From Spizellomyces punctatus DAOM BR117 (Eukaryota), in the NCBI GenBank assembly GCA_000182565.2, contig KQ257453.1: a stretch of DNA of 64,000 nucleotides; one strand, written 5' to 3'. Positions 1 through 64,000 of the stretch are shown in pieces. Positions within the stretch are counted from its first letter, which is position 1. Each line of letters begins with the position of its first letter. The notes below the pieces were generated by a model, which saw only the letters and a program-made list of their open reading frames with translations, was not told where the DNA came from and did no database searches. The position numbers were made by a program, and so were the translations under genes.

Positions 1-184
1 GATAGTGGCGAGACCCAATTTCGAACAGTTCCCAGATCGCCATGAGGTTTCTGGTGGACACTTTTTCTTTATCATAGAGAGAAAACGCATAGAACCTTAG
101 CTATAATCAATCGCTTGGAAGATAGGATCTGGGATCACGTCAAGCAAAAAACCGAGTGTATTCTACCAGCCAATGGACACAAAC

Positions 185-3100
185 TTATTTCCACAAATCA
201 TTCAACTTCTTACGCTGTGCCTATAGGTAAGATGCGGGGAAGTCAACGTTCATATTAGTTCATATTACCATAAGGGACAAAGGAACTGTCCTTTGTGCTT
301 ACCATTCCTTTAGCTACCCAAATACCTAAAATCAACGCTGCTATGGTTGTCAATAGCGCACCGTAGTTGAATCCCTCGCTCAGCACATCGAAGGCCTTGC
401 TGGGGCTTCGCCGTGCGCAAAATATGTCCAAACCCCACGCAATGGTCAGAGAAGTGGATTCCAATTTGGTGGCAGAGCTGAGGACATGCTCAATGCGCGG
501 AACCTGCCTAGAATTGTTATTTGCTGCGAACCACCGTTACCACACCCAATACTTACATATAAATGATACGAAGCAACTTCTTTTGGATTGAAATCCAAGG
601 TTGCGCGATATGGTAGCACGCCTTCCTCTTTCTCATCCGCTGTTGGTGCCCCAACCGGTCGACGCGGATCAAGCAGTCTCTTATTCACGCCGTAGAGGTG
701 ACCCTCTGCGAGTCCAACTGCAAATAGGAGGAGGTAATCTATCAGTGAATAGTCACTCATGCATTTGGCATTGCGGACGCATACGTAAAACTTCCTTAGT
801 TGTGATTCCTGCTCCAGTTGCTGTTAGCGCCATCGCGTTAATGCGCTTAGGGAATGCGTAGCTCTGTGCGATGACATGTGGCCGTTTCGATTGGAAGGAG
901 GAAAAAGTATTGCTATATTTATGTAATTAAATAGTTTGACAACGAATTTTACGGAAAAGACAAACTAAATAACAGTATCTGTACCTTTCAAGCCGTGAAT
1001 CTGGTTTTGCACTTTCGTAAAACTCCAGGGTAGCCATTTCAAACCCCTTCGCATCTGGTACAGCAAAACTTGTCGCAGCTGCCGGTTTTCTCTTCTTCTT
1101 CCTTTTCTTCTTGAGATCCTGCTCTGTTTCAATGGTCGACTGATCAATTTGTGATGGAGCTGCCTCCGGACCATGATTCCAGTAGGATACCACCGCCCAA
1201 TTTTCACTTTGTACAAGGTGTATCGAGGGAATGTCGGGCAAAACGTGTCCAGCTCCCTTGAACTCAGCTCGGTAGTGGATGCTACCGGTAACTGTGTCAA
1301 TAAGATACAATAGGACAACAGAGGTGAACTGTGCATCGAAAGGTCCAGTGCCAGTAGTTGCGATGGTAGCGAGAGCCAGCAGATTCGGGTTCAGATATTT
1401 GTACAGAACCGAGCGATTGCCTAGTACCCGTCCTAGCGAAGCAACGTGCTCTGTTGTGCCCATTGGTTAGATGGAATACCCGTCTCCTTTAGGTCGCTTC
1501 TGCTGCACCAACATACCATGTTTGGATACTTCACCGAGTGCGGCAATTTTCTCATCATCAGGAAATTCCACCTTCCACGTTGAGATCAGCTTGTAATTGC
1601 CCTGAAAATACTTGAATAAGCATTGAAAATATCCAACAGTAGTTGACTGCTAGTTCACGCACATCCGGTGATTGTGCGACTTTGAAACCGCCTAGTTCCG
1701 AGGATCCTACTCCTTCCGTTAAGTAAAGATGAAAGGTAGGAAGAAATGTCTCGAAGGCGCCCCTTGCTACGGGAGAATCCGGATGCAGATAGACCTGGGA
1801 AGTTCAGTTGTCCATCAAGCAGTCCAGACGCAACAACAAACACAATCCACCGAAATATAAAATTACCTGAGAATCTTGTCCAACCAATGCCAACAAGTGC
1901 GTTCTGTCCTCGGGTTCTTCCAAAGGAAGCCTCATCACCTTGCGAATGAGGCCAAATTCCGATGTTGCATTAGAACCATCCCCAGGATAGTCATCGCCTG
2001 TCAACGCATTCAATCTGTATAACAGCGAAGTCGACTTCATGGAACAGATCACGAGACATTAATGTCGGGATATCTTCGCAATTCACAAGTTTGGACACTT
2101 ACTTCATCCCGGTTACCCACAAGGGTAATAACAGGCGGGTACTTGACTACCGATGTCCGTATATTTTCCACTTGCCAGAACGAGATACCGCCAAAATACC
2201 TCTCCCATACCGTTCGACCTCTCTCAGTATCGTAGGCGACAACCTTCCCAGTTTTCGAGGCGAAGACAATGACTTTCCGAACACCCAGCATATCTGCTCG
2301 AAGATCCATGTCATCGTGAGTATTGCTACTACCGAAGAGATACTTCGACATAGCCACAATGCGCTCTGGTAATGCCTTCATCAATGCAATCATGTAAGAG
2401 CTCCCTCCAGATACAAAATGGCGACGATAAACTGAGCTACCTTCACTTTATTGTAATGAGACCGGACGCGTCTCATGTAGCGTTCGATCGACGTGATTGA
2501 AGCTGTCTCTTCCGGTTGTTCGTCTGTTAGGTAACGTCAAATTGTCAGTATATTATCAACAGATTGAAATGCACACTGTGTCTTACTCAATTCGTCGTGC
2601 ACTTGAGACAATAGACTCTTTTCAGGAAGATCGACGTAGACGGCTGCAGAAGCTTTGGTCAAAGCCTCCTCCTTCGTCCATACAATCGCGCCGTCTTTCA
2701 ACAGTTTAGTTGAACCATCTGCTGTAATGATGAAAATGCGAAAGCCAATGGAGCCGTCCTTCTTGGGAAATACATCGAGAAATGCCTATGGGAATTGGGA
2801 GGATGTGTAAGGGGCTAGAGCGACGAACGGAACCTTAATCCATGCATTGTGCTATAATGCTCAGAGAAACAGTATCAAAAATCCTTCATAGACCAAGGAA
2901 CGGTGAACCGTCCACTCAAAGTCGTAGAAATCCAATCGTGATCATCACGCAATATACCAATAACCTTCCAAAGACGTCTGAAACTCTATCACAAACCTTC
3001 TGAACAGGGCCGGACATTCTTTCAATAAATGGGATCGAATATGTACCAATGGCCTTTGCGGACGTGCTATCAACCAGTTCGGCTCGTAGCTCCTTCTGAA

Positions 3101-4501
3101 GACAGTAGGCTCATGAATACCAGTAAGTGATCTCATATCGGGACACGTTCTCACCCCAGATCCTCTGGTGAGCCGGAGCACGTGGGTTTTGCCAAGACTA
3201 TGGGCAGTCGCAAAAATATTGCCCTCAAGATGAGCCTAACCATAGGTGTTACTTAGTATTAACTAAACAGCAACCCGCTTTGAAAATGACATACCCGCTG
3301 AAACGTGTGGACGACAGTGTGTGGGTTTCGTGCAATGAGGTACTTGTCTTTGGCACGGATAATTATATCTGGGTGCATAGTCTCTGGTTGCAACACCGTA
3401 ACGATTTCAGCACTCTCAATTCCGAATACCTAATGGAACAAACATTGAGATCCTAGCACTCTAGTCGATCGGTGTCACCGCAAAGCACGTACCTCCTCCA
3501 CTTCCTCCACGTCTGCTTGGCGCCCTAATATATGCCTATAGGCTCTTGCCACCCCATTCCAATATAAATACACGTGCTCCACGTCGCCAGCCACGAAGAT
3601 ATCCTCAGATGCACGTACTGCACCATTAGGAGGTTGATATTCCTCGATGATGCGTCCCGTAATGGCGTCCATCTGAATGATGGAGACCTCTGGATAGTCG
3701 CGCGATTGTTTCGTGCCAATAAGGTACAAGACTCTCCCATGGGCATATATACAACGGTAAGTGGCACTAAAATTATAATTAGATAATGTTTGAATGATAC
3801 CCGGAGTAACGTACCTTGTCTCCAATTTAGAAGACCATAAGATGCTTCCTTCTTCACCGCTCAGTCGAGTAACAGTTTCGCCATTTATCAGCGTCACAAC
3901 ATCACCGCCGCCGGTAAAGGTCAGATCTGCGGCGGGCTTGCTCACATTTCCATCAGATGACTGATCCCAAACAAGGAATCCCGTTTGAGCATCCCAGAGG
4001 CGCGTATGAATCAATCGTCTGCCGGATATGGACACTAACCCTAGATATCACCAGATTAGCGTCGGATTCTGCCGTTGACCATCACTCATTATTAGTCATG
4101 CATACCATGCGAACCGAGACGTACTGAGAGAAGATCGTCCGAAGGCTCCAGAACCTGTCGCCACACTATCCAGGAACGCAATATGTCGGTAACAAGCGCC
4201 GAACGACCGTACCGCCGCAAAACATACCAGAATTGCCCGTTTTAGGGGATATCAGGGCAAGTACGTTCCTTTCTGTTCCCACAAACAGTTGTGACCTTTG
4301 GCCTGTCCGCGTGTAAAACACATGGCTGGGGGTCCCCACGAGCTCCTTGTGCCTTTGGGGTAGATAAGATGGCTGTCAGATCGCGTTCCAATAAAGTTTC
4401 CAGTGCCGAAAAACACACCAATCTGTCGCACCAGCCTGGTCAACGTGAATTGCACTAAACACCGGAGTGCAAAGCAGACAAGCAAGCAGCAATAGTAACA
4501 T
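185..4501 (-). CDS. EMC1: ER membrane protein complex subunit 1 (multi-exon)
   Basis: Signal peptide then 'AIHVDQAGATDW'; PQQ-like propeller segments; EMC1 C-terminal motifs 'GRVLGNRSVLYKYLNPNL', 'LLDPRRP', 'LESTSLTIAWGLDIF..R.SPSKAFDVLSEGFNY' plus a TM helix; last exon 'AQRKKLNDLWK*'. Confidence 0.93.
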
Positions 4502-4711
4502 CCTTTGTCGTTGCTCCAAGGCCAAAAGTGCGCACCGTCGATATCCAAATTGGACATCCAAATTGGCATGGCAACAACCTTATTGCCGACTAAGCCTGCT
4601 TCCCCGCCAAGTGCGGTAAATCACATGTCAATTTTGTCTTGGATGACCCCAGGACTGCCAACTTTGGGACTTCTGCCGAGCCGTTCCTTCGTTTGCCACC
4701 GATCTTTCATC

Positions 4712-7700
4712 ATGGGGAGCGACCGCGACGGTGCTGTCATTACTCCACCAGACTCGCCACCTCGAAGTGGTGCAGAAACCGGCGATATCTGTGCAATGAG
4801 CAAGTCGTCGAGCTGTGGTATGCCGTCAATTACGTCGGCCGACGGCCTTGCGATTAAGGGTTTAAAAGTGCCGGACGTACCACCGAATACGCCTGCTTCT
4901 AAAGGTATGCAGATACTTGTAGACACTGATGACCTCTCTCTCTGGCTTTACGGACATGCAATAGTAATGTGAATTCTCTCCCTTTGCCTTTGTGAATCTA
5001 AATGTGTGGCATATCAAATTCTTAGAAGCGATTCTGGCTGCGTCCGAGGAAACAACAGTTGGGAGGGTTCCGGACGGCACAGGTAATGGCGTCTGCTATT
5101 GCCACTGTAGACATTTATAGTTGAACCTCATGCTTACTTTCGTTTCACAGTTTTTTCCGTTCCTCAGACACACGACTTGATTCAGACCCTATTTTCGCCA
5201 AAGGAACCGAAGACCTTACCTGAATGGATCACTCTCGGTGCGATGGCGTTCGAGATCTCTCTTTTCTTGTTCACCAATACCCCGCGAGGAGTGTTCCTCT
5301 GTTTCTTTATTTTCTGGCGCTGCATGTACAATTTCGGGCTTGGTGTCCTCTTGAGTGCTCAAAGTCGCGACCGCGCACTCGTCCGTTGGGCCAAGCGAAT
5401 TGGTTTACAGTCTAATCCTACCAAGCCGCGGACATGGTGGGCGCAATTTCTGGTCAATCAAGTCAAACGGAAGATGAGCAAGGATGTTCAATACAATTAC
5501 GAGGTACGTCTTTATTTGACGATATGCGAGTTGTATACGAATTACAAATGAATCATATTTTCCCCGTGAAAAAGACTATGCCGATTGAATTTAACGTTTG
5601 GATACTTTATCGCGGATTGGTCGACGTCATTCTGGTTAACGACTTCACGTGCTACGTGCTCTTTGCAATATCTTTCTACCAATATCCGGAAGGTGGCCAC
5701 GGGTTGAAGGATGTACTTCGGTACGCAGGAGGTGTTCTCATGCTGTTGTTCAATCTTTGGGTAAAGACCGATGCTCATCGAGTTGTTAAAGACTTTGCGT
5801 GGTGTGAGTGGACTTCTGTTCATTTCTGTGCTTTTTACCCATGGTTCTTACTTTTCGCAATGTTTCGATGACTGGCAGATTGGGGGGACTTCTTCTTCCT
5901 GGTTGACGCGTCATTGACATTTGACGGGGTGTTCGAGATGGCACCGCACCCTATGTATTCCGTCGGGTACATCGGTTTCTATGGAACTGCCCTCATTGCT
6001 CAGAGCTACTGGGTGCTCTTTATCAGCTTGGCAGCCCATGCGGCGCAGATGGCATTTTTGCATTGGGTTGAGAATCCGCACATTGACAAGACCTATAATC
6101 CGCCCACGCAGAAAACTGGTAGTTATTTCATCTTTTGCGACGGACTTTGATACCCCGTACTTATTCAATTACCATTTCCCAGAAAAGGAGGATCGTGAGT
6201 TAATGGGGAAGTATTTTAGACGGGATATGACGGTGTTCCGCAATTTGGACTGGTTTAGAAGCACCGATCTCCAAACTATTACCATAGCGGCCTACACTGT
6301 TCTAGCCGCCATTCTAATTGGTCCGATCGATGGCACTTGGAAACTGTGGTTTTATGTGGGGTACGGCATTATTTGGTCACTTCCCGCTGTAGCAAAGCTC
6401 TAACTCTCCATTTCTAGTCAAACCTTATTTTGGCGTGTTGTCCACACTTACGGGCTTGGTGCGATCTTGTATTTGCAAAGCAATTTCCGTTTATGGAACC
6501 GCCACTTCATCAAGTATGGCGATAGTCCTCGGGAGGCGTTCCATCATTGGAAAGTGTAAGTGTCTCTCGTTGGTGCTCGGGTTCTTGCAGCTGGCTGACA
6601 TAGACTGCTCGGTTAGAATATACAACACTACTCAATTGATGACTTACGTATCATTCTTCATTTGCGCAATCCGACTATTTGTGGTACCAGAGAATGTCGT
6701 TTATGGTACTTTTCTTCTTCGAGCAACTTTGGGCGTGGTAAGAGCTTGTCCTCATTGAAGGAAGCATGATTATGATTACCTCACCTCTATGCAGCTCTTT
6801 ATTCTCTTGCATCTCTGGATTGCGATCTCTACATTTGAAGTGATCGGTTCATCGGGATGGTTTTATGGCGATTTCTTTATTGACGAGCTTCGTGCACGAA
6901 GTGGGCCCGTCTATAGTGGATTGTATCGCTATCTCGACAATCCGCTCCTGTACACGTTCTCCTGCTGGGGAGTGGCGATGATATGCGGTTCCCCCGTGCT
7001 GTATGCAATCACGCTTTTTGGTCAAGTCTCGAATTGGTTGTTCCTGCGCTACGTTGAACAACCACATATGCGGCGAATGTATGGATCCAAAATCCGAAGG
7101 GAAGCAGGAGTCGAACGGGTACTGAAGAGTAAAGTTGGTGAACTCGAACGAAATGCGAAGGGAGCTGTAGAAAAGATGGTGAAGGATTTGGATCTTGTTG
7201 ATGTTCTTAACCGGATCAAGCTGGTGAAACGTCAAGGTGAACAGGAACTTAGGAAAGTCATGGGGCCAGAAGCATGGAAAGAGTTTGTTGCACGTGCAAG
7301 GGGCCGAAAAGGCGTACGCCGTGTCGGTACAGATGTGACACCACCGGAAAGCGAGGAGGATGACTACATAGCGGAAGAAGACGATGGGTCCACTGTCGGG
7401 CGAGAAGGACTCCGGTTGCGTAAAAAGACATCTCAAGATTCGCAAAGCTCTTCCTCATCTCATGAAGATGAAACGGCCACTCGTCAAGTAGCTGCTAGAG
7501 GAAGGCGCGATGCAAACCGGAATTTGCCCCAAGCCGTTGAGCGCATTATTGAGGAACTGGAAGACCTGGTGGATCAAGCGAAGCCTCGAGTACGAGCAAT
7601 GGTTGGAGAAACGACCTTGAAGTTTGCACAGTTAGCGAAAGTGTATGTTGATTTGATCTTCTATCGCCATCGGGCTGTCAGCTGTTACGTGTGTCATTAA

Positions 7701-8752
7701 TATTATGTCTTTCTTTCTCAGAGGGGAAGAGCTTCCTGTTTCTCGCCTTCCAGTGCATTTATACCGTTTGGAGTTTCCTTTCTGTGCCACTGGATCTCCT
7801 GTTACTTTCACGCTTGGTCAACCCATTACAATTGAGTTTGTATCTGTGGCCGAAGCCATGACATCGCGGGATTGGATTGGTCTATACCCGGTAACCGCTA
7901 ACCCGAACAGTGCTTTAACCACAACGAAGAGTAGTGGCCGCTGGCTCTTCATAACTGGACATGCAAAGACGGAATGGGATATTGATGGTGATGTTGGTAC
8001 AGGCCGTGGAATATCGCTGGTGAAAAAGAGCAACGGCAAAAGTTGGATAGGTCAGACAGAAGTGAAGTTCCTTCCTGCTCACGGCGATGGAATTACCGCT
8101 GACGCTGAAGATTTGCACCTGGTCCGGGGTCAGCTGACCTTCCACAACGATCAGCTTCCGTGGCGCGTTGGAGTTTACGAAGCGAGATATCACTATGAAG
8201 GAAAATATGGGGTCGTTACTGCCAGTCGCGCTTTTGAGATTGTCGCAGAGGAGTTTTCGTGGCAAGAGGCGGAATCCACCGAAGCCGAAGACGACAGAAT
8301 TGTGGACACTTTACGGCGAATCGTGGAGAACTGCTTGGACATTGATGTTGTGGCTGGCGGGAGGCCGCTCGGTGTCGACGACGATATTTTGGAAAGAGTG
8401 AAGGTGGACGGATGTCTGGACGGTGGTATGCTGCGGCCGTTTTTAAATATGAGCGTGCTCATGCCTGAACTAAACTACTATTTCTTTGCAGCCTCGTACG
8501 CGAAGTATAAAGAGGAGGTGGCGAAGCGCATCACATATGTAACCAAGCAAACTTTCGGCATCGAGTTTTCATGGAAGGTGATCGGTTTAGTCGGGACTGT
8601 TGGAGGTCTGGCGAAGCGGGTATGTGGCAGCGTCGTATCACAGCCAGTGCCAAGTCCTGACTAACACTTGATGAAAATTTAATATGTAGATATCCTCCGC
8701 TCGTGTTGCGCTACATCCACCACCGACAGTGAGCGATGGCAAAAACCTGTAA
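4712..8752 (+). CDS. CHO2: Phosphatidylethanolamine N-methyltransferase (multi-exon)
   Basis: '[20 protein letters not shown]', '[22 protein letters not shown]', '[17 protein letters not shown]', second PEMT repeat '[18 protein letters not shown]', and the fungal C-terminal extension '[18 protein letters not shown]'. Confidence 0.93.
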
Positions 8753-9093
8753 CTTATTTTAGATATTAGTCGTTGTTGCATTTTGTGCACAATAGAATGT
8801 CCGTAATGTCACATACTCATCACGAGACAAGAAGAGGTTCTTCACGCTTTTTTCAGCTGGCGGGGCGACCTGCGGACGTCGTCTAGTCTAAGTTCAACGA
8901 TGTGCTGAATGTAACATATAGGAGCATATACTCGGTGGTTTTTTAGCTGCGAAAGAATATCTACCAGTCCCTGTTTAACTGTTCCTGTCGATCAAGCTGT
9001 GAAAGTGTGTATTTCAAATAATAGAGGTCGATAACTTGTCAATTGTGCTCCTAGACTATGTGAGGCTGTCTAAACTATTTTACGTAGTACTGA

Positions 9094-10396
9094 TTACCAC
9101 AGGCGATGCAAAACTTCCATCATGGCGGCACGTCCTAAGAAACCGGCTGCGTTCGCCTGCAACGGAAATATTACGTTGAATAACGAGTTGCACGAACAGA
9201 ACCTGGCACACGTACCGGAAAGGCGCGGAGAAGTGCCGGTCCCAAACCCTTGAACAGTGCTGTGGGTCCTTCAGATGCGATGATTTTGACACCACAGTCA
9301 ACGAAGCCTTTGTAAGTTCCTGCAGGTGCTGCCTGAATGCGGGATTTAATAACGTCAGGAGGCTAATCGGATTGACAAAGATGTTAGTAGGAAGCCTGGT
9401 ACATTGTGTGTTGTTGCCACTAATTTGCATCAACTCACAATAGCAATGGACCACATCGCAACCCCAGCCATTCCTATGAAAGCCACACTTTAGATTACGC
9501 CTGGAAATTCGCGCGTATCAGATACGTACCACCCGCGAAAAGAACGGATCCCACTGAAAGCCCCTCTTGTCCCTTTGGCTTTAGTGCACGATAAACAGCT
9601 TCATAGGCCCAGAAGTATGCAGCAGATCCTGGTACATCGCGAGCCAACGTCGCGATTGTGCCACGGTATAAAGAGCGGATACCTCCTTCACGCCACATAT
9701 CGGCACCTGCGTCCAACATTCCCTTGTACTTCTTTCCCCCAGCAGCTTGATCCTGAGTCTGCAGTATGACTTTGACTCGTTCCATGGGAGTTGTCACAAT
9801 TGTGGTCGGGATAGCCGAGAAACCTCCGGCAATGGCATACTCGGTCAACGACAGATCCGTATTTTTACGGTTCGGGGTAACGTTACGCACAAGTTGACAG
9901 CCAAGGTCGTAGGACTAAACGACGACAGGATGGTGAGCGGCCAGTACAAAGAACAAAACAACTAACATGCAGAGACACCAAAGCATCTGCGCGTCCGTCT
10001 CCAATAGGAAAGGAGGAAGGTCACAAACGAAAGGCCACCAGCCGTCTTACTCACCCAGAAACTGAGAGCGAACATTGGGGTAACACCAACAAGGGGAGAC
10101 GCCATGCCCTTGTAGAGGCCAAGGAACCCTTCCTTGGCTACAGTTTGTTTGAAGCAGTCCGCCAATCCTTTGTACTGATTGCTGGTTTGCAGGCGAACTT
10201 TGAGGGTATCAAATGGATGCTGAGAAGAGAAATCAGAACCGTGAGTTGCTAAAGCTCGTCCATCGTTTGAGAGCATAAATGATGCAAAGATTTAACACAA
10301 CTTGCAACGTACACCGGCCAAAACTGTCGAAACGCCGGCAGCGGCACCTCCCAGCAGAGATTTTATCTGATCCATCTTTGGAGCGTCGTCGGCCAT
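9094..10396 (-). CDS. CRC1: Mitochondrial carnitine/acylcarnitine carrier (SLC25A20-like)
   Basis: Mitochondrial carrier signatures '[11 protein letters not shown]' and '[11 protein letters not shown]'; '[21 protein letters not shown]'; '[13 protein letters not shown]'. Confidence 0.85.
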
Positions 10397-10829
10397 CTTA
10401 TTATGATCGTTTGCACAACAATGGAAGAGAACTGCAAGAAAACCCTATTGAATGATTCATATGCACGCAGTTTCGCCGTGAAGCATCGTCCTCTCACCTT
10501 GTCGGTGCGGCCCGTCGAGTCGAGGTGGACAAAAGCGAGGAAGCGACCAGATCGTTGAAAATCTCCGTGCTAAGCCATCAGGGTGGGTAATCAGGGTTAA
10601 ATGCCCGAATCCGATCATGAAGTTGACCGTCATAGCAATTGCGACGAACCCTCATTGACGTTTACTCTCCACCATTGATGTTTTTTCAGAGTTTCCAAGG
10701 TTTCTGTGGTGCTTCCTAATTGATAGCCGGAATGTTCTACAAGTGGGTATCTGACGCGCAGGTCATCTTCAAGATGTCCAAGAGCATAGAGCGCCTTTGC
10801 GCTGTGTTAAACATATTGGGCTTGCTCTC

Positions 10830-13800
10830 ATGAATCGCCAATTTTTGTCGAATAGCCTCGAGGATGAAATATCTTCGGTCTCTCTTCTTTCCGAGGCCGC
10901 TGAAGTAGTGGCCAGCGTGCCCGCAGCTGGACTGGAGGACCTTACAGACTTTATGGCCTTGTGCTCACCAAGTGTGGCAGACTATTATACTGGCCGACGC
11001 TCTGCCAAACCTTACGTTGACGACCTGGCGGTAGGGCATTGTTGATGTGTTACTGGTTTCAAAGTATGCTTTTGGAGACTTACATGACGGACAACTTAGG
11101 CCTATTTTCGAGATCCGGGATTCACAGGTCTCCTGGAATATTTGATCATGTCGGAAGGAGTTTGTCGAGAGGTGCTGCTACCTCTATGTCTTGACTGCAT
11201 CGACATTCTCTCTGCACTCTCTAGCGAAGAGATGGCAAAAATTGATGGTAATTGTTGATGTTTTTCGTAATCCCAGAGGCCCATCGTTAATGATGAACGT
11301 GAAGACTATGAAATGGTTGAAAATTTCATCTATGAGATTGTTTCACGACTGCTACTATTAGCGGATAAGTTTGCAGATGCTCGAGCAGCATTGAATGAGT
11401 CCATCTGGGAATGGTCCAATGGATTCGTCAATCTTATTATTCGAAACCAATGTATGAGTTGTTATTTGACCGTACAAAACTCTCAAATTCCCGATATGTT
11501 TTATTTAACGATAACTTCTACATCTTTCGAAGCAGCACCGTGGAAGCTTAGAGCTGGTGTAGTTTCGATCATGGGTGTATTTAATGCGCTAAAGACTGCA
11601 CCTGTCAAGCCTCAGCTTCCATTCCTGACCAATTTCCTCGAGATTGCCAATCGCCTCTTGGATTTCGAACAGCTTAAAGCTATTGATAAGGCAGCGAGGG
11701 CAACAGAAAACGGTGCATTAAAGTATCCGGAACAACGATATGAAGCCCTTGACGTCATCGCAAGTTTATTCGCTTACGCTCAGCATTTACTTCTCGACAC
11801 TCTGGAAGTTCATCGGCTTGATGCAACACCATCTACAGCAACTTGGGAAACTGTATGTCAAGGAAAACTTTGCAGCCTTGTAACAGATAGCCAGTCTCGA
11901 GCTGCGATCCGGTCTCTTTACGACGTGTGTTGGCGATCGTACCGCAGGCAGACATCTAACGAACAGTGTGATGAGGGAGACATGCTTGGCACACTGTTGC
12001 CTGTGGTAGTGGTATGTGTCTGTTCTCCACAATAAAGGGGGGAGGTCGCATTTTTCAAACACCTATATCCGTTCAGCAATCAGCTGTCCTTTGCTCAGTT
12101 CATGTGGACCGATTGGAAGAAGATCTGTTTGTGCACCTCACGGCCATTTTGGAGGAGAAAGATCCACATTTCGTGCGAAACGCCGGAGCGGAAGTCTTTG
12201 TTGTTGCTTTGGAAGGCTTGGGGGTGCTCACTGAAAAGTAAGAAACAGGAATAGGCGGAATATTGGAACCTCTTACCTATGTATGGTCCAGCTTCCCTGC
12301 CATGCGTGGGAAGATCTTAGACACTCTCTTGGCCTTCATCCGCAACCCAGCTCCCGCCTTTCTCCAATGGGCCGACGACCATGCAGCCACTGCCGCCATG
12401 CGCCATTGTGCGAGCGCAATGCTGTTGAGGAATTTACAGGTGAGCGTGCTATTGTCATCTAATTCGGACATGGCTAACCTTCGCGCAGGCTGCTGGGAAA
12501 GAAACCATAACCGTGGCTGTTCTGGATAAGTGTGTCGACACAATGCGGGGCATTATGGTCGAAGGTGGTACGGTGAATCCCTGGTCTTCCGCATGGGAGA
12601 AGGGCCTCGCTCAGCAGAATTGCGCTGTTGCCGTCGCCACGATTGCACGTATATTGGGGAAGCAAGAGGTAAATGGCGCCTCTCGTAAATTTCGTGACAT
12701 TGATTATATTAATGCGGCGCATTGTAAGATTTTGAAAGTTCTGACGATCGCTTTTGAGGGTTCCCTGAATGATCCCAAATTTCCGTCTCACGATCTCATT
12801 TGGGAAAGTCTGGGAAATATGGGCTTGACCTGCGAACCCGACGTCTTCCATCTCGTATTGTCAACACTTAGCCGACAGCTGTCACCAAAGGTTATATCAG
12901 TTTAACTGACTACAAAGCATGTCGAGTGCTCAAGCTCACGCATGTTACTTCAGAGCACGGAGGTTCGCCATACTTTAGCGCGCGGAGCCGCGAAATCACC
13001 AGTCTTCTCGGGCATTTACCTTCAACAGGTTTTGACGTCATTTACCGAGAAGGCCATGCGAATCAGCAAGCAGGTATGCATTCAGGTCACGATCGAGTTT
13101 GCGCGACGCTCAGCTGTTTATAAGGGTTATATGTAGACTGCCAACATTGTTGCAGAGCTCTATGACATTGCCTGGATAGCGAAAGTGATATGCGACGAGG
13201 AGCATATTCAGTTGGCAGACGAGAAATCAGGGAGAATTCGAACCCTCTCTCGTGATTTCTGGCTGTGTGCTGTTATATATGTGATGAAATCTGATGGATC
13301 CTGGCCAAAAGGATGGCCCGCAATACTGCGCCAGATTGCCGTCAAGAGTCCTGTAATGACTCTGGCGCCTCATGAGAGGTTCTTGGAAGCGGACCTTCGT
13401 GCACATTCTGTGTTAGAGAAGAGTTTTACGGACGAGGTAAGTAGAAGCAAATTCGATGCCATTTGGGCTGCGCTGAATAGTGCTTTCTGAAGACCCAGCA
13501 GCGCGTGCGGGGGAATTTAGTACAAGCCTTCCCGGATCAGGCGAGCAATATCAAGTTACTGTCGTTCGCCAAGTGCGCATACCTACTGGCTGTACGTGAA
13601 CTAGAAGTGCTCCGCGGGCAAAGAGCCGATGTGAAGGCCATGTTAGAGTATCTCACAGACGACCGCTTGTATAACGATGAAGCCTATGGGTTATTGCACT
13701 GCATCGGGGACGAGGTGGGCAACTCCATTTATGCACCGCCATTTGGCCAGATTTGCTGACCCTTTCCCAGGTTGTGTCCACCTTTCTTAAAAAATGCGTT

Positions 13801-16800
13801 GAGAAAAAGGAGGAGGGTCGCATAGAGATCGAAAGACACATTGTTGAGCTCCTGTATACTGCCGCAAGCCGGTTGGACCGTGCTCGAATGTTTGCAGTGA
13901 AAACGATTTACAAAATGCTGGCTATGTTCCCGTGGCTACTCTGGAATCGTAAAGCTGTTTACCTCATGTTGGATATGGTTCAATGTCTCGATACGAAGTT
14001 CCAACTGGATTTGGATCGCAGGGTAGGAACGACGTGGTTGGATTGATTGTCGCCTTTTATATTCATCCCTTTTTTCAGAAATTGCTTCGGGCAAAGATTG
14101 GAATGGAACTGACATTTCTTAATGACTCCGATATATACGGAGCGTCCAAAGCATTCTCCGATTTCTGTGCCCGCTGGATGACGTTGGCTATACAGCACTC
14201 GTCTAGCGAAACAATGGGCATGCTGCAGGTAACTATTTTCATGGCGCAACTATCTCGTAACGGGCACTCAAGTTTATTATAGGGATACCTAGTGGATCTA
14301 CACACAAACTTTCCGGAGCTCGGATTAGGGGATAAATCAGACTTAATGTTGTTGCTGGGACGCTTTTGCTCCAGCGATGGTATGATCAAAGATGCGCCAA
14401 CGGAGCCCAAGTCGCTTATGAAGAGGTTTTGCTAACTTTCTCGCATCAGATATTATATCCTCCATTATAAGATCTGTCGGCAAGCAGGCGCTGTACTACG
14501 GAGAGGTTCGAGGCATGTTAATGGTCCTGAATCCATCTGGTGAGGGTTTACAATACCACTTCAACTTAGAAATTTAATTTATCTGATAATTGCGATATTA
14601 GGTCCAGGCCGCAGCCAAAAAAATCCCTTTGAGAAAATTTCGAAACATCTCCGCGCCGATCTCCGCGCGGTAGTCACTCACTCCTACGACCCGGACTTCG
14701 CTGTGAAGCTTCATCCTATATTACACAGAGCAGCGGCGCTGGTGCTATTGAATGACCAGGTGCATACGGCCGGCGTCTCAAGAGCAATTATATCACCACT
14801 AACATATTTATAGGGCGAAGATGAAACTTTGGAGCTGATTTGCTGGACTCCCGTGACGGTGTTTACACCGGCCGTCATGGACATGACAATCTCCGTTTGG
14901 GGTTGGCTCATGTTAAGTAGACCAGAATTGGCACCCAGAATTATGGCGCATATGGTAGCGGTATGGGAGACCACTGCATACGAAAGAAAGGGGCTGTACT
15001 CCCCCCATTACAAGTGAGTACCTTATTTCCACCCGGCGTAGATAAGGCAGATAGGACTTCTGACCAGAGTGTTGCCAAAAGATCAGCAAACCCATTCTAC
15101 GCCAAAATGACGTACACGTCTTCAAAAAAGCCAGCAGATGAAGCTCATCGGGTGGTTCACCTCAGTTGGATAAGATTCTTGTTAGATCGCTTCAAGTCCG
15201 CCCGAGTACAAAGCGAAGACCACGTTAAGTTCTACGCCAAACTTTACCAGATTGCCCACGAGCATGCAAGTTCTATCCGGTAAGACGATCTGGTGCGTTA
15301 TAACTGCGGGTTACACTTAAATGAATCGTTTCACAGATTCTCTTGGTACATTCGCGAACCATACTTCTTGTTGTTGACTTTGGGAGCCCAAATTGCTGAA
15401 CATCTAGGAGTGAAAGGCGACCCATCCGCCTATACCATGTGGACCAATGTCCTTGATGATGCTTTGAAATGGTTTGAAGTACCAGCGAGGTAATCAATTG
15501 CCCTGTCTCTCCGGGAATTACGTCGGCGCTAATACGCGTGATATTAAGTTTCGGAACGATTGAAAAGCGCGAGCTGCAAATATTGGTCGATTTCCATGCT
15601 GCAATCAAGGCATTCAGACCCGGTGGACACTCTCCAGCCGTACTGAACGGCGTTGCTGGAAAGTTTATCAGGACAGCATGGCTTACGGCGGCGCCTTCTG
15701 GACGAGGTATACCTGATCACTTTTTGACGGGTTGTAGTAGCAGTGCAATAACCTTCCTCGATCAGTTCATCTTGCAGACGCACAAAATCTTCTACTATTA
15801 CTTCTCGAGAATGAAATCCACCGTCTCGCCACTTGGCTGAATCCTGTAGATGACAAGAAGATGGGTCTCCCAGAACTACCGCAGACCAGCGAGCGTGCGG
15901 TATGATCTTTTCGAATTAAATGTGTCGCTCAAGGACTTGTCTGATCGGCCTCCATTACAGGTCAACTGGCCCTCAATGATTCGCATTGCTTGGAGCATCA
16001 GCCCTCGTATTGCAATTCAGATGGGTAACCGTTTCAGTCACGCTGGAGAACATCTGGACTCATCCTTGGTGGCGTTATGCTACGCATCACCTGCATCGGT
16101 TTTGGATGTTCCAGAGGCCTTGCCGCATATCCTAAAAAATGCTGCAAGTCTGGTGTCTGACCATCAGCTACGGGTAACATGTTTGGTCACCCGATCCTTG
16201 CACTACAAGTATCTAATCAATTTTGTAGTACATTTTGCACTGGACAGCGGTTCCTCCAATAACAGGGGTGTCATTGCTTGGGCAACAGTACAAAATGCAG
16301 CCATGGATATTACAGTATGCCGTTCGAGTCCTTGAGCACTTCCCTGTGGATCATGTTTTCTTCTACATTCCACAAATGGTGCAAGCTCTTCGCTATGATA
16401 CTGTTGGTCAGTGAATTGTTTCTGGTACCGTCTACCACTAAGGCTGACCTTCGTCTATAAAGGCTACATCGAGCACTTCATCCTTTTGGCCGCTAAGACT
16501 TCACAGCATTTTGCGCATCAGATCATTTGGAATATGAATGCCAATATGTACAAGTTCAACAAAGAAGGACAAGCGGATGCGGTACGGATATTTGTGAAGA
16601 GTAAATCTTCTGCTCGTTGGTGTGTTCGAAGCGCTGACCATCCCACGTCTCCACAGCCCGATTCTTTAAAGCCAACTTTGGAACGGGTCCAAAATAAAAT
16701 TATTAACTCGTTGTCAGGGTCTGACAAAGACTTTTATGAACGCGAGTTCCGCTTCTTCACCGAAATCACGGGCATCTCAGGAAAGCTTAAGCCTCTTGTT

Positions 16801-18438
16801 GAAAGCGGAGCTACAAAGGCAGCGAAAAAGGTCTGTGCAGACTTACCCGTACGCAGATTACTTCTTGTCGGCTGGCCGCCGTGAGTAACAATCAGTGTCA
16901 TTAACCAGGTCAAGATTGATGAAGAAATGGCGAAGATTGTTGTAGATGTTGGGGTCTATCTGCCGACGAATCCTGAAAGCATTGTGGTGGATATAGATTA
17001 TAAGTCCGGTAGGCCTCTTCAAAGTCACGCCAAGGTATGTAAATCAGGAGGTGCACCAGATACACTTCGGCTTCATTGATGAGCCATTTTTTTAGGCACC
17101 TTTCATGGCAACTTTCAAAGTCAAGAATGCCGAAGACAACCGCACGGGAAAATCATCAGATGACTCGGTTGTCAAACAAGATACCACGCGATGGATGTCC
17201 TCAATATTCAAAGTCGGCGACGATTGTCGCCAGGACGTTTTGGCTCTGCAACTGATTAGCATATTCAAGAGCATCTTCTCAAAGGCGGGCCTTGATCTTT
17301 ACCTGTTCCCTTATCGAGTTGTGGCCACTGCGCCAGGCGTAAGTTACCTAACTTTTCAGCTCATGGATTACGTTATTGTTCCCCTAACTAGAGAGCTGTT
17401 GCCGATGTAATTATAGTGTGGCGTTATTGAAGTCATACCAAATTCGACTTCTCGTGATATGATGGGCAGGGAACAAGTTAATAGCCTTTACGAGTAAGTT
17501 CCGAAGATCGCACGATTCATACCCAGTCCACTGGAACTAACCACAGTTTAGCTGGTTCATCGCATCCTTTGGCAAAGAAGACTGCGTCAGCTTTCGAAAG
17601 GTATATACCGATTTTCCGCCTTGATATTCGCCCACTTTTATACTCAAATACTTCACCAGGCACAATCTGAGTTCATAAAAAGTTTGGCGGCATATTCTCT
17701 GATTCTGTTCATACTCCAAATCAAAGATCGCCATAATGGAAATATCATGTTTGACAACAGTGGGCACATGGTCCACATTGGTAGGTGTACCATCAACCTT
17801 TGAGGATGTGGATATCCCGGTGGAACATTGATTACTTTGTCAGATTTCGGATTTATGCTGTCGATCGCCCCCGGTGGCGGAATTCTCGAAGCTGCACCCT
17901 TCAAACTGACTACCGAGATGGTGCAAGTTCTCGGAGGTGATGTCAACGCTCCACAGTACCGATTATTTTCCGAGCTTTGTGTGAAGGCGTATCTGGCCTG
18001 CAGGTACTGTAGACTTGTGTGACCATTTGTCTTGCCCACGTTCAGGGGATCATAACATTTTCTCTATGCGTCAGACCATACGCAGAAGAAATTACGCAAA
18101 TGGTCTCATTAATGATGGAATCTGGATTGCCTTGTTTCAAGGGTGCGAGCAATTTGTTCTACATCTATCTCCTCTATCACTGCATCTAAACCCTACTGTC
18201 TTCAGGAGACGTCACAATACGTAAACTGAAGGAGCGTTTCCAACTGGATAAAACTGAGCGACAGGCGGCCGAATTCATGATGACTTGCATTCGTCAGTCG
18301 CACGAGAACACGAGAAGGTATTTAGTAGTAGTGGTTACCAGCCTCGACGAAGTCCATTAACCCCCTTTCAAAACTTTTCTTCCTGCCAGCGGCCTTTATG
18401 ACCGCTTCCAGTACCTGCAAAACGGCATTCCATATTGA
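10830..18438 (+). CDS. STT4: Phosphatidylinositol 4-kinase type III alpha (many exons; start codon approximate)
   Basis: '[14 protein letters not shown]', '[12 protein letters not shown]', '[13 protein letters not shown]', '[16 protein letters not shown]', 'KDRHNGNIM', 'HIDFGF', C-terminus '[13 protein letters not shown]'. Confidence 0.95.
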
Positions 18439-18448
18439 GTGAAAACAA

Positions 18449-19047
18449 TCATTCGTTTGCAGATGGTCGGCCCCGCTTCTCCCCTTCTGTTCTTTTGGCT
18501 GTTTCAGCAGCCATTGCTTCTAATTGTTCTTGAACCACACGCCGCTGGTACCGGCAAAACTCCCTATACGCAAAAGTGACCATAGATATTAAAAATGTAA
18601 TTATAGCGAGATGCTCTTGCATATTAATTCGATCTGCAGGTATATACCATGAAAGCATTGAGATGGCACCAAAAGAAGCAAATCCCCAATTCCCTGCAGA
18701 AAGCAATCGGCCTATCATATCGGGTTAGTGTGCCATTGCGGACAATGATAGGAGCTGCACAGAACCCGTACGCGTAACGAAGAATCGTGTTGTTGCTATT
18801 ATTGTGCCTCCTCCAATGCCATAAAGAAGGGCCTTTCTTGAGCAGGGGACTTTTGCGACATTTTCCAGCTTAAACTCTGCTGCTTTTATCCCCTTTGACA
18901 TTCGAATTCAGCATCCACAATGGAATTTCATACAAGGGACTTTACCTTTGCAACAGTCCAGAGGTCAGGTTTCCTAGGAGCATTACGTGGCTCTTCCAAG
19001 GCCGCGTCTACGGGCTCGAGAGCTTGTTCGTCCTTTCTTAAACTCAT
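18449..19047 (-). CDS. COX20: Cytochrome c oxidase assembly factor COX20-like
   Basis: Spliced product 'KVPCSRKALLYGIGGG..TRFF..AGNWGFASFGAISMLSWEFCRYQR': two TM helices with the conserved PC.R and W..C motifs. Confidence 0.8.
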
Positions 19048-19338
19048 GTTGGCAACCACGACGTTGCAGACTACAAGGATTTTGTTGGGTTTATCGTGCG
19101 AGGTTGACTCACCTTAGTCACGTGCTCGCAGCAGCGCTGCAAATCTGGGTTGGTAGAGCTGTAGAGTATGTGAAAAATCCCACTGTTCCTGCCAGAATTG
19201 GCACACGGCTCAACGGAATAGTGTGTCCTGGCCCAAGTAGACGCTACTACCCGACGAGCCAGTGTTCCGTCGACCTAGGTATCAGACAAGTTTTGCGATA
19301 CCGGACCATATTTTCATATTTGTGAACGTTTACACGGG

Positions 19339-20619
19339 CTATTCTGGATCGGGGTATTCATCAAGTGCAGACTGTCTTGAACTGCGTGCTGCTATCCCTT
19401 TGTCCTCCGCATTCAGGTTTTCCCTAGCTGGAACTGCCTCCGATCGCTTTTTCTCTTCCTACAACAACAAAAATCCTAGCGTTAAATTCTCGCTTTAGCC
19501 GCGGGAATCTCTGTCAACGTACCAAGACCGTCATGGTATCCTCAGCAATCTCTATAACGTTTTCCTTCACAGACTCGTAAGCTGTATGAATTCTTTGCCC
19601 TATCGAGGTTTTGAGAGCCTTGCCACCGACGCTGGATGCCGCACTGACAGCTATGCCAACGCATTCTTTCACTTTGAGAAGGTCCGCCACCTAGAGTAGC
19701 TGTATCAGATGACATAATGGTGCAGAGGCTGTAAAATAAAAGTACCTTCTGCGCTGTGGATGTGACACCCAGCCGCTCATCAAGTCCCTGCACCCTCGTT
19801 GCGATCCCGGACGCAGTATCGGTGATCCCAAATCTCTCTGCCATGTGCGTAAGACCACTCATGACAATGAGTAATGCGATTCGATTCGATGTAGTGTAAC
19901 ATACCATCGATTCGCTCGGCGCGCAGAACTCCTGACGCAAGAAGTTCAGCATATCTTGAGTGGGAAGTGGCCAGTCCACCGGGCGGTACTTCCGATAACA
20001 AGTGGACAGTTATTTTCTTGTCTGTTATAGTAGGCAAAATAATCTTAGCATAGAGTAAGTGATATCAGAGTGTGAGGCGAGTATACCATTTATCAACATG
20101 CCCGATAGCGTTAGAGCCATGCTGCAGTTCGATCACTAGGTCAGGGACTTCCCATGAACCAACAGAAACAAGAGGGAATCGGAACTATACCGAGCGCTTT
20201 CCTCTATTAGGAGGAGACATCACCAAATGTTTGTAAGGCTTCTAATCATGACCTGTGACAGTTACCAACAGGCAGTCCTAGACATTCTTCCCTCACCGTT
20301 TTCAAAAGATATGACGGCCTGGCATGTTCGTCCATTCTCCGACCTGAAACGGAGGGCATTGAAGAGGAGTGAGTACAGTGGAATTAGCTCACTCTCTCCA
20401 TATCAACTCTTTTTACCTGGGAAGTTGGAACTCGGTGTAACGGCCACATATACTGAAGAAATCCCGCACTGATCGTACCGATGGCACGAGTAAGATGCTG
20501 TCCATTTCGCGCAAATGGAACTTCAACAATCTTTTACCTGTCTGTTCTTCAGCGCTGACTGGAATGTCGCATACCAATACGGTTCGAGCAATGTGATCAT
20601 CATCGAGTTCGGATGGCAT
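19339..20619 (-). CDS. RRM-domain protein, Vip1/BPA1-like
   Basis: N-terminal RRM 'RTVLVCDIPVSAEEQTVRDFFSICG' and the later 'ERFGIT...VQGLDERLGVT' repeat, typical of S. pombe Vip1-like proteins. Confidence 0.65.
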
Positions 20620-20766
20620 TTTGTGACAAGTTCACCCAATGCTGACACGCGGGTATGGGGCTTAGTCCCCTTAGTACCACTATAGAATTAAAGCAATATG
20701 GAACATTCTGACAAATATCGATCTTGGAAGCCTCAACTTTCCAGCATTCCGCATTTCATCATCAAC

Positions 20767-21640
20767 ATGGCTGGCGAACATTCAAAAGCATGCTGCGAGC
20801 TTCCGCCGTTTGCTAGCAACTATCAGCCTAAAGGACAAGTATCTACCGTCGGCGATTTGCCCACTTACTTTGTCGGTGAAAAGGGAAAGAGAGCTATTAT
20901 CTTGATATACGATATTTTCGGTTTCCATCCCAAGTAAGACTGTACTGTGAATTTGATGCAAAAAGTGTCCTAATATAGGCGCGGTCTTGGATAGCACACA
21001 CCAGTTTGCAGATGAACTGGCTGCCAAAGGCTTTTTTGTTGCTGAGCCGGACTTTTACCGCGGAAACCCGTGGCCGTTGGAAAAGGTTCCTATTCAGCTC
21101 CCGGAACTAATGGCCCATCTAGAGCAGCACGTCCCTGAAAGTCGTATGCTAGCCGACATTGGATCTGTTTGCCGTTATTTGCGATCCAATGGCGCTGAAA
21201 GTATTGGTACTCTTGGCTTTTGCTGGGGGGCGATCTATGCGATAAGAGCCAACGTTGAAGGGTTGGTAGATGCGTCCGCCGCTGCGCACCCGAGCCGCTT
21301 GACCGTCGAGATTGTGAAGGACGTGAAAGGCCCACTTGCGCTTCTGCCTAGCAAAGATGAACCCGATCTTGTGAGTGTCACCTTGCGAGTCATTTCAGGT
21401 TTAATCAATGTCAATACCTGCGAACTAAATTCAACTATTATCGTACAGATTCCTCTTATGGAAGCCTTAAAGGAAAAACCTTTTGTGGACAAGAATGTTC
21501 ATGTTCGTTTCGATGATATGCACCATGGCTGGTGTGCAGCGCGTAGCGATTACAGCAACCCGGCCAATGCTCGGCGTTCTCGTGAAGCACTGCAGATCAT
21601 GGCACGCTTCTTTGACGAGACTTTACAGGCCAAACTGTAA
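20767..21640 (+). CDS. Dienelactone hydrolase family protein with C-terminal PTS1 (-AKL)
   Basis: 'SKACCELP', 'IYDIFG', 'EPDFYRG', nucleophile 'GFCWGA', 'HPS', 'MHHGWCAAR'; introns at about 20934-20994 and 21370-21448. Confidence 0.9.
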
Positions 21641-21742
21641 GACGCAGGCAAACTAGAGTGAATTCTATATATTCTTCCAACGTAGATTTAAGAATCTATA
21701 GACGTTTGAGCTAAATGTACAATGCATGTAAGTGCCGATTTT

Positions 21743-22989
21743 TCACTTTTCCACCAGCGGGCGTTGCTCGTCCTCGCAATATGACTCGCCATCTGGAGAT
21801 GGCATGAGCAAAAGCCCATATCCTGCAATTATGGCAAGCGAACCAATCACGGTATTCCAGCCGAAATCCACACCTGCTACGAAAAAGTCGAGAGAGCTCA
21901 TTACTGGGATGGTCAACATGATACCAATGGCGGCCATTAGAGGACCACAAAAAGCAATAGCGAGCATGAATGTGGCATTGAACACGAGGCCCAGTGCAGC
22001 TACTACAGCGATAACAGCACACGACCGCAAATCTGGGATTTCAAAAGACTCCCATCCCGTATAATGAAAAAGGAAAATTGGCGGGACCCCAAACAGTAGT
22101 GTCGTGAGTCCAATAAGGGACGTGATGTGTAGTGATAGGAGCATCGAGGGTTGGAAGGGCACCAGGAACTTCTTGTAGAACACCTCGTAGCCGGCCACCC
22201 AAAAAGACGATGATATAGCAAACATATACCCGACCGATTGGGAAGAAGGGTTCTCGGACGATTCCTCTTTGGGATCAGCCCAGGATATTGCAATGATGCC
22301 AGCGACGCATATGAACACGGCGCACAGTCTTGCGCGTCGGATCCGTTCGTTCAACAATAACACCGAAAGCAGATATGTGAAGAAGCAGCTTGAGTTGTAT
22401 ATCTGGGGTTTCGCAGTTCTGATGAGCAAGTAACAAGTGACGGCAGCCCAATTTTCACATACCGCTGTCAGTTCCCCCAGGGCAATGCGTGAGACGCTAA
22501 GGTACCACGAGTAGGCACCGGCGGTAAAGAACGCATTTAAACACAAAGTCCTTCTGATCAGCATCCGATATGTACCCTGACCATCGTTTGCGGGCAAGTC
22601 TTCAGCAACTCTAGTGATACGACCCACATAGTCCTGTGGGGTGTCGTGATATACTATCCGGCAGTACAAGTACTGTAAAGGTAATATGATGACATAACAC
22701 CTGGTAATAACAACTGGCTTAGCGCACTTGTCGTGCTTTATAGGCGATGGAGTATCACAGTGTCGTACCCATGGGCAACGTAAAGAAGGAACCAAGGCTT
22801 ATTAAAGCTCTGAGGTCCTTGAACAATAGAAACTGCTTCCGACTGTGCTACAAAGGCAGCGATGGCAGACAACAAGAGGAGCACACCGCAGGGTGAGATA
22901 TTGGCATTAGAATTACCATATTCACTTAGCCTCCCAACCGCTTGGACTGCCGTGCTATGGCCATTAACGAGTTGAGCAGATGGTGACAT
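21743..22989 (-). CDS. DMT/EamA-superfamily transporter (SLC35F/THI74-like)
   Basis: About 10 hydrophobic helices; 'FNKPWFLLY..H', 'YSWYLSV', 'IYNSSCFFTYLLSVLLLNE', 'GPLMAAIGIMLTIPV...DF'. Confidence 0.8.
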
Positions 22990-23358
22990 GCCCAAATGGC
23001 AAACAGATCTTCTCCCCGATGCGACTCAAATGTCAGCACGTGATGCATGGCATGAACCGGTTCCAATGGCTGGTCACTCGTTGCTCGTGAAGGGGAGCCT
23101 CATCAGGTTGACCGGCATCCATTCGAACGTAAAAGGACGTGATTGCAACACAGTAGACTTGAACGGACCGGCGCAAGCTAGATTGGGTTCGCAAGTCTAC
23201 TTCCAGTGTCGACGGCTGACTGTCAGCGAGGTGCACCAAGGAGATCTTAGAGCATAAATTGCGCCTGATAACGGCGACGCGTGGGGTATAGCAAGGTTCT
23301 GGAGCAACGCCCGCTTGAAGCATGTTGGACCAGCTCCTAAAGCTTTCCTCTCCTTCAG

Positions 23359-24362
23359 ATGAGCGAACACAATTTGAAACCTGGTGACTGGATATGCGAT
23401 AGCTGCCAAACTCATAATTTTGCGAGTCGCACAGCTTGTTTTCGCTGTCACGCACCAAACCGTCTTCCAGCTACCTATGGATCAGCCGCTCCTGTAGCAA
23501 TGAAACCCGGGGATTGGCTCTGTCCAAAACCGGGGTGTAGATTTCAGAACTTTAGCTCACGGCATGAATGTATGCGGTGTGGAACGAAGCGGCCGGGACA
23601 AGTTGGGCAGGGTAGCAGCGCGGGCAGCGGGGGGCTGGGTGGGATGGGGAGGCCCGGCCATGGTGTTTCCACGAAGATACTGCCTGGGGACTGGATTTGT
23701 CCACAGTGCTCCTTAAACAACTTTGCCTCTCGTACAAAATGCATGCAGTGCGGAGCGCCAAATACGGGAGCAACACGTCCTGTCGATCGACCTGGGGACT
23801 GGAGCTGTCCGAACGAGAGTTGTCGATATCACAACTTTAGCAGGTATATATGGTACTTGTTATTTTTTCAGTCATTTGATGAATGCCCATATTAATACCG
23901 CTTTCAGTCGAGTTGAGTGTTACAGGTGCGGAACACCTAAAAGTATGGGTCAAACTCAAGTGAGTGGGGGTGGAATGCAGTTTTCGATGAGACCGGCCAA
24001 TCAGATGAAGCCAGGAGATTGGATTTGCCCTAACGGGTCGTGTGGGTTTCACAACTTCGCAAGGTATGGCAGTAAACAAATGGATGTCGTTCTATAAATG
24101 TGGTTTAGCGTATAATCAAAACAGGTTGTTAACGCATTAACCTCTTAGACGAGAGACCTGCGCCCAATGCGGAACACCGGTCCCCTCTGGAACCGGCCAT
24201 GACATCGCTGCGCAGTCCGCCCCTTTAGCGCCACCGGGAACGACTTACGCTCCATTTCCATCTTACGGACAGTCATTGTTTTCTCAAGGACATGAGTTTG
24301 CTGCGTTGGGCGGGTATGGCACCTATCCACCTGGGACTGAGGGATATAATTATACGTCGTGA
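23359..24362 (+). CDS. Protein with five tandem RanBP2-type zinc fingers (ssRNA-binding type)
   Basis: Five 'PGDWxC-x2/4-C-x3-NF-x2-R-x2-C-x2-C' units; fingers 4 and 5 are split by introns; Y/G/P-rich tail. Confidence 0.88.
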
Positions 24363-24904
24363 GGTAGGACGGACATGTGTGCCTGAAAGTGGAGACGTTC
24401 GCTGGAGAGGGGTTGCTGTAGATCGCGGACAGTATTAAGTATTGCGGTGTCGTCCGTGTGAAGGGCGAGGATATGGTCTTTCGGAGTTTTGTTTTCATGT
24501 TTTGTATAGTTTTTCTTGTGTTTATTTCGTCCGATCAAAAGTACCCTCCCTTGATCATGTCTGATCAAATGTTCTACTGGGCGAGGACTGGAATTTATCA
24601 ATATTGAGTACTGAAAGAGTTTTGCCACCCATGCATGGATATAGAGGATATAGGTAGCTGCCACATGTGGATGCATTCATTGGGTTCGATCGTCCACTGG
24701 GGTCCACGTCAGTTATGGATTGTTCATCGGGGGGCCCAACTGTTTCCAGGTTCACCCGAAGCTCTGGACGCCAAGTGAAAGCACTTGAACACGATGCTCC
24801 ATGGATATGGGGCGTGGAAAGGCATCGCGACCAGGGCGTAATCTTGCAGTTGTGGAAATGAGACGCGACGGGGAGGCTGGAGTCATCGAATTTCGTCGTC
24901 TGTC

Positions 24905-26371
24905 ATGCACGAAGAGAATACTCGTATGAAAGCAAGTCAATATTTCCAGGATATTATCGAATCAATCCACTCGCAAAATGTCCTTGCCCCAGTCGATGAG
25001 GATGCCGCTCGCAAAGTCTTCTTCACAGACCAAGAGTGGATGCTGCCATCCGGACGCCCGATAGCTGCCCTGTCTGCTGCCGCGCTGGGAGCTCTCGCCT
25101 ATTCACTTCAAGCCATATGGAATGTGAGGCGCGGTAGCATGGCAGGGATCGCCAGTGCCCGAGTTTCCCAGCGGGGAGCAGCAATAGCGGTGCGATCTCA
25201 CAACTATTGTCGGATAGTAGACCCTCCGCGGAACCTGAACCCTTGGGATCCTCTGTCGGGTTTATATGAGGCTGCGGATGGGAGACATATCCAGTTGCAT
25301 TGCAATTATTCGCATCACAGAGGTACGGCTCTCAAAGTTTTGGGTGTGGTTGATGTCCCTGATCTGGGAAGGGACAAAGTGAGCGACGCTGTGAGAAAGA
25401 GGGATGCGCTAGAATTGGAAACGCTGATCACTGAGGCGGGCGGCTGTGCGGCAATGGTCAGGACATCTGGAGAGTGGGATTCGCATCCACAGCGGCGTGC
25501 GCTAACTCAACCTCCGCTCGTTACCATTCGAAAGCTTAGGGACACCAAACCGCTTGCGGTTGGGCCTACAAGACCTGGTGCCAGACCACTGCAGGACGTC
25601 AAAGTCCTTGATCTGACCCATGTCCTGGCAGGCCCGACTGCGACAAAGGCGTTAGCGTCCCACGGTGCAAAGGTCCTGAGCGTTTCCTCGCCCAATCACG
25701 AGCAAATTGAAGCCGCGCTGGTCGACACAAACTTTGGAAAGCGGTCAGCGTTCCTCGACTTCAATGATGCAAAAGATTTAGAAAAAATGAAAGACCTGCT
25801 CAAAGAAACGGATATTTTTGTCCAATCCTATCGCCCAGGTGCTTTGGACGCATTCGGGCTCTCTGCAGATGCCCTGGCCGCCATTCGTCCTGGGATTGTG
25901 TACGTCTCAATTAGCGCCTACGGTACCACAGGTCCATGGGCTGGTAAACGTGGATTTGACACACTCGTCCAGTGCGTCTCGGGGATGGCGGACTCTGAAT
26001 CTGACTCTTTTGCAAAACCTAAACATCTTCCGGCGCAGATCTTGGATTATGCGTCCGGATATCTCGCTGCGTTCGGTGCCGTGCTGGCTTTACGTCAACG
26101 GGCGCTCGTCGGTGGCAGCTATAGTGTCGACGTCTCTCTAGCACGGACATGTGAATGGGTACGGAACGCTGGATTAGCGGAGTTCGATATCAGCCAAATC
26201 AAGATGCCAACGGAACAGGATGTGGCAGACTTGCTTTTAACGACCCCCGGAACAGAATATGGTAAAGTGCAGCATGTGAATCATGCTATCGAAATGATCC
26301 CTGAGGAGTTCAGTCCCCGGTTTGAGTTGCCGACGTGTCGCAGGGGAGCACATGCCGCTGAGTGGTGGTAA
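24905..26371 (+). CDS. CoA-transferase family III (CaiB/BaiF), intronless
   Basis: 'PLQDVKVLDLTHVLAGP', 'DTNFGKRS', 'DIFVQSYRPGAL', 'GPWAGKRGFDTLVQCVSG', 'LPAQILDYASGYL'. Confidence 0.93.
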   Translation: MHEENTRMKASQYFQDIIESIHSQNVLAPVDEDAARKVFFTDQEWMLPSGRPIAALSAAALGALAYSLQAIWNVRRGSMAGIASARVSQRGAAIAVRSHNYCRIVDPPRNLNPWDPLSGLYEAADGRHIQLHCNYSHHRGTALKVLGVVDVPDLGRDKVSDAVRKRDALELETLITEAGGCAAMVRTSGEWDSHPQRRALTQPPLVTIRKLRDTKPLAVGPTRPGARPLQDVKVLDLTHVLAGPTATKALASHGAKVLSVSSPNHEQIEAALVDTNFGKRSAFLDFNDAKDLEKMKDLLKETDIFVQSYRPGALDAFGLSADALAAIRPGIVYVSISAYGTTGPWAGKRGFDTLVQCVSGMADSESDSFAKPKHLPAQILDYASGYLAAFGAVLALRQRALVGGSYSVDVSLARTCEWVRNAGLAEFDISQIKMPTEQDVADLLLTTPGTEYGKVQHVNHAIEMIPEEFSPRFELPTCRRGAHAAEWW

Positions 26372-26633
26372 ATGGAATTGAGACATCCAATGCCCCTCAC
26401 GACCGGAACATACCGTCTATTCTGGCCAAAGCATATACAAAAGAAAGACATGAATATATATATACGAATAAAGATCAGTTACAATAGCCAATCGCATCGC
26501 GACCCGTTCATACAACGAAACGATGTAGATACTAAGATTGCGCGCCTAAATGTCTATCCCACAACAGGAAATTGTCCATAGTCTAAATGACAATAAAAGT
26601 TACTATCTTCTACACGCACTGGTTCGTTGAATT

Positions 26634-29254
26634 TCAGTTGCTGCACTTCTTGGGGACTTTGAAACTTTCCTTTCCGCCATTTTTAGCATCGACGCCGAGC
26701 CCGCGCTTGGCGAACGCTTCCCAAAGTGTACAAAGGTTCTCGCCATCATTGTTCAATTCATCGGCTTGCAAAATGGCATCTCGCGCGTCCACAAAGGTTG
26801 GGTAGCAGGGTTGGAGCTTCATGCCGTCCACAACGAGTTGCAAGGCAAGGATATTGCCACCTTTGGTATTTTGCTTTGGATCTTTGCGACGCGGTTGAAG
26901 TTGGCCCGTGCGGAAGTCACGGTAGTGGGTTTCAGAGGGAGAAACTTTGTAACCAGTATTGAACCAGTCGGGGTCAAAGCCGTGCTTGTCGACAAGGTTC
27001 CAGAAGACTTCGTAGAGGATCTCGGCCCACACCTCACCCTTCGCATGCACTCCCCAGTAACCGGGGCGGGTGATGAAACCGTACGTGGAGGGGTTAATTG
27101 ATTTATCTGTTGAGTACTGTAAAGGGGAAAGAGAGCCAATATTGAGTCACGGTCGCAAGTGATAGCGCTGGTAAGTGTACATACCTTGTACTTTCGGATC
27201 CCATATCCACCATTGGCATATTCACCCATGCCAAAGTTGTCATGCCGAGTCGAATTGGGCGTTGTACGCGTGACAGTCGCAAAAAAGTCGCCCCATCCTT
27301 CTCCCATGCCACCACTTTCGCCCCACCCAAGACAACCAACGTTCATTGGTCCTCCAGTCAATCGAATCGACAGACCATGGCAGTATTCGTGCATCTTTTA
27401 CAGGAAGTGTCACTATGCGGTACCTATCAGTTCCGTGGGTGATACATTGCCAACACTTACCACAATGCCGCCTTCAAGGTCTCCATCGCGGAATGGCCGC
27501 GTCACATCCCAGACGTACATGCGCATGCGAGGCTGGCGTCCATCAGGGGGCGTAGCAAAGTTTGCTAAGCGGTAAACTCATGAGATGATATGATTTTGCA
27601 ATGTTGATTGTACACTTCGTGGGACCTACCATTGTTGTATCCAGATCCATCCTGCGCATTGGCAATGACAGCGTCCCCACCCTTCCCACCGCGTCCAATA
27701 TTATCATGTTGGAAGTTGCCGGCCTTTTCGTCGAATCCGTAGACATCTGCGGGAAATCGCACAAAGGTTAGCAAACAGTGTTTACAGTATTGGAGTCTTG
27801 GCCAGTAACCAAACAAGCACATACAAAGCAGATCGTGAATGGCGTTGTTCCAGTAAAAGAGGTTCACAATGGCCGCGTCAAGGTAGGTACTCGGTTGTTT
27901 TTTAAAGTCGATCGGGAAGTCAAAAGTGAGAGAAACCGTTCCATCGGGTCTGTGATTATCTACCCAGCTTGATGTTCCCTCTGCAATGACAGCCGACAGA
28001 CGTTAGACTCTGCAGGCTTGTCATTAAGAAGCAAAGGTAACAACATACCCAAATTTTCGTGAGCATACACATTGTTACCAATGGTGACGGTGTGCTGGCC
28101 CCCGTTTCCTTGATTGTGCCATCCCATAGGGGATGCTAATGGGTGCGCGGGATCTCGGACGAGTACGCGGTCTCCCGACTCAGGGTCATTAATGCCAAGC
28201 GGGAAAACATGGTAGGTAGCGTCAGAGACCCAGTCGATGAGCTGCACAACGTCGCCAGTACCAGAGTGCACGAAGGCATTGTACCTAGAAGCCACCGAAA
28301 AATCAGCTTTTGTTAAGCCACGCCAAGACAAAATATGGAGAGCCGCCCACACACCAGTTCTCTTGCATTTCCACTTCCAGATCCCACACCAGAGAGATAT
28401 GTTTTCCGTCCTCTTGCTGAATATACTTGAGTTTGGCGGGAATAGCTCCTAGCGCAAAGGATGCTCCACTGACAGCAAACGATGGGCCATCATCTTTCCC
28501 TGGCGCGAAGCTGTCTACTGGCGTCTCTTGCAGCATCAGCTCGTTGATCTCCAAATTTAAAAATTTGGCCAAGGCGAGAACAGCATCGGCCGGGCCGAGC
28601 TGAACCTGATCAGCCTGTAAGCTTCCATGTTTTTGGGGAGCAGGTACCTCCGAGGAATCCAGATTGTCAATCAACAACGCGCTGAAGGGACGTTGCTTGG
28701 TGAACGAAGCCTCCACCGCTTCAGTTGAGCCCGTGAACAGCGAATTTCCAAAGGAGATGATGCGACCAAATTTGTCGACATTGACATTGGCGACTCCATT
28801 TACTACGGGAATTCCGTTAGCGTATTGCTGAAGGTAAACGTGGGTCACACCAGAGTGGTCCGTTGTGTGGGAACTAGAGACGCGGAGCTGGTCTTGGGAC
28901 ACGCCAGACTTTCCAGCAGCATATCTAAATTACAATATTTTCATTACGATCAGAATCTAGCTTTATGGAAATGATAAAAGGCAAATGTAGAGCATACTTG
29001 ATTGCAATGTCGATTGGGTTGTCGCCGGACGGAGTCTGTGTCAAAAAAGTCACGAAAGCCGATTCCTGAAGGATTCCGTGCTCATAGGATTGATGTCCCA
29101 GCGATGGTCCAAAATTGCCGTGGGTCCGTGATGCAGCAGGCGTGCGAGATCGGCCCGATCCATGAGACGAGTGGGGATGTGCCCATCCAAGGGAAGCGCT
29201 GCTAGCACATAGAACAAGGAGGAGGGCGGAAAGTTTCTTTGACGACGAGGACAT
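26634..29254 (-). CDS. Secreted fungalysin metallopeptidase (M36) with FTP propeptide
   Basis: Signal peptide; FTP '[27 protein letters not shown]'; 'TIGNNV', '[20 protein letters not shown]', zinc motif '[13 protein letters not shown]', 'GMGEGWGDF', '[18 protein letters not shown]'. Confidence 0.95.
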
Positions 29255-29516
29255 TTGTCTACGATTTGGCTTATTAGATTTGACAAGAACAAAAACATTC
29301 CATTATGATACAAGAAGAATATAAATAGGGATGAAATGGTATGAGGGATAAAGCATCATTTGGCGCAATTTGATTTGCAATTTGCAGCATTTCCCAAGCC
29401 ATAAGTCGAAACGCTCTTGTCTTTTGACAAATTGCGGGGCATTCTATGACATACCAATATCCTTCCGACTGTTCCCGGAAGGCGGCCGCGATATGGAAAA
29501 CGAAATTGGCGATAAC

Positions 29517-29586
29517 TTGTGTGTGTGTGCGTGTGTGTTTGTGTTTTTTAAAAAGACCTGGCCGAGAAGGGGGGGGGGGGGGGGGG
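29517..29586. repeat. Imperfect (TG)n microsatellite and G18 homopolymer
   Basis: tgtgtgtgtgtgcgtgtgtgtttgtg followed by 18 G at 29569-29586, in the M36/MTR10 intergenic region. Confidence 0.85.
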
Positions 29587-30506
29587 ATGGAAAGCACCGT
29601 CTATTTATATTCCAAAATCCATACAATAAAAAAAACAAAACGTCCCCGAGGGAGTCTGTTCAAAACACATCCACAGACATCACGCGGATAACTTTTGGAT
29701 CACACGGCAATGTAATTTGGGCTTAGTGATTGTCGATATCTCGGAAAGGGGGGGTTTTGAAGTTTGATATCAGCTGCTTATCTTCTAACGTTATTAACAT
29801 GACATGATGTCTATATTGCCATTCTTTATCGCCATAGATTTGATAACAATAAAAAGCCCATGGCCGAGCAGCACTGCGCAAAAAGCTGGCTGGGTGCGCT
29901 TCCGCCTTTACGCACCGCAATTACCAAAAAGCACCGTCAACACAAAGACCAAATTTCCAAAGGGTTTTCAATAATTCCACCAGGACTTTTTTGCCAACGG
30001 GAGATGGAGGGGAAAGGGGGATGGGGAGGAAGGGCCTCGGGGGAAGGAAGGAAGGTGGTGGCCGGTGGTTGGTGGTGCAGGGGGAGGAGACATTGGGCAA
30101 GTCCAAAACGTTAATATGTAGTCACGTGAGTAAGCAATCGGTGGATGTGTTACTATAGCAACAGGTGGCAAAGCCATCTCGAACCACAACCCCCGTCCAA
30201 AGCCTCTGGCCGCCTTGATCAGCAAGCAGCAGCATCCTTTCCAGCCAGTCTTTTTATTTTGGCAAGCTACACTGCTTTGACAGGTTGAAATATTCGTTTC
30301 AACTGTATATACCCATCATTTGAGAAAGACCTGTCACTGAGGTGAGTAGTCCCATTTGGTCCCTCACTTACCGCGCGCTCCCCCGACTTTGGATTCTCAC
30401 CCGGCTCAAGTCCTATTGGGTGCCCTGCTGTCTTCATCCCGCTGTCCAACCCTGGTTTTTCCATATGACTGTTCCTCTAGCTGCTTCAATTGGATCACAG
30501 CCAACC

Positions 30507-33500
30507 ATGACGGGGATAACGGTGGAACAAGTGCTACAAGTGTTGCAGGTGTTTTTCTTCCCGAACGGAGACAATGTCAGCAAAAAGGACGCAGACTCGT
30601 GGCTAGACAACTTTCAGAAAACGGTGTGGAATATGCTCTTTTATGTCCCCCAAATACCCGAGGGCCTTGTTCCAACGCGTTTTGCTCGCTATTTAGTCAG
30701 CTGCTTGGACCATTGGGGATCAACTTTTACGTACGGATAGCTTGCCGTTGGAAGTTCGGATATTCGCTGCACAAACGATGCGTCAAAAGGTATAAAATAT
30801 AATGACCCCCTATTGACCGACAACTGTGCTAAACATATGTTTTAACTTGTGTGTGTGTGTGAGCTAGATAGAATTCGATCTTGACCAGCTTGATGTCACC
30901 GCGCGTCAGTCTCTCCGAGACTCACTACTGACACTTCTCCACCACTATCGAGCTGGACCAAAACCAATGGTGACGCAGCTCTGCCTTTCGTTGGCCGATC
31001 TAGCAATTCAAATGGTCGAGTGGGACGATCCAATTCAACATCTTATTACCATGTTTGGTAAAGAGGGTGAGATGGTTGGACCCTTGCTAGAATTTCTCGG
31101 TGTCTTACCAGAGGAATGCGGCTACAATAAGAAGATCCAAATGGATGTATGTGACCGTTTGGAGTCTCCGTCTGGACCTGGTGCACCAGTGTTTGCGATC
31201 ATTCACACATCGTTCTCTGCCATAGGAGGACGAGCTCATCTGTCGTGCAGATAAAATATTGCACGAACACGCGACTGAGGTGTTAAGTCTTCTTATGTAC
31301 TATCATGGTCATGCAGGTAAGTGAACACAGGGCGCCACGCTGGCTCTTCCTGGCAGTCCCACTCTAATACCANNNNNNNNNNNNNNNNNNNNNNNNNNNN
31401 NNNNNNNNNNNNNNNNNNNNNNNNNNNNNNNNNNNNNNNNNNNNNNNNNNNNNNNNNNNNNNNNNNNNNNNNATGCTTATACAGCTTGATACGATCGGGT
31501 GATATCAAAATAGCATCTCTTGCGGGAACACCAGTCGTTGGCCTTGCATTTGATGCATTAGCGTGCGAACCGCTCTTCGACGTTGCTTCTGACCTAGCCT
31601 GTGAAATCATTTACCGGTCCGGCAAGAACGGGAAAGAAGAAAGCATTATACACGCAGTCTACCCGCGCTTGCTACCCTTGCGAAAGAAGCTGGAGGACAG
31701 CAAGGACGATCCTGAAACAGTACGAGGCCTTTGTCGGATTTTTGAGGATGCAGGGGAAGCGTGGACTAGTTTGATTGCCACAAATTATGAAGCATTCGAG
31801 CATGTTGTGGGTGGTCTGCTACAATGCGCTGCTTACGAGGAGCTGGATATAGCCAAAATTACCTTTCTTTTCTGGGAATACCTTGCGAATGAAGTCATCC
31901 TTGCTGCGAACGCGGCCCACCGCCCAAAATTTTATCCCGTATACCGGCAACTTATCGACGTCATGATCAAACATCTACATTATCCTAATGACCTTGCAGA
32001 GTGGACCGCGGAAGAACGTGACGAATTTCGCGAGTTTAGACATGAAATGGGCGACGTTTTGAAGCAATGTGTGAAAGTTCTTGGGGAAGAAGAGGCTCTC
32101 TCACGACCCTATTCCATGTTGAGTGCCTTATGCGTAGCAGGCAGCAACGGCGCGTTTGATCCATCAGTGCAATGGCAAAAGATTGAAGCGCCGCTCTTCT
32201 CGTTGCGGACAATGTGCCGTGAAGTCAGTCAAAATGAATCACAAGTCTTACCAAGGATTATGGAAATGCTACCACAACTGCCAGATCACGCAAAGATCAA
32301 ATATGCGGCCATCCTCGTGATTGGCCGATATGCTGAATGGACTGCACGGCACCCCGAGTTTATATCCTATCAGCTTACGTTCGTTTCACAAGGTTTCGAA
32401 GAGGATGAAGCGGTAGCCGCAGCGGCGCAGGCCATGAAGTATCTTTGTAAAGCATGTGCACCGGTATGTGTCAACATCCCATTTATCCGAAACGGGTTGG
32501 CCGGTATCCACTCATTTTGTGTCTCCTTCATAGCAATTGGTAAATTACCTTAGTCAACTGCATCTCTTCTACTTTAATATCGTGAAGAAGTTGAAGCGAG
32601 AGCAAACATACGATTTGACCGAAGCGATCGCCCATGTGTTGGCTGCTGTTCCTGTAAGCGAGTCACTGACGGCAATGCAAACCTTTTGTCATCCCATTGC
32701 ACAGCGATTGCACGAAATAGCATCAACCGATGGAAATGCGTCAGATGGCGATGACACACCGATAGTAAAGGAAGCCGTTGGTCGGTATGCGACATGGATT
32801 GAACCGCGATTTCATTCGCTCACATATGCAATATATGATAATAGCATTGCTCGATCAGCTTGGAACATTGATCAAATTCGTCAAACCACCACACAACCAT
32901 CCTCTAAACCAACCATTCCCCCGCTGCTTCTGTTATGCAAGAGATATGGCCAGTGGTCGACATGCTGATGAACAAGTATGGCTCCATAACGGTGGTTGCG
33001 TGATGCCTTTGCACGATGCTGCTCATATACTATGATGTCCTATAAGTGGGATATTGTACCAATTTTGATGCAAATGATGACGCGAACTGTCGCCCTCTTC
33101 GATCAGACAGGATTACCGTGCTATTTGTGGGTCTCATGGCGCTGTGTCCGTGTTTATGGCAATGACGAGAGAGAGGAAGGGAAAACGGTGTTTGGCATTG
33201 TGGAAACATTGACGGCGTCGACCTTTAGGATGATACAGTCGTCGGCGGATAAGCTGGAAAATATTCCAGATGGTATGTGGTGACGAATATAGGTCAGTGG
33301 CGTGACCTGAGGCTAATGATTGTCTCCAGTGATTGAAGAATACTTCCGACTAGTAGAGGAGCTACTGGAGCAATGCCCCACCTTGTTTTGTCAATCCAGC
33401 TTGTTACCTTCACTTTTCAATTGCGCGATGGCTTGTCTCGCTATTCAACAGCTCGAAGCATTGTCAGCCGTTATTTCATTCCTAAAGAGCTTATTTAAGT

Positions 33501-33964
33501 GTGCGTCGCCCCGAAATCGATCCAATCCCCTTCCCCAAACGATGGTGGATCCTCTTGTTCACGTCATACGGACAAACGTGGTACAATTCGTACAGCTGGT
33601 GTTCAATGGATTGTTGTACACGTTCCCAAGAGCGAGGGAGGTTTTTGCGGATGTGGCAACGATATTCAAGTACATGTTAGATGCGGTACCGGACGACGGC
33701 GCACGAGCAATAGAGGCTGTGATCAAGAGCTTCCCAGACGGACAATTGTCAGCGAAGGACAAGGACGAGTTCCTACAACGATTTGCTAGGTGAGTTATAT
33801 GCTCGAAATGACTGTGTTGCGTACGGTGACATCTTACCAATTGCAACTGTAACAGTGCGAACTCTGACTTTGACGATGAAAAGAAGCTGTCAGGCGTACT
33901 CAAGGACTTTACAGCAATGTTCCGTCGACGAAATCTCATCAGCGGCCGAGGAAGAGCACATTGA
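30507..33964 (+). CDS. MTR10: Transportin-SR / importin-beta family karyopherin (spans assembly gap)
   Basis: 'ADSWLDNFQKT..AW', 'FAAQTMRQK', 'TQLCLSLADLA', 'DEFREFRHEMGDVLK', 'WQKIEAPLFSLRTM', 'IGRYAEWT..HP'. Confidence 0.9.
31373..31472. other. Assembly gap (100 N)
   Basis: Run of exactly 100 N inside the karyopherin gene, covering an intron end and the start of an exon. Confidence 1.
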
Positions 33965-34290
33965 TTGCCTGCTCACCTGTTTGGCCTGGCCTCACGTCCG
34001 ATACATTTGGTAGTTCTCTAGAAGGAAGATATCTGAAGGGATGCAAAATGAATGAAATTTATGTAACTAATGGTAGATATTCTTCATGTCACGTGATTAT
34101 TACTGGAAAGTGGAGTTGCTGGACGGACCTCAGGGCATTCGCACTGGCCTCGCGATCACGTCGAAACCTAGATCGCAGTACTGTTTCGCCTTAAACATCG
34201 CGGTGTCCGCACATTGTGACAGATCTTTGACTTACGCATGAATAACATTTGACGGTACTCTACGCATCGCTCGACTGGCAGTTCCCCGTC

Positions 34291-37200
34291 ATGGCCTCCA
34301 CAGCCAGCCAGGAAACTGCTGCCGCAGCCGCTGCTGCTGCTTCAAGGGGCTCCACGGGAAAAATAAGGTACGTAATGCATGGCACGTAGGTTGGTGGTTA
34401 TCTTGAAGGAGATTGCTAGTTTGGATGGCAAATCATGATACATTGATCTCTTACAACTATGGATCTGTGTACGTTCTCAGATGGACCCGCAAAGCACTCT
34501 GGCACGCCATAGAAAACGATAGAGAACAGATATATACACCTGAGGACTTTGCTGCAAACCTGGCCCCTCACCGTGAAGCCCTTGAAGTCGGCGTGGAATG
34601 GTATAAGAAACCGAACGCAGCGTCCCGACAAGTGGTTGAGAAACGCGCCTCGGCGCAAAAGGCGCAATTCGTCTTTAAGATGAGCGATCTAATGGATCTT
34701 GACGAAGTGCAATGCGAGTCGATATTGGAGAGCTGCATCAAAGATGATTTGGAGGCGCCAGCAACAAAGCGACGTATTGATTGGTCAAATATGAAAACGA
34801 TCAACTATGAAGATGAGAATCTGATGGCCGCCGTTCAGCAACAGTATTTGAATGAAAGAGAAGAAACACTGCTTGCACTTGCGGCGCTTATATGTACAGC
34901 CGACGATGAGGATCACCGATACCACGCACCTATTTTGGCGTTTGTCCGAGAACTATTTCCAGATAGCGAAACAACCGGGCAGCGTTTGCTAGACCAGCTG
35001 AAGAAGGCAGTATTCAGAGTCATCCCCAGCAAGATTGCCGCACAACCTGAATGGGCTAGCTCTTGGGCAAAGCAATTCGTCAAGGAGCAGCGCCTGTTAC
35101 TACAAGTAATCTTCTTGGTCTATTACAGCATCGTACCATGCTCTCCATCGAGTGCCAGTGCAATTATAACAGTTTTGGTGCAAGGATTTGATATGGGGAA
35201 AACGCAACTGAACGCCGCGTTGTTCGATAAGGAGACGAAGAGAATGGTCAAACACATCGCGGACTTATCGGTAATGGTTGTGTTAGAGGTCATGAGGCTC
35301 CATGATGTGCTGGATGTGGACGCCGGTGCAGTTATACCCCTTCTTGAGTCGCCCGAGGACATCTGTAAGATATATAAGGTTATCACACGTAAGGCGCAGA
35401 TGGACTGTACGCCAGGGGACGCCTTTGGGCCTATTTTACTAGGTTGGGGAGTCCTAATGTCAATTGTTTACCCTTCCTTGGAACGCAAACGAGAAGAAAA
35501 ATATGCTCGTCTCTGCGACTGGATTGCTGAACCATCGGCATCGGATGGACCCTCTCCAAGGCTACCACAGATTTTCATTCAGAGAGCGTACGTGGAGTAC
35601 GAATCCATTGGATACATCATATCTGCCTTGAAGGGAACGCTCACGTTGGACGAACGTATGGCTCTTGGCTACAAGAGTGTTATTAAGGACATGTTGATGC
35701 TGCTGCTAGAGACGGTCGAGGATCCTCTTCATCTCCCTGACCGTGATGGTCTAATTAATGCCTTTGCAATGCTTTTTCACAATGAAGACCAGCTGTCACT
35801 ACAATGGTGGGAGCACGACTATGAGACCGAGGAGCACCGTGCACTCTTGGATGCTGCTGCTAGAATTTTCCCTGTTGAATTTGGTCCTCTCATACGACTC
35901 ATGACGTCGCTGATCGGCAGTCCCCGCAGTGGGGCATACGTCCTGCGATATATGGCAGCTCTTCCTTCCCTTGCGGATTATTTTCGTCCGGTTGACTATG
36001 TAGAGGTTCCGTATGGAGATGAATGGGGATTAGAGTTCGTTTACCGTTGGAGAGGGAATCCGCAGGGCCTGGTATATGGTGCGCAAGGTGTACCTTTTCA
36101 ACCTCCCGCAGGTACTATTGCTCGCGAGGTTCATAAAGATCCCCGAGTGGTGCTCCTTCAGCATACTTTCTCTGGATGGCACCTGATCCTTAGCATTCTC
36201 GACTCATTCATACACGGCTCGAATGCCATTGCTGGTCAGAATCTCGAGCGCTACATCAGTGGAACAATTGAAGCAGCCACTGAGGCAGTCAAACTGCTCA
36301 ACGCATTGTTTGAGCATGCAGATGAGACATTGATGTGGGAATTTATTGATCACATACGTGGGATCACGGCTGGCTTTTCGCATTGGGCCGAGGACACATC
36401 GGATCGCTTCGTCGGCTTGATCTGCCAAGTTCTGAATCATGCCTGTAGCTTTGCACGACCGGAAATGGAGCTTTTGACGAGCTGTATGTCCTGCTTATCA
36501 GCTCTTCTTCCTTACTTTCCGGACGCCGTCTGGAAGCACCTTCGGTCTGAGATCCTGTTCCCACGTCACTCCCCTTCTGCTGCTGGTGCCGCTTTACCGA
36601 CGAATAGTTACATGGAAGAAGTTGTATTACCTGCCGAAGTGGCGATAGGGCAGTATCCCACTACCCTAGCTTTTCTTGACTTTGTTTCTGCTATGATCCG
36701 GGAAGCACAGACGCTTCGGCAGCAGGAATGGGCATTGAACGAAACACAGCGAGACCTGGAAGCCCAATTTTGGGCAGCACGCAGAAATCCTCAGTTAATG
36801 CCGATCTTAGAGGCTCAGTTAGGGGGACCAGAACGGAGAAAGGACTTGGAGCGTAAAGTCTTAGCTCAAGCAAGACTGAGAGAGTCTGCTGCTCTCAAAT
36901 CAGAGGTGCTCTTTTCTGCAGTTGTCTACGTGCATAGTGAAATCTTTCCAAAGCATGGCACGTGGCGGTATGTGCGGATCCACGACAAACACCGCATTGG
37001 CCTCAAAGTGCTTCAGATTTTCAACCAAATCATGTGGGATTCGACATGGGCGTCATCAGAGCGACCCGGTGAATGGAGCGGCGTAGCGGACTTCCGTATT
37101 ATCCAAGAGTATCTGACTCGAAGCTATTTGGTAGATGGAAGCGTTTACCAAATCGCACCGCTGATTGATTTTGTCTCTTTGGGCAGCGATGTTCCTCTCA

Positions 37201-40200
37201 GATTTTATCGAAGCCTGCGCATGAAAACTGCAAGGGTGATAGAGGAATGCATCGAGCATTCGCTTCGCTTTATTAAATATCTCTTGAAGAGACGAAAAAT
37301 TAGCGGACTCAAGGTATCGCTGTTGGAGCATTCTCTTTTGGACCGCACCGTGCACAATGGCACGCAGAACGATGCTATCGAGTTAGTTCAAGTCATTGGC
37401 CGCTATATAAGCTACGAAAATCATCGACCTTTGCCATTGTTGGCGACAGAGGTTTTGACCCTCCTCTGCGCTGTGGCTGGCGATTGGCAGCCGCGCCCGC
37501 CTTCCTTGGCTGGATATTTTGGAGTCGACGCCTACAATTTCGTTGCTTCAATTGTCAAACTGATCGGAAGAGACACGTCACCTTACGAGGAGCTACAAAC
37601 CGCTCTTTACAATTTCATTACGGAGGTAGTAGTGACGCAACCGGGTTTGGCGGCGATGCTCCTGACTGGCGAGGCAAGTCGCCCACTTCTACCGTCAAGC
37701 GTGCGCGGACTTCTTTCCTCGAGTGTGCAGCAGGAACCTTCCAATGGAAATACACTCTCCAAGTTGTCGGTTCTGAGTCCTGCCTTGACTCTGCTGCAGA
37801 GCTGGAGGCAGATTTTGGAGACACAACCCACCACGCTACCTGCCGCCATGAGATTGATGGATGCGTTATGGCAGAATGCTCCTAAGTACATGGGTGTTCT
37901 CGACAAGTTGCGATCGCAACCGGTGTTTTGGCAGGTTATCGGAAATATCTTTGACGATGTGCCAGAGATGCCTTCCGATGAGCCAGTCGTGACATGCGTG
38001 GAAGGCACTGCATCGAGAGAACAAGAAGATATCCGAAGGTTTGCGTACAGCAAGCAGGTTCGAACCTATACTCTACGGATATTGGCTTTTGAGATTTACT
38101 TCACCCATGACGCCAAAGAGAGCCAACCAATTTTGCGCATTGCAAAGAAGATATTCGAACAAAAAGGCCTGTTTACGGATGATTCCACTCTTCCATATCT
38201 GTCTGAGCTTCCAGAGAGGGTGAAAGATTTGGCCGCATCACTCGGATTGCCGGTGGCATTATCATCGTATAAAAGGTTGAGTTGGTCGGACGATCTGGAT
38301 GTAGATCAACAATTTGGAGATGCCTATGTATATGATCTGGACCTACTCCGTGGCAAGCTCTATGGTCATATACATTTCCGCGCTGCCGAAGGCGAGGAAG
38401 AAATATTTGATGCGTTTCTTTCTGCCATATGTGCCGTGAACCATAACCGATCGATCACTGATGCCCACATGTATATGGTCAAAGCGTGGAAGACGTTCAT
38501 CAAAGTACTGACAGCTACGTTTACAGCAGCCCCCACGAGTCGTACTGGCCCAGCTCTAAGCATCTCTCCGGATCATCTCTCCAGTATCATTCGACAATTG
38601 ACGGATATTTTAATGGAAGAACATCGCGATGACGCTACTGTTATCGCTTATCGATCGGAAATTAGTGATCTATTGTTGTTTCTGATAGCAGTATGGGGAG
38701 ACCTGAAGCGAAAACCGGTACAAAATGAGGTTGCAGCCAAGGAAGTTGTTGACATTCTAGGACGCCTCTTTCGGTGTATGGCCACGGAATATTACGAGTT
38801 GGGACCGCCTGGGACATTCTCCGAGTTCCCTTTTCATATTGATTTAGTTTCCGCGATTGTCGTAGCCTTGCGTATTCTGCGAGGAAGTGCTAGTCCGGAG
38901 ACTCTCAAAGGGATGGAAACGAGGCGGATCTTTCAGGATATTCTTCCAGTCATTTGTAGAGGACTATCCTTGTTGCTTAAAGGCCTGGGAGAGGACGACT
39001 ACCGTGGACACAAGTGGGACGTCAGCCTGGCATTGTCTTGCCTGAGCGAGCTGATCTCGTTCAACGAGACTATCTATCCAGGAACGGGCATCTCAATCAT
39101 GGACCGCTATGAGATCTTTCCATTACTGCTAGTAATGTTTCAAAGGGCGGCCACAAGTTCCCCTAATGAACGAACATTTGCGGATGATGTACTGCCTTTT
39201 ATGAAGGCAATTGCCGAAACGCCACTGGGAGCGGAACGGCTGGCAAATGAAGGAATATTTATTTGCTTTACCAATAACTCATTTACACCCGAGTTGACCC
39301 AAGGCGCCGTCCTTCCCTATGTGGGCCAAGAGCGGAACCCGGGGCACCGGATGTGGTGCTCAATGCTCTCGATCGTGTCGAGTATAGTTCAGGTTTTGGG
39401 TCACAGTCCTGTTCTGCTTGAAGAAGCGACTGGTTTCATTCGAGTTTATAGAAATCAGATTGGTCGTGCTCTCGATGTGGCTGCGGACGGAGATCTAACT
39501 TTAGGACGAGTGGAAGAGATAATGAAAATAACGGAATTCTTTTACGGACTGGCGTCATGGGGAGATCAGGCGAAGACGCAATCGAAAGGAGAAGCGTCTT
39601 ATTTTGGCGCCATAAAACCATTTCTTGGTCTAGAGTTACAGTTGCTTGCGTATTTCGCGTACCTATTCGAAAATCCACATGAAATGCATCGTCGCATAGT
39701 TCCCGTATCTCGAGCAGAAAAGGACGGAGCCACTACGCCCTCCGGCCGCAGTAGAAGCGATCAGCCTCAAGCTTTCATTAAAGCACGTCAAGCCGAACCG
39801 AACAATGCGGGCGGTGTTGAAGGCGGCAAAGACAGGTCGAATGTTCACTTTGATGCAATTCGGATAATGATCCTTGTCGTTCGCAACATCATAGCCTATC
39901 TGCGTCTGGCGGCAAACGCAGATGAAGCGATGGTCAAATTTGAGGAGTCGGACCCTCAAAGGCCGAACCTGTTCCAACCGACCATGTCGTTACATGGCGC
40001 GGAAGCAGGTGCGACCATGGGTACCTTGTTCGATCTGATAAGACGGGTCACGACTATTTTTCGTAATATATCGGAATCTAACGGCAGTTCACAAGAAACT
40101 GCGAACGTGCAGCAAAGTCTAGAGTATGCCGCAAGGAATGTATCTATTGCAGATTTGGTGCTTATTGCGGAATCTGGGCTTGTGTTGGCTGCGACGCAGA

Positions 40201-40427
40201 TTGCGCGGTACAAACGGTACCTCGATGCCGACGACGTCCTGAGTGAGTTAGTGGGGGAGTTGGAACCGACAATAAAGGACATCGGTCAGCTATTGGCCGA
40301 TGCGAAAAATCGGGATCAGCAGTGGCTGGAGAGAAAAGGATGGAATCAAATGGAGATTGAGCGGATAATAGCCTTTATAAAGCGAGTTGATGACTTTGCT
40401 GCGAGCGAATTTGGACGAGGAATGTAA
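34291..40427 (+). CDS. NUP188: Nucleoporin Nup188-like
   Basis: About 2000-aa alpha-solenoid with 'FPVEFGPLIRLMTSL', 'SGWHL', 'E...GQYPTTLAFL', 'F..HGTWRY', 'TQPGLA..LL', 'H..WCSML'; short exon 1 (34291-34367, poly-Ala), intron 34368-34480, then one exon of about 5.9 kb. Confidence 0.8.
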
Positions 40428-40960
40428 CTAGTATTAGGGAGCCACGGATAACAGAGCAATGGAATCAAAGCGGGAGGGGGTGGGATGCATTTTGTAAATT
40501 TCCTAATCCATAACATGATAGTATGCGAGCTGGCTATTGTTAGGTTCGTCCCGTCGAGTCCATGATATCTGATATCTCTAAGTTGTTTCAAGAATATATC
40601 TCAGTTTTGCTAGTACCACGTGACGGATGGCAGATATTCGCTAAAGGGCTCATTCCACTTTCGAATATTCCTCAAAGCTCAGCCTACGGCTTTGCAGTGG
40701 TCGTGTTGCCCCAGGCAGTCGGCAATTCCCGTCTCGACTTCAGGAACCCGCAGCGCCTACAGGGGATACAGGGGACCATGTTTCTGCTTCACCAACAAAT
40801 TGGACGCAACCAAAGAGAACAGTACGTTTGCTGTTGTGGTTTTTTAACCTACCCCATTGGCCCAGCTGAACATGTGCACCTGGCCAATGTGTTCACTTGT
40901 AGTGAAGAGGAGAAGAAGAAGGGTTACGGATCGGATAGTCAGCATCAAAAGCTGCAGACC

Positions 40961-43513
40961 ATGGAGCCGAAACCAATTCTGGGTACCCATTCAGAACCAC
41001 CCTTCTCGCGTCTTGTTGTTGAGGCTGAACGTAACCGAATTCAACCACAGGAACAGCGCCGACTCTTGTAACAAAGATACCTCCATCAGTAAACTTGACG
41101 GGGATCTATTCCGCGACAGGTAGGGTTAAAGTGAGTATCGGTCTCTTGCGGTTTGGGCTACTTTTCTGAACTTCTAACATTGGAAAGGATTTGATCTATT
41201 GGGGATACTCTCCCGCGTGGTTCATCGACCCAACCCTGTGGTAAGATCATTTGTTTTGTTAAATCATCGAGAGGGTGACGAATTCAGCGCTGAGATCGAT
41301 TATTTTTTGGTAGATCGCACTTGGACCTGTTGATCTATCGTGTGCTTTTCTTGTGACGGATCCACGGAGACCGGATAATCCCGTATGTGAAAGCATTTCG
41401 ATTTCGCTCCATGGTGTTAGGGTTGACACTGACGTATCTTTGTGCAGATTGTGTATGCTAGCGAGACATTTTCAAAGTATGTCGTATCAGTGTCGGACAC
41501 TTGTCCAGTACAGATTTTAAACATATTCGTACAGGTTAACAGGATATAGCAACGCTGAGGTGCTAAACCGTAACTGCCGCTTTCTTCAAGGTGGGTTTAG
41601 CACAACCAAAGTAACTCATCGGATGGCTGACATATTTGGGTTGCAGCGCCAGATGGTCAGCAGGAACCGGGCCAAGCTCGCCGTTACACGGACAATGCAG
41701 TTGTCTCGCAGCTGAAGCAGGCTATCGATCGCAATGAGGAATGTCAGTTTACGTTAATTAATTATAAAAAAGGTGGAGAGGTCGGTAGCGACTCTTTGCG
41801 TGAACAAATTTTTGCAAGTCCTCATACTTTTTATGAATCAAGCCTTTCATAAACTTGGTTACGGTCGTTCCTGTGTAAGCAAACGTACAAGACATGTAGT
41901 CTTCTTCTTTCATTAAGCAAGCTGTTGTCACACAGGGAGTATGGTCGACCCGGGGAGGTCAGCTTTTTTGTTGGATTTCAAGTAGACTTGATCGATCAGC
42001 CGCAAGCCATTCTAGATCGGATGAAAGGTATACTAAAAAATATTGTATGAAGTGGTCTCTAGTAGATACCGATGCGGCTTTCCGTCTATGCAGATGGAAC
42101 ATATACCATCAATTATCAGATTGCTGAGCAATTGGACGCCCGACAGCCAGGTAAGTAGTTGACTGGTAGGAGCGAGCCTTTTGGCCATTCACTGACTTGC
42201 GCATATTTAGCTGCCATGTCCGACGTGGCGGCATTCCAGCAGGAGACGTTCCATCTGTTGTCGCCAGTGCAAGCTCCTAAATCACCAGATTACACTCCCT
42301 TACCTGATGCGATCGAGAATCTGGTTGAAGATTTTGATGATTTTGTGCACATCCTGTCTCTCCGTGGGCTTTTTCTTTACGCTGCACCTCGCTCTACAAA
42401 GAGGTTACTGGAATACACTGCCGAAGAGCTAATGGGTCATAGTTTGCACGAGTTTGTGCATCCGGCGGACTTTGTTTCGGTGATGCGCGAGTTACGAACA
42501 AGTGCGTCCACTGATACAATAAATATCATCTGTCGCTTTAGACGAAAGCATTCAGGTTACATGTATTTGGAGATCAATGGACATGTGAGATGAGGCCCAT
42601 TTGGACACGGTGTTTTTATTGGATCTAACTTTGTTTGCCAAAGATATATGACGAAGATAACAACAAACGAACAAAATGTTTCATCATGTCGGGTCGTGAG
42701 AAACAGGTCACGACTCTTCGAGTGAAAAACATTTTATTGCCCGGTCCGGACACGTCCGAAACATGGGCAAAGCTATCGTTAGAGGGATTGATACTCTACG
42801 TATGTCCGAATGCCGTACCCATTTTTGGACTTTATCCCGAAGAGCTTGTCGCAAAGTCACTTGTAGAGTTTTTGCATGACAGCGATCATCAGGCTTGCCG
42901 CGACGCTCTTCAAACCATTGTCAATGGTCAATCTGTTCAAAACCTGCGATGCCGGATAGCCGTCAAGAGAGGATTTTCGTCTGCTGTCCTTCGATTCTAC
43001 GCAGATGGGTGTACCCCGCGAAGCACCATATTCTGTCAAATTAAAGCAGTGGAAGTCGGACGAACCGATCCGCTGGATTTGAAGACGCTAGTCGAATACG
43101 AACCCTTGTACGAGGACGGTAATTTGTTTGATGTCATGAATGAAGTCAGGGCCACTTCATTACATTACGAACTCAATCAGTTACGTCTGCATAATAAGCG
43201 ACTAAGGGAGGAACTTGACAGTATCATTGCCCCAATTAAAAAGAAAACAGTGTGTATGGTTTTTTTTGTCGGACGATATCGTTTTTGTTAATCTTGTTTT
43301 TGTAGAAACCACGAGTTGAGGCGCTCACGCAGTGCGCGCAGTGCCATACCAGTTACAGTCCGGAATGGAGAAAAGGCCCCGACAATCAAAGAAATTTGTG
43401 GTGCGTCCATTATTTGAGGTACGATGTTTGGTTCATGCTCATCGATTGTTTGTAGTAATGCCTGTGGCCTCCGATACGCCAAGGCGATGCGAAATCGAGC
43501 ATCCATAGGATAA
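40961..43513 (+). CDS. wc-1: White Collar-1-type blue-light photoreceptor (LOV-PAS-PAS-GATA), about 13 introns
   Basis: Spliced: 'GIYSATGFDLLGILSRVVHRPNP..LGPVDLSCAFLVTD..PIVYASETF..LTGYSNAEVLNRNCRFLQAPDG..INYKKGGEPFINLVTVVP..FVGFQVDL'; PAS 'DFVHILSLRGLFLY..HPAD'; GATA finger CAQC-x18-CNAC. Confidence 0.93.
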
Positions 43514-43858
43514 GGCCCTATGGATGAGCATACAAATGTTGCAGCGTATAATTTTTTGTGACATGGACCCTTTTTTTTTCGTCATATGCCGAATTCCTTT
43601 TCTAGTGCTCATTTTGTATATAGATGCTCGTCTCTGTATATATAAGTTATTCGCCCAAATTATCGTCGCTTTTCGTTTAGTTATTTTACCCAAAAGGTCG
43701 ACCTATCTCTTATTCACGTGGTTTCTTCATTGGAGATTGTAGAGTGGTGGCCGCTGGGGCTGAAATGGACCCGTAAATATTGCCACCCGCAAATATAAAA
43801 AGACGGGTATCAAGTAAAAAAGTACGTTGGGAAAGATATTTTAGGAACTTTAGAAAAC

Positions 43859-44854
43859 ATGTCGTATCTCATCCTCTGGACGTTAATTTCGATCATCCAC
43901 GCTATTCAATCTATGCCGCTATCGCCCCAAATGCCCATACACCTCCAATCAACTCCTCTGCGATACACAATTTTAGATGGATTCTTTGTCCAAAGCCGCC
44001 CTGATACGAACGACTCGTCCTTTCCCTTAGTTCCACCCCATCTGGGACTGATTGATACCGAACAGGGCCGTTGGGAGAGGTTTGTTGAGAAACTCGAACG
44101 CGTTCAAGAAGAGATTGGAGACAAGGGCGTTGTCAAGGTTCTGTTGTTACAGAGGCATGGACAGTAAGTTTTTGTTTTGTATGAATTGCCAGTAAACCTC
44201 TGGACAAGTCTAGAACAAAACACACACAATCGTCTTAATAGGGGAATCCACAATGCCGCTGAAGAAAAATACGGAAAAATCGCATGGGACGACTACTATT
44301 CCCGCCTTCCAGAGTATTTTGACGCCCCTCTGACACCATTAGGTATTTCCCAACTCCACGGCAACACTGATCTCATCAAGGGTGAACTTGGCGATGGGTT
44401 ACCCCTTCCATCCCTTATTCTCTCGTCCCCGCTCTCAAGGTGTTTGAATACCACGCGACTTATTTGGGGGAGTTTGGTAGAGGGGTATCATCCGCGGGTG
44501 TTGGAAGATCTTCGGGAATCGTATGGAGAGCATACGTGTGATAAACGGCGGAGTCGGACCGAGTTGGAGGGTTTATGGCCGGAATTTGATTTCAGTGGGT
44601 TGGTGAGTGATGAGGATACCTTGTGGAAGCCGGATGAGAGGGAAGAGGATCAACATGTGGATGAGCGAGTTCAAAGGGTTTTCGATGGGATTTTTATGGA
44701 TAGGGAACATTTGTTTGTTGGAATTGTGTGTCATGGTGGGATTATTGAGGCGAGTTTGAGGGTGACGGGACATCGAGCGTTTAGTGTCCGTCCTGGAGGA
44801 TTGATACCGATTGTTGTCGTTGGATGGAGGGAGGCAACAAGGTGCCGAGTTTAG
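43859..44854 (+). CDS. Histidine phosphatase / phosphoglycerate-mutase-like protein (PMU1-like) with putative signal peptide
   Basis: 'QRHGQGIHN' across intron ~44165-44241; 'DAPLTPLG', 'SSPLSRCLNT', 'LRESYGEHTCDKR', 'CHGG'. Confidence 0.88.
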
Positions 44855-45141
44855 ACATGTAGACAAGTTACGATAGTATCATACATAATCATCATTATAC
44901 AGTTCGACAGTCCTCGTTGTCACCCTATTCGTGCTATTGTATGTCAAATGAAAAGATTGAAATCTCCAGCCGGGCAGCTTTGTAATAAAAACACAATCGT
45001 AGACTCTATATCTTCTTTTTCATACACCAATAATCTATAAAATTTCCAAAAAATCTAGAAATTCTATCTAGCTTGCACGACGGTGAGCGAAAACCCCAAT
45101 AACCAAAAATGTTCAGTAGATTCGGTCGACGAAAAATGCAA

Positions 45142-46518
45142 CTAATTTTGCTGCTGCAAGGTTGTGATCACTTGCTCCTTTTCTTGCAACAGGGCCTTGA
45201 GCCTTACGATTTCCTTTTCCAACGCCTATAAAACTCCATCATTTACAATGGCGTCTTAACAATGGACGAGAATTGATAGCCGTGTACTTGCCACAGAGTG
45301 ATTCCGCTGCTGTTCAAGATCACGATGAAGTTGCTCAATCTCTTCGTCTTTGAGCTGCCATCCGCATTCATATGTCAATATCCAAGGTGCAAAGCCAAAC
45401 ATTATAATTGTAAATATCACCTTGATAGCTGTCGATTCGGCGACCGTCAGCTTCTCGCTGGAGGCGGTTAGATTCCCGTAAATAGATATTTTGTCCCCAA
45501 CGACTCCTTTTGGAGCCTCTGACGGCGATACAACTTGTTTGCTCACAACAGGTTCATCTTGAACAGTAAACGCGGCCATACGTTCGGCGAGAGCCATTGA
45601 TGGTGACCTACGCAGCTGTCTAGGTGACGTCATGTTATCTTGACAGCCCCTTCCTGCCATGCCTTCGCTTGTATTCAAGGAAAGGGAAGCTACGGAGGCT
45701 TTACGGACAAGCACAGGCGTCGTTGAGGTGGAAGATGGCAATGATTTTTGCTGCTGTTGTGGTTGCGGTGGTGGCGATGAATTTGAAGGTGAAGATGATT
45801 TGGGTGTATCCTGCTGGTCATCAATCTTTTGCGCTGCGGCTTCGGACGCTTTAAATCCATCCGAATAGTTGCCTTTCAAGGCAAATAATTGCTCTATCGA
45901 GAACGATCTCAGCACCACGATTGCACGTTTAGGGGAAGAGAGCATTCCACTTACTAAAGTGTGGTTTGCAATAGAAGATGCCTGTTGCAAGAGATTGCAA
46001 TGAATCATCAGCTTACATAATCCAACGTAAACCTGCCGCAGCGGAAACGTACCGTTCAGCGCAGCATAGTTGCCCAGCTGTACAAGTTCAAGGGGAGGAA
46101 GGGCAATGAGAAGGTATCCGAATGGTGATGATGTGCATGTAATGTTGATGAGAATCTCTAGAGGAGCGTCAAAAGTCATGCGGGGCAACGCACCGAGAGG
46201 ACTTTTTTGCAGTGGCCGCATCGCAAACACGTCTTGTGAAAGATCTGCGAGAGAACAAGAATGGAGCCAAAGAAATTCATTGAATAAACTGTTCCACTCC
46301 CGACTGAAGGACAAGAGCTCTCACCTTGTCATCTGCATTCAGCTTGTCCATTGGGTATACAACCTTTTGACACACAAAACATCCATCTTTGACAGTCGCT
46401 GGCGCGCCAGGAACCGATGGGGAAGGGATATTTGCCTATACCCAAACAAGAATGTTTCACTAATTGCCGACAGACTCTCTTGAAAATGCACTCGTCTTAC
46501 CAACGTGTCGACCGTCAT
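45142..46518 (-). CDS. LIM-domain protein (EPLIN/LIMD2-type) with C-terminal coiled coil
   Basis: Spliced: '[73 protein letters not shown]', S/P/Q-rich linker, coiled coil 'KDEEIEQLHRDLE..EKEIVRLKALLQEKEQVI'. Confidence 0.85.
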
Positions 46519-47660
46519 TTGCTATGGTTTTTTTTTTCGCCAGCTTGCCAGCGGGCCTTTGGTTTTGCTTGGGTGTTTGTCGGCAGCGCCCATTTGCGGG
46601 GGTGTCCCCCCCAAGCCCTCCCGAACAATGTTCACGTGAAAGCCAAACATGTCCAGTTTCAAGACTAAGCCTTTGCAGGGGGTCCGTGGTTCAATCTGCG
46701 CTGGTTTCAATGCTGGAATGTTTTTCTGGTGGTGGCCCATGCAACAAAAGTTTGGGTAAGTCTACGAAACCAGTAAAAATGACGTTTTGTGTGCGGCAAT
46801 TAAAGGGGGGGCTGCTGCGGAATATTTTTTTCCATTTTGGAATCGATCGGAAGAAAAACTCCAACAACACATTTGGATACATAAAGTTCCATATGGGATA
46901 TTCCGTGGCCGAACGCGCGGAGATAATTATTACCAATGGAACTATGTCCCTTTATGACGGAACGGATGAAAGGCGATGACGAAGGGGAAAAACTACGCCA
47001 AGGCCAATACGCCAAGGACGATGTGAACGGGGAATACCCGCCCATCGTATGTTGCAAAAAGGGAATGCAAAAACGTTCTGCCCGCACACATAACCACAAT
47101 CCTAAAAAGGAAAGCGGACGAATATGTGGCTGGGTCAATTCTACGATGGAATGATCCACTGCTTACGTACACGATCGTAATTTTTGTGATTCCCGTTTTC
47201 TTGCAGTAGCCAGCCAATGTGTTGTCAGAGTACTCAGCTGCTGCTTGTGGAATGCTTTGTGGCCAGCAGACAAGATGATGAAAGTGTAATAGTAAGAAAA
47301 GGAGAGATTGAACGGAGAGGGCGGGGTAAAAAACTGTTTGGGGCGGAGAGGAAGGAAGGATACTTTTTGTTGTTGTTGTTGGGCTGGTCTTTTTTTTTCT
47401 TGATTTTTCTTTTACCAAAGCGCTGAGACGTTTTTTTTGTTGGTTGTCGTTTTTGTTTTGCAATTTGGAGGGGGGGGACAAAACGTCAAGATGACTTGTA
47501 GGAATAAAATGCCCCCATGCTTTTATATTTTCCTTGAATTTCCTTCTTGTCCAAAACTGCTTTTGGATATTCTTGATATTTGTTTAATCCTGCTATATAG
47601 ACAAAAGGAGATACTGCAAGCAATAGACAAAGCAAGAGAAAGCACCTCTGAAAACGCGCT

Positions 47661-50600
47661 ATGGACAGTGGGGAGCGAGCGTATGGAGAGCACATCGCCG
47701 CCAAGCTAGTGTTTTCATCCTTGGTGGATCTCCTATCCTCTGCCTCGCGCCCTGCCATCTTGGCCTCTGATGCGCGATCCCCGCTATCCCATGCAGACCT
47801 GCGTTCCTTTATCCAGCAATTCGACCTCCAAACGTTTGGACTTGGACGGAATGATAGAATTGGCGTCATCCTTCCAGAAGGACCAGAGCTCGGAGTCTGT
47901 TTGACGTGCGTCCTGGCACGGGCAACTGCCGTCCCGCTCAACGAAAAGGAAATTGAGGAAGAGATTGTGTCAGAGTTGGAGCAAATGCGCGCAAAAGCTG
48001 CCATTGTCTGCAAGTCACGGTCGCAGGTATGCAATTGGAAAAAGAAAAACTGGGCTTGAGCGAGGGCATGCGCAGCAAACAAATTCATATCTTCTTGTTT
48101 CTTGTTTTTAGGATCGCATCGTGTCGCTGCTTGCTTCGGCCGGCTTTCTCGTTTTGCTTTTGGAGCCAAGCCCTTCCATTGCTGGTCTGTTTACCCTTTC
48201 CGCCGCGCCCGGTCCAGTCATCATCTCCCCATCCCCACCTATGGTCCAGCCTTACACACGTCCGGATGATTGCGCCTTGGTGCTTCGTACATCAGGAACA
48301 TCGGGCAACAAAAAGACAGTTCCGTACACGCTACGTACACTCTGCATAGGCGCGATATGCGTCGCAAAGTCATGGGCACTTCAGGAAAACGATGTCAACT
48401 TGAACATGATGCCCCTCTACCATGTCGGTGGAATTGTTCGAAACCTGCTTTCTCCACTCCTCAGCGGTGGAGCAGTCATCACTTGCAAGGGATTTGATCC
48501 TGCAATGTTTTGGGACATTGTGGAGGCCTCTCCCATATCGCCAACGTGGTACTACGCAGTGCCAACAATGCACCATGCTATTCTTCAGGAAGGTCGGGAG
48601 CGATATAGTGGCCGTTCCCCTGCCACGATACGCATGATTTGCAACGCTGGAGGAGGACTTCAACCATCGCTTGCCGTCGAGTTGCGCAATTACTTTATTG
48701 GGGCCGTTGTACTGCCGTCATATGGAATGACAGAATGCATGCCAATCACTACACCTCCCCAGGACTATGCGCTGGATAGACCAGGAACTTCAGGAAAGTC
48801 GGTTGGACCAGAGATTGCCATATTCAATGCAAGCATGGACGTTGAGCAGCCACCCAGAGTGATTGGCAACATTTGTGTGCGCGGAGAGCCCCTTTTCGGT
48901 GGTTATGAGGGAAACCAAGCCGCAAATGACAAAGCTTTCAACAGTGCTGGCTGGTTTGACACGGGAGACATGGGATACCTTGATGAAGATGGCTACTTGT
49001 ATATTACTGGCCGCTCCAAAGAAGTCATCAACCGCGGTGGTGAAATCATTTCCCCTGTAGATGTAGAATCCGCTGTCCTAGAGCACCCTAGAATAAGGAA
49101 TGCGCTTGCATTCTCTGTTCCTCACAATATTCTACAAGAGACGATTGGGATTGTGGTCGTACCAGAATCTGGTAGCACGCTCGTGGACATTGCAGAGCTA
49201 CACAGGTGTGTATTCTCGACTATGTATTGTGATGGTAAAACTCTAAGCTTCTTGAATGATTAGATTCCTGGCCGAATCATTGCACCCCTCAAAATGGCCC
49301 CAGGTCCTTGTGTACATGGACGATCTTCCAAAGAACATGAACAACAAGCCTCTGCGTATTAACCTCGCCAAACGGTTGGGAATTCCAGAGTTGCAAGACG
49401 GGACTTCACAATTTAGCCGCATGTATGAAGCAGTGGCACCACCCCGGACTGCATCTCTCTCTGAGCCGATTCCCGCTCAACGTATCAAACCCAACGGATC
49501 AAAACTAATCCATTATTTACTTCGCCACGACGGAGTTGCAGATGCCGTGGCACTCACAGGATTTAGTAAATCGGATCCAGAGGCGTTGGTGGCATTTGTC
49601 GCTACTTGGTCATCACACAATTTGCGATCCGATACTCTTTACGAGTACCTGGACACGCAAGGTCGGATTCACGATTATGAGCGACCTAGGGAAATCATTC
49701 TTTTGTCGCAGCTGCCACGTCGCCACGACGGAAGTCTGGATGTTGATGCTCTTTCTACTCGCTTTGCTGAAGTATCGGCCAGCTCTGAGGACATGTCGCG
49801 TCTTGAAAAGGGCATTGGGAATCTCTTTGTCGATGTCCTTAATGTTCCGGAAGTTACGAGCCGTGATGCCGACTTTTTCGAGCTTGGTGGAGATTCTCTT
49901 AAGGCTGGACGCCTTGTACATATGATAAGGTGAGTTCTTGTGAAGTTCTATAGATTTGGTTTCGTCTGTATGATCGAAAAATTGACGGGAAGAATAATTT
50001 AGAAAACGTCTTGACGTCAATATCCCTGCGTCCAACATTCTACGGTATCGGTCGGTGGCTTCGCTCGCCTCGACTATTGCCGAAAGACTTCCGCCGGATA
50101 GTCCGTGGCTCCGATCCGAATCCGTCATTTCCTCCTCTGCCAGTGACCTAAGCGGCTCAACCGCTCATGACTCTGGAGATGAGTCTGATGATGTTCCTCG
50201 CCCGAAAAGCAGTGCCAAGAGCCCGCTCTCTATTTCTGCACTATTTATCCAATTACTCTCCATTTTGATCTTGCGTCCTTTACGGATCACCTGCAGGTGG
50301 ATCTTTTTTGCCTACGTGCTCATTTGGACGCATCCGTGGTTTCGGTTGGGAGGAACCATGGACACTTCGTGGTTGCATCCCGTGCAGTTGATGCTGGCGC
50401 TGGTGATTGCTCAGGTTGTGCTGTGGGTTTTCCTCCCCATTTTGGGAATTGCTCTCAAGTGGTTGGTGATTGGAAGGTACAAGGCTGGAAGGTATGCTTT
50501 TTTGTGCTGGTGCAAATGTTTTATATTTTGCTGCAAAGTCTAATCTCACTTGTTCCTTCTTGTTAAGCTATCCCCTGTGGGGCTCCTACTACCTCCGATG

Positions 50601-52773
50601 GTGGTTTGTGGATCAAGCTTTGCACTTGTGTGGGAGGGGATTCTTTGCACTCAACAATGCAACAATGCGATGGTATCTCCGCTGTATGGGAGCTCGCGTA
50701 GGTGCAAACAGCCAAATTGACCTCAAAACGAATTTTGGCGAATACGATTTGATTCAAATTGGGGAAAACTGTGGCTTTGAAAGCGCTCGAGTCCGTCCAT
50801 TTACGATGCAAACAGGTCGAATGGTGCTGGGACCTATCGTGATTGGACACAATTCTGTTGTGAACATCAAGACCACTATTGCCCCGGGTGCTATGGTCCC
50901 AAACAACACAGTCTTTCCTCCTCTCTCTTCTTCGTACGAAATGGACGATGCATCTGAAGAGTACCGAGGACTGTGTCGCACGACGGGCCCAACAGGTCCA
51001 CATCTTATCGTACAGCTTCTTCTTGGCTGGCCAGTTATTTTTATCGTGAATTTATTCGGAATGATCCCTTGGTTAGGTGTTATTTACTTGATGAGCGCGC
51101 AGAAATTTTTTATCCGCGCTACGTCGGCGTTCGCGTTTGGAGACGTTCTACACTATTTTGCAGCCCCGGCAAGGATAGGGTACCATGTCCTCGCTATAAT
51201 TATGCGGGACACGATCAGCCCGTTCTTGTACCTTGCCGCATGTATCCTAATTAAACGTCTTGTCATTGGGAAATTCAAGGCAGGCCCGCGAGACCTGTCC
51301 CAGATGGGTCTTTTACGGTACTGGTTGATGCAAAAGTTGTTGGGAGACGGAACACTGGGAGGAGTGAACGCGCTGCTTGGATCGCACTATGAATTCACAA
51401 GCATGATCTACCGGGCGCTGGGCGCTAAAATTGGCAAACGCATCTACTGGCCAGGAACCGGCTTATTCGTTTTCGAGCACGATTTGATGGAAGTCGGCGA
51501 CGATGTCGTATTTGGATCTCGGTCGTTCCTTGTCTGTTCAGACCAATCCGAGAGTGCTCCAATCAAGATTGGTGCGGGGGCCATGATTGCGGATCGATGC
51601 GTACTGCTCCCGGGAGCCACCATTGGACGGAACGCCATCATGGGTTCAGGAGGGTTGGCCCGGAAAGGGACTCACTATCCTGCTGGATCCATTTGGTTGG
51701 GCTCGGCGAATGGTGGTGCCACGTTATGGGATATGGGGAATGAACGCGAGGCGGAAAAGGCCCCGACAGACACACCCTTTGGAAAAGCGTTTTACGAAAA
51801 GAAGGCTTCCTTCACCGTCCTACCCATGTGGTTTTGCGCCGGATACAATATTGCTATCTCGGTATTCACGTCGACATACTGGTCCCTACCCGTGCTTGCC
51901 GCCATTCAGGTTGGCAATCTCTTTTACGTGACTGGAAAGCACCCCAAATTGTTTGATCAGATTAGCCCAACCTGGGTGGCTATCAGCACGTATTGCGCCA
52001 TGTTCCTGACAGTATCTGTTGCGTTCACTATTCTTGCATTCGGCGCTTTGGGGATTGAGATTGCGGCCAAATGGTCACTCTTTGGACGTCGTGCAGTTGG
52101 AAAGTACAACTGGGATGAATCGTCCTACTGCCAAAGATGGCAAGTGTATATCGCGATGCTTCGAGTTCGCCGCGATATTCTCGACTACATTCGCGGGTCT
52201 TGGTACATTGTACAGTTTTTCCGATTCCTGGGCTGTCGCATTGGAAAACGTGTTTGCTTGTATCCTACAGGCGGTGATCCAATGATGACAGAGCCAGATC
52301 TCATCACCATTGGTGATGATGCTGCGGTGGACAATGCTTCCGTTGTCTGCCATCTAAACAGCAAGGGTCAGTTTTCGCTGAACCCGCTCGTGATTGGTGC
52401 TGGCTCTATTTTGCGGTCCAACTCTCGTTTACTCTCGGGTGCGCACATGGAGGAAGACGCGACCCTTTTGGAGCATACTTTAATTGTGTCGGGGGATGTG
52501 GTAGAAAGTCATTCGGTGTGTCAAGGTTGGCCTTCTATGGATGTCACAAATGAACGCTCTCGCGCTTTTGCTCAATATGGGAGCGTCAGAAAGAGGAAGC
52601 CAAAGTGGAGACGCAAGATTCGGGGCTTCTTTGGCGTTTTCCGATCCAAGAACTCTCACAACAAACTCACGGATGCGGCTCCATTGGTTTTGGCAAACAC
52701 TGGAAGGTGGACACCTCCTGCCGACGAGTCTGGAAAAGATACGGATAATATGCATAGTACATTATCTGTTTAA
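47661..52773 (+). CDS. NRPS-like membrane synthetase: A (acyl-CoA-ligase type) - extra A-subdomain - T - Pls/PosA-type terminal domain; about 1606 aa, 5 exons
   Basis: Exons 47661-48026, 48112-49205, 49264-49929, 50003-50491 and 50568-52773 splice in frame. Motifs TSGTSGNKK, PLYHVGG, SYGMTE, TGDMG, GRSKEVINRGGE; carrier 'DFFELGGDSL'; three repeats of a TM pair + 'K.LVIG' + 'LGA.IG' hexapeptide region. Confidence 0.9.
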
Positions 52774-52999
52774 TATTGTAGATAGAGCTGGTGTCTATTA
52801 ATTGTATGTAACGATCTTTACGGGGAAAATATTCATTATACAATATATCTGATCATCTGATTATGCCATAGAATATCGCTTGACATTAAGATATGATGAT
52901 GTCGATGAATGCTCATTATGCTCAAATAGTAAGTCCCAAACCTGATGTACTACCTAATTCTAAGATGGCTATGGAGAAGGTATTGCGTTTCTTTGTTCT

Positions 53000-53940
53000 C
53001 TACAGGTAATTAGCCATCGTCACTTCCTTGGCTTTCAATCCACACTTTTCGTAAAAACCAACATTCTTTTCGGCACAGGACAGGATGACCTATGGGGATA
53101 AAAATGTGAATCTGTAACAAACTGTAGAGACGTGCAGCAAGGGCGTTTCATGGTTTTAACCTTGTATGCTCCCGAGTGTTTGGCGACAAGAGTTAACGCA
53201 TTGATGATCCTGTCATGGAATTTTTAGAGATTGCGAACGTCTGCAAATACAAATATCACCATTCAAGGTTTTTCAAAGTAAAACTTACAGTTTTCCCAAG
53301 TTCTTTCCCCGTGCCGAGTTATCCACAACGATATCTAAACACACAAAACCATTAAAAGTGGACTTACAAAAATCATCCAACTTTGGAAAAGAGGGTACCT
53401 TCAATATGCCCCACCATCCCGCATTCGTGTACAAACTTTGGTTCAATGATAACTGAGCCTGCCCTACAAACAGAAATTACAATTGTCTCTCAATTTTTTA
53501 CTTGCATGGTTCACCTTGGTAAAATGGCCATTTGACAAATTGAACATTCTTACCCAACAATGATCCCTCGACCAAGATCTTCTATAACAATGCAGTATTT
53601 CGATTCATTCCTTTCTCGTAGAAGATCAAACCGTTCTAGATCCGTTCATGAGTGAGCAAAGTGTGATGTACAGAGAATCGTGAGATGATCCCGCTTACCA
53701 GCAAATTTCCGCTTGGAAATTGTTCCAATGGTCGTCAACTGTGACAGCAACTCTAGATATCCTATAAAAGTCCCGTCCTGCATGACCGTCCATCACTGTC
53801 CTTGAACTGTAAAGAAAATGCAGACCTTTATCATAGTCGTTCACATTCAATGGTCGTATCGTGTAGCCTTCGGGAACTTGAGCAACAGCCTCCTTTGGAA
53901 TCCGACTCGGATCAAACTGCAAGTCGGGAGAGCTAGCCAT
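53000..53940 (-). CDS. GNA1: Glucosamine-6-phosphate N-acetyltransferase
   Basis: Spliced: 'IRPLNVNDYDKGYLELLSQLT..IIEPKFVHECGMVGHIEDIVVD..RGKNLGK..YKVILSCAEKNVGFYEKCG'. Confidence 0.93.
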
Positions 53941-54526
53941 CCATGCAATTGGACTGCGTCCTTTGATGTGGATTGCGCGGATTTCGGGGGGAGTGGATAT
54001 TGGAGGCATAAGGTATATGTGGGTTGAAAGACAATCACAAAAACAGTTTTAGAAATATAATAAAAAAACAATAGTCAATGGCCAGCAATGCATATTATTT
54101 AGTTTGTACGTAAGCACATCTAGAATACCTGGGGATATCAAAAGCTGTGGTAGCGCTCCCAATGTGGAAATTACGAGACAAGGTTCAAGTATCCTACGTA
54201 ACAACAGATTTTTGAAAGTGCTGTAAACAAAACTTGTAAATTGAGTTTCTTTTCGTTTGCTTTCTTGTTTTTTTTTTTTTTTTTTGGTGATTGCCAACAT
54301 GAGCCCAAACTGGTAGCAACTCTTCAGCCCAAACTCAGCACCACAAGCTTGTGATTCCCGTTTTCCTTTTTTTGGCCTAGCCAAAGTTCTGCGCAGTCTG
54401 CGGCAGTCACCAAAAACGTTTTGTTGTTTTCCGTCGTTGGGCTCTACGCACGCGCTCGCATGCCTTTTGACTTTTTTGAACCGCTGGCTGGCTATGATCA
54501 AAAAAGAAACCTTAAATCGTCCTGCT

Positions 54527-55400
54527 TATAAAATGAGGCTCCTTTCGAGGGTCTGTTATCCGATGCCGTAAGTGTGGCTTGAAAAGCGTTGCCATGGAAT
54601 ACCGCGTCTATAAAAACTCGTAGCAGAACTAGAAAAAGCAATTATTCGTTCAACTTTCTTTTTTTCTTTCGGCCTGCCGGGGGGTTTGAAGATCCAGACT
54701 GCTTTTTGGGACATGGTCCAGCTCGTCTAGCATTTTGGCCGTCTTTTGTTCACCTCCAATGCTTTGATGGTTCTGTGATGGATCATCAATCATTGGGGCG
54801 TTGTTCTTGACGTTTCGCTACCGGCTAGGCCAACCTGAGCGACCAGTCTCATCTCTTTGTCAACCTTGGTACTATCTCCAGTTCAACTCGTTATTTGAGT
54901 CAGATGCTATAGGTGAGTTGAGACAAGGATGCAGAGGACGCCCGGGATGATGAGCTTGACTTTTACAGTTATCCCTGTCTGAGTTACACACATATAATGC
55001 GGACACATTTGCTTTACCTCTCTGACTTTGGGCGTCCTCTTGCGCTGAATGTTTGGCTTTTCATGCTGGTTTCTTTTTGCTGACTTTGGTATTTATCGTT
55101 GCAGAGACTCTGACCGAACTGCCGTATCTCATGTATCGTGCAACGGTATGTACGGCCGGGTGAGTGTTGTTGATCTGTACTTGAAAAGATTGCGATGATG
55201 TATAAAACGTTGAATACAATGAATCAAATGGATATGTTGTCTTGAGTATTGATCTGAGCTGTGTCGTTGGATGTCACGCCCACACATGAACCTTGAGCAG
55301 TGCTCACTACGCAGTGACACCAAAGGATGGGGAATTGGCCGTGTGATCCATCCGCATGGGGGTGTAGCGCCGCAGCCTTCTTGGTTACGGAACCCATACA
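54527..55400 (+). ncRNA. Putative non-coding spliced snoRNA host transcript (ends approximate)
   Basis: TATAAAA 54527; donors GTAAGT 54568, GTGAGT 54913, GTATGT 55146; acceptors CTCCAG 54881 and TTGCAG 55104 (branch GCTGAC); internal exons only about 31-41 nt; no credible ORF. Confidence 0.55.
54942..55030 (+). ncRNA. snR38: Box C/D snoRNA snR38 (SNORD1 family), intronic
   Basis: Box C ATGATGA 54947-54953; guide CAGTTATCCCTGT 54966-54978 complementary to LSU rRNA ACAGGGAUAACUG, directly followed by D' CTGA 54979-54982; box D CTGA 55022-55025; flanked by an 11-bp inverted repeat agaggacgccc/gggcgtcctct. Confidence 0.88.
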
Positions 55401-55609
55401 CTGTTGCTTCCATATGCAGACAGCCCTGTGAGAGGCCAACGAGTTCACATCAGGCTGCAACGCCATAGACAGCCAGTGAGTTGGGAACTGGAGAACTCCA
55501 ACGGCATTACGGAGCACTTGTCTTCATCTTTTGCAATCGCACATCAATTTAATGCCTTTACTGTTTCCAAAGTTGCATTTAATATATACATAGAGTTCCC
55601 CGCAAAAAG

Positions 55610-57897
55610 CTAGTAGGTGCCAAAATAGCGATCGCCAAAGTTTCCAAATCCTGGAACAACATGTCCTTGATCATCCAGCTCCTGGTCAACTTCCGCTGTC
55701 ACTACCCTAACGCTAGGGAAGGCATTGGCTATCGTATGCAACCCGAGCGGCGCGGCAATAAGCGACAGAAAGATGATGCGATCCTGTGGAACATCGTGGT
55801 CCAAAATCACTCGAATTGCCATCAGCGCGGCAGCGCCTGGTTGAAATAAATGAAATGGTTAAAGTTGCAAATGAACTCGAAAGTTTGATGGAAGAAAAAA
55901 TAACAATGGTCTCACCCGTGGCGATTTGGGCGTCACTGATCAATACATATCGCTGACTGATATCCGACGGCAATTTACAATAGTGTAATTGCGGCTCACC
56001 CGTGCTGGGATCTGTCTGTATGAGGATCTTGCCTATTGGAATGTCCTTGACCACGCTTCGCAACCCCCTTTCCATCGTTGCTCCTGAGCGAATGACTGAC
56101 ACCCCACAAACCTTTGAGAGAAAATACTGCAGGTTAGCTAGCCCGCTAGGTGAATGTACTGGGTTCATGACAGCACCTGCTCTTTCCATATGACACCCTT
56201 GTAGATGCTTCCGATGGGCGTTATGACATCCGCGTTACCAAACGGTAGTTCAGCAAGACCCCTATCACCAAGATTAAGTATCACATCTGCCGATCAATAG
56301 TCCAATGAGACTCTAACCGTTCAACGATGATTCTGGATAATCGCTCCGCATAAAAGATAAAGTCATGTCTGCTTGTCGTCCGGTCTCTTATAATGGTCAA
56401 CAGCGCCTTGAGCTCATTTGTGGGCTTTAACGTGCGTAAAATCGACGGTAACTCCTTCTTGACATTGATGTTCGATAACGCGACCTTGAGGGAGAGTCCT
56501 CGATCATTTAGCTGTCTAGCCAAATGCTTTGTGATCACATCAATTGCAGCTGTTGCTAAGCGGTGAGCGGTTTTCTTGAAAGATATGGGGGATGTAATGC
56601 ACATACCAACGTTGTCCAACCCACGAGGAATGATGACTATATCAATGACCAAAGGTCAGAATGATGATCCGCCAAAGAGAGGCTAGCCCAAAGCGAGATC
56701 TTACCATCAGCGTATTTCATGGTTGGGTATATATGCTCATCAAAAGCAGGTTTTACAAATTTCCGATATTGGTCTAAAACACCTCGGATATCTCGCCCTC
56801 GCTCTGCAATGTCTCGTTTCACTATGAGAGAGTGTCATGTCAGTTGCACTTTATTTCATGAGCAACATATCCCAAAGCTCATCATACGTCGTCTTGCGAG
56901 TCGAATGTCTGCATCGGTGTCTACAAAGATCTTGAGATCCATAAGGTCTCTAACTGATTTATCATACAGAGCAAAGATGCCCTCAAAGACCACCACATTG
57001 GCTCCGTAAACGGTTTGCGACTTGTCGAGGCTAGAATAAACGCATTAGTTCCAAACGACAAACATGAGTTCAAAGTGGAATCTCGGAGTCACCACGAACC
57101 GATTATGTGTCGCGAAATCATAGATCGGAACGTCGACTTTGATGCTATACATTAGAAGAGGATTATTACTCGCTATCACAGAAGCTTCCATGCAAAGAGG
57201 AACAATCCAACGATGTTTACCCTTTCTTTAGGTTGAGAAGCGTCTGATGCAGTGCTTCGTAGTCGAAAGCATCTGGGATAGAGCGAGTTCAACGGTTCAT
57301 GGAACACATTCCACCTAACACAGTCTTCCAGATCAAACGTAGCGGCTTACTGGGATGATCAAAATCATATTCACTATAAGGGGAATATGAGATGGGGCGA
57401 ATAAAGTTACGTTCAATCAATACATTTGATATAGTCAACGTAAACAAACATTATCAGCTACTCACTTTCTGTGTGCGGCAGCAACTTGTTCGGGAGTCAA
57501 CGGTTTATAGAAAGAATCCATAGATAACAGAATGACCTAAATTCAACAACAGCACGCTGCATGAGAACTGCACACGTCGACGGGAACAATGTGGAAGCCG
57601 CATAGCCAGGAGGCGATTTCGGCATACTGACCCAAGGAACCCCCAGACTTCGAATAATCCTTGTAGACACGCTGGTTTTTCCGCTCGCACTTCCTCCCGC
57701 CATACCAATAATGAATGGTTCGACTGGCTTTCCGTCGATATTGTACCTGTTCACAAGAACTGGCAACTATAACCAAACAATAGACAATTCCAAACTCGAA
57801 GCAATGCATTCGTTACACACCATGGAAATCTGCCAGCCGAGAGGAAGGTGCTCATCTTCCTCTGAATGCTACGCGGAGCATTCTGAACGTTCGACAT
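55610..57897 (-). CDS. URK1: Uridine-cytidine kinase with C-terminal UPRTase-like domain
   Basis: '[21 protein letters not shown]', 'LSMDSFYK', 'YDFDHPNAFD', 'RDIAERGRD', 'IIPRGLDN', 'IGKILIQT', '[13 protein letters not shown]'. Confidence 0.93.
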
Positions 57898-58712
57898 GTT
57901 TCAATGGTTGAAAAAGCACCAACTGGCGATCTAGAACAAAAAGTGTAGGTGCCCATATCTCATACGAGTTTCTTCGTCACGTGGTTACAAGGATGCATGG
58001 AGGAGGCTGGCATTTCCATTTGTTGAATTTAAGATGACTGCACAGGATGTTGAGCATTCCGTTGGTTTTATGCAAAGGAACTAATGCTTTAAAATATTGC
58101 TATGTTGGCATATCAGTAGTTGCAGCAATTGTAAAAAGGTAAAAACTATGTTGGGTGACCGATGCTTGTCCGAATTCCGATTGGCACAACTGTTCCCCAC
58201 ATCACCTTTGCTGGAGTTGCAGCCGTAATTTATGTCATTTCACACACAGTTCCTCCGCAAGAGGCCCTGCTACAACGAGTATACTCAAGTATGATTATAG
58301 TGCGCCGCAGCCTTGACTGGTCTGCAGCCTTCATCCCATATCCTCGTTGTGGGCCCAGTGTAAGAATTATTGGCATTCAATGGGGACCACTGTCATCCAC
58401 GGTCCACTGCTGCTGCATGGTCTCGCGCTACAGACTATTCTGGTTCTTTGCATTCTGCAAAGGTGATGCACTCGCTCTCTTCTATCGCACTGAATGGATA
58501 TTCAGCTTGGTTCATCCATCTTTGATATCTTTGAAGTCATTTCAATATGGGTCTTGAGTGACAGGGCCATTCCATCCGACTCGGCCAGTAATGTTTGCCT
58601 GTCCCCTGATGTCGACCGCCTATCCTAACGGCTGCTATTGTACAAGGATACTCGCTGGCGGATTTGTCCGACGCAGCCATGGAATCTTGTTCAACCATGG
58701 CAGATATTTCTC

Positions 58713-58752
58713 ATGACTCATGTCATTACAAATGATGGTAGACCTTTATAAA
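58713..58752 (+). promoter_or_regulatory. AP-1/Gcn4-type site plus TATA box
   Basis: ATGACTCAT 58713-58721 and TATAAA 58747-58752, about 90-130 bp upstream of the methyltransferase ATG. Confidence 0.45.
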
Positions 58753-58841
58753 GTACAAAGCTGCTGGATGCCTCCACAGAGATAGGTTTTGATTTATCAG
58801 AGTGTCAATATCACAAGCAAACAAACGGAACGAAACGAAAG

Positions 58842-59739
58842 ATGAGCGGTTCCGCAGCAGAATGGTCCAGCATGGCTGACGAGTATGAGAAAGTAGCCAC
58901 TGCGTTCACCATCCCGGTCGCTCAAGCCGCCTTGGCGCTACCCCTACTACCTACCGACAAACCTTTAAAGATCCTGGAGGTCGCATGCGGGTCCGGAGCA
59001 TTGACTGGTTTGCTTGCTGAGCGGTTCGCAGGCAGCGGGACGCAAATCGTGGCAACGGACTTTGCGGAGGGCATGGTAAAGTTTATGCAAAAGAAGGCCT
59101 CCGAAAATGGCTGGAAGAATGTTACAGGACAGGTTATGGATGCTACGGTAATTTCCTTACAGATTCATTCATTGGGCGATAACATTTATCCTCAATGTGC
59201 ATCCTTCTCTCGTCTTGCAGAAATTGAATGTTCCCGACAACTCTCTTGATGCCGTTTTCTGCATTTTTGGAATTATGCTCATGCCAGAGGGTTCCAAAGC
59301 CCTTGGCGAAATGCATCGCGTTCTCCATCGCAATGGCATTGCTTGTTATACGACATGGGGAGAAAAAGACTTTGATCCAATCATCCAAGAAGGTATCCGC
59401 CGTTCCAAGCAGCAAGTCCAGTATGACCAGCCACCCAGCGTGACGCGGACACCTGGCTGGAGCGACCTGGATTTCTGTATTGGAGAATTAGAAAAAACTG
59501 GGTTCTCAAAAGTGGAGGGGCAGAAGTATAGAGGAACCTGGGTAGTTAACGATCTAGACAAATTTCTCGGGCCTTTGGTAAGGAATCCTGGCATGAAGGG
59601 CTCGGTGCTCAAGGACTTTACTCCAGAGGAGCTTGAGCAGTTTCAGGCGCTACTCAAGCAACTCTTTCAGGAAAAGTATGGCGTAAAGGATATATACGAG
59701 TTTAATGTAGTGGCCAACATTGTTTTTGGACAAAAGTAA
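58842..59739 (+). CDS. Class I SAM-dependent methyltransferase (UbiE/Methyltransf_11-like)
   Basis: Motif I 'ILEVACGSG', 'ATDFAEGM', 'MDAT|KLNVPDNSLDAVFCIFG', 'EMHRVL...G'; one intron ~59147-59220. Confidence 0.9.
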
Positions 59740-60592
59740 TGCTTCACGCCTGTCATGTCATGAACGTCTTGCCGGATTGACTTGGATTTTGGGAATGTTG
59801 ACCAGGGAGGTGACCTACCGGGATTTATGGATGGGCTTTTGGAAAGTGCAATGTACTCCATGTGGCGGTAATGCAATCCTTCACGGAGATGAAAGTGTTG
59901 TGGAGGCGTCTGCCTCCGCGGGGCTGCGTTCCGCCTGGGCTCTTTACCAGCACATGCAAATGTCGTCCATGTCGTATTGTCAGTGTTTACATGACGGTCG
60001 CCACTAAGTCATAATCAGATCGCCATATCCTATTGTTTGATGCTCCATGTCCACATAAGTTCTAGGGTTATTGTTTGCGATGGCCGTGGAAAGGACATTC
60101 CAATGTCATATAAGGTATCGAGTCGATAAATACCAAGTTCCAGGCAATAGATCCGAAAATAGTTTGTATGTACAACCTTTAGAGCCAAGACTGGAGCGCA
60201 CTTTAGGTTGACTACTGTTTGGTGGGATTTTGGGCGTTAGCTGCGGAGGATTTCTATTTACTGGTTAACTTTAATTTTATGCGTAACAATGTTAAGCCTG
60301 CTTAATCCGGAGAGTTATGGCTGATCGGAACATGCATTGTCCATGTAGACAAAGGAGGCCGCCCTCCGGAACTTGCCCTGAAGAATATGACACATTTCGC
60401 CCATTGCTTGCATAAGGCCCAGTTCGAATCCAGAAACAATTGTATATTGCTGATCCGCATATGCATGCTTTGCGCCAATATCTTCATATAGTGCAAGCCG
60501 GGTATAAAAAGTGGCGGGCGCAAGATGCCCTCCCTCCGGTGTTTTCTGCCGTATAAGGTGCTAAACAGCGAAAAAGGCCTGCGACACAATCA

Positions 60593-62525
60593 ATGTCAGC
60601 TACAGGCAGTGGCCACGAGAACTCCCAGGCGTCCGCCGTCTCCAAAGCGGAAGATATAACGGAGGGAAAATGGCAGTCCAGATTCATGAAGGGTTTGAAG
60701 CAAGGAAGGCTCCCCATCAGTGCATTGATTATCATGTTCATTGTACCACTCGCAACCGGTGTTGCCATTTTAGCTTGGGGTTTAACGCATAGCGCGGCTT
60801 TGGTATGCAATAATATGAAAGCGTCTCTAGCGTTTCCGAATGGCTGAACAACATCTCCCACAAGGCCTCCGCAGCAAAGCTTGCAAATTCCTTGCAGGGA
60901 GAGGTATTTGTTGTCTCAAGAACCGCAGGTACTTGACTGGTGACTGAACAAATCTGTAGATCCTCGGTCGAATTTCAGCAGATATCCTTAACCGCCTGCA
61001 CGCCATGGAAAAATCAGTCGACGAACAGAAACGCAACTGGGCGCAAGGTCTATTCCAACTTGGCAATTATACAGGTGGCGATTATAGCGGGAAGGAGGAT
61101 GCCATGATGAGGATGTTCAGTACCCTCATCCCGCATGCTGATTTGTACATGTCTCAGCACTTTACCACAATGCCCGATGGAGAGTTTTGGGGTATCAATA
61201 ACTTTCTCAATGAGGACGGTACAAGAACGTTTCAACTAATGCGACAGTATGGGTTTGATTGGCATTTCTACGTTGGAAATGAGACCGATTACACAAACCG
61301 AACGACACCTTGGGAGGGGGGTGCATTGGACTTCAGCTGGGACAATAGAGCTAATCCTTGGGTTGCGGTACGATCTATTTGAATACTGATTGCACTCATG
61401 CTCACACTCGTTGATAAAAACTCTTCATACCAGCCGATTGATCAGACTCCTGAACCGGCCCGCTCTCAGCTATCTCTCTGGATTCCCCCTTACGTGCTTC
61501 CTGACTCGGCGGGCTTCGACGGATGGCTAACCTTCGCCAAGCCGATCTACAACCTAACCAAGGACTACATAGGGATTCAGGTAAGCATAAGCATACCTAA
61601 TGTGTTAGTATCAGTATGGCTAATGATGACAAACGTTACGTCTATGCGAAGGGATCCGATATGTCCTTGTCGTGGTTTGAGGGGCCGTTGAGACGCTATG
61701 CTCAATACATCCCGTACAGATCGGCGATATACGTGTTTGGACTGTATCCCGGCAAAGACGAGATAGTTGGAGCCTCTACGATAGCGAGCCGAGAGCTCAT
61801 AAAGAGCGCCGCGGAAGGCAACCCGGATCCAGCGCTCAACCGCCTTTTGACCATTCCCGAGCTTGCCGCAAATAGCTCTGTTTGGGAGCCTGTATCTGCC
61901 CTCTATAAATACCTTCTCGCAACGTCCGATGGTTCGCTCTACAAATTTGTTGGCGACTATCCCGGCACTTCCATTCAGCTAAAACTGTCTGACGGGCAAT
62001 ACATTGTTCAAGTCGAGCAAATACAAACATACAATTTGAACTGGGGCATCGTGCATATAGTCTCGCAAGACGACATCCTCGAAGAGCTGCACGCTAGCAA
62101 TACCAAAACCATTGGAACAGTCATTGGGGTTGTCGGCGCGGGTTGCGCTGTCGGGATTCTTTTCACATATTTCTTGTCAAAAGCGCTGTATATGATCACA
62201 CGAGATTTGGTTCTCCTATCCGACTTCAAATTTAAAGACGTACTCCAAAAGGATTTGGATAAAGAGACTGGAATGCGTCGACCACAGTATAGTCGAATCG
62301 CTGAGCTGTAAGTAGTGCGCCCTTACGCATCTCGTTTCTGTGAGCCCAAGTTAACAAACCTGTTCTGATCGTATGTGCAGATGGCAAATCCAGCGCGCGT
62401 TTCACAAGATGGTGGTTACGTTTGCCGATGCCGTTGCTCAAAATAAGCGGTTCAACGCTGCTGAACAACGCCGTACAATGTCCATGTCTTCTGCGCAGCC
62501 GGCGTCTCCCAGGAGTGAACTATGA
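60593..62525 (+). CDS. Two-TM membrane protein: TM1 - extracytoplasmic Cache-like region - TM2 - HAMP-like region, short tail
   Basis: TM1 'PISALIIMFIVPLATGVAILAWGL', helix 'KLANSLQGEILGRISADILNRL', 'LWIPPY...WLTFAKPIY', 'LNWGIVHIVSQDDILEEL', TM2, then 'LSKALYMITRDLVLLSDFKF...SRIAELWQIQRAFHKM'. Confidence 0.7.
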
Positions 62526-62796
62526 GCGCGAGAGGGTAGCAGTTGTCTGCACGGGTTGAACCTTGGAATAACATTCCAGAGCAAATACATTACTCCCTTG
62601 TTCCTGGCGAGAGTTCTGATTGCATGAGATACTCTCACCAGCTTGTACTAAAACTGAAGCTTTCAAGCTTGTAGATTAAAAAGGAGACGTTTTGGTTTCC
62701 ACTTTGTTTCGTAAGAAAAGCTTTATAGTCCGTTGTGGAAGAAGTTTCTTTGGACCATCTTTCAACATGTTTGATACTTGCTAGCAATCTAGCAGT

Positions 62797-64000
62797 CTAA
62801 AGGACCAATTGGCTGTCCTTGCAAGACATGGCGAAAGGTGCATCGTAGGTTAATTCCACGGTGCAGTTCATTTCCTTACTAAAGAAACCCGAACTCTCGC
62901 ACACTATTTTGTCCTTCAAGTGTGGTTCAACACAAGTCCCATGGGAAGCATCGATTTTGCGATCGAGATTTTGTCCCGGTACGGTCCTGGCAATCATGTC
63001 CCTAGAGTCTCTAGATGAATCCCGTGTCTCGACGTCGACTTCCCGTCCAGATGGAGAGCCGACAAGTGGCATGCCGTAGCTTACGTCGTAGCGCCAGGAC
63101 CATTATCGCTCCCGCTCGCAAGGATGGCACCTTTGCTCAAAGTAGAGCTTTTCGGATTTTGGAACTCGCTGACACTAACAAAATGGAAAGGATTCTACAA
63201 CGACGGCTCCTATTGCCATTCTAGCTGATTCGCGAAATTCAATATTCGCGTTAGTTACGATAAAATGCTACAATGCTGGGGTAAAGGTAAAAGGGGAGTG
63301 TGATCGTTCTTCAGTGAAGCAATCATTGTGGTTCATAATTGATATACGCCTTCTCGAGTTGGACGGATCGGACTGCCTGTACTGCCAATGCTGGATGATA
63401 ACATTCTTTGGGATAACTTTTGTTTGGCTAGGTTCATACGTTCCCCATATGCGGACGCGCTTGCCAGAGGTAGAGTAGATGAACTCTGCCATCTCAAATT
63501 AATGTAATCATATGCAAACTTTGGGCTGTATTCGTTTGCGCCTGTAAGCTCATCAATACCGATCTCATCATAAAACAAACAAGACAAGAGCTCCCCACCC
63601 AAATGAACTTCTGGTGTGGAACCAGGGAAGGATGGCCCTAATAGTAGAGATAATCGCTGGATGTGTCAAGTTTAGTAATTGAAAATGGTACTTTTCCCAT
63701 TTGGTGATAACAAGCGAATGAGCCGGCTTCTCAATCTCTCTGGGAGCCTAGTCACATCGCGCGCAACGCACAATGCTGTTGAACTGCCTCGTATTCTTCT
63801 TTGCTAAAGACCTCATTCTTGCGCGGGACAAGAGGAACGAGTTCCTGATTGGACGGCAATAAAGAGACCTGCGAGTACTCGTCTTCCCAAGAACTGTTAC
63901 GACCTCAAAGGGCAATAGTTGGACATCCTGCCTGATGCACCGCTGCTGTCGAGACTTTCAGTAATGACCACAAAAAGGTAAGTTTTCCGTCCTTCTTTTT
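62797..64000 (-). CDS. 3' part of an uncharacterised multi-exon gene (exon structure unresolved)
   Basis: Several coding-like minus-strand segments ('SWEDEYSQVSLLPSNQELVP', 'GSTPEVHLGGELLSCLFYDEIG', 'EFIYSTSGKRVRIWGTYE') with splice-like ends; no recognisable family. Confidence 0.4.

Follow-up and report, generated by a model that had tools for sequence, protein, structure and literature searches.

SPPG_02647 of the chytrid Spizellomyces punctatus, a candidate polymalate synthetase from a widespread family

What does an enzyme make when a carboxylic-acid-type adenylation (A) domain stands before a membrane domain like that of the Pls polymerases? The question is raised by a gene on contig KQ257453.1 of Spizellomyces punctatus DAOM BR117, which we analysed within a window of 64,000 nucleotides (the whole stretch of DNA under study). 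The initial annotation, made from the sequence, had proposed a candidate polymalate or novel polyester synthetase.

Gene structure and domain layout

The gene is real and has five exons. Once four GT-AG introns (85, 58, 73 and 76 nt) are spliced out, the locus gives a stop-free frame whose product matches the database protein SPPG_02647 of S. punctatus at 1606/1606 residues (Table 1). An acyl-CoA-ligase-type A domain is followed by a second A-subdomain, a carrier (T) domain and three membrane-hairpin/beta-helix units. Pfam matched AMP-binding (9e-47), AMP-binding_C, PP-binding (8e-14) and Hexapep, with no condensation or thioesterase family at E<=0.001 in the 1606-aa protein. This agrees with the initial annotation, which had described an A domain, a GGDSL carrier and three tandem membrane units with no canonical C or TE domain, and the motifs that it had named were all located: PLYHVGG at aa 223, GGDSL at 695, KWLVIG and its variants KRLVIG and KWSLFG at 861, 1101 and 1373, and TEPDLITIGDD, in the third unit, at 1446. 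The stretch from KWLVIG on to YLRWW is interrupted by intron 4. The second A-subdomain was absent from that description. In the VIA re-examination, the A-subdomain and carrier were found again; a single-sequence model of exon 2 had a pLDDT of 32 and was set aside.

Profiles of the three membrane units matched one another at 31.7-67.2 bits in all six cross comparisons, and the predicted model (pLDDT 91) has three pairs of long helices with a beta-strand repeat region after each. A structure search returned no solved structure covering this domain. No gene cluster was evident: the 23 neighbouring ORFs scanned held no malate-pathway or PPTase gene, an absence that we counted against a polymalate product.

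Table 1 Features of the SPPG_02647 locus, in window positions
Feature	Position	Strand	Remarks
Whole gene (1606 aa, P0265)	47661..52773	+	exons 47661-48026, 48112-49205, 49264-49929, 50003-50491, 50568-52773
A-domain core, oxalate-CoA-ligase (AAE3/Pcs60) type, about aa 15-424	47703..49017	+	split by intron 1
A4 motif PLYHVGG and family-invariant Arg232	48412..48441	+	H226, G228, G229 and R232 in 83/83
First A-subdomain, aa 425-530, catalytic A10 lysine K515 (49346-49348)	49018..49393	+	split by intron 2
Second, degenerate A-subdomain, about aa 563-655	49490..49768	+	without A10 lysine; probable relic of a Pls-type A domain
Carrier (T) domain, aa 665-740, phosphopantetheine serine S698 (49895-49897)	49796..50096	+	split by intron 3
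Membrane unit 1, helix pair and left-handed beta-helix, aa 782-1010	50220..50982	+	split by intron 4
Membrane unit 2, aa 1011-1265	50983..51747	+	R1074, R1190 and D1214 invariant in family
Membrane unit 3, aa 1270-1530	51760..52542	+	predicted model, profile comparison
TEPD...H1467-x-N motif	52288..52359	+	candidate catalytic site, inferred

Relation to the Pls/PosA polymerases

SPPG_02647 has the Pls-type layout, in which A-T is followed by three helix-pair/beta-helix units with no C or TE, and it shares K-W, R-W-W, T-E-x-D and His motifs with Pls/PosA/Epls. T1446, E1447, D1449 and H1467 are common to the family and Pls/PosA, H1467 being present in 49/49 family rows and 5/5 Pls. The Pls-type architecture suggested by the initial annotation thus stood, as did a match to TIGR02353, but class membership did not: SPPG_02647 scored 211.2 bits (E 2.5e-62), about half of the 423.1 cut-off, whereas all three Pls scanned reached 725, 615 and 773 bits. 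Because 211 lies below the 423 cut-off, the protein is, by this score, a sister of Pls/PosA and not a member.

The two groups also differ in sequence. After the conserved His, the family has H-x-N-S-R where Pls has H-x-F/Y-E-D. We considered a global charge swap over the membrane domain and rejected it (family-specific positions: 10 basic, 8 acidic; Pls-specific: 11 acidic, 16 basic); the swap is local only, beside H1467 and at R1190 (5 Pls rows). At about 1600 aa versus 1330 aa, SPPG_02647 carries the extra, apparently dead A-subdomain, and in place of an amino-acid A domain bearing the FD aspartate in A4 it has one of acyl-CoA-ligase type, with YH at 225-226 where Pls has FD (5 Pls aligned, FD displayed for 4). 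That SPPG_02647 is a Pls/PosA/Epls-like synthetase of poly-amino acids is scarcely credible: the homologous membrane domain and the E value of the TIGR02353 match speak for it, against a score half of the cut-off, a long branch from Pls, an A core unrelated to Pls at the family level and the replacement of FD by YH. Azospirillum Pls genes adjoining fumarate hydratase, considered as malate enzymes, proved to be true Pls by TIGR02353 score and FD motif and were therefore left out.

Profiles built from the family separated the parts of the A domain. The A-core profile scored 220 bits on a bacterial oxalate-CoA-ligase-like protein versus 10-19 on 5/5 Pls, and that of the first A-subdomain 97 bits versus at most 9; the second A-subdomain scored 31-47.5 bits on Pls and 31 on the bacterial protein. 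From these comparisons the enzyme looks like a chimera, with an oxalate-CoA-ligase-type A domain set before a Pls chassis. Quite likely, the second A-subdomain is a catalytically dead spacer that stayed behind when an A domain of CoA-ligase type replaced the amino-acid one in a Pls-like ancestor; alternatively, it arose by an old duplication. Some shorter natural variants of the family are without this relic.

Aureobasidium orthologs and the adenylation pocket

SPPG_02647 aligns end to end and co-linearly with A. melanogenum P0253 (KAG9518713.1; A. melanogenum proteins of 1688 aa) at 39% identity, rising to 57% in the A core and falling to 36-43% in the membrane units; it differs in its chytrid origin, its four introns and about 100 fewer N-terminal residues. 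The phylogeny that the initial annotation had proposed as a check gave, for the A domain and for the T plus membrane domain separately, a chytrid and Mucoromycota clade and an Ascomycota/Basidiomycota clade, with Aureobasidium inside Ascomycota. Because both trees follow fungal phylogeny, the A domain and the T plus membrane domain are, on this evidence, one vertically inherited unit, and by alignment and phylogeny the Aureobasidium proteins of A-T-membrane layout, about 1690 aa long, are orthologs of SPPG_02647.

Reviews including PMC9210645 describe the published polymalate (PMA) synthetase as a 5049-bp gene whose product has an A-like, a T and a C-like domain and six membrane segments but lacks a thioesterase; deleting the gene, according to them, abolishes its function and leaves growth unaffected. 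The Aureobasidium family proteins are probably this enzyme (QHD40385.1), a match made on review-given size and architecture, not sequence: as reviews and one genome paper describe it, the A. melanogenum enzyme shares with SPPG_02647 A-like, T and C-like membrane domains, six segments, no thioesterase and a length of about 5 kb. QHD40385.1 was not among the cluster members listed (15 of 126 and 15 of 52), and no cluster representative was so named. The 5049 bp (1682 aa) equal none of the listed Aureobasidium family lengths (1685-1690 aa, CDS 5058-5073 bp), and the antiSMASH region sizes in the supplement of a genome paper gave no exact match to family lengths; this comparison, which assumes particular neighbourhood rules and a contig-number offset, was set aside. 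Two reviews (including PMC9210645) place the six segments at the N-terminus, unlike the family, where they lie in the C-terminal half. This placement, the discrepancy in length and the modest identity of the membrane units count against a polymalate product.

As the initial annotation had supposed, the A core resembles oxalate/acyl-CoA ligases and its A4 motif is not of the FD kind; the closest solved sequences are the oxalate-CoA ligases 6qjz, 5ie0 and 8aff (AAE3/Pcs60/LsOCS; E 1e-56 to 1e-71). Ser289 and His319 of AtAAE3 are oxalate-specific and His216 lies in its pocket; in a correspondence counted by hand on the alignment, these fall on G302, P333 and G228 of SPPG_02647. Oxalate is an unlikely substrate because both oxalate-specific residues are replaced. 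Many database annotations name an oxalate-CoA ligase, some of them on family records, and the best solved matches are of that kind. Such a ligase, or an oxalyl-transferring enzyme, is nonetheless very improbable: AAE3 and Pcs60 are stand-alone proteins of about 520 aa, whereas here the A domain, with an invariant Arg and Asn added, is fused to carrier and membrane domains, and the carrier serine S698 is invariant in 83/83 aligned family members. Oxalate, moreover, has no hydroxyl to polymerise.

At 23 chosen pocket and catalytic positions, SPPG_02647 and P0253 agree in 22, the sole difference being G302 for A, which is present in 25/83 aligned members; 78 of the 83 have two or fewer differences, and all 83 keep K515 and S698. 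This near-invariance of the pocket weighs against another monomer, in which case the chytrid protein, or the family beyond Dothideales, would make an undescribed polyester from a different hydroxy or dicarboxylic acid. We hold that unlikely, though it is the foremost of the alternatives: the Aureobasidium protein differs at more than 60% of residues, several chytrids and Mucorales retain paralogs, and polymalate is known from few lineages. Of the two products initially proposed, polymalate is retained as the best, and the novel polyester gives way before the orthology and the nearly identical Aureobasidium pocket.

Our preferred reading is that SPPG_02647, as the chytrid counterpart of the Aureobasidium enzyme by orthology, is probably a poly(beta-L-malate) synthetase bound to the membrane, joining malic acid into polymalate, a biodegradable polyester; the sequence likewise supports the initial proposal of an A domain of carboxylic-acid type that supplies a Pls-like membrane polymerase. 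Following this logic, the A domain would convert L-malate and ATP to malyl-AMP with K515 as the catalytic residue, and R232 and N300 would hold the far carboxylate or hydroxyl of malate in a pocket wider than that of oxalate ligases. The malyl group would pass to phosphopantetheinyl-S698 and not leave the enzyme as a CoA ester. Seated on six membrane helices and packed as a pseudo-trimer, the three beta-helices would then ester-link successive malyl units, H1467 and E1447 being the likely catalytic pair. As there is no thioesterase, chains may come off stochastically, either at the membrane or through it.

Distribution and significance of the family

The family pocket was found in fungi, Physarum, algae, other protists, a gnat, Planctomycetota/Myxococcota MAGs and a giant-virus MAG. 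By this distribution, the chytrid gene belongs to a widespread family, for the most part unannotated, and is no chytrid oddity, so the rarity implied by the initial annotation does not hold. A GTDB scan with the single protein gave no match, and an alignment scan, a low-sensitivity test, picked out 2 loci from 169 pattern matches. Few organisms are reported to make polymalate, yet the family is widespread, which counts against the polymalate reading. We found no description of polymalate from chytrids in the open-access literature, in keeping with the initial remark that no such polymer was described from zoosporic fungi.

Physarum is known to produce polymalate, and both activation via malyl-AMP and a polymerase activity that dies on lysis are described from it; according to PMC9210645, a 2022 review, its synthetase had not been identified and recombinant production awaits a characterised enzyme. 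The Physarum member P0043 is 42% identical to SPPG_02647 over 1379 residues and matches P0253 at 22/23 pocket positions. The family thus gives a direct candidate for this synthetase, plus many natural variants.

In Verticillium dahliae, the family member P0457 has exactly the length and domain coordinates of Ann3 (1693 aa, PF00501 128-482, PF00550 777-842), whose product is unknown in that paper (PMC13065033, S2 legend); we equate the two on these values, not on sequence. The same paper connects the ortholog with antibacterial activity and small molecules by an indirect route, via regulator mutants, and this too counts against polymalate. It bears on a further alternative, in which the enzyme hands a single malyl (or other acyl) group, or a short oligomer, to an acceptor such as a lipid of the membrane, a polysaccharide of the wall or a small molecule, and the beta-helix works as hexapeptide O-acyltransferases do. 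Hexapeptide acetyltransferases as weak matches, the small molecules of the Verticillium ANN candidates (PMC13065033) and a passage of PMC9210645 in which fungal polymalate is embedded in membranes, possibly polysaccharide-bound, favour such a transferase. We consider it improbable, given a three-unit membrane domain and T-E-x-D and H residues common to Pls polymerases; the Verticillium extraction used ethyl acetate (PMC13065033), from which a polyanion would not be expected to be recovered.

By itself the chytrid gene adds one further ortholog, and its value lies in the family that it exposes. We give an even chance to the broader proposal that making polymalate is an old trait of eukaryotes at large that has been overlooked. 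One chimeric family (oxalate-ligase-type A domain, Pls chassis) would make the polymer in chytrids, Mucoromycota, mushrooms, ascomycetes, Physarum, algae and other protists, and would also have reached a fungus gnat, Planctomycetota/Myxococcota and a giant virus. If true, the missing Physarum synthetase would be named (Phypoly_transcript_00199), Verticillium Ann3, a gene published in 2026 with unknown product, would be reassigned and given a testable product, and hundreds of 'acyl-CoA synthetase' annotations would be re-labelled. The family would lead one to expect that most fungal phyla and several protist lineages contain an anionic polyester that has gone undetected, and a polyamide synthetase chassis would be convertible to ester chemistry by an A-domain swap, with the old subdomain still visible.

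Gene structure and domain organization

In the ORF listing of the window, the query gene occupies five overlapping plus-strand frames from 47652 to 52773. Splicing out four GT-AG introns gave a 1606-aa protein with no internal stops, identical in sequence to P0265 (Spizellomyces punctatus SPPG_02647); the A-T and membrane halves are therefore one predicted gene. An S. 'palustris' protein of equal length is 94% identical.

Pfam detected AMP-binding, AMP-binding_C, PP-binding and Hexapep in the query, and an exon-by-exon scan found AMP-binding_C twice, one copy ending at the A10 lysine K515 and the other in exon 3. An AlphaFold2 model of residues 420-1539 (61-row input alignment; mean pLDDT 91, pTM 0.82) contained two A-subdomains, alike in the order of their elements, a carrier bundle and a membrane part of three long-helix pairs, each followed by a strand-repeat region. 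The three membrane units matched one another in all six cross comparisons, and the modelled domain agrees with the architecture of the PosA model, in which three left-handed beta-helices sit on six membrane helices (PMC10522769). Splicing, Pfam and the model together confirmed the gene and domain order first noticed from the sequence. By Foldseek, the first A-subdomain matched oxalyl-CoA synthetases and the second A-subdomain plus carrier matched NRPS modules; neither the Foldseek matches listed nor a sequence search included a solved structure for the membrane domain.

No gene cluster was found among the 23 neighbouring ORFs scanned, which were of housekeeping type (Nup188, importin, PAS protein, histidine phosphatase, UPRTase, methyltransferase). 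The PAS-domain gene is possibly a light- or sensing-related regulator. The basic run RKRKPKWRRKIR lies outside the family's conserved region but recurs in the S. 'palustris' protein, and may serve in targeting or in membrane binding.

Coordinates of the query gene, its surroundings and loci from genome scans
Feature	Location	Strand	Description
Query gene	window 47661..52773	+	A-T-membrane protein
PAS-domain gene	window 41100-43300	+	Multi-exon, two PAS-type domains; two genes upstream of query gene
Uridine kinase / uracil phosphoribosyltransferase	window 55610-57800	-	Gene fragments; ordinary
Basic run RKRKPKWRRKIR	window 52590-52620		Query C-terminal tail
L001	6340-7965		Azospirillum plasmid; true Pls/PosA gene, then directly fumarate hydratase
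L006	5817-7454		As L001, second Azospirillum plasmid
L007	2501-7267		Intronless bacterial member (MAG)
L009	2768-6754		Giant-virus MAG contig; 1328-aa member without the putative relic A-subdomain

Relation to Pls/PosA and origin of the A domain

The initial annotation had placed the protein among Pls-type synthetases. TIGR02353 did match the query, but its 211 bits fall short of the 423.1-bit cut-off, so it is not a Pls member; seven other family proteins scored 186-220 bits and three true Pls/PosA 615-773. The candidate catalytic histidine H1467 is conserved in 49/49 family rows and 5/5 Pls, and T1446, E1447, K1373, W1396 and W876 are likewise common to both. The sub-cut-off score together with these common residues argues, at the sequence level, that the query family is a sister of Pls that would work similarly. 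Fungal Epls form a separate group of narrow distribution, 51% identical to Streptomyces Pls (PMC7179176). The adjacency of Pls/PosA and fumarate hydratase genes in Azospirillum (Table) is probably synteny within one genus.

We ran profiles from an 83-row alignment on five Pls and on a Methylobacterium protein that, among solved sequences, matches oxalate-CoA ligases best. The A-core profile gave 220 bits on this ligase-like protein versus 10-19 on the Pls, and the first A-subdomain profile 97 versus at most 9. The second A-subdomain profile gave 47.5, 43.7, 40.2, 37.1 and 31.1 on the Pls and 31.4 on the ligase, and tblastn matched query residues 619-1528 to two Pls genes as one piece. The simplest reading is a chimeric origin, in which the second A-subdomain would be a relic of the displaced A domain; the margin of its profile over the ligase is modest, so an old duplication keeps some likelihood. 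This subdomain is 17-22% identical between members, and at the column of the Pls G-K-x-D lysine 1/83 rows has that residue. Five of 57 family rows, among them the viral one, lack the subdomain altogether (gap under 80 aa).

Substrate pocket and probable link to polymalate

The nearest solved relatives of the query A domain are oxalate-CoA ligases. The oxalate pocket of AtAAE3 comprises V215-H216, C288-S289, A313-M314, H319 and K500, S289 and H319 being peculiar to oxalate ligases (PMC8905533). Counted along the alignment, H216, S289 and H319 become G228, G302 and P333 in the query; the oxalate-specific pair is thus replaced, whereas arginine R232 and asparagine N300 are additions nearby. H226, G228, G229, R232, P273, N300, C331, P333, K515 and the carrier serine S698 occur in 83/83 aligned members, a set that we selected among family search results. 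Because the predicted pocket is wider and has an extra basic residue, it would plausibly suit a C4 dicarboxylate.

The Aureobasidium polymalate (PMA) synthetase is described as an A-like, T, C-like protein encoded by a 5049-bp gene; it has six membrane segments, lacks a thioesterase and is said to form malyl-AMP, next malyl-S-enzyme and finally esters (PMC11286673, PMC9210645). Its accession, QHD40385.1, was classed as 'NRPS-like', separate from a NAPAA cluster (PMC11905612), as would suit a TIGR02353 score below cut-off. The Aureobasidium family members are 1685-1690 aa long. Two points count against their being this enzyme: the 1682 aa encoded by 5049 bp is not among the lengths listed, and both reviews (PMC11286673, PMC9210645) place the membrane segments at the N-terminus, whereas that of the A. 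melanogenum member P0253 has one marginal hydrophobic window only. Matched by published description, size and architecture, P0253-type proteins are very probably QHD40385.1. The query is 39% identical to P0253 over 1618 columns and shares 22 of 23 pocket/catalytic positions of our choosing (Physarum 22, Verticillium 23), and transfer of the function to the chytrid protein is likely. Among the readings of the query, a predicted polymalate synthetase ortholog is the best supported, and we favour it with some confidence.

Family distribution and consequences

Searching with exon 5 yielded 1071 proteins at E<=0.001 out of 5373 candidates. Among the best 120 of these, the same domain set occurred in chytrids, Mucoromycota, Basidiomycota and Ascomycota, and in Physarum polycephalum, Coccomyxa, Guillardia, a pelagophyte and the gnat Bradysia; further members were cercozoan, chrysophyte, euglenozoan and dinoflagellate. 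The family A core was present in 41 of the 42 representatives of at least 1200 aa among the matches listed, with no other A-domain type noticed in these 42. Many Agaricomycete members (P0048, P0056, P0067 and others) have precomputed PF00097, PF13639 and similar matches besides the enzyme domains, which we take to be RING-type zinc-finger families. Scanning with an alignment brought in two further loci from Planctomycetota MAGs, in one of which the family gene adjoins a gene for a secretin. It also brought in a locus from a giant-virus MAG (L009), flanked by a MutS-like gene on one side and unannotated genes on the other. Searches of open-access text for the family, or for polymalate synthetase outside Aureobasidium, turned up no paper on this distribution; homologs in eukaryotes are noted in the PosA paper, which gives their substrates as unknown and does not name malate (PMC10522769).

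Trees of the T+membrane domain (54 rows) and the A domain (50 rows), built in quick mode under LG+G4 with SH-aLRT support only, agreed with each other; a third omitted 12 near-duplicate rows and added 19. Eleven chytrid proteins including the query grouped together (SH-aLRT 99 and 95) and joined Mucoromycota (99); Ascomycota and Basidiomycota clades were supported at 99-100 and Dikarya at 100 and 89. The root branch was long, and protists did not resolve at the base. A Myxococcota MAG protein was sister to the planctomycete member, and the intronless bacterial members from Planctomycetota and Myxococcota MAGs (L007, L008, P0315) shared a clade with two environmental proteins.

Four chytrid proteins, P0147 and P0148 (Geranomyces) and P0156 and P0183 (Thoreauomyces), nested within Pezizomycotina in both trees. 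Such copies are present in several strains of the two genera, and grouping all 14 chytrid rows was rejected (p-AU 7e-65, a test chosen after the tree was seen); they probably derive by transfer from an ascomycete. The Bradysia coprophila member P0032, on a 13-Mb contig, fell within Mucorales in both trees with pocket, lysine and carrier serine all intact, and is a candidate fungus-to-gnat transfer.

The Physarum synthetase is given as not yet identified in a review that also reports that lysis abolishes polymerase but leaves ligase activity (PMC9210645); the Physarum member P0043 is a direct candidate for it. V. dahliae Ann3 is described as a 1693-aa single-exon A-T-membrane protein of unknown product, whose level in SXM is 171-fold below that in minimal medium; the main text of that paper contains neither 'poly' nor 'malic' (PMC13065033). 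The V. dahliae member P0457 equals Ann3 in length and published Pfam coordinates. Taken alone, the chytrid gene would be one more polymalate synthetase-type ortholog; the consequences at the level of the family are open to direct test.

What the first reader, a model, noticed from the sequence alone, without database searches (positions are those of the whole stretch)
60593..62525. Orphan bacterial-style Cache-HAMP receptor with no output domain
Seen: TM1, a long helix 'LANSLQGEILGRISADI..RL', about 300 aa of extracytoplasmic sequence with a 'W..PY' motif and a 'LNW.IV..V...D.L..L' pre-TM2 strand, then TM2 and a HAMP-like 'SRIAELWQIQRAFHKM'. The stop comes only about 35 aa later. Established: this layout is the sensor half of bacterial chemoreceptors, histidine kinases and class III cyclases. 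The gene has normal introns and a TATA box at 60503, so it looks intact. Inference: a stand-alone chemosensor signalling in trans or by heterodimerising with a catalytic paralog, possibly relevant to zoospore chemotaxis.
Basis: partly seen in the sequence, partly recalled or inferred. Interest (0 to 1): 0.72.

Follow-up and report, generated by a model that had tools for sequence, protein, structure and literature searches.

The report
Chytrid Cache-HAMP receptor lacking any enzyme
A soil chytrid fungus carries an intact gene for a bacterial-style membrane sensor with a ligand-binding outer part and a short relay piece inside the cell but no enzyme, and it belongs to a previously undescribed family found across fungi with swimming spores.

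Summary
Window 60593-62525 (+) is a six-exon gene of 534 aa. It is Spizellomyces punctatus SPPG_02651, whose public model lacks the first 153 aa. The layout is a cytoplasmic N-terminus, TM1, a roughly 355-aa ectodomain, TM2, a 65-aa cytoplasmic module and a 25-aa tail.

A model of the 88%-identical ortholog matches solved bacterial dCache ligand-binding domains (Z 17-20). The cytoplasmic module is missed by Pfam's HAMP model. Profile-profile comparison still marks it as a divergent HAMP (95%, P 2.5e-8).

RNA reads confirm the last intron and show poly(A) tails about 128 nt past the stop. Nothing lies downstream, and the window holds no cyclase.

The gene is not an orphan. About 40-50 sampled relatives from Chytridiomycota and Blastocladiomycota share the architecture. 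All end 9-79 aa after a family signature, FAxA[IV]xxN[K/R], that follows HAMP. They form one clade, separate from the dCache-HAMP-cyclases of chytrids and protists. The cytoplasmic module is the most conserved part.

My best reading is a ligand-gated dimeric sensor whose HAMP plus signature helix is itself the output and acts on a separate partner. Ligand, partner and any role in chemotaxis are untested.

The parts
60503..60509 (+). TATAAAA, a promoter-like element 90 nt upstream of the ATG
   Evidence: Read directly. Function was not tested.
60593..60802 (+). Exon 1 (aa 1-70): cytoplasmic N-terminus and TM1 (aa 38-66, 60704-60790)
   Evidence: ORF and splice reading. Hydropathy. 88% identical to ortholog P0001. 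Missing from the public model. No RNA reads here at the sampling used.
60865..60903 (+). Exon 2 (aa 71-83): start of the long stalk helix
   Evidence: GT..AG introns of 62 and 56 nt on either side. Same length as in P0001.
60960..61367 (+). Exon 3 (aa 84-219): stalk helix and first part of the membrane-distal PAS-like module
   Evidence: The fold comes from the model of the ortholog.
61434..61580 (+). Exon 4 (aa 220-268): distal-module strands with the W-x-x-P-Y motif
   Evidence: W235 is present in 34/42 and Y239 in 29/42 family members.
61652..62307 (+). Exon 5 (aa 269-487): G-x-Q-G-x-D motif, membrane-proximal module, TM2 (aa 420-444, 62105-62179) and first half of the HAMP-like module (from 62180)
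   Evidence: D270 is present in 40/42. The exon boundary is confirmed by RNA reads.
62381..62525 (+). Exon 6: HAMP helix 2 and family signature FHKMVVTFADAVAQNK (aa 494-509, 62400-62447), a 25-aa S/T/R-rich tail, and stop TGA at 62523-62525
   Evidence: Three RNA reads end at 62307 and continue with the first 13 bases of exon 6. Signature found in 49/180 fetched proteins. hhalign against HAMP.
62526..62653 (+). 3' UTR up to a poly(A) site
   Evidence: Four RNA reads carry A16 tails after 62653, where the genome has only AAAA. Depth is 30-36 at 62408-62655, 10.5 at 62656-62779, 0.39 at 62780-62903 and 0 at 62904-63399.

Best explanation
SPPG_02651 encodes a complete type-II-like two-pass membrane receptor of bacterial design. 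It has a double-Cache (dCache) ligand-binding ectodomain between two transmembrane helices. A divergent HAMP domain follows, extended by a family-specific 10-15-residue helix, FAxA[IV]xxN[K/R]. After that comes only a short disordered tail, with no catalytic or adaptor domain.

Proposed mechanism:
1. A small molecule binds in the membrane-distal module of a receptor dimer.
2. The change is carried through the stalk and TM2 into the HAMP bundle.
3. The HAMP plus signature helix is itself the output surface. It binds or releases a separate, conserved cytoplasmic or membrane effector that is not yet identified.

Ectodomains diversify among paralogs while the cytoplasmic module stays nearly constant, as expected for an array of sensors feeding one effector.

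Shown here: the gene structure, fold, HAMP homology, lack of any output domain in the gene, transcript and family, the conservation pattern, and monophyly.

Inferred: dimerisation, ligand binding, transmembrane signalling, existence of a partner, and any role in zoospore behaviour.
For: Gene and transcript:
- Six exons give 534 aa, and the public protein is an exact suffix.
- The last intron is spliced as predicted. Poly(A) tails start at 62653. Depth is zero from 62904 to 63399 and no joints lead downstream.
- tblastn with four cyclase relatives finds nothing anywhere in the 64-kb window.

Fold (model of the 88%-identical ortholog, pLDDT 80.3, ectodomain mostly above 90):
- Foldseek gives 125 PDB hits at E<=1e-3. 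The top hits are all dCache ligand-binding domains.
- VIA-align gives Z 17-20, 220-298 aligned residues and rmsd 2.6-4.2 A over residues about 59-423.

HAMP:
- HMMER aligns the module in register with the Pfam-annotated HAMP (374-425) of a bacterial-type kinase, P0132.
- hhalign of a 49-sequence module alignment against 14 Pfam-HAMP segments gives 95.2%, P 2.5e-8, score 41.1 over all 53 HAMP columns. Thirty column shuffles reach at most 23.5.
- Against the HAMPs of eukaryotic cyclases it gives 95.3%.
- ESM features for residues 418-532 put HAMP clusters in 18 of 30 named hits (a lead only).

No output domain, family-wide:
- 38 relatives whose match spans the whole profile have only 1-79 residues after it.
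- Among the 45 best representatives scanned, 43 have no catalytic Pfam domain.
- The signature occurs in 49 of 180 fetched proteins, a median of 31 aa from the C-terminus, and in none of the kinase, cyclase or GGDEF relatives.

Conservation:
- The HAMP-like region has a mean major-residue frequency of 0.84, against 0.56-0.59 for the two ectodomain modules (11 sequences).
- With 42 sequences the figures are 0.54 against 0.36-0.38.

Clade:
- 30 output-less rows form one side of a branch, SH-aLRT 98, in a 57-row tree without long branches.
- In the 73-row set, holding 37 rows together is not rejected (p-AU 0.693).

Spread and expansion:
- 15 of 18 looked-up members are named, and all 15 are zoosporic fungi.
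- Borealophlyctis contributes 14 of the 20 hits.
Against: - No partner was identified, and no tool here could look for one.
- Pfam's HAMP model hits 0 of 42 members at E<=0.01. It also misses the isolated C-terminal fragment at E<=10.
- With only the close subfamily, hhalign against bacterial HAMP reaches 34%.
- In the Spizellomycetales/Rhizophlyctidales subfamily the F-K-F motif of helix 1 sits one heptad earlier and the connector is 7 aa longer than in other members (read). Bundle geometry may therefore differ.
- The single-chain model is uncertain for residues 461-480 (pLDDT below 50).
- Dimerisation was not tested because the complex job never ran.
- RNA support covers only exons 3-6, and none was seen over exons 1-2 at about 6% sampling of a 3'-biased run. 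Reads over exons 3-4 have the opposite orientation to those over exons 5-6.
- The only RNA-library contig over exon 1 is collinear with DNA into intron 1.
- ESM Atlas lists bacterial clusters of 360-440 aa with dCache plus HAMP only. The bare architecture may therefore not be unique, and its function in bacteria is equally unknown.
Confidence: 0.55

Rival explanations
1. It is a regulatory subunit of receptor cyclases. The output-less protein would heterodimerise, through ectodomain, TM and HAMP, with a dCache-HAMP-class III cyclase paralog. It would either silence it (a class III cyclase needs two catalytic domains) or tune its ligand range.
For: - dCache-HAMP-cyclases exist in related chytrids: Borealophlyctis P0065, Rhizophlyctis P0076/P0172, Fimicolochytrium P0173 and Geranomyces P0150.
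- Their HAMP is homologous to the family's module (84.5-95.3%).
- Obligate heterodimeric receptor cyclases are known in chytrid zoospores: RGC1/2 with NeoR (PMC7655827, abstract seen in the listing).
Against: - The family is a separate clade from the cyclases.
- It has its own invariant HAMP sequence and a signature helix that no cyclase relative carries. That argues for a distinct interface rather than pairing with a cyclase HAMP.
- No S. punctatus dCache-cyclase was found, though the tools could not search its genome.
- No cyclase lies in the window.
Confidence: 0.2
2. It is a non-signalling binding protein: a decoy or clearance receptor, or an adhesion or nutrient-capture protein. Only the ectodomain would matter. 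This would be analogous to the natriuretic-peptide clearance receptor NPR-C, which lacks the cyclase of its paralogs (recalled knowledge, not from a call).
For: - There is no output domain.
- The ectodomain is a confident ligand-binding fold with pocket-lining W/Y/D positions kept: W217 in 33/42, Y239 in 29/42 and D270 in 40/42.
Against: The cytoplasmic module, not the ectodomain, is the most conserved part. It is kept from Blastocladiomycota to Chytridiomycota. A decoy would not need that.
Confidence: 0.1
3. It is an auxiliary subunit of an ion channel or transporter, as the dCache-bearing alpha2delta/CACHD1 proteins are for animal calcium channels. The TM helices and HAMP-like helix would contact the channel.
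For: - Only the analogy and the restriction of named members to flagellated fungi.
- dCache is fused to a Na+:dicarboxylate symporter domain in two distant cyclase relatives, P0139 and P0156.
Against: - There is no VWA domain, and no similarity to alpha2delta beyond the Cache fold.
- Nothing here points to a channel.
Confidence: 0.07
4. It is an annotation artefact or decaying gene. The true product would carry a catalytic domain encoded elsewhere, or the locus would be a pseudogene remnant of a receptor cyclase.
For: - The public model is wrong at its 5' end.
- RNA depth is low, and absent over exons 1-2.
Against: - Poly(A) tails lie 128 nt after the stop, and no joints lead downstream.
- The frame is open across six exons with canonical introns.
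- Independent gene models in more than 10 species end at the same place.
- Identity to the sister-species ortholog is 88%, including the unannotated N-terminus.
Confidence: 0.03

Closest known systems
Bacterial dCache_1-HAMP transmembrane sensors (chemoreceptors such as PctA/PctD/Tlp3/Mlp24; sensor kinases; GGDEF/EAL proteins)
   Same: - The order is the same: TM1, long stalk helix, two PAS-like modules, TM2, HAMP.
- The structural match is Z 17-20.
- The profile reaches such proteins at E 1e-11 to 1e-7.
- The HAMP aligns in register.
   Different: - Nothing follows HAMP except a 15-aa signature helix and a short tail. There is no MCPsignal, HisKA/HATPase, GGDEF or cyclase domain.
- The host is a eukaryote, the gene has introns, and the ectodomain carries N-glycosylation sequons.
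- The sequence is too divergent for the Pfam thresholds.
dCache-HAMP-class III cyclases of chytrids and protists (P0065 Borealophlyctis, P0076 Rhizophlyctis, P0150 Geranomyces, P0086 Andalucia godoyi, P0142 Mastigamoeba)
   Same: - They are the nearest catalytic relatives by E-value (1e-18 to 1e-13).
- They share the ectodomain type and a homologous HAMP.
   Different: - They continue from HAMP into the AF-x-[KR]-[FY]-V-P linker and a Guanylate_cyc domain.
- The family instead carries FAxA[IV]xxN[K/R] and then stops.
- The two groups lie on opposite sides of a well-supported branch.
Natriuretic peptide clearance receptor NPR-C (recalled, not from a call)
   Same: A receptor-cyclase family contains a paralog that keeps the ligand-binding ectodomain and a single short cytoplasmic tail but has lost the cyclase.
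   Different: - The fold is unrelated (a periplasmic-binding-protein-like ectodomain) and there is no HAMP.
- In this family the cytoplasmic stub is the most conserved part. In NPR-C the ectodomain is the key part.
Eukaryotic alpha2delta / CACHD1 dCache proteins
   Same: They are eukaryotic membrane proteins with dCache_1 modules and no enzymatic domain.
   Different: - Those have a VWA domain inserted in the Cache module and nested double dCache (PMC8915833, passages read).
- This protein has a plain bacterial-type dCache and a HAMP.
- The amino-acid motif's arginine is absent: 0 R and 1 K in 42 members.
Fungal Sln1-type osmosensing histidine kinase
   Same: It is a fungal two-pass membrane protein whose ectodomain was assigned to dCache_1 (PMC4822843, passages read).
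   Different: - Sln1 carries kinase and receiver domains, and this protein has none.
- Sln1 did not appear among the hits I examined.

Membership tests
dCache (double Cache) extracytoplasmic sensor fold, Cache superfamily | A long N-terminal helix followed by two stacked PAS-like alpha/beta modules, lying between two TM helices | tested here: met
   - AF2 model of ortholog P0001 has pLDDT 80.3.
- Foldseek's top hits are all dCache ligand-binding domains, E down to 4e-8.
- VIA-align gives Z 17-20 over residues about 59-423.
- TM segments lie at aa 38-66 and 420-444.
Pfam dCache_1 (PF02743) / MCP-like_PDC_1 (PF22673) | Score at or above the curated gathering threshold | tested here: not met
   - Ortholog P0001 scores 21.9 bits on PF22673 (cut-off 27) and has no PF02743 hit.
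- The window's single exons give no hit.
- Among 42 members, 10 match PF22673 and 3 match PF02743 at E<=0.01.
- Two Blastocladiella-type relatives pass PF22673's cut-off (28.7 and 32.6 bits).
HAMP domain (PF00672) | About 50 aa directly after TM2: helix 1, connector, helix 2 with the E-[IL]-x-x-[LI]-x-x-x-F-x-x-M pattern, and homology to known HAMPs | tested here: met
   - hhalign of the 49-sequence module against 14 Pfam-annotated HAMPs gives 95.2%, P 2.5e-8 over 53 columns. Shuffles reach at most 23.5 against 41.1.
- HMMER aligns it in register with the HAMP of P0132.
- The close subfamily alone reaches only 34%.
HAMP domain (PF00672) | Recognised by the Pfam HMM | tested here: not met
   0 of 42 members match at E<=0.01. 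The isolated C-terminal 112 aa give no hit at E<=10.
HAMP domain (PF00672) | A parallel four-helix bundle formed by a homodimer | not tested
   The homodimer job was never accepted because the queue was full. The monomer model shows helix 406-457, a short helix 461-466, a low-confidence loop and helix 482-509.
Class III receptor adenylyl/guanylyl cyclase | A Guanylate_cyc (PF00211) catalytic domain C-terminal to HAMP | tested here: not met
   - No Pfam hit.
- The stop comes 37 aa after HAMP helix 2.
- Poly(A) lies 128 nt later.
- tblastn with four cyclase relatives finds nothing in the window.
Methyl-accepting chemotaxis protein | An MCPsignal (PF00015) hairpin domain | tested here: not met
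   No hit in any of the 42 members or in the 45 best representatives.
Sensor histidine kinase | HisKA and HATPase_c domains | tested here: not met
   No hit. Only distant bacterial-type relatives carry them.
dCache_1AA amino-acid sensor (motif Y121, R126, W128, Y144, D173 of PctA; PMC8915833, passages read) | An arginine two residues before the pocket tryptophan, plus the W, Y and D positions | tested here: not met
   - Mapping goes through the HMMER alignment to Tlp3.
- W217 is present in 33/42, Y239 in 29/42 and D270 in 40/42 members.
- The R126-equivalent column has 0 R and 1 K of 42; it is N in the window's protein.
- The mapping to PctA numbering is partly recalled.
alpha2delta / CACHD1 | A VWA domain inserted in the dCache module | tested here: not met
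   No VWA hit. The model shows an uninterrupted dCache.

The most novel reading that the evidence does not exclude
The family would be a new class of eukaryotic chemoreceptor, specific to flagellated fungi. The conserved HAMP plus FAxA[IV]xxN[K/R] helix would be a new kind of transmitter module. It would dock onto a so far unknown effector of zoospore steering, for example a cyclic-nucleotide or calcium component. Paralog expansions (14 clusters in Borealophlyctis) would then be the fungus's repertoire of chemical senses.
Probability: 0.3. Interest if true: 0.8.

Novelty: new variant of a known kind. Interest (0 to 1): 0.6.

Why it matters
How chytrid and blastoclad zoospores sense chemicals is unknown at the receptor level. 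Only the light-sensing rhodopsin-cyclases have been worked out.

This finding defines a conserved, expanded family of bacterial-type Cache receptors in these fungi. Two reference papers on Cache domains miss it:
- The other states that all eukaryotic dCache_1 carry a VWA insertion (PMC8915833, passages read).

The family also poses a clear mechanistic question: what does a HAMP domain signal to when nothing is attached to it?

S. punctatus can be transformed (recalled; I did not read a paper on this). The gene, its one paralog and the 15-aa signature helix are therefore direct targets for knock-out, tagging and partner hunting. The ectodomain is a defined construct for ligand screens.

Tried and rejected
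- **Pfam on single exon translations.** This gave nothing useful, so I moved to full-length relatives.
- **The window's own genome.** It is not held. Paralogs and cyclases of S. punctatus could therefore only be sought through protein databases.
- **Search for a S. punctatus dCache-cyclase.** A word-based search with the Rhizophlyctis cyclase P0076 returned 4 proteins, none from S. punctatus. This is no evidence of absence.
- **NCBIfam.** It gave only chance-level hits.
- **PDB sequence search.** The profile reached only E 0.13 against Tlp3, so the fold was settled by structure instead.
- **Homodimer prediction.** There is no result of any kind.
- **Earlier findings of this scan.** Three look-ups returned nothing.
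- **Literature.** I searched Cache domain + chytrid, dCache + fungi + cyclase, the two locus tags, HAMP + Cache + zoospore, Spizellomyces + guanylyl cyclase + chemotaxis and 'no output domain' phrases. None describes this family. bioRxiv supplements and the supplementary datasets of the two Cache papers were not seen and might list such proteins.
- **Tail phosphorylation motif.** [RK][RK]x[ST] occurs in 18 of 47 tails, against 6.1 in shuffles (0 of 2000 shuffles as high). This is not corrected for relatedness, several matches overlap the signature itself, and the window's own tail has only RRTMS. I keep it as a passing note.
- **Runs X1 and X2 (root metatranscriptome, small shares).** X1 gave two short contigs, one collinear with DNA into intron 1 and one chimeric. 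They are not used as evidence of expression or habitat.
- **Runs X4 and X5.** These are collinear with the introns, and one carries vector polylinker, so they are genomic DNA.
- **Amine-sensor idea.** Several top structural matches bind amines (PctD, McpX, TlpQ), and the W/Y/D positions shared by amine and amino-acid sensors are kept. However, Z values are tied within 1-2 units and the full amine motif was not mapped. It remains a lead only.
Full report
**1. What is in the sequence**

Reading the window from 60000 to 64000 and its open frames gives a six-exon gene on the + strand:
- exon 1: 60593-60802
- exon 2: 60865-60903
- exon 3: 60960-61367
- exon 4: 61434-61580
- exon 5: 61652-62307
- exon 6: 62381-62525

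A script confirmed a 1605-nt CDS with one terminal stop, encoding 534 aa. The five introns are 56-73 nt and all are GT..AG. TATAAAA sits at 60503-60509.

The public 381-aa protein SPPG_02651 of Spizellomyces punctatus DAOM BR117 (P0015) is an exact suffix of this model. So the window is from that fungus, and the deposited model starts at an internal Met and lacks 153 N-terminal residues. Those 153 residues are 134/153 identical to the 532-aa ortholog of Spizellomyces sp. 'palustris' (P0001). Overall identity is 470/534.

There are two hydrophobic segments, at aa 38-66 and 420-444. All five N-x-S/T sequons fall between them, and four K/R residues precede TM1. The stop comes 37 aa after ...AFHKM.

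**2. Does the transcript end there?**

Raw RNA reads of the same species label (run X10, about 6% of the run read) were laid on 60300-64000.
- Three reads end at 62307 and continue with the first 13 bases of exon 6, confirming the last intron.
- Four reads run into A16 after 62653, where the genome has only four A's.
- Depth is 30-36 over 62408-62655, 10.5 over 62656-62779, 0.39 over 62780-62903 and 0 from 62904 to 63399.
- No joints to downstream sequence were reported.

tblastn with four cyclase-bearing relatives finds nothing in the whole 64-kb window.

There are limits. The library is strongly 3'-biased, and no reads lie on exons 1-2. Reads over 61044-61539 have the opposite orientation to those over exons 5-6, which I cannot explain. 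Runs X4 and X5 are collinear with introns, and one ends in vector polylinker, so they are genomic DNA.

**3. Fold of the ectodomain**

Pfam gives only sub-threshold hits to the first PDC module of chemoreceptor dCache domains. This holds in 7 of 7 close relatives (E 1.7e-5 to 0.014) and in 10 of 42 members at E<=0.01.

An AlphaFold2 model of ortholog P0001 was built with a 42-sequence alignment. It has mean pLDDT 80.3, and the ectodomain is mostly above 90.
- Foldseek against the PDB returns 125 matches at E<=1e-3. The top matches are all dCache ligand-binding domains of bacterial chemoreceptors and kinases.
- The second-look aligner gives Z 17-20, 220-298 aligned residues and rmsd 2.6-4.2 A, spanning model residues about 59-423.

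The ectodomain is therefore a bacterial-type double Cache domain without insertion.

The HMMER alignment to Tlp3 lets me follow the pocket positions. The W, Y and D positions are kept: W217 in 33/42, Y239 in 29/42 and D270 in 40/42. The position of the carboxylate-binding arginine of amino-acid sensors is never R and only once K. The motif definition comes from PMC8915833 (passages read). So it is not a canonical amino-acid sensor. An amine or other ligand is possible but untested.

**4. The cytoplasmic module**

Pfam's HAMP model does not see it. None of 42 members match, and the isolated 112-aa C-terminal fragment gives nothing at E<=10.

Three other tests say it is a divergent HAMP.
- (a) The family profile aligns through TM2 into the Pfam-annotated HAMP (374-425) of a bacterial-type kinase, P0132. 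The S-R-I-A-E start of helix 2 is matched letter for letter.
- (b) hhalign of the close subfamily gives 34% (P 4e-4) against 14 bacterial HAMP segments. Against the juxtamembrane segments of nine eukaryotic cyclases it gives 84.5% (P 7e-6). Those cyclase segments in turn match bacterial HAMP at 93.6%. Shuffled and reversed controls score 13 or less, against 21-30 observed.
- (c) A 49-sequence alignment of the module from all subfamilies matches the bacterial HAMP set at 95.2%, P 2.5e-8, over all 53 columns covering both helices. Thirty column shuffles reach at most 23.5, against 41.1 observed.

ESM-Atlas features for residues 418-532 also point to HAMP clusters (a lead only).

Directly after HAMP helix 2 comes a family signature, F-[AS]-x-x-[IV]-x-x-N-[KR]. 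In the window's protein it reads FADAVAQNK, at 62421-62447. It is followed by 9-79 residues of low-complexity tail.

**5. It is a family, not an orphan**

Word-based searches found 20 close relatives:
- 14 from Borealophlyctis nickersoniae
- a second S. punctatus gene, SPPG_05787
- two from S. 'palustris'
- one from Geranomyces
- one unnamed

An exhaustive profile search of 1.84 billion representatives gave 465 hits at E<=1e-3, 76 at E<=1e-10 and 32 at E<=1e-30.

Architecture across the family:
- Of the 45 best representatives scanned, 43 have no catalytic Pfam domain and two carry Guanylate_cyc.
- 38 proteins match the profile from TM1 or the stalk through the HAMP, with only 1-79 residues left after the match.
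The one exception is a 999-aa apparent tandem fusion.
- The signature is in none of the kinase, cyclase or GGDEF relatives.

Of 18 family members looked up, 15 carry names and all 15 are zoosporic fungi. They are Powellomyces, Geranomyces, Gaertneriomyces, Fimicolochytrium, Phlyctochytrium, Blyttiomyces, Quaeritorhiza, Physocladia, Blastocladiella, Catenaria and Sorochytrium. The other three are unnamed metagenome or Logan records. I checked the taxonomy of four species; the placement of the others is recalled.

**6. Relation to catalytic relatives**

The nearest proteins with an output domain are dCache-HAMP-class III cyclases of chytrids: Borealophlyctis P0065 at E 1e-18, Rhizophlyctis P0076, and Geranomyces P0150. 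Cyclases of protists follow (Andalucia, Apiculatamorpha, Mastigamoeba), and then bacterial-type kinases and GGDEF/EAL proteins.

In the cyclases HAMP runs into the A-F-x-[KR]-[FY]-V-P linker and the catalytic domain. In this family it runs into the signature and stops.

Trees:
- In a 73-row tree, 33 of the 34 rows I had labelled output-less, plus three long-N-terminus forms, group together (SH-aLRT 94). One long-branch member and cyclase P0150 sit unresolved at the base.
- Holding all 37 together gives a better likelihood, and it is not rejected (p-AU 0.693). Three of the 37 were added to the group after I had seen the tree.
- With long-branch rows left out (57 rows), the 30 output-less rows are one side of a branch with SH-aLRT 98.

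The trees are unrooted. They cannot say whether the family lost a cyclase or never had one.

**7. What the conservation says**

The HAMP-like region is the most conserved part of the protein. Its mean major-residue frequency is 0.84, against 0.56-0.59 for the two ectodomain modules among 11 close sequences. Among 42 sequences it is 0.54 against 0.36-0.38. The last 23 residues are the least conserved.

Paralogs, 14 clusters in Borealophlyctis for instance, differ mainly outside the cell and are nearly identical in the module. That is the pattern of a receptor repertoire sharing one downstream interface. It speaks against a pure decoy.

In the Spizellomycetales/Rhizophlyctidales subfamily, the F-K-F motif of helix 1 lies one heptad closer to TM2 and the connector is 7 aa longer than in Blastocladiella and other chytrid members (read). 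Whether this changes the bundle is unknown.

**8. Most likely mechanism and rivals**

My best reading (0.55) is a dimeric, ligand-gated dCache-HAMP sensor. Its HAMP plus signature helix is the output and acts on a separate conserved effector.

Rivals:
- a subunit that pairs with dCache-HAMP-cyclases (0.2). Obligate heterodimeric receptor cyclases are known in chytrid zoospores (PMC7655827, abstract in the listing), but the distinct HAMP signature argues against it.
- a non-signalling binding or decoy protein (0.1)
- a channel auxiliary subunit by analogy with alpha2delta (0.07)
- a mis-annotation or decaying gene (0.03)

Dimerisation could not be tested because the complex-prediction queue stayed full.

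**9. Novelty**

The modules are known. The conserved output-less architecture with its own post-HAMP signature, as a clade of flagellated fungi, is not described in what I could search.

Two reference papers on Cache domains state otherwise for fungi and eukaryotes. [quoted passage not shown] PMC8915833 says all eukaryotic dCache_1 proteins carry a VWA insertion and that no dCache_1AA occurs in fungi (passages read). Their supplementary datasets were not seen.

ESM Atlas lists bacterial clusters of 360-440 aa with dCache and HAMP only (a lead). So the bare layout may also exist in bacteria.

I rate this a new variant of a known kind, with interest 0.6.

Noticed in passing
window 60593-61169: The public gene model SPPG_02651 (381 aa) starts at an internal Met. 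It omits exons 1-2 and part of exon 3, which is 153 aa including TM1 and the stalk helix. Those residues are conserved at 88% in the sister species.
   Followed up: yes
window 61044-61539: RNA first mates here lie on the - strand (depth 2.7-8.6, none on +). Those over 61664-62779 lie on the + strand together with the poly(A)-tailed reads. This may be a roughly 0.5-kb antisense RNA over exons 3-4. No ORF above 64 aa lies on that strand.
   Followed up: partly
window 62104-62276: A root-metatranscriptome contig (X1) matches these 173 nt (TM2 plus HAMP helix 1) with one mismatch. It continues upstream with 194 nt of unrelated sequence. It may be a relative sharing the conserved module, or an assembly chimera.
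   Followed up: no
window 62180-62307 and relatives P0044, P0060, P0073: In the Spizellomycetales/Rhizophlyctidales subfamily the F-K-F motif of HAMP helix 1 lies 7 residues (one heptad) closer to TM2, and the connector is 7 residues longer than in other members. The overall module length is unchanged.
   Followed up: partly
window 62448-62522 and tails of relatives: Basic-residue Ser/Thr motifs of the form [RK][RK]x[ST] recur in the disordered tails: 18 of 47, against 6.1 in shuffles. This is not corrected for relatedness. The window's tail has RRTMS. It may be a phospho-regulation site.
   Followed up: partly
proteins P0139, P0156 (unnamed sources): These distant relatives fuse a sodium:dicarboxylate symporter domain to a dCache and a class III cyclase in one protein of about 1240 aa.
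   Followed up: no
proteins P0086, P0141, P0142 (Andalucia godoyi, Apiculatamorpha spiralis, Mastigamoeba balamuthi): Class III cyclases in distant protist lineages (P0086, P0141 and P0142; Pfam detects only Guanylate_cyc) match the family's dCache/HAMP profile, in full or in part, and P0086 and P0141 show a HAMP-like juxtamembrane segment. This contrasts with the published statement that all eukaryotic dCache_1 proteins carry a VWA insertion.
   Followed up: partly
proteins P0024/P0168 (Geranomyces locus tags HDU90_002115 and _002116) and P0096 (999 aa): Consecutively numbered locus tags on one contig (P0024/P0168, which may be neighbours), and one model that looks like two family genes fused, suggest tandem duplication of the family.
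   Followed up: no
window 59152-59739 (+): The upstream neighbour's last exon encodes a class I SAM-dependent methyltransferase domain (Methyltransf_11, E 3e-7). Downstream ORFs at 62797-63665 have no Pfam match.
   Followed up: partly
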